NCBI GenBank assembly: GCA_964016885.1
Contig: OZ024743.1
Span: 201,686,001-201,750,000 of the forward strand
Direction: 5' to 3'
DNA length: 64,000 bases
From: Eledone cirrhosa
Taxonomy: Eukaryota
The notes beneath the pieces were generated by a model that was given only the letters and a program-made list of their open reading frames with translations, was not told where the DNA came from and made no database searches. This document shows, one piece after another, positions 1-64,000 of this stretch. Position 1 is the stretch's first letter; every line of letters starts with the position of its first letter. The position numbers and the translations under genes were made by a program.

Positions 1-47
1 TAATTGTATATTAAACATATATATATAAGTATAAATATTAGTATTAT

Positions 48-49
<2 letters not shown>

Positions 50-108
<59 letters not shown>
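50..108. repeat. (TA)n microsatellite, one of many in the window (also ~533-618, 5316-5418, 12433-12516, 34398-34452, 39834-39927, 51655-51733)
   Basis: Pure TA run seen directly. Confidence 0.98.
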
Positions 109-112
<4 letters not shown>

Positions 113-481
113 AGACTTTCCCATTAAGAAGGACGTGTGAGAGCCTAGTCATTTGATCGATCGGACAAGTTATCTATCTATACATATATATAAAACTGTA
201 GTTGTCTGTGTGTGTGTCCTAATTTGGGCAAAGTCTATACAAATCCACATTTCTACTCTGATTGACTTCAAACTTGCATTTATATATTCCTTGCGGTCTA
301 AAGGTATTAACTGCATCTTTTATTTTTCAATTTTCTGTTGTTAAAGGGGTGTTAGGCGCCGGTTATCGATCTCCGTTGCACCCTTATAATATATGTCTGT
401 ATGTCTGTATGTCTGCATAACGACATTCTGACGAACACGTCATTGATGACGTATTATCTTCGCCACACACACACACACACA

Positions 482-513
<32 letters not shown>

Positions 514-522
514 TATATATAC

Positions 523-620
<98 letters not shown>

Positions 621-631
621 CACATATACAT

Positions 632-666
<35 letters not shown>

Positions 667-735
667 CGTACATATACAAACGCATATACACATATATATT
701 TACACATATACATATATATAAATATATACATAAAA

Positions 736-736
<1 letters not shown>

Positions 737-797
<61 letters not shown>
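737..797. repeat. (TATC)n/(GATA)n microsatellite
   Basis: About 15 TATC units. Confidence 0.97.
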
Positions 798-2429
798 AGT
801 CACTCCTTCCTCTAAAAGCCGTACAAAGTGGACATGTTTATCGGGCAGATGGATCAGGTGAAACTCTACACCAGGCCTTCGCGAGAAATTCGCAAGGGAC
901 TGCACCGAGAGGGATAGAGAGAAAGAGTAACTTAGTGGAAAGAGTGCGAATGAACTTTTGAGGTAAGTAGCCTACGCCTTACTACTATGACACTGGAACC
1001 TTCTGCCAACTCAATATGTGACTTTCTCTTTCACATTTACTCCAATAGGCCAAAACAGAGGAGTATGAAATGAGGGGGAGGGGGGTCAACAATATTTCCA
1101 TGAACAATGCACGTAGACAGCTAAACTGTGCTTTCAACTTCTTAATTTTATCCAAATAAAACAAGTTTCCTGTCGGTATATTTTCGTGAGTTTTTAACAG
1201 GCAGTCACAAACAAACGTTTCTCATTGGACGTGCTATTACCAATGTTCTTACTCGTGCAACGCCGGGATACACTGTTAGTTTATAATATAACGTGTGAAG
1301 TGGCTACTTATTTCACAGGCATGATACCTTTAGTATAATTCTTTAATGGAATCAACGTAACACGATTGTGAGAAGGGTGCACCTTTGAATATCAGCTGTA
1401 ATTTTCGTCTACCCACTTTTACTGACAAGACTTGAGATTCAGCCTAAGGCTATGTTAAAAGAGATTTGCCAAGACACTTATCATGGCGTTATGCAAAATA
1501 TGAATATCTTCCCAGGAAGGGTTCCAAGTGTGCTGCCTTGCTCTGCTACCAATTATCGATACTAATTTACATCAGCCACAAAGGATGTTCTCTATGCTAT
1601 CAGTGAGCTAACGAATCAACCTCTATGGAAGTGGTTCCCAATCTGTGCACCACGGCCCAGCGGTGGGTCGCTAGACATATTAATGTGCAACACGAAAAAT
1701 AATGATTTTATTTCAAAATGTGAAAAATATACATTGTTCTTATATAACTGTCTAAATGGGAAGGAACCAAACTAAAAATGAAAACAATGCCAAGAAACCT
1801 CAAACACATGTTCCTTACTGGTTAATTTGCTCTATGTATTGACTAAAGAAGGTAGTATAATTATTTTAAATGTATTTTTAAATTCCTATATTTCCGATAT
1901 GCTAATATGTATTAATATCGTTTTTGAATAAATTATTGGATTAAGGTATAAAGTGTGCCAAAATATATTTACTTGTTCTAAAGTGTCACTTGTTTACTAA
2001 AAAATGTCTTGTAACAACTGTCTCTTTGGTGTCACCTAAATAACGACTTCTAACTTAGGAACAAGGCCAGCAAAAAGATGAAAGGCAAAGTTGACACCGG
2101 AGGAGCTTGATCTCTGAATACAAGAAACTGAAACAAATGCTGCAGGACTTTCTGTTCGATGCCCTAATGATTCTGTCATCCAACTGTCCTTGGTGTCGCC
2201 AATAAAACAAACAATCGTCTACGCTGTCACTGAAACAACGAAAAAATATCCGGTTATTGAAAAACAACAACAAGCAGACGGGAGATTATGTATGCAATCC
2301 ACGAGCTGCTAAAAATAGCAGCTTCAAATCACAAGTTACTGTTATTTTAAAACAAGAAGTACACTTTCGACAATTTAGTATTTGATTTAAGATAGTCACT
2401 ACTGTAGCGCTTATTTTGGTTTGATCTGA

Positions 2430-2750
2430 GCTGAAACACCATCCTCCGTCAGTTTCGACGATGCGAGTTCCAGTTGTTCAGAGAGCGGAACAACATGATA
2501 ATGGAATTAATATGCCAGTGACTGAGAATTCCACAAACAAGGCTACCCTTAACGTAGTTCTCAGGATAATTCAGCTTGACACAGTGTGTGACAAAGCTGG
2601 CTTTTTGAATTACAGGTATAACTCCTTGCTTGTTGAGTGAACTGGAACAACGGAAAATAAAGTAACATGCTCAAGGACACAACGCGCAGCCTAGAATGGA
2701 ACTCCTCAGTCAGTAAACCACGTTCCTTCACAAACAACCACAAAATAAAG
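2430..2750 (-). mobile_element. Decayed tRNA-headed SINE, same family as 63570-63860; a related fragment lies at ~3005-3160
   Basis: Reverse complement contains GTTGTGTCCTTGAGCA and CTGTAATTCAAAAAGCCAGC...CCTGAGAACTACGTTAA, matching the plus-strand copy near 63640-63780. Confidence 0.6.
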
Positions 2751-3405
2751 TTGAATTGAATCAAAGTAGATTATAATTTCCTGCTGAGAGAAATGAACGG
2801 AACCGTGCAAGAATTTGAACACAGAATCATTAAGCCTGCATCCCATTAATGTATAACTTGCTGGATATGTTACCTCTAAAACTGTACAAGTACTAACTAT
2901 TGTATTTATAACGAAGCTAGCTCTTTCATTTCAATGCTAAATATCTCAGTCATGGAATACACCTCTATTGGTTTAGACGTTCCACTTTTTCGACCACTTA
3001 TACTTTTAAGGTAATTCTCAGGTACATTCAGCGTGACACAGGGTATAACAAGGTAGGCTTCTAGGATTACAGACACAGTTCTTCTGATAAGCTTTCAAAC
3101 ATTTTTCGTCTACCCAACCTCACTTACAAAACACGAGTGGGCTTGAGGTAATAAATAGTATATGTCGCTTGACCATCAACCCGGATCTTATTATAAACAA
3201 AACACTATTATTTATTAGAAGTTTGGGTTTGTGGTTATAAGTTTGATATTTCAAAAATTTCATATTTTTCAAGAAAAAACACATTTTTTAAAAATTTATC
3301 AGTTCATATAATTAAATCAACAGAGTATATATTTATTTTATTACACAAGCTTATCAAAAGCAAACAAGTAAAAACAAATAACACTTATAAAGCAACTTAT
3401 ACACG

Positions 3406-4473
3406 TCATAAATGACTGGATTTCCTGGATTTGCGGTTGTAATCCAGGTCGCATTCCCGCACTAGGCCCCAGATATAGTCCCCCATCATTGTTTCCTTGT
3501 AGTGGCTCTGGTACCTCCGCTCTATCTCTTTCACATCTTGGTGGAATCGTTCGCCTTGTTCTTCTGAGTAGGCGCCCATATTGTCCTTGAACTTTTACAG
3601 GTGAGCGACCAGCATATGGAGTTTAAGCGACATCCTGCATCCCATGGCGCCAAAAACCTTTATCAGATCCTGAACCAGTTGCTGGTAGTTTTCAGCTCTG
3701 TAGTTGCACAGGAAGCCCTTAACAACTGCCTTGAAACAGTTCCATGCTGTTCTCTCAATCCTATTGAGCTTATTGGAGAACTCGGTAGACTCAAACACCT
3801 TCTTTATCTGAGGTCCACCTTTGATTTTGGCCTCAGATAACTTAGGGAAGAACTCAAGAAGGTACTTAAAAGCGGCTGATTCTTGGTTGAGAGTTTTCAC
3901 AAAATGCTTCATCAACCCCAACTTAATGTGCAGTGGCGGCATGAGCACAATCCTGGGATCAACCAGTGGCTCCCACATGACGTTCTGGGTCCCAACTACA
4001 AATTCTGTTTGCTGCTCCCAGTTCTTTCTTTTGTAGTGGTCAGAGGTGGCTCTGCTGTCCCAAAGGCAGAGGAAGCATTGGAATTTGATAAAGCCTCCTT
4101 GGAGTCCAAGCAGGAAAGCCACCATCTTGAAGTCTCCAATGATTTCCCAATTGTACTGGTTGTATTGCAGAGCTTCCAAGAGGACTTTCACGCTGTTGTA
4201 ATCTTCCTTCAGGCAGACTGAATGAGCTAGGGGCAGTGTCGGGAACTTGTTTCCATTGTGGAGGAGGACAGCCTTCAAACTTGTGGTGGAGCTGTCTATA
4301 AATAGCCGCCACTCCTTGGGCACAAACGGCACCCCAATAACGTCAAACAGTCCAGGCACGTCATGGCAGAAGCAGAGGCCATCCCTAAGAGTGTAAAAGC
4401 CTGAGAAAGGTTCGTGTCGACTTCTCTGACTTGTGACCTGCACTTCCTCCTTGGCCATGTTCCACTGCTTCAT
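3406..4473 (-). pseudogene. DDE transposase remnant, Chapaev3/CMC-like DNA transposon
   Basis: Motifs WRLFIDSSTTSLKAVLLHNGN, GDFK, CFLCLWDSRA and MPPLHIKLGL. After an in-frame TAA at 3595-3597 the frame continues SEEQGERFHQD...RRYQ...MMGDYIW to a TGA at 3406. Inverted subterminal motif AAGTTTGGGTTTGT (~3219) / ACAAACCCAAACTT (~4735). Superfamily assignment is from memory of motifs. Confidence 0.75.
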
Positions 4474-5312
4474 CCTGGAGACGAATGCTTAAACATAACT
4501 TACCCTTTATTCAGGGTGCGAAAATCCAGTATCAATAAATCTCTTTAATCCACTTTTTAACAATTTTATACTTTATTGCACTTTTATAATTTTCTTTAGG
4601 TATTACTCTTTATTTTATAATTTTAATTTAACCTGAAACCTATATAAACAAATCATTTAACATAAGCAAATTAAACTTATATACAATGTAAAATGAAGCA
4701 TACAAATAATTCTAGTGAATAGCTTAGAATTTTAACAAACCCAAACTTTTAACTATTTAATAGCACTTTTTTAAATTTATTAGGGACATAAGCAACACAA
4801 AAAAGTGATTACAAGCCAGGAACAGAGAATATTTTTTTTTATTTTACACGGTGTAATGCCCCAGCATCAATAATTGAATGAAGACCATTTGTTCAACATA
4901 TGGTATGTCTTGAAAGATATTGATTCTATGTTTATAGCTGTAAGGTGATGAGCTTATCTTATATAACCTCATCATTAGATTATACGGTGTATTTAACGAC
5001 TCCATCCTCATGAATGTCCGCATAATATGATTATACGACAGCAAGCTACGCATTAGGGATGCTCTACGCTGTTACTCAACCTACTAGAAATAGCATCCAA
5101 AACTCCCTACACCAAACCTCAACACACATACACACATTCTCACACAAGCACAGATACAATTTTAGGGAAAATTTACTTGCAATAATTAACAGTTCAACAG
5201 GACAATTAAAGAGTAATGTTAGCATATACTGTTGCTTGATTTTAGAGAAACAAAATATATACAATTTATTAAAAAATGTCTAATTATGAAAGATGAAGTA
5301 CATATATGTATG

Positions 5313-5422
<110 letters not shown>

Positions 5423-5469
5423 AAGGAAAAGCGAAGTAGTTTCAGATGTTCAAGTCCTTTAATAATAAT

Positions 5470-5543
5470 GCTGTGATATATATTTCAGTGACGACACTGG
5501 CCACACTGTTCTGTGTGCGAGTGTCGTGTCATCATCAGACAGC
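5470..5543 (-). ncRNA. Type I hammerhead ribozyme, family A
   Basis: Reverse-complement copy of 6685-6758. Confidence 0.85.
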
Positions 5544-6684
5544 TTGTTACATAATAAGGTTGTTTCCGAGGCAATCCAAATTGAATCGATAATTTAGCTC
5601 CGATTAGTTGAGCGCTCTATGATGTAACCGATACGGTGGAGAAGAGAGGAACCAACTAAGAGCTACCCCGGAAATTCCCTCTACCATGGGGATGAAAACC
5701 CCTGACACTGGACGGGCGTAATAGTAACTTTCGGCAGGATAAATACGCGGAAACAAAAAATAAGATAAACCCCTATTTTCCTGCACCAAATCGCATTTGA
5801 ACAGAAGCCCCCTCAATTCAATCTATACATGGACAGATGGACAATCATATGGATCATTTTGCATATATGTACTCTGTGTTTTTGCATTTATTCACTATTG
5901 GTTCTGTTCTTTTCTTTTCTTTTGTGTACTTTATGTCTGTTTTTCTTTGATTTTGTTCCATGTGATAGAAATTATGACCGTGCAAACAGATTGACTAATG
6001 CCTTGAACCATGTAGTTTGCCCTCCGTTATAATGTACGGCACTGTCGTCCAATACGTGGATAGAGTAACTGTGACACTAGAATCCCTCTCAGAACTTATT
6101 ACTTAAACATCTCTCTCCATATTATTTACTCACTTCAATCTATATTTTTACTCAATCCGAATTATCACTTGAAAAATTTTTGAATTTAGAATTTTTGAAT
6201 TTTTAATTGTTTAATTTATAATCTCTGATATTCGATTTAGGATTTTAATTTTTATTTCCAACTCTCACTCTTAACTTACAATGTAAAACCATAGTACCTA
6301 GAATTAAGTTTATTTTCCCTTATCAGTTGATGGTCAGTCTTGCTGTCAACGCTTAGTGAAAGGTAGTATTATGACCTATAAAAACTGACACCCTCCCATC
6401 TCCTCTGGCTTTCGGCTGACTGCCACAGTAGTGATGGGTAGCAGTAAACTTTGGTAGGGCATAGGTGGGCCATTGTTTTGGCAGAGAGGGTGAACTGACA
6501 GCGAATTACTTTGAAATATGCGGTGGCTAATGGTCAACTTCCTTCGGACATGCGCTTGCGCAGACCGGTGGCGGTGAATTGGTACTCACAAGGGAACGGA
6601 TGAAAAACCCAAAAGCACGAACTTCATCCGTTCCCATGTCGATTCAATTTGGATTGCCTCGGAAACAACCTTATTATGTAACAA

Positions 6685-6758
6685 GCTGTCTGATGATGAC
6701 ACAACACTCGCACACAGAACAGTGTGGCGAGTGTCGTCACTGAAATATATATCACAGC
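6685..6758 (+). ncRNA. Type I hammerhead ribozyme, family A
   Basis: GCTGT-CTGATGA-[long stem II TGACAC..ACACTCGC..GCGAGTGTCGTCA]-GAAA-TATATA-TC-ACAGC; stem I GCTGT/ACAGC. Confidence 0.88.
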
Positions 6759-6948
6759 ATTATTATTAAAGGACTTGAACATCTGAAACTACTTCGCTTT
6801 TCCTTATTCGATATTTACTCAGTCACTCCTATGTGGAAAAAGTACTTTGAGTGCTTGAATTGAATTGCATCAATGTTTACCCTAATATATATATATATAT
6901 ATACACTGATATTAAATAAATGGAAAATTATATTTATAAAACCATATT

Positions 6949-7012
6949 TATTTTATTATATATATTTCAAGGGTACCAAGACAATATTGGTACGCTTTCA
7001 TCAGATAAAATA
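6949..7012 (-). ncRNA. Type I hammerhead ribozyme, family B
   Basis: Minus strand TATTTTAT-CTGATGA-AAGCGTACCAA tattgtc TTGGTACCCTT-GAAA-TATATA-TA-ATAAAATA. Confidence 0.88.
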
Positions 7013-7155
7013 CAAAGTTTGTTTTATAAATAGAGACGTACCCATGAAAATCACACCTCATCGGTTGGAAATTCACTGGAAATTCACTGGGTAGAATTTC
7101 CAACCGATAAGGTATGCTTTTCATGGGTACGTCTCTATTTATAAAACAAACTTTG

Positions 7156-7219
7156 TATTTTATCTGATGATAGCGTACAAATGTTGTCTTGGTACCCTTG
7201 AAATATATATAATAAAATA
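7156..7219 (+). ncRNA. Type I hammerhead ribozyme, family B
   Basis: TATTTTAT-CTGATGA-TAGCGTAC..GTACCCTT-GAAA-TATATA-TA-ATAAAATA; 8-bp stem I. Confidence 0.85.
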
Positions 7220-7354
7220 AATATGGTTTTATAAATATAGTTTTCCATTTATTTAATATCATTGAATATTTACTCCAGTAACTTGTTGAGTGCTCTAAAT
7301 CAGTTATAAACATTTATATTTGTCGGACTTCCAACAAATTAAATACCCCTTCTA

Positions 7355-7394
<40 letters not shown>

Positions 7395-7547
7395 AATTTT
7401 GAGTATATGTTGGTTGTTTACCGACACCCTAGTATGCAGATTGGAGCACTTGACGAAGTACGCAGGTTGGTTTGGTTACTCCGGTGTAATGTAAAATAAA
7501 GTAATTAAGTCAAATATTTAAAATTTGGCTTCGTTTATTAAGTATGT

Positions 7548-7602
7548 ACTGCTGTATATATTTCGGTGACAGCCATCATTGGCTGTGACCTCTTCAGGCA
7601 GT
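7548..7602 (-). ncRNA. Type I hammerhead, family C, with a U16.1-to-C mutation
   Basis: ACTGC-CTGAAGA-GGTCACAGCCA atga TGGCTGTCACC-GAAA-TATATA-CA-GCAGT. Confidence 0.8.
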
Positions 7603-8480
7603 CCGAATTGGTGTGGTAGAGACAGGTACACATGTTGTTAAAGTGTTTTACTCCGTCAATACTCCGATATGTCCAGCTCCTGGTTGGGTTGTTATTTCTC
7701 TGAGGAACTGGAATCATATGAATTCGAACAAATGAATTTCGGCATCATAGGACACTCTCTCCTCCCATTGATCAGTTGTGAGAACATTCCTCAGCCAAAA
7801 GTCTATAGAAATCTTTTTCTGAGGCAAGACAATCTGTTGTGGTTGTTTTTGTTAAGTACAGCTGACCTCCTCCCTTGGGTTTATTGGTGTTAGGGGGTTA
7901 GCTGGCAGGTCAGCTTTAGTTCTACTGCTGCTGTCTTTAGAAGAATGAGTGTGTATGGGTTGGCATCAATCCTACCACCCTTTCACGTGGTGGGGGTTGC
8001 CCAACAGATAATGAAATAAGATAAAGTAAAATGAAGAAATAAAAAAATATATATATAATAAGATAAGATACAATAAAGAGAAGAAGCAAAGAAAAAAATA
8101 AATAAATAAAATAGAATAAAATGCATGTTTATTATAGCCAATATCAAATATCCAAGAAGAATAAAGTGCGTGTGTGTTACGATATTAAAGTTTGAAAGAT
8201 TTGGAAAATATTGACTGAAGTAAAAAAGTTGTGTCAGAATCGGGAAATGCAAAGGATTACTCAGAAAAAAATTTCCATAGACTTTTGACTGAGGAATGTT
8301 CTCACAACTGATCAATGGGAGGAGAGAGTGTCCTATGACGCCGAAATTCGTTTGTTCGAATTCATATGATTCCAGTTCCTCAGAGAAATAACAACCCAAC
8401 CAGGAGCTGGACATATCGGAGTATTGACGGAGTAAAACACTTTAACAACCTGTGTACCTGTCTCTACCACACCAATTCGG

Positions 8481-8535
8481 ACTGCCTGAAGAGGTCACAG
8501 CCAATGATGGCTGTCACCGAAATATATATACCAGT
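8481..8535 (+). ncRNA. Type I hammerhead, family C, with a mismatch in the first stem I pair
   Basis: ACTGC-CTGAAGA-stem II-GAAA-TATATA-TA-CCAGT. Confidence 0.8.
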
Positions 8536-8692
8536 ACATACTTAAACGAAGCCAAATTTTAAATATTTGACTTAATTACTTTATTTTATATATATATATA
8601 TATAGTAAAAAATTGAACGGGAACAAAACAGAGAGGCAGTACGAACAAAGGTTTATTAGTTTCATTCTCTTGAGAGTGGGGTGGTGGTGCAG

Positions 8693-8727
8693 AACGACGT
8701 TTCGGGCATAAGCCCTTCTTCAGGTGA
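8693..8727 (-). ncRNA. Minimal type I hammerhead, family D
   Basis: CAC-CTGAAGA-AGGGC ttat GCCC-GAAA-CG-TC-GTT; stem I is weak. Confidence 0.75.
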
Positions 8728-10093
8728 AAAGTGTGTGGGAAGAGAGTTTCAAGGGTGTGTAGGGGAGTGGTGGAGAGACATATAGAAAAAAGGGGGTGAG
8801 AGGAAACGGTACAAATGAAATTAACTATAAAAGCATGATAAAAATAAAAATACACATGAAGTAAAACAGGTGGTGAAAGGGTGTGGGGCGTGTAGGGATG
8901 GTGGCGGGTGGAGTGGGGAGAGGGAGACGGGATGTCCGAGCGGGGAGGGCTGAAGTTGGTGTGTGTGTGTGTGTGTGTGTATGTGAAAGTAAGAGTTGGG
9001 GGAAGAACGGGGTTGCATGTTCAGGAAGAGGTGTGTGTGGGGTGGGGTGTAGGTCGGAGTGAGTGTGCGTGTGTGGATAGAGGGGTGGGGGAGAGGATTC
9101 CGGAGGCTGAATGTGTAAATATGTGGTGGTACACACGTGTGTGTGTGGTGTTTATGCGTGTTGTGGATGTAGGTGGCGTGTGGGCAAAAAATGTTTTTGG
9201 GGTGTATGTCCGTGGGTAAGTCCTTAAGGTAATTCCGTAGACGATGTGGTGGAATGCTGAGTAATATCCTTGGGATGTGGCGGATTCTAGGGATCGAGGT
9301 GCACATATGTGTAATCCGTGAAGAGATTGGTCGGAAGAGGGGAGATGTGGGATGCGCGCGCTACAGGAAGTGGTCAGAGGGTCAAGGCAGGAAGAGGGTT
9401 GTGTGTCTGTGTGTGCGGGGAGGTGGTCAGAGAGGCATAGCAGCAGTAGGGTAGAATGGTAAGTGAAGAAAGTCGGTGTGTGAGTGTGTGCGGAGGTGCG
9501 GTGGACAGGGGAGAGGATGGGTAGGTGTGAATGTTGAAGTGAGGAGGGGGTGTGTGTGTGTATTAGTAGAGGTGTTAGTGGGATGTGTGTGTGTTTGAGA
9601 AAGGGTGCGGGTGGAGCGGGGAGAGAAGGGTTTGGGGGACGATGGAGGGAGTGTAGTGTACTGGTGTGTGTGTGCGTGTTTGGATGAGTGTGTGTGTGGT
9701 GAAGGGGGTGTTAGTGGGTGTTAGTATACTGGAGGTGGAGAAAGGGTTGAATGCGGGTGTGAGTGGGGGTCGGTGGTGGTAGGGTGTGTAGAGTGGGTGG
9801 TGTGAGAGGGTGTGTGTGTTCGTGTGCGTAGGGTTGGGGGGTGTTAGTGATGTTAGTTGCGGGGTGGTGGGGTGGATGTGTGGGGGTGAGAGTTAGTGGT
9901 GGTAGTAGGGTGTGTGTTTAGTGTGAGCGCGTGTATATATGTACCGGTGGGTGTGTGCGTGTGATAAGGAGGGGGGAGAAGAAGGGAGGGATGTTAGTAT
10001 GTTAGTTGGGGAAGGGTGGTCGGGTGTAGGGTGGAGGTGTTAGTATTGTTAGTTGTGGGGTGGGCGGTGAAAAGGAGGGGTGTGTTAGTGGTG

Positions 10094-11892
10094 TTAGTGA
10101 TGGATATGTGTGGGGGGAGGGGGAAGTCGTAGGCTAAAGGAATAAGGGTGGGGAGTTCAGGCCGGGGGGAGTGTGGGTCTGTAGGGTGAAGATGGTTCGT
10201 TGTTCGACCCTGAGGAGAGTGGCGGGTGTTCCGTGGCATTGGAGTAGGCCACAGACTGTGAGGTGGTGTGCGGAATGTCCAGGGGCACCAAAGTGGCGGG
10301 CGATGGGGGAACTACCACCGAGACGAATATCTCGGAGGTGTTCAGTAAACCTGTCCGCCAGGCGACGTCCAGTCTGTCCGACGTAAGTCGCGCTGCACTC
10401 CGTGCAGCGATATCCGTTGACTAGGTTGGAGGAGGTGCAGCAGAAGGCATGCCGGACAGAGAGAGAGTGGCCGTTGGGACCCTGGAAGGTGGTGGTGTTG
10501 GTGATGTGGGGACAGGTGTTGCAGCGGGGCCTGGAACAGGGAAGGGAACCGGGGGAGGGAAGGAGAGCGTGGGTTGGAGGGTAAGGAGCTATGGACGAGG
10601 AGGGTGCGGAGATTGCGTGCGCGTTTGAAGGAGGGGAGTGGTGGGGCTGGGAAGATGTGGGAGGTGGAGGGGTCGGACTGGAGGCGGAGGAAGAGGCGGA
10701 GGATGGTGCGGTGGAGGGGTATGGTGGAGGGGTGGTAGGTGATGGGGAAGGGGGAAACGGTGGGTGGGTGTGCGGTGGCGTGGGGTGAGGGTGGTGGAGC
10801 GGTGGACAGTACGGGCGCGGGTGAGAGCTGTGTGGACGAGAGAGTGGGGTAACCGCTGCGGATGAAATGGCTGACTAGGGAAAGGGCCTGGGACTCAAAG
10901 TCAGCATCTCGGCTACAGAGGCGGCGGATCCTGAGGAGTTGGGAGTAGGGAATAGAGTGTTTAGTGTGTGTGGGGTGGGAAGAGGTGAAGTCGAGGTAAG
11001 AGTGGGAGTCTGTGGGTTTGAAGAAGGCGGAGGTGACGAGGGAGTGGTGGGAGGGGTCGAAGGCGACGGAGATGTCTAAGAAGTGGACGTGGGTGGTGGA
11101 GATAGAGGTGGTGAAGTGGAGGGAGGGGTGGAAGGAGCAGAAGGAGAGAAAGGAGTCGAGCTGTTCTCCGGTGAAAGTCGTGGCTCCGATACAGTCGTCG
11201 ATGTAACGACCGTACAGTTCTGGCGTGGGGCCGGTGTACTGGGCTAAGATTTGGGCCTCAACACCGCCCACAAAAATGTTGGCATAGTTTGGGCCCATTC
11301 TTGTACCCATGGCTACCCCCGTGACCTGTTGGTAAAACTCACCCGAGAAGGAGAAACAGTTGAGGTGAGGGCCAGCTCGGCGAGGCGAAGGAGGGTGGGG
11401 GTGGAGGGGATGGGGGAGGGGCGAAGGTCGAGGTAGTGCTTGAGGGCACGTAGGCCGTCGGCGTGGGGAAAGACGGTATAGAGGGACTTGATGTCTAGGG
11501 TGAAGAGGAAGGGCTGTGGGCCGGGTGGGAAGGTGAAGGAGTCGAAAAGGCGCAGGGCGTGGTTGGTGTCGGAGATGTGGTAGAGGAGGGTGGTGACAAG
11601 GGGGGCGAGGATGGAGTCAAGAAAGTCGGAGATGAGTTCGGTGGGGTAGTTGCAAGTGGAGACGATGGGGCGGCCGGGTTTGTCGGGTTTGTGGAGTTTG
11701 GGGAGGAAGTAGATGGTGGGGGTGCGAGGGGTGCGGACGTCGAGGTGGGAAGCGGTGGGGGTGGAGGAGACAAGGTGTTGGATGGTGGAGGAAACTTGTT
11801 GTTGGTAGAGGGGTGTGGGATCGGAGGGTAGAGGGCGGCAGAAGAGGGGGTTACGGAGCTGCCTGAGGGCTTCGGCCGTGTAGAGGTCCGCG
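10094..11892 (-). pseudogene. Frameshifted PLE RT-GIY-YIG polyprotein
   Basis: YFLPKLHK..PGRPIVS, TLDIKSLYT, MGTRMGPNYANIF, RYIDD, HFLDI, KPTDSHSYL, linker CSRPRCNTC, endonuclease YVGQTGRRLADRFTEH...PGLN. Confidence 0.92.
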
Positions 11893-11999
11893 ATATATAT
11901 ATATATGTGTGTGTGGAAAAGAATGAAACGAAATTTCATTTCTTACTGCTTTACTTTTTTCTTTACACTTATTCGCTTTTCTTCACTCTCAGTATTTTT

Positions 12000-12430
12000 T
12001 CTTTCATATATATCTTTACCCCTCATTGTTCTACCTACCGTTCCGACTTCGTCCCCCTCCCCCTCCCCAGTATCTTCTTTGACCTCATGCCCAGCTGTAG
12101 CTGGCACTACCAACGCTTGATTTGGTCTACTCCACCCCCTCCCCTCTTTCTCCTACTGGCAAGTTTAGCCACCATCCCCCCTACTAATTTTCAATCACAG
12201 AATTCCTACTGACTTTTGACAATCACTTTGACCATATATGGAATTACTCCTTGAGAAGATCGGCTATTTAAATACCAGGATAAATTTTCATTTAGTCCAG
12301 AATTAGACGTCGAAACGGCTTGAGCTCAGCCGTCGGGGTCTTACTGGTTCCTATTACCCACTCTACTACCCCAAGTATTGAGTACTTTGGTGCGTTATGG
12401 TCTACCTGGTTCCTTACCACATTTCCTTCG

Positions 12431-12432
<2 letters not shown>
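12000..12432 (+). mobile_element. pLTR fragment of family E (also 30615-32155 and 36799-36993)
   Basis: Shares CAATCACTTT..CCATATATGGAATTAC..GAGCTCAGCCG..TTCCTTACCACATTTCCTTCG with 31940-32152; ends at (TA)n. Confidence 0.8.
12246..12339 (+). ncRNA. Variant type I hammerhead, family E, core UUGAGAA
   Basis: ACTCC-TTGAGAA-[stem II]-GAAA-CGGCT tgagctc AGCCG-TC-GGGGT; stems I and III pair. Confidence 0.65.
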
Positions 12433-12518
<86 letters not shown>

Positions 12519-12590
12519 GTAAAGTAGTATATATATATATACATACATGCACACATATATATGTACGTATATATATATATATATATATAT

Positions 12591-12630
<40 letters not shown>

Positions 12631-12812
12631 TAATAGTTATCACTACCGCCGCTATTCTCTCCCACTACCTCCTGCTAAGACATGCATCGTAGTGTCCCCA
12701 CTAAAAGAGGAAGGCATCAAAAGACATAAATAGACTGATTTGATGACCCGGTCAAAAAATCAAAAACCAAAAATCAAAATCAAAACATCACAGCAACAAT
12801 GAAAAACGTAAA

Positions 12813-12877
12813 GAAAAGAAAAAGAAAAAGAAAAAGAAAAAGAAAAAGAAAAAGAAAAAGAAAAAGAAAAAGAAAAA
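12813..12877. repeat. (AAAAAG)n hexamer repeat
   Basis: Seen directly; source of the spurious KRKRK ORF. Confidence 0.95.
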
Positions 12878-12999
12878 CAAACAGACAGACAGAGAAGGAA
12901 AAAAAACAAACTAAGTCAGACATTCAAATATTACATTACAATGAAACTTATGCTTATTCTTTTTTTTTTTTTTACCTATTTGTTTGTCTGTTTATTTAT

Positions 13000-15900
13000 G
13001 TTCGTCTACAGCGTGATAGTGCCACACTAAAATCACCGGGGGTGATGACATCACCGGATGTGATGAAATCACCGGTGGTTATGTAACCATACATTTCCCA
13101 CTGACTCGTGAATGTATGTAACCATACATTCACCAATCCTCGATAAGAGTGTTTAAATGTCGAACCTAAACAGTTCGAATAACGGTGAAGTGGAGACTGG
13201 AATGTCATGTGACAGACTCTCACACAGTAGGTGCTCCCTGGCTCAGCAGCAGGGACCTGGCTGTCATCCAAATACTGCTGGTGTCGGAGGAAGAAGAAGG
13301 AAAGGGACCAGAACCAACTGGACGAAAGAATTGAATAGAACTGTTATGCAATGTTACCCCAAGGAGAAAGGCTATAGGAAACGGATGCATAACATAACAT
13401 CTGGAACGAGATTGGTCTATTTAAATTAGATGTACAAAAATTGGCCGAGCAGGCTCGGGTAATAAGAACTAATGGATGGATAAGCGAGCTGGAACTGGAG
13501 GAACTGAGCAGAGAGATTAGGTTGGAAATGGAGAGTGGAGTATGCCAGGCAAACGAGTCAGTGGGAAATGAAGGTGAAGAGGTTGAGAGAACGGAGGAAC
13601 CATCCGAAGCAGACAATGATCTGAATGCTGAAATAAATAATTGTTTCTACGTTAGGCACAAGGCCAGCAATTACACAGTGTATTACTGGTACTTTATTTT
13701 ATCGACCCCGTAAGGATGAAAGGCAAAGTTAACCTCGGCGGGATTTGAACTCAGAATGGCAAGGGCCGTAACTCTATGCACCAAAGAGTTACGGCCCTTG
13801 CCATTCTGAGTTCAAATCCCGCCGAGGTTAACTTTGCCTTTCATCCTTACGGGGTCGATAAAATAAAGTACCAGTAATACACTGGATAATTGCTGGCCTT
13901 GTGCTTAACGTAGAAACAATGCTGAAATAAATAATACCTGGGACAAAGATACGGCCATTGAGGAGATGAATGCTGACGGGCTAGGACAAGATTTGGTTGA
14001 TATCCTAAACTTAGTGTTAGATGAATTGAACAATGATAGTGGGAAACCTATGAACCTAAGATTTGTAGACAGGAAAGAGTTAAAAGAAACAACAGCTAAG
14101 GTAAACAAAGTCATCCCATACCTTGAGGCGAGGAGCCTTCACCAGTGCAACAATATCCTCAAAGCAACAGCAAATGCGGGGAGGAAATTACTTGGCATAA
14201 AAGCGAGAGGAAACAACAAACAAGAAAGATCAGAACCTTGGTGGAAGAAACGACTGAATGGTCAAATCAGGGAAATGAGAAATGACATTGGAAAGCTTGA
14301 GTCCCTACTGAATGGGACACTAAAAAACAGACACTAAAAATAGACTGGAAATAAAGTACAAAACTAGGAGGAAAAAGCTAAATATTATCATAGAGGAACT
14401 GAAGCAACGCATTGTAGCAAAGAGTGAAAAAATTAGGCGATACGAGAGCAGAGTCAGTCAGTAGAGACAGAACCGCATGTTTGACAACAACCAGAAGATG
14501 TTGTTTGGACAGCTTGAAGGGAAAGAAAGAGGCAACGATTTATCCCTGAGGCGGAACAAACTGAGACATTCTGGAGAGGAATATGGGAGCAAGATGTTAA
14601 ACATAATGACCAGGCAGTGTGGATTGAGACAGTACAAAAGGAGATTAGTGAACAGGCACACCAACAAACTGATTTGAGTATCATTGAAAAGGGGCAGGCC
14701 AGAAAACTACCATCTGAAAATCACCAGGCCCAGATGGTGTGCAGGGGTATTGGATTAAAAATATAACATCCCTCCACCCGAAACTGACAACCATGTTCAC
14801 TGACTGCTTGATGTCAGGTGAGGTACCAGAGTGGTTGACAAAAGGTACCACAGTTCTGGTAATGAAAGACCGAATCAAGCGTAATTATGTTACCAATTAT
14901 AGACCTATCACATGTCTGTCCGTATTGTGGAAACTGTTGACAAGCATTATGTCTGAGGAAATCTACCATCACCTCCACACAAACAACTTGTTACCGGACG
15001 AACAGAAAGGATGCCGAAAGAAGTCCCGTGGTACAAATGACCAGTTGCTTATTGATAAGATGTTAATGAGGAATTGCAAGAGGAGACACACTGGTCTTGC
15101 CATGGGATGGATAGACTACAAAAAGGCATTTGACATGGTGCCTCATTCTTGGATCACCAAAAGCCTAGAGATCTTCAAGGTGGCAGATAACATCAGACAG
15201 TTGTTGGGCAAAAGAATGAAGTCCTGGAAAACAGAGTTAACATCAGCTGGAGAATCCTTGGGAGGCGTGAAGATCAAGAGAGGTATCTTCCAGGGAGATA
15301 GTCTGTCCCCTCTATTGTTTGTCCTTGCCCTGATGCCCCTGACCATTATACTGCGAAAAGTGAGAGCAGGATACAAGTTGGGAAAGGGAGTGCTTACCAT
15401 CAATCACCTCTTCTTCATGGACGATCTTAAGCTCTTCGGGAAGAGTGAGAAGGAGTTGGATGTGCTTATTGACACTGTCCGTATTTTCAGCAATGATATA
15501 TGTATGCAATTTGGTATTAGTAAGTGTGGAGTCCTTGTGATGAAGAGGGGTAAATTGAGCAGAGCAACGGAATCCAGGTACAAATAGGTGAGATGATAAA
15601 GGAAATTGACACTGAAGAAGGATAAAGTATTTGGGTGTTCTGGAGGCTGTTGACAGCAAGAACAAAAAAATGAAGGAATTTATAAGATCTGAATACATTC
15701 GGAGAGTAAGGAGCGTATTAAAGTCACATCTGAACAGTAGGAATGCCATAAGTGCAGTAAATTCCCGAGCTGTGTATATTATTAGGTACAGTGCGGGAAT
15801 TCTGAGATGGAATGTTGCTGAACAAAAAGAAATGGATAGGAAGACTAGGAAGTTATTGACTAGCTACAACATGTTCCACACGAGGAGTGATGTCGATAGA

Positions 15901-16934
15901 CTCTACTTAAGGAGATCTGAAGGTGGAAGAGGCATAGATGACTGTGCTCAGATGGAGAAAAACAACCTACACAAATACGTGACTGATAGTAAGGAGCCAA
16001 TGCTCAGAATTGTACTGAAGGAGAGGACAATAGACCAGGGGATGTCTAAGGAGTAAATAACAAGGAGAAAGAGCAGCCTTCATGAAAAATCCCTTCATAG
16101 TACCTTCTTTGAGAAAACTGAATTCAGAGATCCACAGACATGGAACTGGTTGAAAAGAGGAGACCTTAAAAAGGCTACAGAAGGAATTTTAATGGCTGCG
16201 CAAGAGCAGGCTCTCAAAACGAAGTGGTTGAAACGGCATATTTACAAGGAGGAGGCTAGCCCACTGTGCAGGATCTGTGGAGAGAGAGAGGAGACTGGCT
16301 CACATTGTATCCGAGTGTAAACACCTAGCCCAGACTCACTATAAGGGCTGGAGACATGATGTGATGGGAAGGGTGATCCACTGGTCCCTATGCAAGTAAA
16401 CAATTTACCATATTCTGAGAAGTGGTATGAGCATAAGCCAGAGTCGGTGATAGCAAACGATCAGGTGAAGGTGCTGTGGGATTTTAGGATACAGACGGAC
16501 AGGAAACTGGAACACAATAGACCTGACCTGGTGGTTTTGGACCAGGAAAAAAGATCGTGCCTGATTGTGGATATGACCTGCTTATTCGACACGAGAGTGC
16601 AAGAGAAGGAGAGGGAGAAAATTAACCGATACCAGGACTTAAAGTGGGAGGTAAAAAGGATTTGGAACTGCCATGAAGTCAAAGTGGTCCCGATTGTCAT
16701 AGGCGAAGTAGGTACTATCTCAAAAGTTTCCAGGAATGGTTAAATAAAATTGGCCCCGCCACGCTTTTTGGAACGCTTCAAAAGGCATGCTTGCTGGGAA
16801 CAGCAAGAACCCTTCGATACGTCCTGAATATCTGAGACTGCAGGTAGTGGCTTGATATTCATTTCAACCAACTTTCCAGTTAACTAACATCAATGACTGA
16901 GACTCAAAGAACAATAATAATAGTAATAATAATA
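13000..16934 (+). mobile_element. Near-full-length R4/Dong-like non-LTR retrotransposon (RT + restriction-like endonuclease), decayed
   Basis: Broken ORF ~13202-16835: WTKELN..GYRKRM, SPGPDGVQGYWIK, NYRPITCL, WIDYKKAFD, GIFQGDSLSP, FMDD, CRICGEREETGSH, RHD, NRPDLVVLD..IVD; (AAT)n tail at 16913-16934. The 5' boundary is approximate. Confidence 0.9.
13642..13917. mobile_element. Palindromic head-to-head SINE pair inserted in the R4-like LINE, with an 18-bp TSD
   Basis: Two ~130-bp arms are reverse complements; AATGCTGAAATAAATAAT occurs at 13624-13641 and 13918-13935. Confidence 0.9.
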
Positions 16935-17856
16935 AGTTTGAAGACTAAAATGCAAAGAGGGCTCGATAAGGATAAATATATATCAAATATATAAGAACCG
17001 TAGGGCAAATATTTATTAAAAGTAGGAATCGGGTTGATTGCCCCCTATCCGGGAAATGCCTCTCTAGTAACATTGTCTACAAATGTAAGGTTGAAACACC
17101 CACGTCACGTAGGGCCTACATTGGGTTAACCGCCAATAGATTCAAGCAGCGTCTTTACATGCATACCCATTCTTTTCGTTACCCTCTAAGAAGGAATATG
17201 ACGTCACTTTCAGCTTATATCTGTAGTCTAAAAGACAACCACACCCAATATAAGTTACACTGGGAGATCCTAGCTGGGGCTAGATCGTATAACGGAAATA
17301 AAAGACCATGTGACCTCTGCGCCGCTGAGGCCCTGGAAATATTCTACGCCACAGACATCATCATAAACAAACAATCTGAGGCAATTTCGGCTTGTAAACA
17401 TAAATTGCACAAAACTTTCCTGTATTACAGCCCACATTATACCCTAACGGAGAGTACGATCTATACGTGGATGTTTTACGTCTTGATGTGGTAGCTAAGT
17501 ATATGTTATGTTTATACCTTTACTTATTTGCATAGGTAAGTATATATTACCTGTATGTTTTGTGAAAGTACGTATACTTTCTCGTACGTATATTCGATTG
17601 TATATGTTATGGCGTATATTTTTATATATTCTGGTACATATGGTTTGGTTATGTGTATACGGGAGTTTTGCGTCTGTGTGAGTATGCAGGTTCGTACGTA
17701 TGTAGGGTGTGTGTATATGTGTACTTCATGTTTTGGTTGACATACGTATCCGAACATTTGTGTATTTACATGTAGGTATGTGTGTGCGCTTGTTATATAC
17801 GTATTTATTTATTTATATACGTTTATTTATTTATTTATTTATTTTTTTATTTGTAT

Positions 17857-17895
<39 letters not shown>

Positions 17896-18069
17896 TTTAT
17901 ATGTGCGTGGTTTTGTATAACTATGGCAAGTGTTTTCGCGTATGCTTGTGTATGTACGTATTTGCATGCGTGTATGTATTTATTTAATTTCTATTACCTC
18001 TGTATTGTATTTTATTTACTTTATTCTTAACTCTGAAGCGGAGTTTCTTTCGGTTTCCTAGTTAGAATT

Positions 18070-18330
18070 TTAGTCTACGACTTCAGCTATACCATTTACG
18101 TGGTTTTGTCTTTGCGTGCAATTGTTCTCCACGCTCCACATATGACGTATTATCTTCGTTTTTGCTAGAGAACGTCTCTATGAACCACCTAAGAGAACAT
18201 TAGTCTACGACTTCTTTTATACCATAAACATGGTTCTGTCTTTGCGTGTAATTGTTTTTCACCGCTCTTATTAATGACGTATTATATTCGTTTTTTCCTG
18301 TTCTTTGCCAGGGAACGTTTCCACGAACCT
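18070..18330 (+). repeat. Diverged ~130-bp tandem dimer in the PLE 3' region
   Basis: TTAGTCTACGACTTC..TATACCAT..GTCTTTGCGTG..ATGACGTATTAT occurs at 18070 and 18200. Confidence 0.75.
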
Positions 18331-18410
18331 AAGTATCGTCTTCCTGTCTTCCTCCGGTTGCAATGTTTTTTGAAATATCCACTTCTGCGTTTACAGATTG
18401 ACTTTGTTAT

Positions 18411-18457
18411 TTTCAGAAGATCCCGTTAAGGGTGAAAGCAGCGAATCTTTGCTTAAA
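18411..18457 (+). ncRNA. Hammerhead-like motif, family F, core CAGAAGA; inverted copy at 18522-18572
   Basis: TTT-CAGAAGA-TCCC gttaa GGGT-GAAA-GCA..TGC-TT-AAA; the minus copy has a 5-bp stem I AGTTT/AAACT. Confidence 0.6.
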
Positions 18458-18470
18458 CTTTAATCTGTTA

Positions 18471-18501
<31 letters not shown>

Positions 18502-18599
18502 TTATTAAAATAACAGATTAAAGTTTAAGCAAAGAATCGCTGCTTTCACCCTTAACGGGATCTTCTGAAACTATATATATATATACTACTGTACGTCTG

Positions 18600-18687
<88 letters not shown>

Positions 18688-19058
18688 GCTTCAAAACAAA
18701 ACAGAAGCTTTTATAAGACAATGATATTGTTGTTGAAAAAAACAATTAATCGGAAGTTAGTGCCAAGTTCTATTTCGCAGGAAGGAAATGTGGGTTATTC
18801 TGACAAAAGGTATGACGTAATAAAGTATTTAGGCATATGTATATACACAAACAAATAGACACAGCCATGCACATACAGGCACATGCACACGCAAACTCGA
18901 AATTATACACATAATTTTATTTAATATATGTAGATTGTGTGTGTATGTGTGTGCATGTATGTGTATGTATGTGTATGTATGTGTATGTGTGTGAAAGGCA
19001 ACCTCTCTTTGTTTCTATCACGTTATAAGTGGGCGAAGAAGAAGAATATATATATAAA

Positions 19059-19152
<94 letters not shown>

Positions 19153-19179
19153 TTTATATATATATTCTTCTTCTTCGCC

Positions 19180-19658
19180 CATCTGTTTTTGTAAGTGTAT
19201 ATGTATGAATTTGGGTAGATGGGTGTCTATATAGTTTTTTTGGTATTTATTTCTAGATATAAAAATACATATATGAGCATGTAAATATGAATGTAAGATT
19301 GAGTGTGTATATATGATTGTACATACATGTGTATGTATATGTATGTATATATATGTATTATATATGTACGTGTATGTGAATGTGTGGTATATATATGTGT
19401 AGGTATATGTATATATGTGTGCGTATGTGTATGCTTGTATATAGGAATATATATATGTGTGTATGTATGTATATATGTATATGCGTGTTTGCATGTATGT
19501 GTATATGGGTTGTGTATATATTTGTATGTCTCTCTATTTATATGTTTATCTTCGTATCTATGTGATATATGTGTGTGTGTGTGCATGTATGCATATGTAT
19601 GTGTTTGTGTGTGTTTGTATGTGTGTGTGTATATATATGTATGTATTTGCGCACACTC

Positions 19659-19695
<37 letters not shown>

Positions 19696-19782
19696 AGTAT
19701 GTATGTGTGTCTGTATGTGTGTGCGTGTGTATATATGTGTATATATATATATATGTGTATGTATGTGTATGTGTGTGTATAT

Positions 19783-19826
<44 letters not shown>

Positions 19827-19965
19827 ATATAGGTGTCTATGTGTGAATATATGTCTTTATTCGTATGTGTGTATTTATATATGTTTATATTTAGGTGTAT
19901 GTATGTATGTGTATGTATGTATGTATATGTATGTGTATGTATGTATATGTGTATATGTGTGTATA

Positions 19966-20002
<37 letters not shown>

Positions 20003-20222
20003 CTTTATTATTATTGTAATATAACTTATGTGTATATGTGTATAAGTGAGGTTGTGTATGTATATATATTATGTGTATATATAAGGGTAATGAAATGTAT
20101 ATATATATGTATATATATATATGTGCATGTCTGTATTTTATGTGTGTGTGTATATATATATATATGTGTATGTGTGTATATATGTGTGTATATATGCATA
20201 TATGTGTACGTGTGTGTATGTT

Positions 20223-20253
<31 letters not shown>

Positions 20254-20383
20254 GTATATATATACATCTGGATGTTTGTATGTGTTTTCATGGTGGTATG
20301 AGTGTGGGATATATATATGTTTATGTATAAGTATATGTATGTGTATGTATATATATATGAGTCTATGTGTGTGTGTGTATATA

Positions 20384-20424
<41 letters not shown>

Positions 20425-21539
20425 ATGTGTGTATGTGTTGCGCGTGTGTGTGTCCGTATTTTTATCTTTTTATATGTGTATGTGTATGTTCGTGTAAATG
20501 TATGTGTGTGTATGACAGTATAGGTATGTGTGTATATATGTATGTGTAGATATCTCTATGTGCGCGTACATGTACGTATGTGTATGTATATCTGTATGCG
20601 TATTTACATTATATTATATGTAATATATTTTATTGTTTTTATTTTTTTATTTTTCATAATTTATAGATACATTTATATTAGGCTGTCTGTCTGACAACCT
20701 AATACTGACCCCTCCCCCCCCCCTCCCACCTAATTTCTGTATCTTGATCTTGAAATGTGTGTACCAGTGTGTTTATGTGAGTGACTTAATTTCTATTTGC
20801 TTATGATTTTATATCCACATATATAAATGTGAGTGGGGGGTGTGTGTGTGTTTGTGTGTTCGTGGTTATGTGTATATTTATATATATACGCACATGTATG
20901 TGTGATTATACTGATATGTGTGAGTATGAAAAAAATATATTTATATGCTTGACTACATAAGTATCATTGCGTTTCTTATCAGCGCATTAAGCTTACAGTG
21001 ATATTAACCTTGAAATTTTTTATTTGCATCCATCTTTTTAGTATGCACATACATATTATACACACATTATTGTAAAATGTGTGTAGGGTTTTACATGTAT
21101 ATACACACACCAAACTGCTTTTTAACCCTTTGTGTTTTCATTGGTCAATTTTGAACTGATATTTTGAATTGTTGTTATTATCAATAAATATACTTCATTA
21201 TTTCTGAAGACGGCGTATATATGTGTTAGGTATGTATATTTAATCTTGATAATTTGTATAATTTTGTATAATTTTGTACATAGATCTGTTAAATATGCAT
21301 ACCAATTATAGCACATGTATGCCCTAGAAACGATCGTTAAATAGTGAACTTTTTTTGTTTAATATAAGGAATTGTTTGTTCATTATTTGTTTAATATTTT
21401 ATCTTGACTCTGTATACCGTTTATCTTTCACCGAAATTGGATTTTCATTACATCTCTTCTTTCCATGATATCCGGAATACATTGAGTTCTTCATACGGAT
21501 TGGACACTACCGTAAACTCTTGGTAGATTTATCTACATA
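19180..21539 (+). repeat. 5' pseudo-LTR (2.36 kb, mostly TA/TG microsatellite-like)
   Basis: Near-identical to 25349-27709 (offset ~6170). Confidence 0.95.
21194..21348 (+). ncRNA. Type I hammerhead, family G, with ~115-nt stem II
   Basis: TTCATTATTT-CTGAAGA-[GGCGTATATATGTGTTA/TAGCACATGTATGCC; GGTATGTATATTTAA/TTAAATATGCATACC]-GAAA-CGATCG-TT-AAATAGTGAA; 10-bp stem I. Confidence 0.87.
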
Positions 21540-21670
21540 ATTTTGCTCCTATTTTCACGGAAATATTCGTATTTTTGTACTGTATGTGTGTATTAATTTT
21601 ATATTTATGTATATACATATATATATGTATGATTTTGTAAACCCATATACATTTAGTTGAGCTCTTTCAA

Positions 21671-24133
21671 TTGTCCATCATCCATATCACAATGGAAAAA
21701 CAATATTTAGGAACCTCCTTAAAAAACATACCAATACCTTCTAAGGACGACTTCTTACTCCTTATGATTCAGAAAACTAATAATTTTATCAGAAGGGTTA
21801 GATGGAGAGCCTACCACTTTGATAGAAAATCTAAACAAGCAGATCGGAAATATATGTATGATTTCAACACTTACAAGAATCCACCACACAACTTTTTACT
21901 TGAAGACTTCGAGAAAGACCTTTTTAATTTAATTAAACATCTCAAATTTAAAAAGTATAAATCCGTCTTTCAAAAGGACCTTGATTCTACCCTATTGGAC
22001 CTAAAAAAGTCTAAAAAAATCCATGTCCACTCGGACAAAACTGGTAACTTGTATCATATGGATATTGAACATTATAATGAGTTCATATATAAAGAACTCA
22101 GAAAAAGTTATAAAAAATCTAATAATGCGTCACTCACCAATATCAACAACAAAACACACAACATAGTAAAAAAACTAAATATTGAAGATAGAACTGAACC
22201 TTTGGCATTGAGAAGTCCACACTTCAACCTGAAAGATCACAAATCTAACTTTAACTCTAATCCTTCTATTAGACTTATATGTCCCTCCAAATCAGATATT
22301 GGAATAATTAGCAAAAAAATTTTAGATAGAGTCATCCCACAAATAAGAAAATACGTTATTTTACCACTCTGGGAAAACACCTCCCAGGTAATTAATTGGT
22401 TTAAAAATATTAGGTGTAAATCTTCTGCTTCTTTCCTACAGTTTGATATAGATAACTATTATTCTTCTATATCACCCATACTCCTGAACAAAGCATTAAT
22501 ATTTGCTAAAAATAGATCTAATTTAACTTCGGATGACATTAACATTATTACACATGCTAGACAAACACTTATTGAATTTCAGAATGAATACTGGACCAGA
22601 AACACTTATAGTAATCTTTTTGATATTACTATGGGTTCAAGCGATTCTGCCCAAATTACTGATCTTGTGGGCCTCTTTCTCCTTTTCAACATAAATGCCT
22701 CTTTTCCCCACCTCAAAGGTGGTTTATATCGTGATGACTGTCTTCTTCTTTCTAACAACCTTAGCCTTTCAGAAATCGAAAAAAACAAAAAGCATATTAG
22801 AACTTTCCTTAAGGACTATTATAATCTTAATATTACTTTTGAAAAAACAAGTAAAGTAGTAAATTTCCTAGATATAACTTTAGATTTAGCTACGGGTATA
22901 TACCAACCTTACCATAAACCTAACCAAAACTTACATTACATACACTCACAATCTAATCACCCTAAATCTATCCTTAAAAACCTTGCATATAATATATCAC
23001 TTAGAATTTCTAACCTTTCTTCTAACCAAGATGTATTTGATAAAAATGCGACCTTTTATAATGAAGCTCTAGATAGAAGTGGCCACAAAAATAGATTAGA
23101 GTATATAACTTCTACTAAAAATACTGAAAACATACAGCATAATATTACCAACAAACACCAAATGAAAGGTACACACCTAAATGCCACCCACAGTATACCC
23201 CAAAATACTAAATCTTCTAATATAAAGTATAGTAACCCTCAAAAAACTACTCATCATAAGACTATAATAAATATTAATAATAAAACTCCTAATAAAAAAG
23301 ATAAAACACCTAAATCTACAAATATAACTAAAAATAGTTGTGGTGAGATCATTAACATTATTCCTCCTAGTAAAAATCATGATACAACATATAAAAATAA
23401 TAAAAATAATAAACAACATAGAAACCGTAATAGACGAGTTACTTGGTATAATGCTCCTTTTAATTTACAAGTTAAGGATAATATTGCTAAAAAATTTTTT
23501 TATATCCTTGAGAAAAACTTCCCGCCAAACCACAAATACCATCAAATCTTAAATAGGTCTACAGTTAAATTCTCATATTCTACAACAAATAACATAAAAC
23601 AAAATATAAGTGCATATAATGCATATAAATGTAAGAAAACTATAAGTATACCACCAGTACATCAAATTAACAATAATATCTCCTCAAATACAGAATTAAC
23701 GAAAGGATGTAACTGTAGAAACAAAACAAACTGCCCATTAAAAGGGAATTGTCTTGTTAACAACATAGTCTATAAATGTAATGTTAAAACTAAAGATTCT
23801 ATTTGCTCATATATAGGAGCTACCTCTAACAATTTTAAGACAAGGTATAATACCCACAAACATAGCTTTAAAAATGCCGCACTGGCTAATACAACATCTC
23901 TAGCAGAAAAAATCAATAGTTATAAAAATAAAAATATAAAATATGATTTGACCTGGAGTGTGCTCAAAAGAGCCACCCCTTATCAAAATAATAGAAAGGA
24001 ATGTAGATTATGTTCCCAAGAACTATTTGAAATAATGAAGTCTAGGGATATCTTATTAAATAAAAGACAGGAATTAATTATATCGTGTAATCATAAACTA
24101 AAAAAAACATTTAAATATTATAAACCTAATTAA
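21671..24133 (+). CDS. Naiad-type PLE polyprotein: reverse transcriptase + GIY-YIG endonuclease (first ATG at 21692)
   Basis: N-terminal SLKNIP, DKTGN, LKDHK..RLICPSKSDIG, QFDIDNYY, ITMGS, GLYRDD, NFLDI, SNHP, WYNAPF, CNCR..CPLKGNC..IVY..YIG..FKTRY..H, CRLC..E, LNKR.E...C.H; no internal stops. Confidence 0.95.
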   Translation: MSIIHITMEKQYLGTSLKNIPIPSKDDFLLLMIQKTNNFIRRVRWRAYHFDRKSKQADRKYMYDFNTYKNPPHNFLLEDFEKDLFNLIKHLKFKKYKSVFQKDLDSTLLDLKKSKKIHVHSDKTGNLYHMDIEHYNEFIYKELRKSYKKSNNASLTNINNKTHNIVKKLNIEDRTEPLALRSPHFNLKDHKSNFNSNPSIRLICPSKSDIGIISKKILDRVIPQIRKYVILPLWENTSQVINWFKNIRCKSSASFLQFDIDNYYSSISPILLNKALIFAKNRSNLTSDDINIITHARQTLIEFQNEYWTRNTYSNLFDITMGSSDSAQITDLVGLFLLFNINASFPHLKGGLYRDDCLLLSNNLSLSEIEKNKKHIRTFLKDYYNLNITFEKTSKVVNFLDITLDLATGIYQPYHKPNQNLHYIHSQSNHPKSILKNLAYNISLRISNLSSNQDVFDKNATFYNEALDRSGHKNRLEYITSTKNTENIQHNITNKHQMKGTHLNATHSIPQNTKSSNIKYSNPQKTTHHKTIININNKTPNKKDKTPKSTNITKNSCGEIINIIPPSKNHDTTYKNNKNNKQHRNRNRRVTWYNAPFNLQVKDNIAKKFFYILEKNFPPNHKYHQILNRSTVKFSYSTTNNIKQNISAYNAYKCKKTISIPPVHQINNNISSNTELTKGCNCRNKTNCPLKGNCLVNNIVYKCNVKTKDSICSYIGATSNNFKTRYNTHKHSFKNAALANTTSLAEKINSYKNKNIKYDLTWSVLKRATPYQNNRKECRLCSQELFEIMKSRDILLNKRQELIISCNHKLKKTFKYYKPN

Positions 24134-25348
24134 TAACATTATTCTAGAATTTAATTTAATTTAAATGTTAGTTAACCTATAAATTTGATTTAAATTAATT
24201 TAATTAATATTTTATTACAGATGAGAAAATATTATGTAATCATTAATTTTGAAAAACCTTTAAATATTACTAATATATATTCAGTAATTTAATTTATAGA
24301 TTAATTTTAACTTATTTTAACCTTTTATTATAATTTTTTAATTTAGTTTAACCTTTTATTATAAAATTTTTTTTATTATAATTCTTTTACAGATAAAATA
24401 TAACAAAATAATATCATGTATCCTATGACGGAGAAAGAATTTTTAGTATTATTGACCTAATTAATATACATTTTGGAAATATATTTATTATTTGGTTTTA
24501 GCTTTAATCAACCTAAAACTTTAATTTTAATTTTAATTTGCTTAAAATTAGTATCCTTGTACAGACGAATTGCAGAATTTCATGTAATCATAGAATGGGA
24601 GGTGTTTTTGATATATACCTAGTTAATATATTCTGTGCAAATTTTTTGAAAAAGATATGTATATCTATATGTATATGTATATGTGTGTATTGTATGTGTA
24701 TCTGTATGTATATTTATGTGACTATATATGTATGTATGTGTGTATATATATGTATATATATATATATATATATGTGTATGTATATGTATATGTATGTGTA
24801 TGTGTATGTATATGTATGTGTATGCGTATTAATTTTGATTTTTATTTGCATATAATTATATTATGCTATTGATGAAATACAATATCTGCTTTATGTATTG
24901 TATACCTAATTAACATATACTAATTAACATATACTATTGAAATAAATATATAATTTTTAACTTAGTTAACATATAATTTATATGCTACTACCGATGTAAT
25001 ACTTTATTTTATTTTTATTTGGGTTTCTTTTCCCTATTATTAACTTTAATTTAGTTATAATGTAATTAATAATCTACTACTGTTTGACTTCATAATTCTG
25101 CTTCAAATATTATAAACCTAACTAATTTACACCTTGGAAATCAATATGTTGACTATCTTTGGTTTAGTTGACATATGATTAATGGTATACTTTTTTATTT
25201 TGTGATGCATAGATTTCGTATTTCCTAGCATTGAAAATATGTAAGAACATACATTGAATTAAGATATGGAAAATATTATAGGTTTCTTGAAACATATATT
25301 TACTTTGATCCCCTTCTCCAAACCCCCCCCTTTCCCCCATACTATTAT

Positions 25349-25827
25349 CATCTGTTTTTGTAAGTGTATATGTATGAATTTGGGTAGATGGGTGTCTATA
25401 TAGTTTTTTTGGTATTTATTTCTAGATATAAAAATACATATATGAGCATGTAAATATGAATGTAAGATTGAGTGTGTATATATGATTGTACATACATGTG
25501 TATGTATATGTATGTATATATATGTATTATATATGTACGTGTATGTGAATGTGTGGTATATATATGTGTAGGTATATGTATATATGTGTGCGTATGTGTA
25601 TGCTTGTATATAGGAATATATATATGTGTGTATGTATGTATATATGTATATGCGTGTTTGCATGTATGTGTATATGGGTTGTGTATATATTTGTATGTCT
25701 CTCTATTTATATGTTTATCTTCGTATCTATGTGATATATGTGTGTGTGTGTGCATGTATGCATATGTATGTGTTTGTGTGTGTTTGTATGTGTGTGTGTA
25801 TATATATGTATGTATTTGCGCACACTC

Positions 25828-25864
<37 letters not shown>

Positions 25865-25951
25865 AGTATGTATGTGTGTCTGTATGTGTGTGCGTGTGTA
25901 TATATGTGTATATATATATATATGTGTATGTATGTGTATGTGTGTGTATAT

Positions 25952-25995
<44 letters not shown>

Positions 25996-26134
25996 ATATA
26001 GGTGTCTATGTGTGAATATATGTCTTTATTCGTATGTGTGTATTTATATATGTTTATATTTAGGTGTATGTATGTATGTGTATGTATGTATGTATATGTA
26101 TGTGTATGTATGTATATGTGTATATGTGTGTATA

Positions 26135-26171
<37 letters not shown>

Positions 26172-26391
26172 CTTTATTATTATTGTAATATAACTTATGT
26201 GTATATGTGTATAAGTGAGGTTGTGTATGTATATATATTATGTGTATATATAAGGGTAATGAAATGTATATATATATGTATATATATATATGTGCATGTC
26301 TGTATTTTATGTGTGTGTGTATATATATATATATGTGTATGTGTGTATATATGTGTGTATATATGCATATATGTGTACGTGTGTGTATGTT

Positions 26392-26422
<31 letters not shown>

Positions 26423-26550
26423 GTATATATATACATCTGGATGTTTGTATGTGTTTTCATGGTGGTATGAGTGTGGGATATATATGTTTATGTATAAGTA
26501 TATGTATGTGTATGTATATATATATGAGTCTATGTGTGTGTGTGTATATA

Positions 26551-26593
<43 letters not shown>

Positions 26594-27709
26594 ATGTGTG
26601 TATGTGTTGCGCGTGTGTGTGTCCGTATTTTTATCTTTTTATATGTGTATGTGTATGTTCGTGTAAATGTATGTGTGTGTATGACAGTATAGGTATGTGT
26701 GTATGTATGTATGTGTAGATATCTCTATGTGCGCGTACATGTACGTATGTGTATGTATATCTGTATGCGTATGTACATTATATTATATGTAATATATTTT
26801 ATTGTTTTTATTTTTTTTATTTTTCATAATTTATAGATACATTTATATTAGGCTGTCTGTCTGACAACCTAATACTGACCCCTCCCCCCCCCCTCCCACC
26901 TAATTTCTGTATCTTGATCTTGAAATGTGTGTACCAGTGTGTTTATGTGAGTGACTTAATTTCTATTTGCTTATGATTTTATATCCACATATATAAATGT
27001 GAGTGGGGGGTGTGTGTGTGTTTGTGTGTTCGTGGTTATGTGTATATTTATATATATACGCACATGTATGTGTGATTATACTGATATGTGTGAGTATGAA
27101 AAAAATATATTTATATGCTTGACTACATAAGTATCATTGCGTTTCTTATCAGCGCATTAAGCTTACAGTGATATTAACCTTGAAATTTTTTATTTGCATC
27201 CATCTTTTTAGTATGCACATACATATTATACACACATTATTGTAAAATGTGTGTAGGGTTTTACATGTATATACACACACCAAACTGCTTTTTAACCCTT
27301 TGTGTTTTCATTGGTCAATTTTGAACTGATATTTTGAATTGTTGTTATTATCAATAAATATACTTCATTATTTCTGAAGACGGCGTATATATGTGTTAGG
27401 TATGTATATTTAATCTTGATAATTTGTATAATTTTGTATAATTTTGTACATAGATCTGTTAAATATGCATACCAATTATAGCACATGTATGCCCTAGAAA
27501 CGATCGTTAAATAGTGAACTTTTTTTGTTTAATATAAGGAATTGTTTGTTCATTATTTGTTTAATATTTTATCTTGACTCTGTATACCGTTTATCTTTCA
27601 CCGAAATTGGATTTTCATTACATCTCTTCTTTCCATGATATCCGGAATACATTGAGTTCTTCATACGGATTGGACACTACCGTAAACTCTTGGTAGATTT
27701 ATCTACATA
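25349..27709 (+). repeat. 3' pseudo-LTR copy
   Basis: Direct repeat of 19180-21539. Confidence 0.95.
27364..27518 (+). ncRNA. Type I hammerhead, family G, second copy
   Basis: Same sequence as 21194-21348. Confidence 0.87.
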
Positions 27710-27763
27710 TATATATATATATATATGTACCACACCATTGTTTGTGCTACATCAAAAATAAAC

Positions 27764-27819
<56 letters not shown>

Positions 27820-28485
27820 ATGGCCTCCCAATAATTATATTTTTCTCTCCAGCCACCAAAACACACATCTATTTGTATATGTGCTATAATTTATGGACAT
27901 GTTATATAGAGACAGATGGGAGAGATAGGTATAGATATAGAGAGGGGGAGAGTTTGGTGGTACTCTCGCGCCCCAAATAATAGGAGGGGTAGGAATAAGG
28001 GGAAAGGGGCTTGGGAAATCGAAAATCGTACAGTGTACGTTCGTAAATATGGGATTTTTTGTAATGTTCACTTTTTGTCATATATAATGTTTTTTTAATG
28101 TAAAATAAAAATATTATTAGATTCTTTGGCTGTTGTATCAATATGAATCACTTACAATAACATTTCGTCGGAGATAGACTAGCAAAATTTAATAAGCGAA
28201 AGGGTGTGTGTGTAAAAAAAAATCAGAAAAATTAATAAGCTGGACGGGGAAGATTATTCAAGACGTGAGTGTACGTACATTATTGACGGACGTAAGAAGG
28301 AAAACGCAATACCGAAGTAGAGTTTAAATATTCATTTATTATGGCTAAGTGATGAGCCTTGTTACTCTGGAGTCTCACCTGCGTACTCCCAGGATCATCA
28401 AACAAGCCTGGTGTTCCCGTGAGTGCACAGGTGAAACTTTAGAGTAACAAATCTCGCCAATAGCCATAATAAATGAATGTATATT

Positions 28486-28605
<120 letters not shown>

Positions 28606-28888
28606 TATGTATATATATATGGCGGCGCGGGTCCATGGGAACCGACACCATACCTCGATGTCTGTGTACGCCCTGTGGGTACGTCGACACAATCAATGCT
28701 GCCCATTTGACTCTGCACCTCATCTTAAACACCGCCGTCACAGTAGCCAGGACACGGCGGCTCAATTTCCATGGGTATAATCAATCCCGTATCATACATC
28801 ACTAAGGCACTCTATTTCAGCCACAGTAACAACACGCTATTATAAGCTGTTCTTCCACACTCCCTACATTAAGTAGTCTGTGTATCTC

Positions 28889-29751
28889 TCCAGGCTTTTC
28901 CCAGTCTGATGTTAACATCATGTTCTGTGGAGGCGATATAGCTACCCAGGTATTTGAAGTCGTCAACTTGCTTGATTGTATCGCCGTTTAGACTTCGCAT
29001 ACCAACTGAGGAGTCTTGGTTCAGGTAAATATATTCTGTTTTGCCTGCGTTGACATAGAGTCCGATTTCCTTTGCAACTGATTCGATGCTGTGAAGTAGT
29101 GATGTTGCATCCTTAAGGTAGTCAGCGAGGACCGCTAAATCATCCGCATAGTCAGCATCGGTGATTTTCTGAGCTGCATGGCGTCTACACTTTCGCTTTG
29201 TGAGAGTGAAACCAAGCTCTAAGTTTTCGTCCAGGGCTTTTCTCAATACATAGTCGAGGCAGATGATAAAAATGGAAAGATATCGAGATCAAACCTGCCG
29301 GCAAAACTGAAAAGGAATTTCTTAAGAGCTGCTGTGGAATCTGTGCTTGTTTATGGCTCTATCACTTGGATATTACGTCGAAACTGGAGAAAAAGCTAGA
29401 CTGGGCATACACACGTATCCTCCGCGCTTCTTTAAACGTGTCTTGGAGGGAACACCCAACAAATAAGGATCTCTATGGAAATATACCACCTATCAGCAGG
29501 TCAATACGTGGACAGAGACTCAGATTTGCTGGCCACTGTTGGCGCAGCAAGGAAGAAATAGCAGGTGATGTGTTGTTATGGAGTCCATCTCATGGAGCAA
29601 GAAACGCTGGTCGTCCCAAGAAGATATACGTCAAGCAACTTGAGGACGATGCTGGATGCACTGCGGAAGAACTGGCAAACGCTATGAGAGACAGAGATGG
29701 ATGGAGGAAACGTGTCGTAGAAAGCCCAGCAAGCTCGACCTGATGATGATG
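28889..29751 (+). mobile_element. 5'-truncated RTE-like LINE with 5' inversion
   Basis: Minus segment 28889-~29272 encodes DYADDL..FKYLGS..RLGKAW. Plus segment ~29273-29743 encodes AAVESVLVYG..RLRFAGHCWR..GRP. (TGA)n tail; candidate TSD TGTGTAT(C/T)TC at 28879-28888 and 29750-29759. Confidence 0.88.
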
Positions 29752-30340
29752 TGTATTTCCTCTACGTATTCCATTATGTAACACTTTGTATTTTTTCATG
29801 TACAACCCCATGAGTATTTTTTATATATTCTTTATATATTTTTAATATATGTTTTGGGTATACCCCTTATATTATTCCTATGAGCTTCCCATATGTAATT
29901 TTGTTTAAGGTTTCTATATGTGGATTAGCTCACGTTAGCACCATAATGCCAACTCTGTCAACATGTGCATCAAAGTGTGTCTGCATATACGTATATACCG
30001 TTATGTGAGATGCTGCATGTATTCATCGACGTATCCCCCATATGTACTTTTTTTGTACTTTTCACGTATTTCCCCACGTAATATTTCGTTGTGCACTAAA
30101 TAATGTACAGCATCATGTGCATGTTTATATGCACTTCCTAAATATTTTTATATAGTTTATTTTCATATATGTGCGTACGTGTGTGTGTGTATGTCTGTCT
30201 CGGTGTGCGTGCATATATGGGTGTGTGTGTGTGTATGTATATGTGTATGTGTGTATGTGCGTGTGTTATGTATAAGTACACACACGTATATGTGTGTGTG
30301 TATGCGTGTTCATGCACGCACACACATATATATATATATG

Positions 30341-30433
<93 letters not shown>

Positions 30434-30561
30434 GTGTGTGGTGTGTGTGTGTAAGAGTAGGTTTGAATGAATGATGAATGCATATGTAAGCGCGTGTGTG
30501 TATGTATGGGTGAGCATATATGTGTGTGTATGTATGTACACATGTGTGTAAAAATATATGG

Positions 30562-30614
<53 letters not shown>

Positions 30615-30617
<3 letters not shown>

Positions 30618-32155
30618 AAGTAGGACCCCGACGGCTGAGCTCAAGCCGTTTCGACGGCTAATTCTCGACTAAATGAACATTTTTATCCTGGTAAATGAAT
30701 AGCCGAACTTCTCAGGGGGTAATTCCATATATGGTAAAAGTGATTGTCACAAGGATTGGTCAAAAGTTTGTTGTTGAGACACATAATTCTATCATGGTAT
30801 TTTGTGGAAGGTATGAGTAGCTGCACTTGCCAGTAGAAGAAAGAGGGAGAGGGAGTGGAGGAAACCCAGTCGAGTTTGAAAGTGACAACTACAGCAGATT
30901 CTAAGGATAGAGGGTCGAAAAAAGTATACTAGAGAAGGGGAGGGGGAAGAAGTCGAAACAATAAGTAAATCTATATGGAGTAAATAAATAGAAAAATATA
31001 AAAAATATAAAAAATATAAAAAAACAACAATATCTGGTTACTATTCCCCTACCACAATCATCAAATCTCTCACTGTTACTGCTAAGCTATAGAAAAGTTT
31101 AATAGGTGGGGCGGAATACTAAATACGAGATTGTAGTGAAAGAATTTTATGAATTAGTAGTAATCGGCCAAATCTATCTTACAATGACAGGTCAAAAAGT
31201 AGGGGGCCAAAATACTAAAAAAACTAATACGAAATAATAATTCAGAGTCCCGAAACTAATACGAAATATTAATTCAGAATCCCGAAACATCAATACTAAT
31301 ACGATATATATAAGTACTGCTTAATTTTTCGTATTAGTTTTTCATATATATTGTACGAGCAATTTTGTAGATTGGATTAGAATTTATGTATTGTAGCAGT
31401 ACTTTTATATATATCGTATTAGTATTCATGTTTCGGGTTTCTGAATTAATATTTCGTATTAGTTTTTTTAGTATTTTGGCCCCTACTTGTTGACCTGTCA
31501 TTGTAAGATAGATTTGGCCGATTACTACTAACTCAAAATTCTTTCACTACAATCTCGTATTTAGTATTCCGCCCCACCTATTAAACTTTTCTATAGCTTA
31601 GCAGTACCAGTGAGAGATTTGATGATTGTGGAAGAGGAATAGTAACCAGAATTTTTTTTTTTTTATATTTTTTATATTTTTTATATTTTTCTATATATTT
31701 ACTCCATATAGATTTCCTTATTGTTTCGACTTCCTCCCCCCTCCCTTTCTCTAGTATACTTTTTTCGACCTTCTATCCTTAGAAAACTGCTGTAGTTGTC
31801 ACTTTCAACGCTCGACTGGGTTTCCTCCACTCCCTCTCCCTCTTTCTTCTACTGGCAAGTTCAGCTACTCATACCTTCCACAAAATGCCATGATAGAATC
31901 ATGTGTCTCAACAACAAACTTTTGACCAATCCTTGTGACAATCACTTTTACCATATATGGAATTACCCCCTGAGAAGTTCGGGTATTCATTTACCAGGAT
32001 AAAAATGTTCATTTAGTCCAGAATTAGCCGTCGAGACGGCTTGAGCTCAGCCGTAGTGGTCCTACTTGTTCCTTTTACCCACTCTACTACCCTAAGTATT
32101 GAGTACTTTGGTGCGTTATGGTCTATCTGGTTCCTTACCACATTTCCTTCGTTTT
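30615..32155. mobile_element. Large inverted pLTR pair of family E (~700-bp arms) between (TA)n tracts
   Basis: 30615-~31320 is the reverse complement of ~31400-32070, with scattered substitutions. Confidence 0.88.
30625..30720 (-). ncRNA. Variant hammerhead, family E, core CUGAGAA; decayed plus-strand copy at 31965-32060
   Basis: ACCCC-CTGAGAA-GTTCGGCT...AGCCGTC-GAAA-CGGCT tgagctc AGCCG-TC-GGGGT. Confidence 0.65.
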
Positions 32156-32370
32156 ATATATATATATATATATAGACACACCCATATTTTTTTACACACA
32201 TGTGTACATGCATGTGTACATACATGGTTGATAGTTCGTGACGTCATCATAGTGCTTGACTATTGAAATCTACCCACTGGCCATCTCCATTCATGCGTGA
32301 GCTGTCACTCACCCCAGTCCCCTCGCCAAAATTACTGCTGTGTGTAGGAGAGTTTTTATGAATTCCTACT

Positions 32371-32419
<49 letters not shown>

Positions 32420-32704
32420 ATTATATATATATATAGAGAGAGAGCTTAAAAGTGACCAGCTGCAACATGTATATATCTATAACTTTATGTATATGTTAAC
32501 TTTTATATTTAATAATCTCCCAATAGGTTGAGATTAAATTTGGCGATATTTGGCTGCGCTTTCTAGCAGCAAGCCTACCCGCCGTAAGCAACCAATCATA
32601 TTCTTTCTCTCTGGCTTGACCAAAGCCACATAGTGATTCTTAGCCATTTTTGAATCTATTTTTGGCGGGATCGGACTGAAAAACTAGATGTCTGATTTTG
32701 AGTT

Positions 32705-32783
32705 TGTCTCCTGATGAATCCTAACTCAGGACATTCCTATTATTTGGATGTCTAAAAATAAGGAAGAAACCATGGTAGAGATA
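32705..32783 (+). ncRNA. Type I hammerhead, family H, copy 1
   Basis: TGTCTC-CTGATGA-[ATCCT..GGACATTCC/GGATGTCT..AGGAA]-GAAA-CCATGG-TA-GAGATA. Confidence 0.85.
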
Positions 32784-33369
32784 TAATTACGGTATGTGCG
32801 CATTTCTTCTAAGTTTAATTTTACACCTAATTGTGTATGGTTGATGGTATATTTAGTCAGTTTCTACATGCTGTCGAAATGTTGGATAAATACTCGATTG
32901 GGGGCCGCCGTGAAGAGGCTACGTTCGGTTATTTGCCGGAGATTTCTCCATAAGAGCGTTTATTCTTATAGCATGTTCTAATTGATTTTTTATATGGTTA
33001 ATTATGCTAATTAGAAGAAGAAATAGTATATATTTTAATATCTGATGATTCTAAAGACATGATTTATGATATAGTGCTCTGATTTTTTAATTTATTAATT
33101 CTTCATAGAGCTTAAAAGTGACCAGTTGCAACATGTATATATCTATAACTTTATGTATATGTTAACTTTTATATTTAATAATCTCCCAATAGGTTGAGAT
33201 TAAATTTGGCGATATTGGCTGCGCTTTCTAGCAGCAAGCCTACCCGCCGTAAGCAACCAATCACATTCTTTCTCTCTGGCTTGACCAAAGCCACATAGTG
33301 ATTCTTAGCCATTTTTGAATCTATTTTTGGCGGGATCGGATTGAAAAACTAGATGTCTGATTTTGAGTT

Positions 33370-33448
33370 TGTCTCCTGATGAATCCTAACTCAGGACATT
33401 CCTATTATTTGGATGTCTAAATATAAGGAAGAAACCATGGTAGAGATA
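33370..33448 (+). ncRNA. Type I hammerhead, family H, copy 2
   Basis: As 32705-32783. Confidence 0.85.
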
Positions 33449-34034
33449 TAATTACGGTATGTGCGCATTTCTTCTAAGTTTAATTTTACACCTAATTGTG
33501 TATGGTTGATGGTATATTTAGTCAGTTTCTACATGCTGTCGAAATGTTGGATAAATACTCGATTGGGGGCCGCCGTGAAGAGGCTACGTTCGGTTATTTG
33601 CCGGAGATTTCTCCATAAGAGCGTTTATTCTTATAGCATGTTCTAATTGATTATTTATATGGTTAATTATGCTAATTAGAAGAAGAAATAGTATATATTT
33701 TAATATCTGATGATTCTAAAGACATGATTTATGATATAGTGCTCTGATTTTTTAATTTATTAATTCTTCATAGAGCTTAAAAGTGACCAGTTGCAACATG
33801 TATATATCTATAACTTTATGTATATGTTAACTTTTATATTTAATAATCTCCCAATAGGTTGAGATTAAATTTGGCGATATTGGCTGCGCTTTCTAGCAGC
33901 AAGCCTACCCGCCGTAAGCAACCAATCACATTCTTTCTCTCTGGCTTGACCAAAGCCACATAGTGATTCTTAGCCATTTTTGAATCTATTTTTGGCGGGA
34001 TCGGATTGAAAAACTAGATGTCTGATTTTGAGTT

Positions 34035-34113
34035 TGTCTCCTGATGAATCCTAACTCAGGACATTCCTATTATTTGGATGTCTAAATATAAGGAAGAAAC
34101 CATGGTAGAGATA
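34035..34113 (+). ncRNA. Type I hammerhead, family H, copy 3
   Basis: As 32705-32783. Confidence 0.85.
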
Positions 34114-34395
34114 TAATTACGGTATGTGCGCATTTCTTCTAAGTTTAATTTTACACCTAATTGTGTATGGTTGATGTTATATTTAGTCAGTTTCTACATG
34201 CTGTCGAAATGTTGGATAAATACTCGATTGGGGCCGCCGCGAAGAGGCAGCGTTCGGTTATTTGTCGGAGATTTCTCCATAAGACCGTTTATTCTTATAG
34301 CTTTTTCTAATTGATTTTTTATATGGTTAATTATGCTAATTAGAAGAAGAAATAGTATATATTTTAATATCTGATGATTCTAAAGACATGATTTA

Positions 34396-34452
<57 letters not shown>

Positions 34453-34456
<4 letters not shown>

Positions 34457-36784
34457 ATGATAATTCCCAATACTATAATCAGGCATTAGCTAAATCAGGC
34501 CATAAAAATGGGATTGAATTCCTACCTATAAAATCACATAGTTACAGTATTATTTCTCACAATATGGCCATGAGGAAAAATAATAAGAGTACTAGCCACT
34601 CTTTCTCTAATACGAAGGGTTATATCAAACTTAACTCGCACCAAGGTAAACAAAACAATAATATTATAAACAGAAATACCTCAATAGATATTACAAAAAA
34701 ACAAAAATAGAAGAAATAATACATTCTTCAATCCCCCTTTCAATCTAAACGTCTCTACCAACTTACCTAAGGCTTTCTTCTCAATCCTATAAAAAACTTC
34801 CCATCTGGCCACAAATACCATAATCTTATAAATAAAAACACCATTAAAATCTCTTACTCTACCACACCTAACATACCATACCATATAACTAGTAGTAATA
34901 AAAGGAAGATTAATAATTATTTCCAACTAATTAAAAGACAGCAGGAGGTAAACTTACAGAACAACATAATAACTACAAACCCTAGTAGCAATAGTAATAA
35001 TAGTAATAACACTAATGAAATCAATAACAATAGGAACGACAACCATCATTACCCTAATGCTATCCATAACAACCAGACTTCTACACAACACAATAAGCGG
35101 CAAGATAACATCCAAAATAAATGTAACTGTAGACCAAATAAAACTTGCCCATTAAGTAATAATTGCTTAATCAAAGACATCATTTACTCCTGCACGGTCA
35201 ACACAAACAACTCTTCTAAAACATATATTGGCTCTACTTCGAACTGCTTCAAGACGAGATACAACTCGCACCTCCACTCTTTCAAAAAACACAATATAGC
35301 CAACTCCACTTCACTATCTAGTTACATACACTCTCTGAAAACTAGGAATAGAACATATAGACTTCAATGGGAAGTAGTAAGTAGGGCTGCATCGTATAAA
35401 CCACCGAATACATTTTGTAACCTCTGTCTTCTAGAGACCTATACTATAATCTTTTCGAAACTAAACCTCCTAAATAAAAAGTCAGAGATGTTTTCTTCGT
35501 GCCAACACCACTACCGACACTCATTCGATAGCTTTAAACCTAGCTGCTAGTATATAACAATGTCAGATTTGAATTCATCACCACCATTAACACTTCACCT
35601 CTAAGACTTTTCTTCCCCCACAGCATCAGACTCTTTGATCTGCTCTTTCCTCTACACAAATGCTATTTATCTCTAACATTATACTCTAGAAATAAACATC
35701 TAGTCACCACCTTATAATATAAATACTTGAGATTACTTATAATATATACAGTAATTAAAATATAATATAATATGTATAGACATTAAATATAATTAAATGT
35801 ATAAATTAATAACATTGTTTATAAAGGATTAATTTATTAACATAAGGGCTGTATCTAATTTAACATATAAACAGCTATACATTACTCCATATCTTGCCTA
35901 CTATTGGGTAGATGACAATCTAATAAAACATTTAATATATTATGAGAGAGTAGACTGTATTTAAAATTAAATATAAATATATAACATTTTGTATAAGGGA
36001 TTCAATTGTGGCACTATATAATGTCTATTAGATCAAAGAATTTTAACATTATAATGAGCTAGTTACCTCCCTTACGCATTAGCTCCCCTTAATTCCATAT
36101 CCACTTCCGGATATTAAACCATTGAAAAATCTCGCTGTAGAACAACTCTAATCCATGAATATGAATACAATAATACTAAGTTACTATAACTAACAAAAAC
36201 ATTCAATACAAACATTAACTAAAATATAACTTAACATATGTAATGGATGGGAAATCTCTAACTTTCATATTCTACACACATACATATTTGAACTATACAG
36301 AAACTATCCTCGCATTACATCCTCCATAATATACTAACATATTCGCTTAAAGTGCTTGTATTTTATGTAATACTTTGCCATACAGTACTCATATATGCCT
36401 AATACCTTTGCCTGTTTCCTTCCCATATATATGACTAACGCATGTACAATCTCTACACGCTTCCTCAATGCCTCTTTAATTATTAGACTATTCTCTTGTA
36501 TTATCTGTCGCATGTATTCCTCTCTGTGCTTTTAATTTTAATCTTAATTTGAATTATTGTACAATTGTATAATATATGTCGCATCCATTACACCCTGTAT
36601 ATACTAAACTGTTGTTCACTTCACAAGATCAATATATATGTATCTATATGATGGTTCAGTTGAATAGGAGGTTAATTATATGTACAAACATTGATAATGC
36701 TCCGATGACCCCAAACTAAAGTTTGGAAGAAACAATAGTCAGCGATTAAATGATTTGAACATAACTTTGATACTTGTGTATTTT
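34453..36784 (+). mobile_element. 5'-truncated, frameshifted Naiad-type PLE (not in the ORF track) with 3' hammerhead
   Basis: Hand translation of 34470-35550: LAKSGHK, FFNPPFNLNVSTN, FPSGHKYHNLINKNTIKISYS, CNCRPNKTCPLSNNCLIKDIIY, YIGSTSNCFKTRYNSH, CNLCLLE, LLNKKSEMFSSCQH; (TA)n at both ends. Confidence 0.87.
36698..36744 (+). ncRNA. Hammerhead, family I, core CCGAUGA
   Basis: TGCT-CCGATGA-cc CCAAACT aa AGTTTGG aa-GAAA-CAATAG-TC-AGCG. Confidence 0.68.
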
Positions 36785-36876
36785 ATATATATATATATAA
36801 CGAAGGAAATGTGGTAAGGAACCAGGTGGACCATAACGCACCAAAGTACTCAATACTTAGGGTAGTAGAGTGGGTA

Positions 36877-36993
36877 ATAGGAACGAGTAGGACCCCGACG
36901 GCTGAGCTCAAGCGTTTCGACGGCTAATTCTGGATCCAGAATTAGCCGTCGAAACGGCTTGAGCTCAGCCGTCGGGGTCCTACTCGTTCCTAT
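36877..36993. repeat. Spacer-less palindrome of family E pLTR sequence
   Basis: Centred on GGATCC at 36932-36937; arms differ by one base. Confidence 0.92.
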
Positions 36994-37279
36994 ATATATA
37001 TATATATATGTGACTGTGTATGAATAGATATATATATACGTTGGTCCCATATGTTTACGTGTGAGCATGTGTCTGCGTTTGAATGTACCTATATATGAGA
37101 GGTGAATATATATATGTATGTAGGTACATGTGTGAACGCAAACACGCAAGCTCTGTGTGTGTGTGTGTGTAGGTCCACACAGATAAGTGTACGATTAATG
37201 GCTCGGAATGCCTGTATATAGGCGTGAGCACATGTGCGTGTGGGTGTATATGTATGGGGAGGCAAGCAAGGGATTGGCA

Positions 37280-37425
37280 TGGAAATTCATAAAAACTCTC
37301 CTACACATAGCAGTAATTTTGGCGAGGGGATTGGGGCGAGTGACAGCTCACGCCTGAATGGAGATGGCCAGTAGGCAGATTTCAATGGTCAAGCACTATG
37401 ATGATGTCACGAACTATCAACCAAT
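37280..37425. repeat. ~145-bp inverted copy of 32226-32370
   Basis: ATTCATAAAAACTCTCCTACACA..GATGGCCAGT..GAACTATCAACC is the reverse complement of 32226-32370. Confidence 0.88.
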
Positions 37426-37515
37426 CTAAGTGTCGCACAAACAGGAAGATGGCAGATGATAAAGGTTCGAAAGGTCGGAGTCCAGCAGAAAGAGAATTTG
37501 CTTCGAAATCACTAG

Positions 37516-37608
37516 ACGTATCTGAGGAACTTGCGAATCCAGAGTTAGGTTCGATCCACAAACAGATCGCACCTCCATCTGTTCGCCGGAGAAACAATTG
37601 TAATACGT
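37516..37608 (+). ncRNA. Type I hammerhead, family J, branched stem II
   Basis: ACGTAT-CTGAGGA-[GCGAA..ACAGAT/ATCTGT..TTCGC]-GAAA-CAATTG-TA-ATACGT. Confidence 0.8.
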
Positions 37609-37659
37609 GATAAATTGTGTTTCGATGCATCACTGATTCTTCGTTTTCCATATTATCTG

Positions 37660-37709
<50 letters not shown>

Positions 37710-37856
37710 CGGTGTGTATGATTGTGTATAGAAGATTATATTAATAAAAGGAATTCCAACTTTGTCTGAATTACTCGTTTTATTTACAATCCTTTAAAAT
37801 TTATAATGGTATTAGAATGAAATAGTATGGTAGACTATTAAATGTTAAGTGTTAAT

Positions 37857-37895
37857 TGAACAAGTACTTTCATGCTTTCGCAATCTTCAGGTTCA
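37857..37895 (-). ncRNA. Minimal type I hammerhead, family K
   Basis: TGAAC-CTGAAGA-TTGC gaaa GCAT-GAAA-GTAC-TT-GTTCA. Confidence 0.88.
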
Positions 37896-37939
37896 TATTC
37901 TGTGGTGACAGTCAAGTTTGCAATTTTCAGTTGCAATAG

Positions 37940-39832
37940 GGGCTAGTATCAAAACTACCCTAAAGGGCCACATATTCAAGTTCAACGAGAAGATCTACAC
38001 CTAAAATGAGGGAGCAGCCATTGGCGTCAGCATAGCTGGTGATGTTGCCAACCTTTTTATGGTATGGTGGGAAAGGAGACTTAAAGATCTCATTCATGGG
38101 AGCTCCATAGGCCCCATCATGTACTCTCGTTACGTAGACGATATCAATATAGTTATAAGAACATCCCCACTAGAACGTAGCACAATGGAAAGCATCCAGC
38201 AGATAGCTAATTCCATACACCAGAGTATAACTGTAACTATCGACTACCCTTCCAAACACCCTAACAATAGACTACCTGTATTAGACACAGAACTCTGGAT
38301 TAACACTATAGACGAGAGAGCCCAAATTCTCCACTCACACTATGCTAAACCCATGGCCTCCAAATACCTGATACTCAAAAACTCAGCAATGTCCAGTAGT
38401 GCTAAGTTTAATATTCTGATCGCAGATTTCGTACGAGTGATGAAGAATGTGTCCCGCATGTGCGACCCAACAGAAATGGAAAGACACATCCAACACTTCA
38501 TCAACCGCATGCAGTTCTCGGGCTACAACCAAAGAGACAGAGTCAGAGTATACAAAGGAGCCATGGAGAAGTATAAGACCCTCATAGAACTGGACATGAA
38601 AGGAATTTGCCCATTATACAGGAGCAAATCATGGAATAGCTTAGATAGGGCTAGACATAAGATAGGGAAAGCCACCTCATGGTACGACAACCAGAGATAC
38701 CCGAGTGTCATGTTTGTGGACGCTACCCCTGGAGGGAAATTAGCTAACCAGTGTAGAAAGGCCCTGAGAAAGACCCACTTAAAGATTAAGGTGGTAGAAA
38801 AGCCAGGAACCACCATAAAATCCCTGATCAACAAAACCTACCTTTTTAAGAAAACCCACTGTACTAATAGGAAATGTATCATATGTAAGGTAAACCCCCG
38901 GATAAACTGTAAAACTAGAAGCGTAGTCTATAGCATAAGATGTACAGAGGGTACTTGCAGAAACATGACAACAACATACATAGACGAGACAGCTCGTAGC
39001 ATAGGTGAAAGGATAGACCAACACTGGGGGGAACTAAAAGGACGAAAAAACGGGTCAGTACTATACAAACATGCCAGACAACAACACGACGGTAACATAG
39101 ACAACATAGAAATTAGAATAATATCTAAACATAGAAATGACCCAGCAGATAGGCAAATCAGAGAGGCCAGTGAAATAGAACTTAGAAGGCCAAGACTAAA
39201 CAGAAAGAATGAATGGAATAACAACAACACCCAAACAAACAACACTGACCTAAGAGAAGTATAAATAAATAAATAAATAAATAGATAAATAAATAAATAA
39301 ATACATACACAAGCACAATAACAACAAACACATATAAACACACACTAGTAAAGATAGAATACATTAACCAATCACGAACACACATCAAACAAAGCACTAT
39401 ACACACACGCAAACGCATGCGCAAAGAAGACAAAATAAAATAAACAAACAAACAAATAAATAAATAAGTATATAAACAGACTAAATAAAGATGGCGTAGA
39501 CATACAATGTAACGGGAGGAAACAATAGCACCACTGACGATGTTGCAGATGTGCAACGAAAGAACTTTGATAAACTACTGTATATATATGTGTTTGTGTC
39601 TATATTGTATCTGTATTATTTTTGGTCAGTCAATGGCAACATTGAGGACCGAATAAATTAGATTACCGATATAAAAGACACAGAAGCGAAAAGCGAAAAC
39701 CAACCAAACAGTGAGTGTGTTCTGTTATTAATTCTGGCAATATTACACAAATATGACCCTCCCCAAGTATAACAATATTTGTTTCGACACACGATTTCTT
39801 ATAAAAAACCTCGCAAAACTAATTCATCGCCG

Positions 39833-39833
<1 letters not shown>
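37940..39833 (+). mobile_element. 5'-truncated Penelope-like element (non-Naiad; RT C-half + GIY-YIG, ORF remnant 38059-39264)
   Basis: GAAIG..ANLFM, RYVDD, LPVLD, HYAKPMAS, MQFSGY, C..C..C..VVYSIRC, YIDETARSIGERIDQH, RQIREA..LNRKNEW; 3' hammerhead; ends at (TA)n. Confidence 0.9.
39530..39571 (+). ncRNA. Minimal hammerhead, family L
   Basis: ACCA-CTGACGA-T GTTGCA gatg TGCAAC-GAAA-GAAC-TT-TGAT. Confidence 0.78.
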
Positions 39834-39930
<97 letters not shown>

Positions 39931-40109
39931 GAGGAGGAAATTGGGTATAATACAAGTTTCTTATTAAATGCGAAGAAGCTCGATATATTAACCCCTTAGG
40001 ATAGGGTACAAAGCCTAATTTTTATCCAACCATCTTGTCGGGCTTTACCCCTGGGTCTCTTATCGGTTGGTTTGCTCGTAAAATCTGTAAATTCAATACG
40101 CATATACAT

Positions 40110-40258
40110 CTTGTTGTTGTTGTTGTTGTTGTTGTTTTCTTCTTCTTCTTCTTCTTCTTCTTCTTCTTCTTCTTCTTCTTCTTCTTCTTCTTCTTCTTCT
40201 TCTTCTTCTTCTTCTTCTTCTTCTTCTTCTTCTTCTTCTTTCTTCGTCTTCTTCTTCT
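40110..40258. repeat. (TTG)n(TTC)n compound microsatellite
   Basis: Seen directly. Confidence 0.98.
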
Positions 40259-40512
40259 GGGTCTAACAATATTAGTTGCCAGAAGGAGGCAAATGGGCTC
40301 ACCTTCAGCTACAATATTTTTATATCGAATAGATATTTAAAAGAATCCTCTCTATTTCTGTGTATGGAATTTACCATAAAATTGTAAAGTAAAAATACGG
40401 ATTATAGAATATATTAAGAATTTCTGACCTTAGCCAATAAAAAAGATCTTGTGAAATATACACCTCCACAAAATAACAGTAACGAGCTTTGATCTTTCAC
40501 ACTAACATTCTT

Positions 40513-40548
40513 TCTTCTGATGAAAGACTAACGTCCAAAACGTTAAGA
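40513..40548 (+). ncRNA. Decayed minimal hammerhead, family M (GAAA changed to AAAA)
   Basis: TCTT-CTGATGA-AAGAC taac GTCC-AAAA-CG-TT-AAGA. Confidence 0.65.
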
Positions 40549-40646
40549 CCCTCTTCCTGCTATATCAAGCGTTAACCTAATATATTCTTTACATAGACTG
40601 TACCGATTATGTTGTTATTTCTGTTTACCTTTTACATACACACACA

Positions 40647-40692
<46 letters not shown>

Positions 40693-40693
40693 A

Positions 40694-40779
<86 letters not shown>

Positions 40780-40893
40780 AATATATATATATATATACTT
40801 ATAAACTTATATACTTATATATATATATGTGTGTGTGTGTGTTTGTATGTGCATGTATACACAGATACATATGCAGAGAAAGAGAGAGAGAGA

Positions 40894-40984
<91 letters not shown>

Positions 40985-41489
40985 GTAATATATTGATAGA
41001 ATGCCAGTGAGAGCGAGAGAGGTGGTATTGGATTAAACGTACAGCTGGTGTGTCAAGATTTTGATCATATCAAGTGTCATTGTAAAATTTATTTGTGATA
41101 TATATGTACACTTTGTCAGATTATTAAGTTGGTTGTGAAAATGAAGCTCAAGGTATGGTCTCAACTGTGTTGATTGTGTGTTAAAAAGGAAAGAAATGTC
41201 CACTCATTGATGATCATGTATATATGTATGTACATATAAGTATATAGGTTGTCGGTCTGCTTCGGTAGAGTATATATGTACTTCTGGTTTTATAATTTTA
41301 TAACATTTTACCAATAGAGAGAGTCCGTTTCTAATATAAACACAAAACTCTTTTCATTGGAGTTTAGACAACATCAAGTGGTATGTCTGCATACGTGCGT
41401 GTGTGCGTAGGTGTGGATGTTATTGTATGTGTGGATGTGTATATTTTGAGTTGTATGTGTGCATGGACATATGCTTTGTATCTGAACAA

Positions 41490-42212
41490 GTGTATATGCA
41501 GTTCTTACATGCAGATTTTTGGAATGTTACATATATCTTTACTGTTCCATTAATGGATTGTGCTTGTAATTTCCTAACTAGTGATGTTCTTTCAGGTTCT
41601 GTGGAGCCCAGCTTCTCAAGATTTTTACAGAGACAGTTACTAACATACCCCAGTGCCCCAATAATCACAGGTATAAATCTGAAGGTATAGCCAGGGTGGA
41701 GTATCTGCAGATTCCTCGTTAGTTCTGCATAGATATTCTCCTTTTCGCTAATCTTTAATATTATATTGGCATCTGCAAGGGCGGTGAATTGGCAGTATCG
41801 GTAGAGGGTTGGATGCCATGCTTTCCAGCATAGTTACGTCCCTTACGGTCTGAGTTCAAATCCTGTCGAGGTTAACTTTGCCTTTCAACCTTACGAGATC
41901 GATAAAATAAAGTACGAGTAATGCACTGGGTAATTGCTGGCCTTGTGCCAAAAGTAGAAACAATTATATTGGCATCTGCTGGGCAGCTAACTTCCACTAC
42001 AGTGCACGCCTTCATTTCTCTGTACCATATTATTATATCTGTTCAGTTATGCTTGAATTTTATTGGACTTTTGACTGGAACATACCACCAGTAGTCTTTC
42101 AGATTATGTATGTATATGTCTTCCATATTGCTGTAAATTTTGCTATGTTTATTGTTGGGGTTATCTTTTCTACGGATTGCATTGTATATCGTTTTTCCCA
42201 CTACATCATGCC
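41490..42212 (-). mobile_element. R4/Dong-like LINE 3' fragment (RLE domain), split by a SINE
   Basis: HDVVGKTIYN, YWW, KHN*TDIIIW..VVEVSCP, KENIYAEL, PVIIGALGY; colinear with 60337-61095. Confidence 0.82.
41777..41962 (+). mobile_element. Full-length tRNA-derived SINE with Meta-like core
   Basis: A box TGGCAGTATCGG, B box GAGTTCAAATCC, core GCCTTTCA.CCTTACG.G.TCGATAAAATAAAGTAC; TSD ATTATATTGGCATCTGC at 41760-41776 and 41963-41979. Confidence 0.9.
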
Positions 42213-42243
<31 letters not shown>

Positions 42244-42293
42244 TGTATGTATGTATGTATGTATGTATGTATGTATGTATGTATGTATGTATG

Positions 42294-44889
42294 AGGATAA
42301 AAATGTGAAGAGGACATTGCAAGAAGAAATGCAGGTTTCAGATCTTGGTGAAGATTGGTCGTCCCTTAAAAAGTCGATTTATGATGTAGGCAGGCGTGTT
42401 CTGAGATTGGTGCAGAGAAAACATCAGGGCTGGTTTAATGAGAATGGTGTACATATAGAAGACTTGTTGGCTGATAAGAGGCGTGCTCTGTCACGCTACT
42501 TGACGGCAAAACCACAGGAAAGGAATATGTTGCATGAGGAACTCAAGGATGTAAAATCACGTGTTAGGCAGAGTCTTTCTCAGATGAAGGATCAGTGGTG
42601 GAGTGAGAAGGCTGATGAGATACAAACTGCGTCAGATTCCAATAACACAAAGCTGTTGTACAGTCTCTTGCGTGAAGTTTATGGGCCCTCTTCTTCTCTG
42701 GTGACACCGCTCCGCAGCAAGGATGGCAAAGAACTTCTTCGTGACTCACAGGGAATTCTACGAAGGTGGCGAGAGCATTTTGATGATCTTTTGAATCAGC
42801 CGTCTGTCGTCAATGAAGATTTCCTTAATCTCATTCCAGAAAGTCCTGTGAAAGTAGCTCTCGCAGAACCTCCGACGCTTGTGGAGGTTGCAGTGGCTAT
42901 CTCGAAGCTGAACAATGGAAGGTCTCCAGGTATAGATGGCATACATGCTGAGCTCGTACAATATGGTGGTGAGAGACTCCTGCAACATCTTCACTCTTTG
43001 TTTGGCAGCATATGGGCAAATGAATGCGTACCAGAGGACTGGAGAGATGCAGTAATGGTGGTCTTGTACAAGGGAAAGGGTAACAGGAATGATTGTGGGA
43101 ACTACAGAGGTATATCATTGCTTTCTGTCGTAGGGAAAGTTTTATGTAGGGTGCTTCTGGACCCTCTGCTGACACACATTGCAGATTGTGTTCTTCCTGA
43201 AAGTCAATTTGGTTTTCGTGCTGGACGCGGCACTACTGAAATGATCTTCTCAGCTAGACAGCTCCAGGAGAAGTGCATGGAACAAGGTTTAGATCTGTAT
43301 CAGGTTTTTGTCGATCTGACAAAAGCTTTCGATACTGTTAACAGAAATGCTATATGGAAGGTTCTCCAGAAACTGGGTTGCCGTGATAAGTTCCTTACTT
43401 TAGTTAGGTCTTTCCATGACGACATGAAGGCTTGAGTTAATGTCGGAGGTAACATGTCGGAGCCTATCTCAGTAAAAAATGGAGTGAAACAAGGGGATAT
43501 TCCAGCACCGACCCTGTTTGCCATATACTTTGCAATGGTTTTCTGTATTGCATTCAAGAATTGCGAGCATGGTGTTTACATCCGATATCGAACCTCAGGC
43601 AGCATATTTAACATCAGGCGCTTTGCTGCAAAGACAAAAGTATTTCCATCAATCATAAGAGAGCTCTTGTATGCAGATGATTGCGATCTTGTAGCGCACA
43701 CAGAGAGTGATATGCAGCACATTTTGAATGCATTTTCTGACGCTTGCACTGCCCTAGGATTGACTGTCAGTCTCAAGAAAACCGTCGTCATGTACCAACC
43801 TGCCCCTGGTGAGCAGTACAGTGAACCAAATATCTATGTGTATGGTAAACGAATTTGAGTGATTGATCAGTTTGTCTACCTGGGAAGCACTGTCAATCGA
43901 TACAGCAACCTTGATAGTGAAATCTCACTTAGGATTAGGAAAGCAAGTGATGCTTTCGGAAAGCTAGAAAGGCGACTCTGGGGTCGGCGAGACATATGCA
44001 AGAAGACAAAGGTAAAGGTATACAAGGCACGTGTGCTCTCTTCTCTTCTTTATGCCTGCGAGGCCTGGGTCACATATCGACACCACCTTAAGCAATTGGA
44101 GCGTTTCCATCAGATGTGTCTCAGACGGATCCATGGCGTTCACTGGAGGGACCACATCAGTGATGTCGATATTTTGGAAAGCTCTATGTGTGACAGTATA
44201 GAAGCTCTTGTGCTTAAGCAACGTCTCCGTTGGAGTGGTCATCTTGCCGGGATGAAGGATTCTAGAATACCAAAACAACTCTTTTATGGAGAGTTAGTTA
44301 AAGGAAAACTACCGCCACATAAACCAAAAAAAAGGTATAAGGATTCCTTGAAAGCCTCTTTGAAAGACGCTAACATCTCTGCTGATACATGGGAAAATAT
44401 TGCTGCTGATCCTAATAAATGGAGAAAGACTGTATATGAGGGAAAAGTTGCCTTTGAGGCATCTCGAATCGCATACTAGAAAGTAAAGCGGGATGTGAGG
44501 AAGGGCATTGCTGTTGCACTTCCAGACGGCGGGGGTCCTCCTATGGTGCTGACATGCAGCGTCTGTGCGAGACTCTGCCTAAGCAAAGCTGGACTCGAAC
44601 GTCATCTTCGCAGTTATAAAGTAAGACCAGTGGTTGACTACCAGGCTGCTGTTGGTGATGCTACTCATCATGCTTGCCAAGCATGTTGTAGAGAATGTAA
44701 ATCAGCAGGAGGGCTGAAACGACATGCAAAAGTACATGAACTCCAACCACAGCCGGCTATTCCCAGTGAATGTTTTGGTTGCCGACTCTGTGCAAGACAT
44801 TTTAGATCATTGGGTGGGCTAAAAAGCCACATTCGACCGCAGCGCTGTTAGTTGCTATCGTGTGTGTATAGATATGTTTATGTGTGTGC

Positions 44890-44921
<32 letters not shown>

Positions 44922-45065
44922 TATTATTGTTGTTGTTGTCGTTATTATTATTGTTGTTATTATTATTATTATTGTTATTAATATATGTATATATATATTT
45001 TTTTTTTTCTCGTGCAATGGCCATACTCGATAACGAGGGGGCAGCCATCCTGTATGTATGTATGT
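42294..45065 (+). mobile_element. 5'-truncated RTE (BovB-like) LINE with nonsense mutations and three C-terminal C2H2 fingers
   Basis: SPGIDGI, NYRGISLL, QFGFR, FVDLTKAFD, GVKQG, YADD, FVYLGS, RLRWSGH; (TATG)n on the 5' side; 3' end GGCCATACTCGATAACGAG..GCAGCCA followed by (GTAT)n. Confidence 0.92.
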
Positions 45066-45692
45066 CTCATAGTTGGCGACTAAACTGGCAACCCCACCAA
45101 GGTTTCTTGGTGAGGAGGGTGACTTTGCACATCCTGCAGGACTCAAAACAAAACCTGTCAAAGGGCAAAGAGCTCTTAAGTGTCAATGGCCATCCAAAAT
45201 CACCGGGAGAGATGACACCTTAGCCTTTGTCAAGGCAGAATTCTAGGAGAAGGAAAACTCTGTAATAACGCCTGCAACCCTGATGATATCCAATGATGTT
45301 GACTTGTTCTTTTTGGTAAATATCATCTTGGTTAAGAGAGTGGGACTGGCTTTGTGCAGTGCCTTTGCTCACTATAAAAGCTTCACGGCACAGGCATTGC
45401 TTTATATCTGGAGATCTCTCTTCACTTGTCGTCCCATGGTACCATGGGCCCAGCACTATGTGTCAATAATTGTAACAAGTGTAGTGTTTGTACCAGAGTT
45501 TTCAAGTCGCTGGTTGGACTAAAATGTCACACTCGTTCAGCGCATCGGTAGGGGTTCTCCTACATGGATATAAAGTAGTGGCCGTACTCGAAAACGAGTT
45601 GGCAGCCACCATGTATGTATGTATGTATGTATGTATGTATGTATGTATGTATGTATGTATGTATGTATGTATGTATGTATGTATGTATGTAT
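45066..45692 (+). mobile_element. Non-autonomous RTE-related short element with (TATG)n tail; 5'-truncated second copy at 61571-61950
   Basis: 45250-45612 is highly similar to 61571-61933; its 3' end matches that of the adjacent RTE. Confidence 0.78.
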
Positions 45693-45693
45693 G

Positions 45694-45750
<57 letters not shown>

Positions 45751-45751
<1 letters not shown>

Positions 45752-48700
45752 GATAGAGTGAGACACGCTTCACATCGGCTCTGCTATTCTATCGGAATTT
45801 ACCCTTACTATAGTAAGTTCCAGTGAATTTTTTCAGTGCAACACATTTGGAACATTTACCCCTGTTATTTGCGGAAACATTTTTACATTTACCCCCTTTT
45901 TAGGGGGTAAAATAAATAACTATTTTTCTGTAAAACTTCTTTCTTGGCCGCATGGCGGGAAAGATTGCAGACATGTCTGCCATTAGCTCTGCCACGCCCC
46001 CCAAGTCTGAAGAACAAAAAATGGATAAACAAAACTAGACAACGAAACAAACAAGGAAAATGAAAAAACAAATGTTACGGAAAATGAGCAAACGGAAAAC
46101 AAACAAACAGAAAACAATAATACAAAAAATAACAAGGCAACTTTCGCCCAGACAACAAAAAAAATCAATCACATATACACCTATTGACTTAACTGCCGCC
46201 AGAGAGAAACTGGCAGAAGCAAAAAAGCACATAGTCTTGGGGGAGAACGGAATATTTTCCATTAATTCCCCCCCAAGAATTCAAGAAAACGTGACAAGAA
46301 AACACTGTTCTGTTTAGAACAGTCCTAAACAACACAAGGAAGCCAGCACAACCCACCCAAACGGAGATAGAGTTGGTCCTAAAAGACCATATGAAGAATA
46401 TTCTCTTCATACGAAAGGACCGACTCTATGGCAGCATTTCTGCTTTAACAAAAGACAAAGAAACAACACAGAGGCTTTCCCTAAGCCCACTCACATCAAC
46501 AGCATACAGTTTCTATCCCTCCTACATGGGTAGAAGAACTCAGAGAATCAAAATACAGACAATGCTGCCCACAATGGACTTCTGGTGGGCTATTGATGGC
46601 CTATTAGACATGGGCGAGGACACAGTGCTGTCAATGGGGAAGGCATCTGGAGATGCGTTCCTGGGAATGGGCCTCGACCTACTAGTACAAATGAGGCCCG
46701 AAAGAATAGCGCAAATCCCGGATCGCATCTGGCTGGATGACCTCACCCCAATATATATAATTGTAGAGGGGAGAAGACCAGCATGCTATTCATGCATGGA
46801 AAGGGGACACGTTAAGGCTAACTGCCCGAATCGTATTCCCCAAAAAGGACTATTGCCCACACCCACCACAAACAGTACACCAACACCACCCACCTCCAAA
46901 AATACACTAACACCACCAACACACACAGCAAACAAAATACAGACACCACCAACCACAAGCACAACACAAACATCACCACCACCAGCACCAAACACAAGCA
47001 CGACACAAAAATCACCACCACCATCACCAACCACAAGCACGACACAAACATCACCACCACGACCACAAAACACATTCCAAACAAATAATATAAAAAACAG
47101 CAACAATTCTACCCCTCCCGCAAAAAAAACAACCAGACACCACGTCCCTCCCACCTAGCGCTGAAGAGTTTCCCCCAACTTCTGAAGAAGAAGGAGGAGA
47201 AGCCTTCAGACAAGTTAAAAGGAAAAAACGAAAGCACACACCCAGCACACCACAACAACAAATAACCTACACACAAACACCAACTCCAATCAAAAACACC
47301 CCACCCTCGACAAACAAAAATAAATCTGCGCCTCCCCTCTTCGAAACATTGACAGCATCACAAAAAAAGACTTTACAATACACATATATAAATAAAGAAA
47401 ACAAAAAACTGTTTAAATTAATAAACAATAGCCCTTTGGTGCAGACCGAAGGGCCAAACTTTATCTCAACAGAGAACTTTACTCATTTAAAAATGATAAA
47501 GGTCCAGAGGGATATTTATCGTTCCTTAAAAGAACAATTTAAACAGGACGTGAGCCCCCCCCCTGTTTAAAACCGTTAAATCGCGTCCTCTTGAAAGATT
47601 TCCCCATAACCTCCCCTCTCCCTGACACAACTCCAAATACCCCAACCCCACCACACTCGGATACCTCCACACCACCACAAAACATCCCTCCACCCAACAC
47701 ACCCGACCCCATGGAAATTACACAACCCGGACTCCGGGACGCGGAGAGGTAGGTGCTCTTCTTTCTTCACTTTCAACACCAACACAGATCAATTGAGAGT
47801 TGGTTGTTTGAATGCGCGTGGCCTGGGCTCAGCTTGGAAGCAAGCAAAGCTTCTAAGTGACCTCAGGTTACGAAGTATAGATGTGATGGTTGTTTGCGAG
47901 AGTCGGATCAGCAGCGTGCGACAGCTGACTCCCGCCTTCGATGACTTTGAGATGCACGCATCTCTCTGTCAACCCGGAGGTGGGGGTGGGGTTGCCGTAC
48001 TGCTGGATAAATGTCTGGCTCTCGACGTACAGATTGTTCACTTGGACCCGGGGGGTCGATTACTGGTGCTGGACGTCGGAGGCGGTGAAGGCGGGGCTTT
48101 CAGACTGGTCGGTCTTTATGCCCCCTTCGGGGCTGAAAGAGCCGACTTCTTCCAGCGTCTGGAGACTTTTCTAGGAACGTCGCGTTCCCTACTTTTAGTG
48201 GGGGACTGGAATGAAATCCTAGATGCACGTTGGGACTATGCAGGGGCATGTCCCGATAGAGGGGGTTGTAGCAGCCTCAAGAGGTTACTCGATCGATTCG
48301 ACCTGGTCGATAGATTTCGACTAGATTTTCCAACTGTGCCAACCTGGACTTGGGCAAACCGCAGTGGTCAATCTAGATCGTACCTAGATAGGTTTTTGGT
48401 TAGGAGTAAGTATTTAGTTGTCCAGAATTGCTCATGGTTGGCTATTAAGATCACAAATTAGTTACCTGCGTGGTCAACCTTGATAGAACGCATAGACAGG
48501 GTCCCGGTTACTGGAAGATGAACTTGTCCTTGCCGGCAAAGGAAGCTTACAGAAACCAGATTAGTAGCTTAGTTAAGATGCGGTTGACGGAAGCGATCGT
48601 CAACAGCAGGTGGTGGGTATCTCTAAAGAGAGAGATTAGAGTAAGTTCGATAGGTTACAGTAAGGAACTAGCAGCGAATAGAAATAGGAGGGAAAGGGAG

Positions 48701-49400
48701 TTGACAGATAAACTAGAAGAGGTGATTAGGAGCGGAGACATGGCCAGAATGTCAGCGTCGAGAACGGCGTTGAGCCAGTTCTTTGACGCGAAGCAGGAAG
48801 GCTGCGTTGTCCGAAGTAAAATACGTGCTTTAGGAAACGAGGGGACCAAAGTTGTTAGCTGGGCCCGCGTGAGAGAAGCCAAGAGTGGGATTAAATCCAC
48901 CATTCGGTCTTTGCGAGACCAGGATGGACGTATGATCCTTGAACCTGAGCGGATGTGCGAGGCCTTTCAAAGGCACTTTGCTCGACTGTTCGGAGGGGGA
49001 GGGGGGCCGGACGGGGATGTGGACTTCGGTCCATACCTCGACGGTCTACCTCGTCTTTCGAGCGGCGAAGCGGAGTGCTGTGAAAGGCCAATCACAGCCA
49101 CTGAAATCGGGGAAGCGCTCAGCCAATGCAGCAGACGCAAATCTCCGGGTCTCGATGGTCTACCATACGAACTTTATTTAGCTATGCCGGTCTTGTTCTC
49201 CGAACTCATCGAGGCTGTCTATTGCAACTGGCAACAGAACGGGAGAATTCCCTGTGCTGTGACCAAGGGCGTAGTCACGCTAGTGAGGAAGGACGAGAGC
49301 AAGGGGGACGACTTAAGTAACTTTAGGCCCTCCATTGTAAACTCCCTCCATTGTACTTGTCCCACTCTTTGGTACCCTGGTGGCAAATAAAAAGAAAGTT
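45751..49400 (+). mobile_element. Tx1/L1-clade LINE with internal deletion, bounded by (TATC)n
   Basis: ORF1 remnant with CYSCMERGHVKANC; APE domain GCLNARGL, VCES, GLYAP, GDWN, SYLDRF; RT start SPGLDG..NFRP joined directly to the 3' end GGTGGCAAATAAAAAGAAAGTT-ATCTATCT. Confidence 0.9.
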
Positions 49401-49974
49401 ATCTATCTCCCTGTACATATATTTGTGTGTGTGTGCGTGTTTTTAAAACGTAGGATGTGCGGATTACAGCGACAAAAAAAAAACAAAACAAAAAAACAAT
49501 GAATAATAAACCCTAAAAGGAGAACAAATGGAATGAAGGCAGAATTAAAGATATTTAAACAACGGTTATTGTACTTTAGCTTGATTAGCATGTTCAAGGT
49601 CAGAGGCATGGCAAATGTTTGACTGGATATATTTAAACATCGTAACTAATTTGGAATTTGGACATGCGGTAAAAACGTAAATGGAAGTCAAATTGTTATG
49701 GAAGCTATCATAGTTACAATATAATTGCTCTGAAAACAAAATATAACAAAATAAAACAAATAAAACAAATAAAATAAAAATAACTTTTTTTTATGATATT
49801 ATGGACAAAACCTTAGATTATTAGTAATTTATAAATATTAATGAATATTTCTGCGGCTGTATTATTTTCGTACTAAACAAACGAACAATGGCGATTAATA
49901 TAATTTTGAACGAATTTGGCAGTAAATAATTTGCAACTAATTGAAGGAGAAAACTGCATATATATATACATATA

Positions 49975-50476
49975 GAAGTATAAATAAAGAGAAGTATAAA
50001 TAAATAAATAAATACATACACAAGCACAATAACAACAAACACATATAAACACACACTAGTAAACTAAGATAGAATACAATAACCAATACACAGTCACCCA
50101 AACACGAACACACATCAAACAAAACACTATACACACACGCAAACGCATGCGCAGAGAAGACAGAAATAAATAAATAAATAAACAGACTAAATAAAGATGG
50201 CGTAGGCATACAATACAACTGGAGGAAACATAATAGCACCACTGACGATGTTGCAGATGTGCAACGAAAGAACTTTGTTAGACTATATATATGTGTCTAT
50301 ATTGTATCTGTATTTTTGACAGTTGGTCAGTCAATGGTAACATTGAGGACCGAATAAATTAAATTAACCGATATAAAAGACACAGAAGCGAAAACCAACC
50401 AAACAGTGAGTGTGTTCTGTTATTAATTCTGGCAATATTATTACACAAATATGACCCTCCCCAAGTATAACAATAT
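49975..50476 (+). mobile_element. Solo pLTR of the 37940-39833 family; family L hammerhead at 50238-50279
   Basis: Colinear with 39255-39778; ends at (TA)n. Confidence 0.87.
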
Positions 50477-50555
50477 ATATATATATATTTTTCTATATAT
50501 ATATATATATAGTGACGAAACATAAGTCAATTGCATGATCTCATAATCCTTTATT

Positions 50556-50613
50556 TACTGCTATATATATTTCGATGATAGCCATTGAATGGCTATGACC
50601 TCACCAGGCAGTA
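50556..50613 (-). ncRNA. Hammerhead related to family C, core CUGGUGA
   Basis: TACTGC-CTGGTGA-GGTCATAGCCAT tca ATGGCTATCATC-GAAA-TATATA-TA-GCAGTA; stem II covaries with the 8481 copy (C-G to T-A). Confidence 0.78.
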
Positions 50614-51426
50614 GTCTGTTCTTATATATGCCAGCTCTGTGTTTATAGTGTTGATGGTATCAGAGCCTTGGGACATATGAGCTTGTTAGGAATAATTTAA
50701 TGTTGTCAGCAGGAATAGTCTTAATTCTCATTGGTCAGTTTGTAGATGCTAGTAGGGTTGGTATTTGACCTCAAAGAGGCAGGTGGTGTTGTAATGTTCA
50801 AACCGTCAGGCAAGGTGACAATAGTTCCATATGACTGATTTTCACAAAAAGCATTCCTGGTCAGATATATATTCAATTAATGTTAATAGTATGAATAGAT
50901 ACTACAGGTCATTCTTAAATTGAGGAATTTATGTGGAGTGGTGCTACTGAAAATTATGGTTAGAGTAGAACATTTACAAATAAAAAGACTTATGTAGGTT
51001 GGCTTGCAAGTACACTCACACCCACCTCCACAGACACACACACACATCCACACATACAAATTGAGGAATTAATGTGGGGTGGTAATACTTAAAATAATGG
51101 TTAGAGTCAAATACTTAGATAGTTTAGAAAATTTAGAAATAAAAGGCTTATGTTGGTTGACTTGTAGATACACTCACACCTACCCCCTCAGACACACACA
51201 CATCTACACACACAAATCCATACAGGTGTGTATATATATGGACGAACAAGTATACATAAAATATATACATATACATAAAATATATATATACATAAAATAT
51301 ATATATATATACATAAAATATATATATATATATATAAAATATACATATACATAAAATATATATACACATAAAATATACATACATACATATAAAATATATA
51401 TATATATATAATATATCTAATATATA

Positions 51427-51461
<35 letters not shown>

Positions 51462-51612
51462 CCCGAGTTCAATCGGGGGTAACCACAGTAAGTAAGGTAC
51501 TCAATACATAGCAGTGTATAGATATTTAATATAGAAATGGCTTCTACAGGACTAAAGCTGTTTCATTCGAAGAAAATCATCAAGAGGATTTCCTGCAGAA
51601 GTCATTTATTTA

Positions 51613-52336
<724 letters not shown>

Positions 52337-52465
52337 ATTCTTTTCTTTCGCCGGTCAATAATATAGGGATATTTATATGGAAGTGTGGTAAGTTACTAAA
52401 GGGAATAGAGTAAAGGGTGATTAAGTAAGCTCTCAAGAAAACTCTTACAATCCAGCGATATAATT

Positions 52466-52625
52466 GTTTCTACGTTAGGCACAAGGCCAGCAATAACCCA
52501 GTGCATTACTGGTACTATTTTATCGACCCCGTAAGGATGAAAGGCAAAGTCAACCTCGGATCGTAAAGGGACGTAACTATGCTGGAAAGCATGGCGTCCG
52601 ACCCTCTACCTATACTGCCAATCCA
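52466..52625 (-). mobile_element. tRNA-derived Meta-like SINE
   Basis: Reverse complement of the 41777 family; TSD CAATCCAGCGATATAATT at 52448-52465 and 52619-52636. Confidence 0.9.
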
Positions 52626-52954
52626 GCGATATAATTACGACAAAGCAAGTAAAGGCCGTTTCTGAAAAAAACATTACTTTTGGGTCATTGCGAACAATGA
52701 TGATCCATCGATCTCATACCCGCTTTCCCCTTCTCCTTTTCTCTTCTCTATTTTTATACCGCTCTCATCTCTCATCTCATGCTTTAGACTATCTTTCTTC
52801 TTTTTTCTCCCTCTCTCTGTTCGGCCGCACAAAATGTGGTTATATCTTAATCCGACATTTTACTATACATATAGCTGTTTACAGCTATCCATCGCGCTGA
52901 AAATCCTACAATTTATGAACATTCATATACACCATCGCTTCAAACCTGTTCAAT

Positions 52955-53035
<81 letters not shown>

Positions 53036-53080
53036 TATATGTGGTTTTATATATATATAGAGAGAGATAGATAGATAGAT

Positions 53081-56000
53081 AACTTTCTATTTATTTGCCA
53101 CCAGGGCATCAAAGATTGGGACAAATACAAGGGGGGAGGCGAGTTTACATACATTTCAAAGGACGTGTAAAAACATATAACAAATAAAATTCAACAATCG
53201 AAGTCCTCAATAGGGAGGGGGCGTTGACGTGGGTCGCGCACCCCCCGAAAAAAATGTGCAACCCTCCTCCTCAGGAGCACAAAGAGCGGATGCTCCCTTC
53301 CTCGCCTCTTTCTTCTCCTCTCTCACCTACAGGCTGATATAGAGAGAAGGCCCATTCACTGGGGCCATTCTGGCCACTTTCACCAACCTTTCATAAAACT
53401 TGCTGGGGTAGAGCACCTCTCTCTCCATTCTGACCCTTCTTCTAAAATGGTACTTGAAAAAAGAGGACCAGTTGTTGGCCGGAGAGAAAAGTGTCTGACC
53501 TCAGCCCTTTCAACCTCGTCCATCATACAACCTCTTTCGCCATAGCTATCACACAGGAAAACCGCCTCTCCTTCGTTTTTGAAGGGGGGAGGTGGTTTGA
53601 TCGTGACAATGTACTCGGTGCTCAACCGGATTGGTCCCACCCGCGACAGTTGTCGTTCCACATAGCCCCACAGGTCACCAACGCCGGGGCAGTGTACGAA
53701 TGCGTGCGCGACAGTTTCCTCGTCACGCACGCATCTCGGACAGATCTTCTTCGAGGGCTCCCTACCCGGGCGCCCGTGTCTGTAGAGCTTGTCCCGAACG
53801 GGTAGAGCTCCTCGGTAGCACTGCCAAGCCAGGGACTTTGGGAAGTTGTCCATCGGTCCCGGACCAAACGTCCTATCGAACAGAATGGTTAGCTCGTCTT
53901 CCTCCATGCCCAGAGCCTCTCCGAGAGCGTCGTCGCACATGCTGCGCACCAACCCTCTATAGAATGTTGAGTTTGAGTCTCCACTGATTGCCGGATCCGC
54001 TTGCCAGACGTCTGTGAGCGCCTGGGCACATTCAATGTGCCAGTCGCCCATTTTTCTCGGTCTTTGCTTGACCCAGGATTGCAGCTCGGTGAGTGAGACG
54101 AGTCTCGGAAGGGCTCACCTCACAAAAGGGACCACACCGGCTGACCGGTGAGGAATACCTGGAGGTGCCGTAGCCTTAATGCGTGTCTACGCATCGTCAG
54201 CCACAGCATCCTCAGCCCTCCGATCGAAGGGTGTTGACAGCAGATGGATCTTCTCACCAAAGTGGCCCGCTTCTTCCAAAGGAATCGGAAGAGCGCTCTC
54301 TCCATTTTGACGAGCGTTTTCGCAGGGCAAGGCACGACGGTCAAGCGGTAGTAGATGACGGACGCTATATAAGTGTTCGCCACCTCCGCTCGACGTTTCA
54401 GGGATAGCTTGCACTCGGCCCAATTCTGGGTAAGTGCAAACACCCTGTTCGTTACCTCGTCCCAGTTTTTCTCCACCTAGAGGTCCGCTCCGAACCAGAC
54501 TCCGTGCAGCTTCACCGGTCCCTCCATCCAGCGTCCGACGACGCCGTCGGAGGGCATCGGTTTGCTTCTTCACGTTCCGAGTTGCAAACCGAGGGACTTG
54601 TCCCGGTTCAGCTTGGCTCCTCTAAACCTTTCGTATTCCTCCAGTAAGGTGCCGATTTGCCCGATTTCTGAGGCGCAGAACACCAATACTGTCACCTCAT
54701 CGGCGTAGGCCGAAACCGCTCTCCGCAATCGCAGTTTCAAGGGGATTCCCTGCAACAGCTCCAACTTTCGCAGTAGTGACTCGAGACCCAGCATATACAG
54801 AAGGGAGGAGGAGGGCATCCCTGTCGGATGGATCGCGCGATTTGGAACGGCTCCGAGAGGTAGCCGTTCACCATGACCCTCGAAAAGGTGTTGCTGCTGT
54901 GCATTGCAGCAATCCAGCCCCTGAAAACGGGTCCGAAGCCTGCCGCAGCGAGCACCGCATCCAGGTACCGATGGTCGACCCTATCGAACGCCATAGATTG
55001 ATCCAAGTTGATCAGGGCCCCACCAAAGCCGGGTTCGTTCCCAACCCTCTCTACGATGTATCGCATGAGGTGGAGTATGTGGTGTATGGACCTGGACGGG
55101 ATTGCGCATGTCTGCGCTTCTCCCACCAGGTACCCGACGACAAGCGCCAACCTCTTCGCTCACACCTTGGCCAAAATCTTTAACTCTGTGTTTAGCAGAG
55201 TTATGGGCCTGAAGTTATTTATGTCATCTCCCTTGTTCTCGTCCTTCCTCACCAGGATGACTACACCCTTGGTCACAGAACTGGGAATTCTCCCGTTCTG
55301 TTGCCAGTTGCAGTAGACCGCCTCGAGGAGATTGGAGAACAAGTTCGGCATCGCTACATAAAGTTTGTATGGTAGACCATCGAGACCGGGATATTTGCCT
55401 TTGCCCCATTGGCTCAGCGCTTCCCCTATCTCAGCGGCTGAAATCGGACTTTCGCAGGACTTCGCCATGGATTTCGGTCCATACCTCGACGAGAGCCGCG
55501 GCAGACCGTCGATGTATGGACCGAAATCCATGGCCTCACCCAGCCAGCCGCCCTTCCCGATCCACCGTGCAAAGCGCCGTTGAAAGGCCGCGCACATCCG
55601 CTCAGGTTCAAGGATTAAGCGTCCATCCTGGTCCTTCAAAGACCGAATCATGGACTTGTTTCCACTTTTTGCCTCTGTCACTCGGACCCAGCTAACAGCT
55701 TTGGCTCGCTCGTTACCCAGGACACGTATTTTACTCCTGACAACGCAGCCCTCGTGCTTCGCGTCACAGAACTGGTCTAGGGCCGTTCTTGACGCCAGCA
55801 CGCTGGCCACGTTGCCACTCCTAATCGCCTCTTCTACTCTATCTATCAATTCCATTTCAGTTCTATTGCTATCTGATACTAATTCCTGACTAAAACTTAT
55901 CGATTCTATTCTAATTTCTCTCTTGAGAGAGCCGCACCACCTGCTGTTGACAATTGCCCCCGTCAACTACTGCTTAACTAGAGTGCTAATCCGCTTACTG

Positions 56001-57586
56001 TAAGCTTTGTTTGTCGGTAAGGACAAGTTTAGTTTCCAGTAACCGGGTCCTTGGCTATGGGTTCTATCATGATTGCCCACTCCGGTCACCAACTTGTGAT
56101 CCGAATAGTCAACCATGAACATTCGTGGACAGCTTAATATGTCCCTATCCTTATTTCTAACTAGGAACCTATCTAGGTACGACCTAGATGTTCCCCTGCG
56201 ATTCGTCCACGTCCACAGTGGCACAGACGGAAAATCTAGTCGATATCTATTGGCCAGATTAAATCGGCCGATTAACCGCTTGAGGCTGTTACACCCCACT
56301 CTATCGGGGCATGCTCCTACATAGTCCCAACGTGCATCCAGGATACCATTCCAGTCCCCCACTAAAAGCAAGGAGCGAGACGTTCACAGAAAAGTCTCTA
56401 GGCGCTGGAAGAAGTCCGGTCGCGGTGTCCCAGATGGAGCATACGCTGCACCAGCCTGAAGGCTCCACCTTCACTAATGCCGACGTCTAGAACCACCAGT
56501 TGGCACTCCGGGTCCAGGTGTACCTTCCGTGTTGCGAGGCCCAGATGTTTTCGCAGCAGAACGACCACCGTGCCCCCATCCCCCGACTGTCAGAGAGATG
56601 CATAGATCTCAAAGTCGTCGAAGATGGGGCCCAGTTAGTGCTCGCTGCTGATCCTGGACTCGCAAATAGCTATCACAACCATTCTGTGCGACCTGAGGTC
56701 ATTTAAGAGTTTGCCCTGCTTCCAGGACATCCCCAGGCCGCGTACATTTAAACATCCAACTCTTATAACAGCCATGTTGGCGGTGAAGATTTTAGAGTGG
56801 AGAAAAAGGAAAAGACACCTACCTGTTCTTCTCCTGGGACCAGGCTGCACAATTTCCGTGGGATGTGGGTGGGGTTGTTTGGTGCGGTTGTGGTTTGGGA
56901 TGTGGTGGGGACATCAGTGTGTGGTGGGGTAGGGGTGTTTGGTGGTGGAGGGGTGCCTGGCGTGGTGGTGCGGAAATATTTCAAGAGGACGCGGTTGCTA
57001 GGTCCAGTACAGGGGTTCCCCACGTCCTCGGGAAAGTTCTGTCTGAGCATTGTGTAGGAGTCCCTTGGGACCCTAATCATTTTTAAATGCGGTTTAGTCG
57101 CCGTGTTGGTGAACATTTTCCCTTCGGTTACCACCTAAGTGTCTTTGTCTATTGTTTGCACAAGTGTTTTGTTGTTTGTGTTGATGTATGTATACTGTTT
57201 TTGTTGTGTTGTGTTTGTTTTTGTTTGTTGTTCTTGTGTGTGTTTGCGTTTTGTAGTATGTGTTATGTTTTCGGGAGGGGTGGTTTTTTTTTGTGATGTT
57301 TGTTCTGTTTGTGCTGGTGGCTGTGTGTTTGTTGTATTTTTGTTGATGTGGTGCCTTCTTTTCTTTCTTTTTACCGGTTGAAAGGGTTCTCCCTCGTCGT
57401 CACTGGGTGACGTTGATAAGGGGTCCTCGTCCGTGTTGTTGGGGAGGGGTATATTTTGGGGTTTTGTCGTGGTTGCTTTTGTATTTGTTTTAGGTCGGGA
57501 GGGGTTGGGTGGGACAGTGTCTTGTGTTGTTATTTTTTCGTGTCGTTGTGGTTGTGTTGTTGTGTGTGGGGTGGGCAGAAGCGTCT

Positions 57587-57617
<31 letters not shown>

Positions 57618-58803
57618 AAATGGGACAGGAAGCCCCCAGGTGACCACTTTTTGAACAATAGTAGCATGAATGCCGCCTGCCCCCAACAGAAAGGTTTATG
57701 AAGGCGACTTCATCTCGGGACACACGCTGCGGTATTCTTGCTAACCTTTCTGGTCTCATTTGGACCACAACTTCAAGGCTATTGCCGCCGAATACGCCCC
57801 TGGTGGATTCGCCTATCGAAAGGATTGTGTCCTCATCTTCTATGAATCCCGTTTGCACCCACTAAATGCTCACATTTGGCCTGATGCCCGAGATTCTTAT
57901 GTTTTGAGTTCTTTTCCCCAAATATGTGGGGAAAAAGGTGTATGCTTTGGATACAATTGGCGACACAGAATATTTCCGTGCCGCCAATTCATCTTGCATT
58001 AAAACAGATATGCTTCCATACACTTTCTCTTTCTGTATGAAAGCGATATCCTTCCAGGCACTACTTAGGACCAGCTCAATTTCGCTTTGGGACAATTGAG
58101 CCGGTTTTCTAGTCGCGTTCGAAACTGTCCTAAAAATTACGGTCCTGGGGATTGTATCCCCTCTAATTTCTTCGGGGTAGGTAATTGTGAATTCCCCACC
58201 TTCCCCGAAACTTACACAATTCCTTGCTTCTTTCGGCAATTTCTTGTCATTCGAGATGTCCAGTGCCCTGCATGTCTGCGTTTCTCGAACCGCCTGTACG
58301 AAGGAGACTACAGCTGTGGGTCCGTTTTCTTTCGTGTTGTTATCATTGTTGTTGTTGTTATTCGTGTTAGCTTGCTTTTTTCCTTTGTTGGTGTTGTCAT
58401 TATTGCTGTTGTTGGTTGTGTTGTTCTTGTTTGTGTAATTGTTACTTTTGGGGTTTTCACCCATTTCCACAATTTTTTCTTTTGATTCCGTGGTGTCTTT
58501 TGCGGGAGTGAGGAGGGAAGGCTTACATCGTTGTGCTGCTACCTTCTCTCTATCACTTTCCTTGGGGGGCGTGGCATGCGTTGTGTTAATGGCATCCATT
58601 GTCACTAAACGAATTTTTATCGATAATTTATAACTATCAAATTTCGCCCCAAAAAGGGACGAAATATATTTCACCCAACGTCTGCAGTCCCAGGCGAGGG
58701 GTTAAACACAACAAATAACAAGTAGCTTAAACAAACCTACCGCTTCTCGTAATACATTCCGACAAAATGCAGGAGCGAAACAAAAACACGTCTATCTTCT
58801 TCG
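53081..58803 (-). mobile_element. Full-length but frameshifted Tx1/L1-clade LINE flanked by (GATA)n
   Basis: ORF1 ~58600-56780 with CYYCSKSGHLGASC. ORF2 from ATG 56775: GCLNVRGL, GDWN, YSDH, NFRPITLLN, LDQSMAFDRVDH, IRQGCP, AYADE, CPRC..ETVAHAFVHC. (GATA)n at 53065-53080 and 58804-58830. Confidence 0.92.
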
Positions 58804-59155
58804 AGATAGATAGATAGATAGATAGATAGACACACAAACATTTTGGTATAAGACTTTTTGGGATAAAGAAATAATATATTTAATAGCTAAATTTATTGGG
58901 TATTGACAAAAAAATGCTAGAAGGATCTTATATTAGAAATCTATTATATAAATATAATGTAAAACTAAGTTAAGTGATAATATAATTATAAAATCGTAAT
59001 TCACCGGTACGCTATTTAAATATTGAGTTGTTTGTATGCCTACAAGAAATATTCCGTGTAATCTACGGCATGCTACACATATGTGCGACTATGAATTAAA
59101 AATGAATTATATATATATATATATACGCTCTTTCCCCTATCTCTCTTTCTCTTTC

Positions 59156-59225
<70 letters not shown>

Positions 59226-59322
59226 ATATATGTATATATATATATATAGTTTGAGGAAAAGATAAACAGATTTACAAAAAGCCATATTATTTACACGCTT
59301 CATATGGAAAAGCGAAAAGAAA

Positions 59323-59358
59323 GTTTAACGTATCGAGCTTTAGCCCTTCTTCAGGAGT
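59323..59358 (-). ncRNA. Decayed minimal hammerhead, family N (GAAA changed to GATA)
   Basis: CTGAAGA-AGGGC taaa GCTC-GATA-CG-TT; stem I does not pair. Confidence 0.45.
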
Positions 59359-59563
59359 ACAAAAATAGAGACAAGATCACAAAGGTTAAGGTTTTTCACA
59401 TTCAGGGAAATTTCTCTATGCCATGGCACCAACCAGACAGTTTTATGGGTTCCCGTGCACAGATAGGTTTTCATAATTATTTTGAAATCAGAAATGACCC
59501 TTCTTTTAGAGAAACTGCATCAAGTATGACGAGTTCTATCTACTTGAAGAAAAACTTTCACAG

Positions 59564-59852
<289 letters not shown>

Positions 59853-60254
59853 TGCGCGCACATGTTTCACAATTGCGCCACAACCACGGAATGCATAGAG
59901 GATTCCCATGAACTCAATATGCATTGTAAAGTCATTAGATCTCAATAGGGAATTTGACACAATAGCAACACTTCCTAATATCCTTACCAATGACGGGATT
60001 CTAAGCGGACAATTTAAAAGCAGAATGCAAAGCCTCAGAGCAGATTCTGCACCCTAACAATTCCGCCAAATTGCTACCTTCGACTAGTAATTTATTTATC
60101 GACCCAGGTAGGATAAATGATGACGCTGACCCAGATTTTAATTCAGAGTGCAGAGATCCGGAAGATATACAACAACGCATTTCAACATTTCAGGAGGACG
60201 TGTATGTATGTACGTACTACATATGTATATAAGTATGTATATGTATGAATGTAT

Positions 60255-61505
60255 GTTTTCTCTTTCTCTTAATTTCGAGTATATTTTTTTGACCGGCCAC
60301 CTTCCTGGTGGCAAGGTTGTAAAAGAAAAGAAATTGTCATCCCTTGAATCGCAAGAATGTTTTGCATATTTTGAAGGTGCCAGCTATCGCAGCCATTTGT
60401 AGACTATGAATTAGGGAGCTGCGCTTTTTGTCCGCAAATCCAAGTTCGGTCATACTTTGGTCCAAGCGGGTTGGTATATAACCCGTAGCACCAATAATGA
60501 TGGGTATGAAGCTAAAGGTGTATCTTGGATACTGGATTTGTAAGCTCCTCATCAATGGTCCGTAGATGTCCTCCTTCTCCTGTATTTTTCTGACAACGTT
60601 TACATCAAGTGGGCAGCTGATCTCCACAACAGAACACGTTTTCAATGTGTGGTCCCAAACTACAATATCAGGCCGGTTGTGCTTTAATTTGGTGGCAGTT
60701 TTTATTTTCAGGTTCCACCAGTATTCCTTAGTGCCATCTGTCTCAATATATTCTTCCTCGTTTGTTGTTAATTTTGTTTTCCGAAGTGCGTTCCAGATAG
60801 TTCTAGCTATCCCATCGTGTCTCATGGGGAGGTAGTAGCGAGATGACATTCTTTCGCAGCTGGCAACAATGTGGCTTACATCCTCGATCTTTGTTTTACA
60901 TAGCCTACATTTATTGTCAGCTGCTGGCCCTCCTCTTTTGTGCAGCAGATATTTGGTAGGGAGTTCTTGTTCCTGTATTGCATAGAGATATCCCTCAAGG
61001 TGTGATGTCATAAACTTGTCGGAACTCCATGCCAGGCTTTTTGAGTGGTTTATCCCCTCTATGGTCTGTGTTTTACGCCTCAAGTATCCATGCACAACTT
61101 TCTCTGTAAATTGGTCAATTTGAACATTGAATAGGATCTTCCGATTTCTCTGGGTGAGAGATTTATATCAGGCTTTATTCCATATCTCTCCTCCAGATCA
61201 GTCGCTATTCTAATGATATTTCTTTTTTCATGCTCATAAACCTGAGCAAGATGGTCGCCAACCTTTTTCCTCTGTTGAAGGTGTTGCTTCAGTGTTACTA
61301 TCCGGGTCTCATATGTTGTTAATATTGATTTTAGACCCCGGCCACCTTCCTTGCGTGAGAAGTATAGCCTATCCACATCACCATTGATGTTAAAGTTCCC
61401 AGTAACACTGAGAAGTTTACGAGTTCTAACATCCATCTCACTTAGTTCTTGCAATGACCAGTTCAGTAGGCCAAATGTTGGCGTTATAATTGGCACAGCA
61501 TAGGT
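60255..61505 (-). mobile_element. R4/Dong-like LINE 3' fragment
   Basis: DVDRLYFSRKEGGRGL, AIQEQ, CRLC..EDVSHIVASC, RHD, HNRPDIVVWD..VEISCP..KEDIY. Confidence 0.9.
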
Positions 61506-61570
61506 ATTGTGGGCATATGTATGTATGTCTGTTTATATGTATGTATATATGTATGTATATGTGTTATATC

Positions 61571-61950
61571 AGGAAAACTCTGATATAACACCTGCAACTC
61601 TGATGGTATCCAATGATGTTGACTTGTTCTTCTTTTTGGTAAATATCATCTTGGTTAAGAGAGAGGGACTGGCTTTGTGCAGTGCCTTTGCTCACTATAA
61701 AAGCTTCACGGCACAGGCATTGCTTTATATCTGGAGATCTCTCTGCACTTGTTGTCACAGGGTACCATGGGCCCAGCACTATGTGTCAATAATTGTAACA
61801 AGTGTAGTGTTTGTGCCAGAGTTTTCAAGTCGCTGGCTGGACTAAAAAGTCACACTCGTTCAGCGCATCAGTAGGGGTTTTCCTACATGGATATAACGTA
61901 GTGGCCGTACTCGAAAACGAGTTGGCAGCCACCATATATGTATGTGTATG
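61571..61950 (+). mobile_element. Second copy of the RTE-related short element
   Basis: Matches 45250-45612; TATG-rich flanks. Confidence 0.85.
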
Positions 61951-62427
61951 TTTGTATTTTTGTATGTATGCATTTATATATGTATGTATGTGCTTGTGCG
62001 TGAGTGTGCGCATCTGTGTTTACTGCACTCCAACATTTCAGGAGGATTCTAGAATATCCATTCAACTCTCTCATGATTCTACCAATTCGGGATTCATGTC
62101 TTTGTTTAGTTTCTATGTTTTGGGGAAGTGATTCTACTCATAACCTTTGCAGGTTCCCCCAATACCGATGGCATTGGTGTTGTTGTTGTTGCTCAGTTTA
62201 AATGTTATTGTGTTAGTTTAAATGTAATCGACTCCTGCCAGAAAAAAAAAAAAACTTGCGCACCGAGAAATTTCTAGAGGAGTGACGTACAGTGAAGAAT
62301 GACTGGTCGTAGTGATTAGTTAGGGACCTAGGGTTTGGGACACGATAAGGACACATTTGAATATGTTCACACATTAGATAAACACAAGCACGCACAAATA
62401 TAAGTTCATTATATTTGTGAGTGGATT

Positions 62428-62614
62428 GGGCGGTGGATTGGCAGTATAGGTAGAGAGTTGGACGCCATGCTTTCCAGCATAGAGTTTCGTCCCTTTACGG
62501 ACTGGGTTTAAATCGCGCCGAGGGTAACTTTGCCTTTCATCCTTACGGGGTCGATAAAATAAAGTACCAGTAATGTACTGGGTAATTGCTGGCCTTGTGC
62601 CAAAAGTAGAAATA
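62428..62614 (+). mobile_element. tRNA-derived Meta-like SINE
   Basis: Same family as 41777; TSD ATTATA(T/A)TTGTGAGTG at 62408-62423 and 62615-62630. Confidence 0.9.
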
Positions 62615-63569
62615 ATTATAATTGTGAGTGTTTGTGTTAAGAACTGACCACACGAAGCTTTCACGTTCAGAGCTGACTTCTTTCCTTTCTCGTCCCAAAA
62701 CTGATGTTAGCTAATCCTTAAATTTTCCCCACCAATCACCACATTTAAAAGTCCTGTGGGTATTTCTGATGCGGAAAACATTGGAAGTAATCCAACCAAT
62801 CTCCATTTTTATTTTATTTATTCATTTAATTATTTATCTATTTACTTATTTATCTATTTATTTATTTTAGTATTTATGTGGTCATCTTCCTTTAATAATT
62901 ACATTATCAAATAATCTGATTTGCCGGCGCCACTCGGTGTTTTTAACAAACAATCTATAAAGTTAACTAATGCCAGCCAGCAATGGCGATGGTTATCAAC
63001 CCTAATGGTTCAGTAAACACAGATGCGCACACTCACGCACACGCACATACATACATACATACATACATAAATACATACATACAAACATACAAACATACAT
63101 ACATAAATACATACATATAAACATACAAACATGCATACAAATATACATACATACATATAAACACATATACATACATGCACCCGCATATATACATTCATAT
63201 ATACATACACAGAGGCATATATACATATCTGTATACATACGTAGTACGTACATACATACACGTTTATATGTATATTTCTATGAATAGAAAATATAGATTT
63301 AACCAAAACACGAAATATAAAATAATTGATAAAGATTGTTATATTCTAAAATAAACATAGAATAGAAATATATATTCTCTAATTGCTGCTAACAAGTTAG
63401 ATTGATTGTGACAAGGGCGACTGTCAAGGCGAAGGTAGTGATGCAAGAAAAGGTTTCAATTTCGTGCGTCAAGAAATGTAGCTGGAAATGCGGTGAAATT
63501 TTATCACGCAGAAGTGAACACTACTTTCTACAGGCGACGGTGACGGAGCATATATGTATTTGTGAGTGA

Positions 63570-63860
63570 CAGCGTGTGGAGTAGTAGTTATGTTGTTTGG
63601 CTTAGAAATTCAAGGCAGTGTGTTCGATTCCCGATGACACGTTGTTTCCTTGAGCAACATATATTAATTCCTGTTTTTTCAGCCCTCTCAACCGACAGAA
63701 ATGATGTGTATCTGTAATTTAAACGGCCAGCCTTTTCCCACAATGTATCAAGCCGAATCTCCCTGAGGACTACGTTAATGATGCACGTTTCTATGTTACC
63801 CACAGTCATTTTAACATGAATTTCACGCGCAGTTTATTCTGTTGTTCCAAACCTTTAGAA
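63570..63860 (+). mobile_element. Decayed tRNA-headed SINE, second family
   Basis: A box TGGAGTAGTAG, B box GTTCGATTCC, followed by GTTGTTTCCTTGAGCAA. Confidence 0.65.
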
Positions 63861-64000
63861 CACACGTCAGAAATGAAGGTGGTTCAACATACACACACAC
63901 ATATTGTGTGTGCGTGTATGTATGAGTATGTGTTTGTGTGCATGTGTGTATATGTGCGAGTGTATGTATGCATATATATAAGATGCGATGATTCAGGTAA

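Follow-up and report, generated by a model that had tools for sequence, protein, structure and literature searches.

Organization of the element

The window, a 64,000-nucleotide stretch of Eledone cirrhosa DNA (contig OZ024743.1), contains at 19180..27709 an element that is, by its motifs and domain order, a Hydra-clade Penelope-like retroelement (PLE; Table 1). The element carries a direct repeat (19180-21539 and 25349-27709; 2360 and 2361 nt) whose two copies differ by two substitutions and three indels of 2, 2 and 1 nt and are 99.8% identical with simple repeats included, and its 3' end adjoins (TA)n; both features had been recognized in an earlier note on this sequence. The note also described a 2.36-kb pLTR. 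The direct repeat is real but is not a defined pLTR, as the length of the upstream repeat varies across copies, from <100 bp to multiple complete units. It is a randomly truncated second turn of the 6.17-kb unit, and the terminal portion that stays fixed measures 343 bp (27367-27709). At the left junction, the left target end likely folded back, copied its own flank and then joined the element via a 2-nt CA overlap.

Table 1. Features of the element in the window
Feature	Position	Strand	Description
Left target junction	19030..19181		Exact palindrome around a central (TA)n
5'-truncated second turn of the unit (former "5' pLTR")	19180..21539	+	Length particular to the window copy
First hammerhead	21197..21348	+	Initiator-like A at 21197, core CUGAAGA, 116-nt stem II, GAAA; predicted cut after GUU at 21338/9; through the 3' strand of stem I
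ORF, 813 aa	21692..24133	+	ATG 21692 to stop 24133
3' UTR/spacer, 3.2 kb	24134..27366	+	In all sampled copies spanning the region
Short TA/TG tract	24654..24831	+	Within the 3' UTR
Main microsatellite-like segment	25471..26797	+	TA/TG tracts
AATAAA, candidate poly(A) signal	27353..27358	+	9 nt before the initiator-like A
Initiator-like site TTCA(27367)TTATTT and 5' strand of stem I	27364..27373	+	
Second hammerhead	27374..27518	+	Predicted cut 27508/9
S end, mostly 27572	27567..27575	+	Upstream start site of reverse transcription; adjoins (TA)n
137-nt tail	27573..27709	+	Terminates at the L end (27705-27709), which is the downstream start site and adjoins (TA)n

The ORF had been described as an uninterrupted RT-GIY-YIG frame of 820 aa; it is indeed uninterrupted, but measures 813 aa from the ATG and 830 aa from stop to stop. 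The protein contains the motifs KNIP (11), RWR (37), DKT (115), QFD (250) and YRDD (346), followed by CxCx5C (673), VY..YIG (692-709), CxxC (771) and CxH (799). A disordered, N/K/T-rich linker spans residues 478-572. The predicted structure has a pLDDT of 86.5 and its best fold match is TERT, and a Pfam search of the ORF returned no match.

Assignment to the Hydra clade

The single ORF encodes the RT first and the GIY-YIG endonuclease at the C-terminus (YRDD 346 and YIG 707 of 813 aa). The RWR and DKT motifs are of the Hydra type, with RWK and RWR alternating across homologues. The linker CxCx5C motif reads CNCRNKTNC, and the CxxC (CRLC) and CxH (CNH) motifs, which flank a conserved E and N, are the Hydra alternatives to the CCHH motif. 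The spacing from D252 to M314 is 62 aa, compared with 61 in Hydra-2_Amil, and an IFD is absent. The predicted hammerhead has its core and stems, with an unusually long stem II. The motifs match those of the Hydra proteins in the supplement of PMC8557442, as judged by eye. Hydra elements are "generally short" (PMC8557442), and the 6170-nt unit exceeds their <3 kb length, which is typical and not diagnostic.

The element had been taken for a Naiad on the basis of KNIP and CxC motifs. In Naiads the endonuclease is N-terminal and hammerheads are lacking (PMC8557442), and Naiad identity is excluded because the endonuclease is C-terminal and a hammerhead is present here; the Hydra linker also disagrees with that assignment. 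KNIP, absent from the main text of PMC8557442, is found among its Hydra proteins. The only CxC of the protein belongs to the Hydra linker and lies after the RT, not between the endonuclease and the RT, and DKT occupies the place where a Naiad would have DKA.

Age and activity of the family

At least 91 RT copies are ≥99% identical, 41 of 44 full ORFs are intact and pN/pS is 0.17-0.22. These values agree with the earlier view of a young, candidate active PLE and suggest that the family was recently amplified and that the element is probably young and active. The direct repeat could in principle be an assembly duplication, as its 99.8% identity across simple repeats might indicate. However, an initial search found 41 nearly full-length ORF matches of 99-100%, and many of them carry the tandem as well; exact tail-to-body junctions number 307 genome-wide, truncation points vary by locus, and the element and its 27367 limit also occur in public sequencing runs. 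At the family level, an assembly duplication can thus be dismissed with near certainty.

The hammerhead and the initiator-like adenine

As the earlier note proposed, each repeat contains a hammerhead, of type I, with predicted cuts at the two positions given in Table 1. The folding of its long stem II scores z = -5.8 relative to shuffled sequences, and an Rfam search at the gathering score gave no match. The core letters are invariant across 123 distinct arms, save two single gaps, and variation in stem II is mostly from G-U to A-U or G-C. Three of the 31 ends in 27381-27709 lie at 27509-27510, the predicted cut (p 0.001-0.004); ends at the base of stem II (4/31) are as common.

A sharp 5' limit lies at the initiator-like site. 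Among first-turn arms with such a limit, 32 of 61 end exactly at 27367 and all end within 27364-27370. Mini-palindrome junctions number 986 genome-wide. By hand count, an extra G precedes A27367 in 8 of 50 listed junctions (2 ambiguous) and a C in 3; the cap-like G thus occurs in a minority of mini-palindrome junctions. Loose ends before 27367 are present in raw DNA reads of another sample, and a sister family, 67% identical, has the same landmarks, AATAAA included. An additional hammerhead cutting at 27366/7 (triplet UUC) was considered and rejected, as inspection by eye found no matching core or stem III. Pumilio-like TGTANATA motifs number 27, versus 19 ± 3 in shuffles.

Two-armed insertions at (TA)n

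All 81 two-ended insertions (a hand tally, with a binomial test) combine one L end (27709) and one S end (27572), head to head and both on (TA)n; the two sites are 137 nt apart. Pure TA of at least 8 nt follows 82 of 93 L ends and 75 of 88 S ends, in counts from overlapping stretches that may include some ends twice. Some insertions have a single arm, among them the window copy (L arm only). Net addition of TA at insertion was rejected: flanking TA runs have a median of 23-24 nt, equal to the genomic median of 23 when weighted by length, and no TA was gained at the single empty site that could be deduced.

Inverted arms are identical in 48 of 52 same-stretch comparisons, against 12% between loci, and the four non-identical comparisons are between separate insertions. 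In the 42 mapped pairs, where the arms reach 27380, both stop (12) or both pass (17) and none are mixed (p = 2e-8). Because the arms of a pair are identical and share a 5' limit, both were likely copied from one RNA molecule. Alternatively, two RNAs transcribed from a single source locus, or gene conversion at a later time, could account for the identity of the arms.

Another explanation proposed for inverted pairs is that one cDNA or antisense RNA primes itself or folds back (PMC3846280), in place of two primed cDNAs. Arm identity fits this origin, as do the palindromic junctions, the 17 of 42 pairs with 5' ends within 50 nt of each other, and the left flank of the window copy, which itself folded back. 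A fold-back copy must, however, sit inside the arm made first, which has to be L because L alone holds the tail; yet the S arm extends >50 nt further than L in 18 of the 42 pairs, by up to two units, and L extends further in 7. Fold-back also gives no account of why another precise end lies at 27572 on (TA)n, and we consider it improbable relative to two cDNAs primed on one RNA.

Template of the long and tandem arms

Stops at 27364-27370 occur in 30 of 85 first turns and in 0 of 35 later turns (p = 6e-6). The three turns of one arm are 3-7 substitutions apart over 6.06 kb, compared with 128 to the window copy. The earlier note expected cleavage at both hammerheads to release a unit-length RNA of ~6.17 kb. 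This RNA receives indirect support, but not as a linear monomer templating the long copies: since the start points of insertions lie 64 and 201 nt 3' of the hammerhead cut, a linear monomer cannot template them, barring circularization or an RT jump. A hammerhead-made circle is favoured because later turns never stop at 27367, and the longest copies were probably made from self-cut, circularized RNA. The transcription start, the ribozyme cut and the RNA circle are all deduced from DNA.

Two-site priming could also operate without a circle, with the long arms generated by linear multi-unit read-through or by jumps between the redundant 343-nt ends and the hammerhead as a bystander. Poseidon insertion in vitro is unchanged by hammerhead mutants (PMC11167929), arrays of 2-3 units exist as sources, and at one locus both long arms terminate at or beside the hammerhead cut, consistent with a linear RNA whose second ribozyme had not been cleaved. 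Conversely, a linear RNA from 21197 should halt later turns at 27367 (observed, 0/35), frequent jumping should mix stopped and extended arms within a pair (0/19), and one arm covers more than three near-identical units. A bystander role also contrasts with the invariant core and the mostly pairing-compatible changes in stem II. We therefore regard the linear route as unlikely, although a serious competitor, and retain the circle as the preferred template. Long read-through transcripts of multi-unit arrays would likewise show no stop at 27367. Relics of an older element end were sought inside the 3' UTR, and among the matches listed only simple-repeat matches were found.

The microsatellite-like segment

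The segment belongs to the family, as previously claimed: all 108 arms that span it carry it, with 3' UTR TA/TG tracts totalling about 1.5 kb. Its tracts make up about 56% of the repeat. The segment (T 48%, A 27%, G 21%, C 4%) holds 9 of the unit's 10 (TA)6+ tracts, and its length differs by -94 to +587 nt between subfamilies.

The element had further been proposed to seed its own target sites and to help explain the microsatellite load of the genome. Neither proposal held for the family in the material sampled. In a sample of 20 x 10 kb, alternating tracts make up 8.9% of the genome, with about 1190 (TA)6+ per Mb, and none of the 20 stretches contains the segment. With 389-1560 carriers, the family would provide 0.2-0.9% of alternating-tract bases and 0.1-0.4% of tracts, or only about 0.2-1% of the load. 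One self-insertion was found among 181 ends, a young array inside the (TA)n tract of an older copy, and its flanks of about 15 + 6 TA units resemble the 17-22 units of unoccupied homologous tracts. A Naiad whose microsatellite pLTRs seed targets and account for the load would suit the 108/108 carriage and the nested array, but conflicts with these figures and with the C-terminal endonuclease and hammerhead, and is very improbable.

Proposed mechanism

Taken together, we think it probable that the locus holds a recent Hydra-clade PLE with a 6.17-kb unit, whose paired L and S arms were likely primed on one RNA and whose long copies probably came off a ribozyme-made circle. The target is (TA)n, with ends at 27572 (S) and 27709 (L), one each per two-ended insertion. 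The enzyme would likely cut both target strands, and the two broken ends would act as primers at internal sites of a single RNA molecule, using 2-4 nt of UA/AUA, with S serving one end and L the other. The polymerase starting from L would trail and have to displace the S cDNA, and the two cDNA 3' ends would be joined through microhomology. Transcripts starting at the initiator-like A (21197/27367) would give run-off cDNAs of 206 and 343 nt and hence mini-palindromes of ~550 bp. Less surely, transcripts reaching the second hammerhead would undergo cleavage by both ribozymes, and ligation would close the product into a 6.17-kb circle; the RT might go round it for 1-3 turns and so produce the long arms and "pLTRs". 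The microsatellite segment may be passenger DNA caught once between two hammerheads, now copied with slippage and targeted at only about the chance rate.

A more specific form, double target-primed reverse transcription, would have two active sites, each tied to one strand and one start, copying the same RNA, with capped mRNA leading to dead-end 550-bp palindromes and the 6-kb circle as the true template. We hold this version tentatively, at slightly below even chances. If true, it would account jointly for the tail, inversions and pLTRs and would assign a function to the PLE hammerhead. The origin of tandem and inverted PLE insertions and the role of the hammerhead are stated open questions (PMC8557442 section 15; PMC11167929). 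Recent insertions of the family number in the thousands, with sharply defined landmarks and intact ORFs, and yield base-precise predictions: a transcription start at 21197, a cut at 21338/9, RT starts at 21402 and 21539, one per strand, and a 6.17-kb circle. The unit is more than twice the size known for Hydra units, and MITE-like 550-bp palindromes can be single retrotransposition events.

Comparison with known systems

The element shares with the Hydra clade (PMC8557442) the RT followed by a C-terminal GIY-YIG, the RWK-type, DKT, CxCx5C, CxxC and CxH motifs, the absence of an IFD, a type I hammerhead near the 3' end, often with GUU, and (TA)n targets. It differs in its unit of 6.05-6.7 kb (2084-2729 bp in complete Hydra families), its 3.2-kb microsatellite-laden 3' UTR and 137-nt tail, its 116-nt stem II (stems of 3-7 bp in Hydra), and its 813-aa protein with a ~95-aa disordered linker. 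Naiads (PMC8557442) are likewise PLEs with a (TA)n bias, tandem and inverted insertions and a tail, but their N-terminal endonuclease, CxC before the RT, DKA, IFD and lack of a hammerhead have no counterpart here.

Poseidon PAc of Anolis (PMC11167929) similarly starts reverse transcription internally at two sites downstream of the hammerhead; its tail is the stretch between the start sites, both target strands are cut and extended, and the target is AT-rich. The Poseidon sites are adjacent and inside the ORF, whereas in the present element 137 nt separate them and they lie in the 5' UTR. Each strand has its own site in 81/81 insertions here, whereas no strand difference was seen in vitro there, and some ends here map to the ribozyme cut. 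The Poseidon protein acts in vitro without need for hammerhead cleavage, and no RNA reads end at the cut (PMC11167929). The dispensable hammerhead, the lack of a strand difference in start sites and the lack of RNA reads ending at the cut in that system count against the proposed mechanism. In the present family, the scarcity of ribozyme-cut ends, the single-armed insertions and the low frequency of the cap-like G weigh against it as well.

Pen1_Av to Pen4_Av of Adineta (PMC3846280) also have a long spacer preceding the 3' pLTR, which has been attributed to the capture of host DNA, as well as N-rich ORF inserts and an inverted pLTR with the tail on one side. Their spacer varies between copies, whereas it is fixed in the Hydra family here, and their inversions are attributed to self-priming, which the arm lengths here contradict. 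The circular-RNA model of PLEs and non-LTR retrozymes (PMC4209133; bioRxiv 10.64898/2026.07.22.740005) similarly invokes hammerhead cleavage, ligation and reverse transcription beyond one unit to give head-to-tail tandems. In the parts of these sources consulted, the model is proposed without a copy-level test, whereas the autonomous 6-kb unit described here offers indirect genomic support for it.

An element with Hydra motifs and a hammerhead in each repeat

The direct repeat of the window copy, read in the earlier note as 2.36-kb pLTRs, is real: 19180–21539 aligns to 25349–27709, and the two differ by 2 substitutions plus 3 indels (1–2 nt each). Its length is not that of a set unit. The upstream repeat spans <100 bp to several 6170-nt units among copies, and 2.36 kb is therefore the stopping point of the window copy's second turn, a turn being one pass round the unit. 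At the left junction (19030–19181), the target flank forms a perfect palindrome about (TA)n, and the 3′ end adjoins (TA)n, as previously noted. Each repeat contains CUGAAGA, a 116-nt stem II, GAAA, CGAUCG (a palindrome) and GUU, after which comes a strand pairing with TTCATTATTT; cuts are therefore predicted at 21338/9 and 27508/9, in agreement with the positions proposed earlier. The hammerhead hairpin folds with z = -5.8 against shuffles and has no Rfam match at gathering score. On the 3′ side of the cut, GTTCATTATTT (21378–21388 and 27548–27558) allows an 11-bp pairing with the stem I 3′ strand. This segment may outcompete the 7-bp stem of a putative start-site transcript and hold the ribozyme off in the mRNA.

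The ORF is open, as first read, and runs from ATG 21692 to 24133 (813 aa, not 820); it has no match in Pfam. Its protein model (pLDDT 86.5) has a linker predicted to be disordered (478–572) and telomerase RT as the best fold match. Naiads, in the available text of PMC8557442, carry an N-terminal endonuclease, CxC before the RT, DKA and IFD and lack a hammerhead; Hydra elements carry a C-terminal endonuclease, RWK, DKT, CxCx5C, CxxC, CxH and a hammerhead and target (TA)n. The window-copy protein contains RWR 37, DKT 115, YRDD 346, CNCRNKTNC 673, YIG 707, CRLC 771 and CNH 799, motifs common to its homologues (16 listed of 117 found). The Naiad label is thus replaced: with YIG after YRDD, and with the hammerhead, the element is Hydra by its sequence motifs.

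Insertions pair one L end with one S end

Terminal 3′ ends lie at 27705–27709 (L) or 27567–27575 (S), 201 and 64 nt 3′ of the ribozyme cut, respectively, and both abut (TA)n. Head-to-head insertions of two arms were observed in 44/63 stretches around the first 100 C1 matches to a 28-mer, in 13/20 loci picked for absent upstream sequence and in 24 among the full-ORF loci; the remaining sampled loci are one-armed or extend past the stretch. By hand tally, all 81 two-ended insertions combine L with S.

Both arms of a pair are likely copied from one RNA. The 186-nt ribozyme region is identical in 48/52 inverted same-stretch comparisons, those inside one array being non-independent, and the other four involve separate insertions; between loci, 12% of comparisons are identical. 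Arm limits were mapped in 42 pairs, with 2 unmapped pairs left out. Where arms reach 27380, both stop in 12 pairs and both pass in 17, with no mixed pair, and no stopped arm has an extended partner (0/19 pairs). The S arm reaches more than 50 nt further than the L arm in 18 pairs and the L arm further in 7, an asymmetry that fits L trailing S. Fold-back of one cDNA, proposed for inversions in the available text of PMC3846280, is excluded by the 18 pairs in which S reaches further.

Putative start-site transcripts and the template of long arms

First-turn arms end at 27364–27370 in 30 of 85 cases, and the 5′ limit falls exactly at the A of TTCA-TTATT, 9 nt after AATAAA, in 32/61 arms. Palindrome junctions of this type number 986 genome-wide, and loose ends at the same limit occur in raw reads of another sample. 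By hand count, an extra G, expected from a copied cap, precedes A27367 in 8 among the 50 junctions listed (2 ambiguous; C in 3). The sister family (67% identical) retains AATAAA together with this limit. We read 27367 as a putative transcription start, with surroundings that resemble the initiator consensus.

Later turns behave differently: 0/35 stop at 27367, and 10 further ones end before reaching it. The source of long arms is therefore not a transcript that begins at the putative start and covers one unit and the tail (the 137 nt between S and L). In a single arm with three units, the units differ by 3–7 substitutions, versus 128 relative to the window copy. The ribozyme core is invariant across 123 arms, stem II changes being mostly G-U to A-U or G-C, and 3/31 ends lie at 27509–27510, a likely trace of ribozyme cleavage. 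As the template of long arms, a ligated hammerhead monomer, as proposed in the available text of PMC4209133, would fit these sequences best; read-through of long arrays is a possible alternative.

Copy number and microsatellite load

The first search (40 of 4203 candidates scored) gave at least 41 near-full ORF matches at 99–100%, and RT matches at ≥99% identity number at least 91. In the retrieved stretches, picked largely by high score, 41/44 full ORFs are intact, with pN/pS of 0.17–0.22. Exact genome counts are 3052 hammerhead-core 23-mers (1560 with upstream sequence), 307 tail-to-body junctions and 389 matches of a 20-mer within the microsatellite segment. The family is also present in public-run contigs from organisms A, B and C. 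Short older arms (90–95%) occur in 2/20 sampled 10-kb stretches (L223:9490-9781 and L236:8251-8600), so the genome may hold tens of thousands.

The earlier note had asked whether other copies lack the microsatellite-like segment; it is retained in 108/108 arms spanning both its sides (one with an assembly gap), and its length varies by -94 to +587 nt. Sampled at round coordinates, 20 stretches of 10 kb contain 8.9% alternating TA/TG/CA tracts and ~1190 (TA)6+ per Mb, and none contains the segment. At 389–1560 carriers, a range resting on exact matches that miss older copies, the family supplies 0.2–0.9% of alternating-tract bases and 0.1–0.4% of tracts. Own-family sequence was flagged in 4 flanks among 181 terminal ends: one true insertion in an older copy's internal (TA)n, one adjoining an older short pair and two weak cases. 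Insertion into its own segment thus occurs at about chance level, and the suggestion that the element seeds its targets and helps explain the microsatellite load is not supported at this scale; seeding is a possible, marginal effect. The family's value lies instead in its mechanistic signal.

In stretches L051–L054 (G000:C21:5756000-5792000), a young array is nested in an older copy, and another young insertion lies in the same cluster. The cluster also contains two short hairpin derivatives, nearly identical to each other, that have expanded T runs and share their flank; they may reflect a local duplication.

Related elements and comparison with known systems

Related and neighboring features (window numbering unless a retrieved stretch is named)
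Feature	Position	Details
Retrozyme-like array	32440–34400	three tandem 665-bp units between (TA)n tracts
Hammerhead-like CTGATGA...GAAA, one per 665-bp unit	32711, 33376, 34041	motif
Other Hydra-like families, 5′-truncated pieces	34454–36790 and 16976–17494	CxCx5C, YIG, CxxC, CxH
Broken RT plus GIY-YIG-like ORFs, other Penelope-like types	10134–11942 (-), 38005–39264 (+)	
Long imperfect inverted repeat	30900–31790	by eye
Sister family, 67% identical in terminal region	L228:3871-5650	same 5′ limit, long stem II, L + S ends

The longer 5′-truncated Hydra-like piece has a 3′ UTR of ~1.2 kb that lacks the large microsatellite. A more distant Hydra family (L224:975-6950; up to 53% aa) has a 3′ UTR of ~1.3 kb and forms an inverted pair with a hammerhead on each arm.

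The tail, inversions, internal start, spacer capture and circle idea are each already in print. In the accessible open literature searched, we found neither strict one-site-per-arm pairing, on which the supplements of PMC11167929 may bear, nor the shared 5′ limit, nor the contrast between first and later turns, nor a Hydra element of 6170-nt unit size. Complete Hydra families in the available text of PMC8557442 measure 2084–2729 bp, compared with the 6170-nt unit of the window element. In vitro, according to the available text of PMC11167929, a Poseidon protein is able to cut both target strands and extend them, and the tail is delimited by the two internal sites at which it starts. Poseidon, as described there, has no strand difference in start site, whereas each two-ended insertion here carries one L and one S end.
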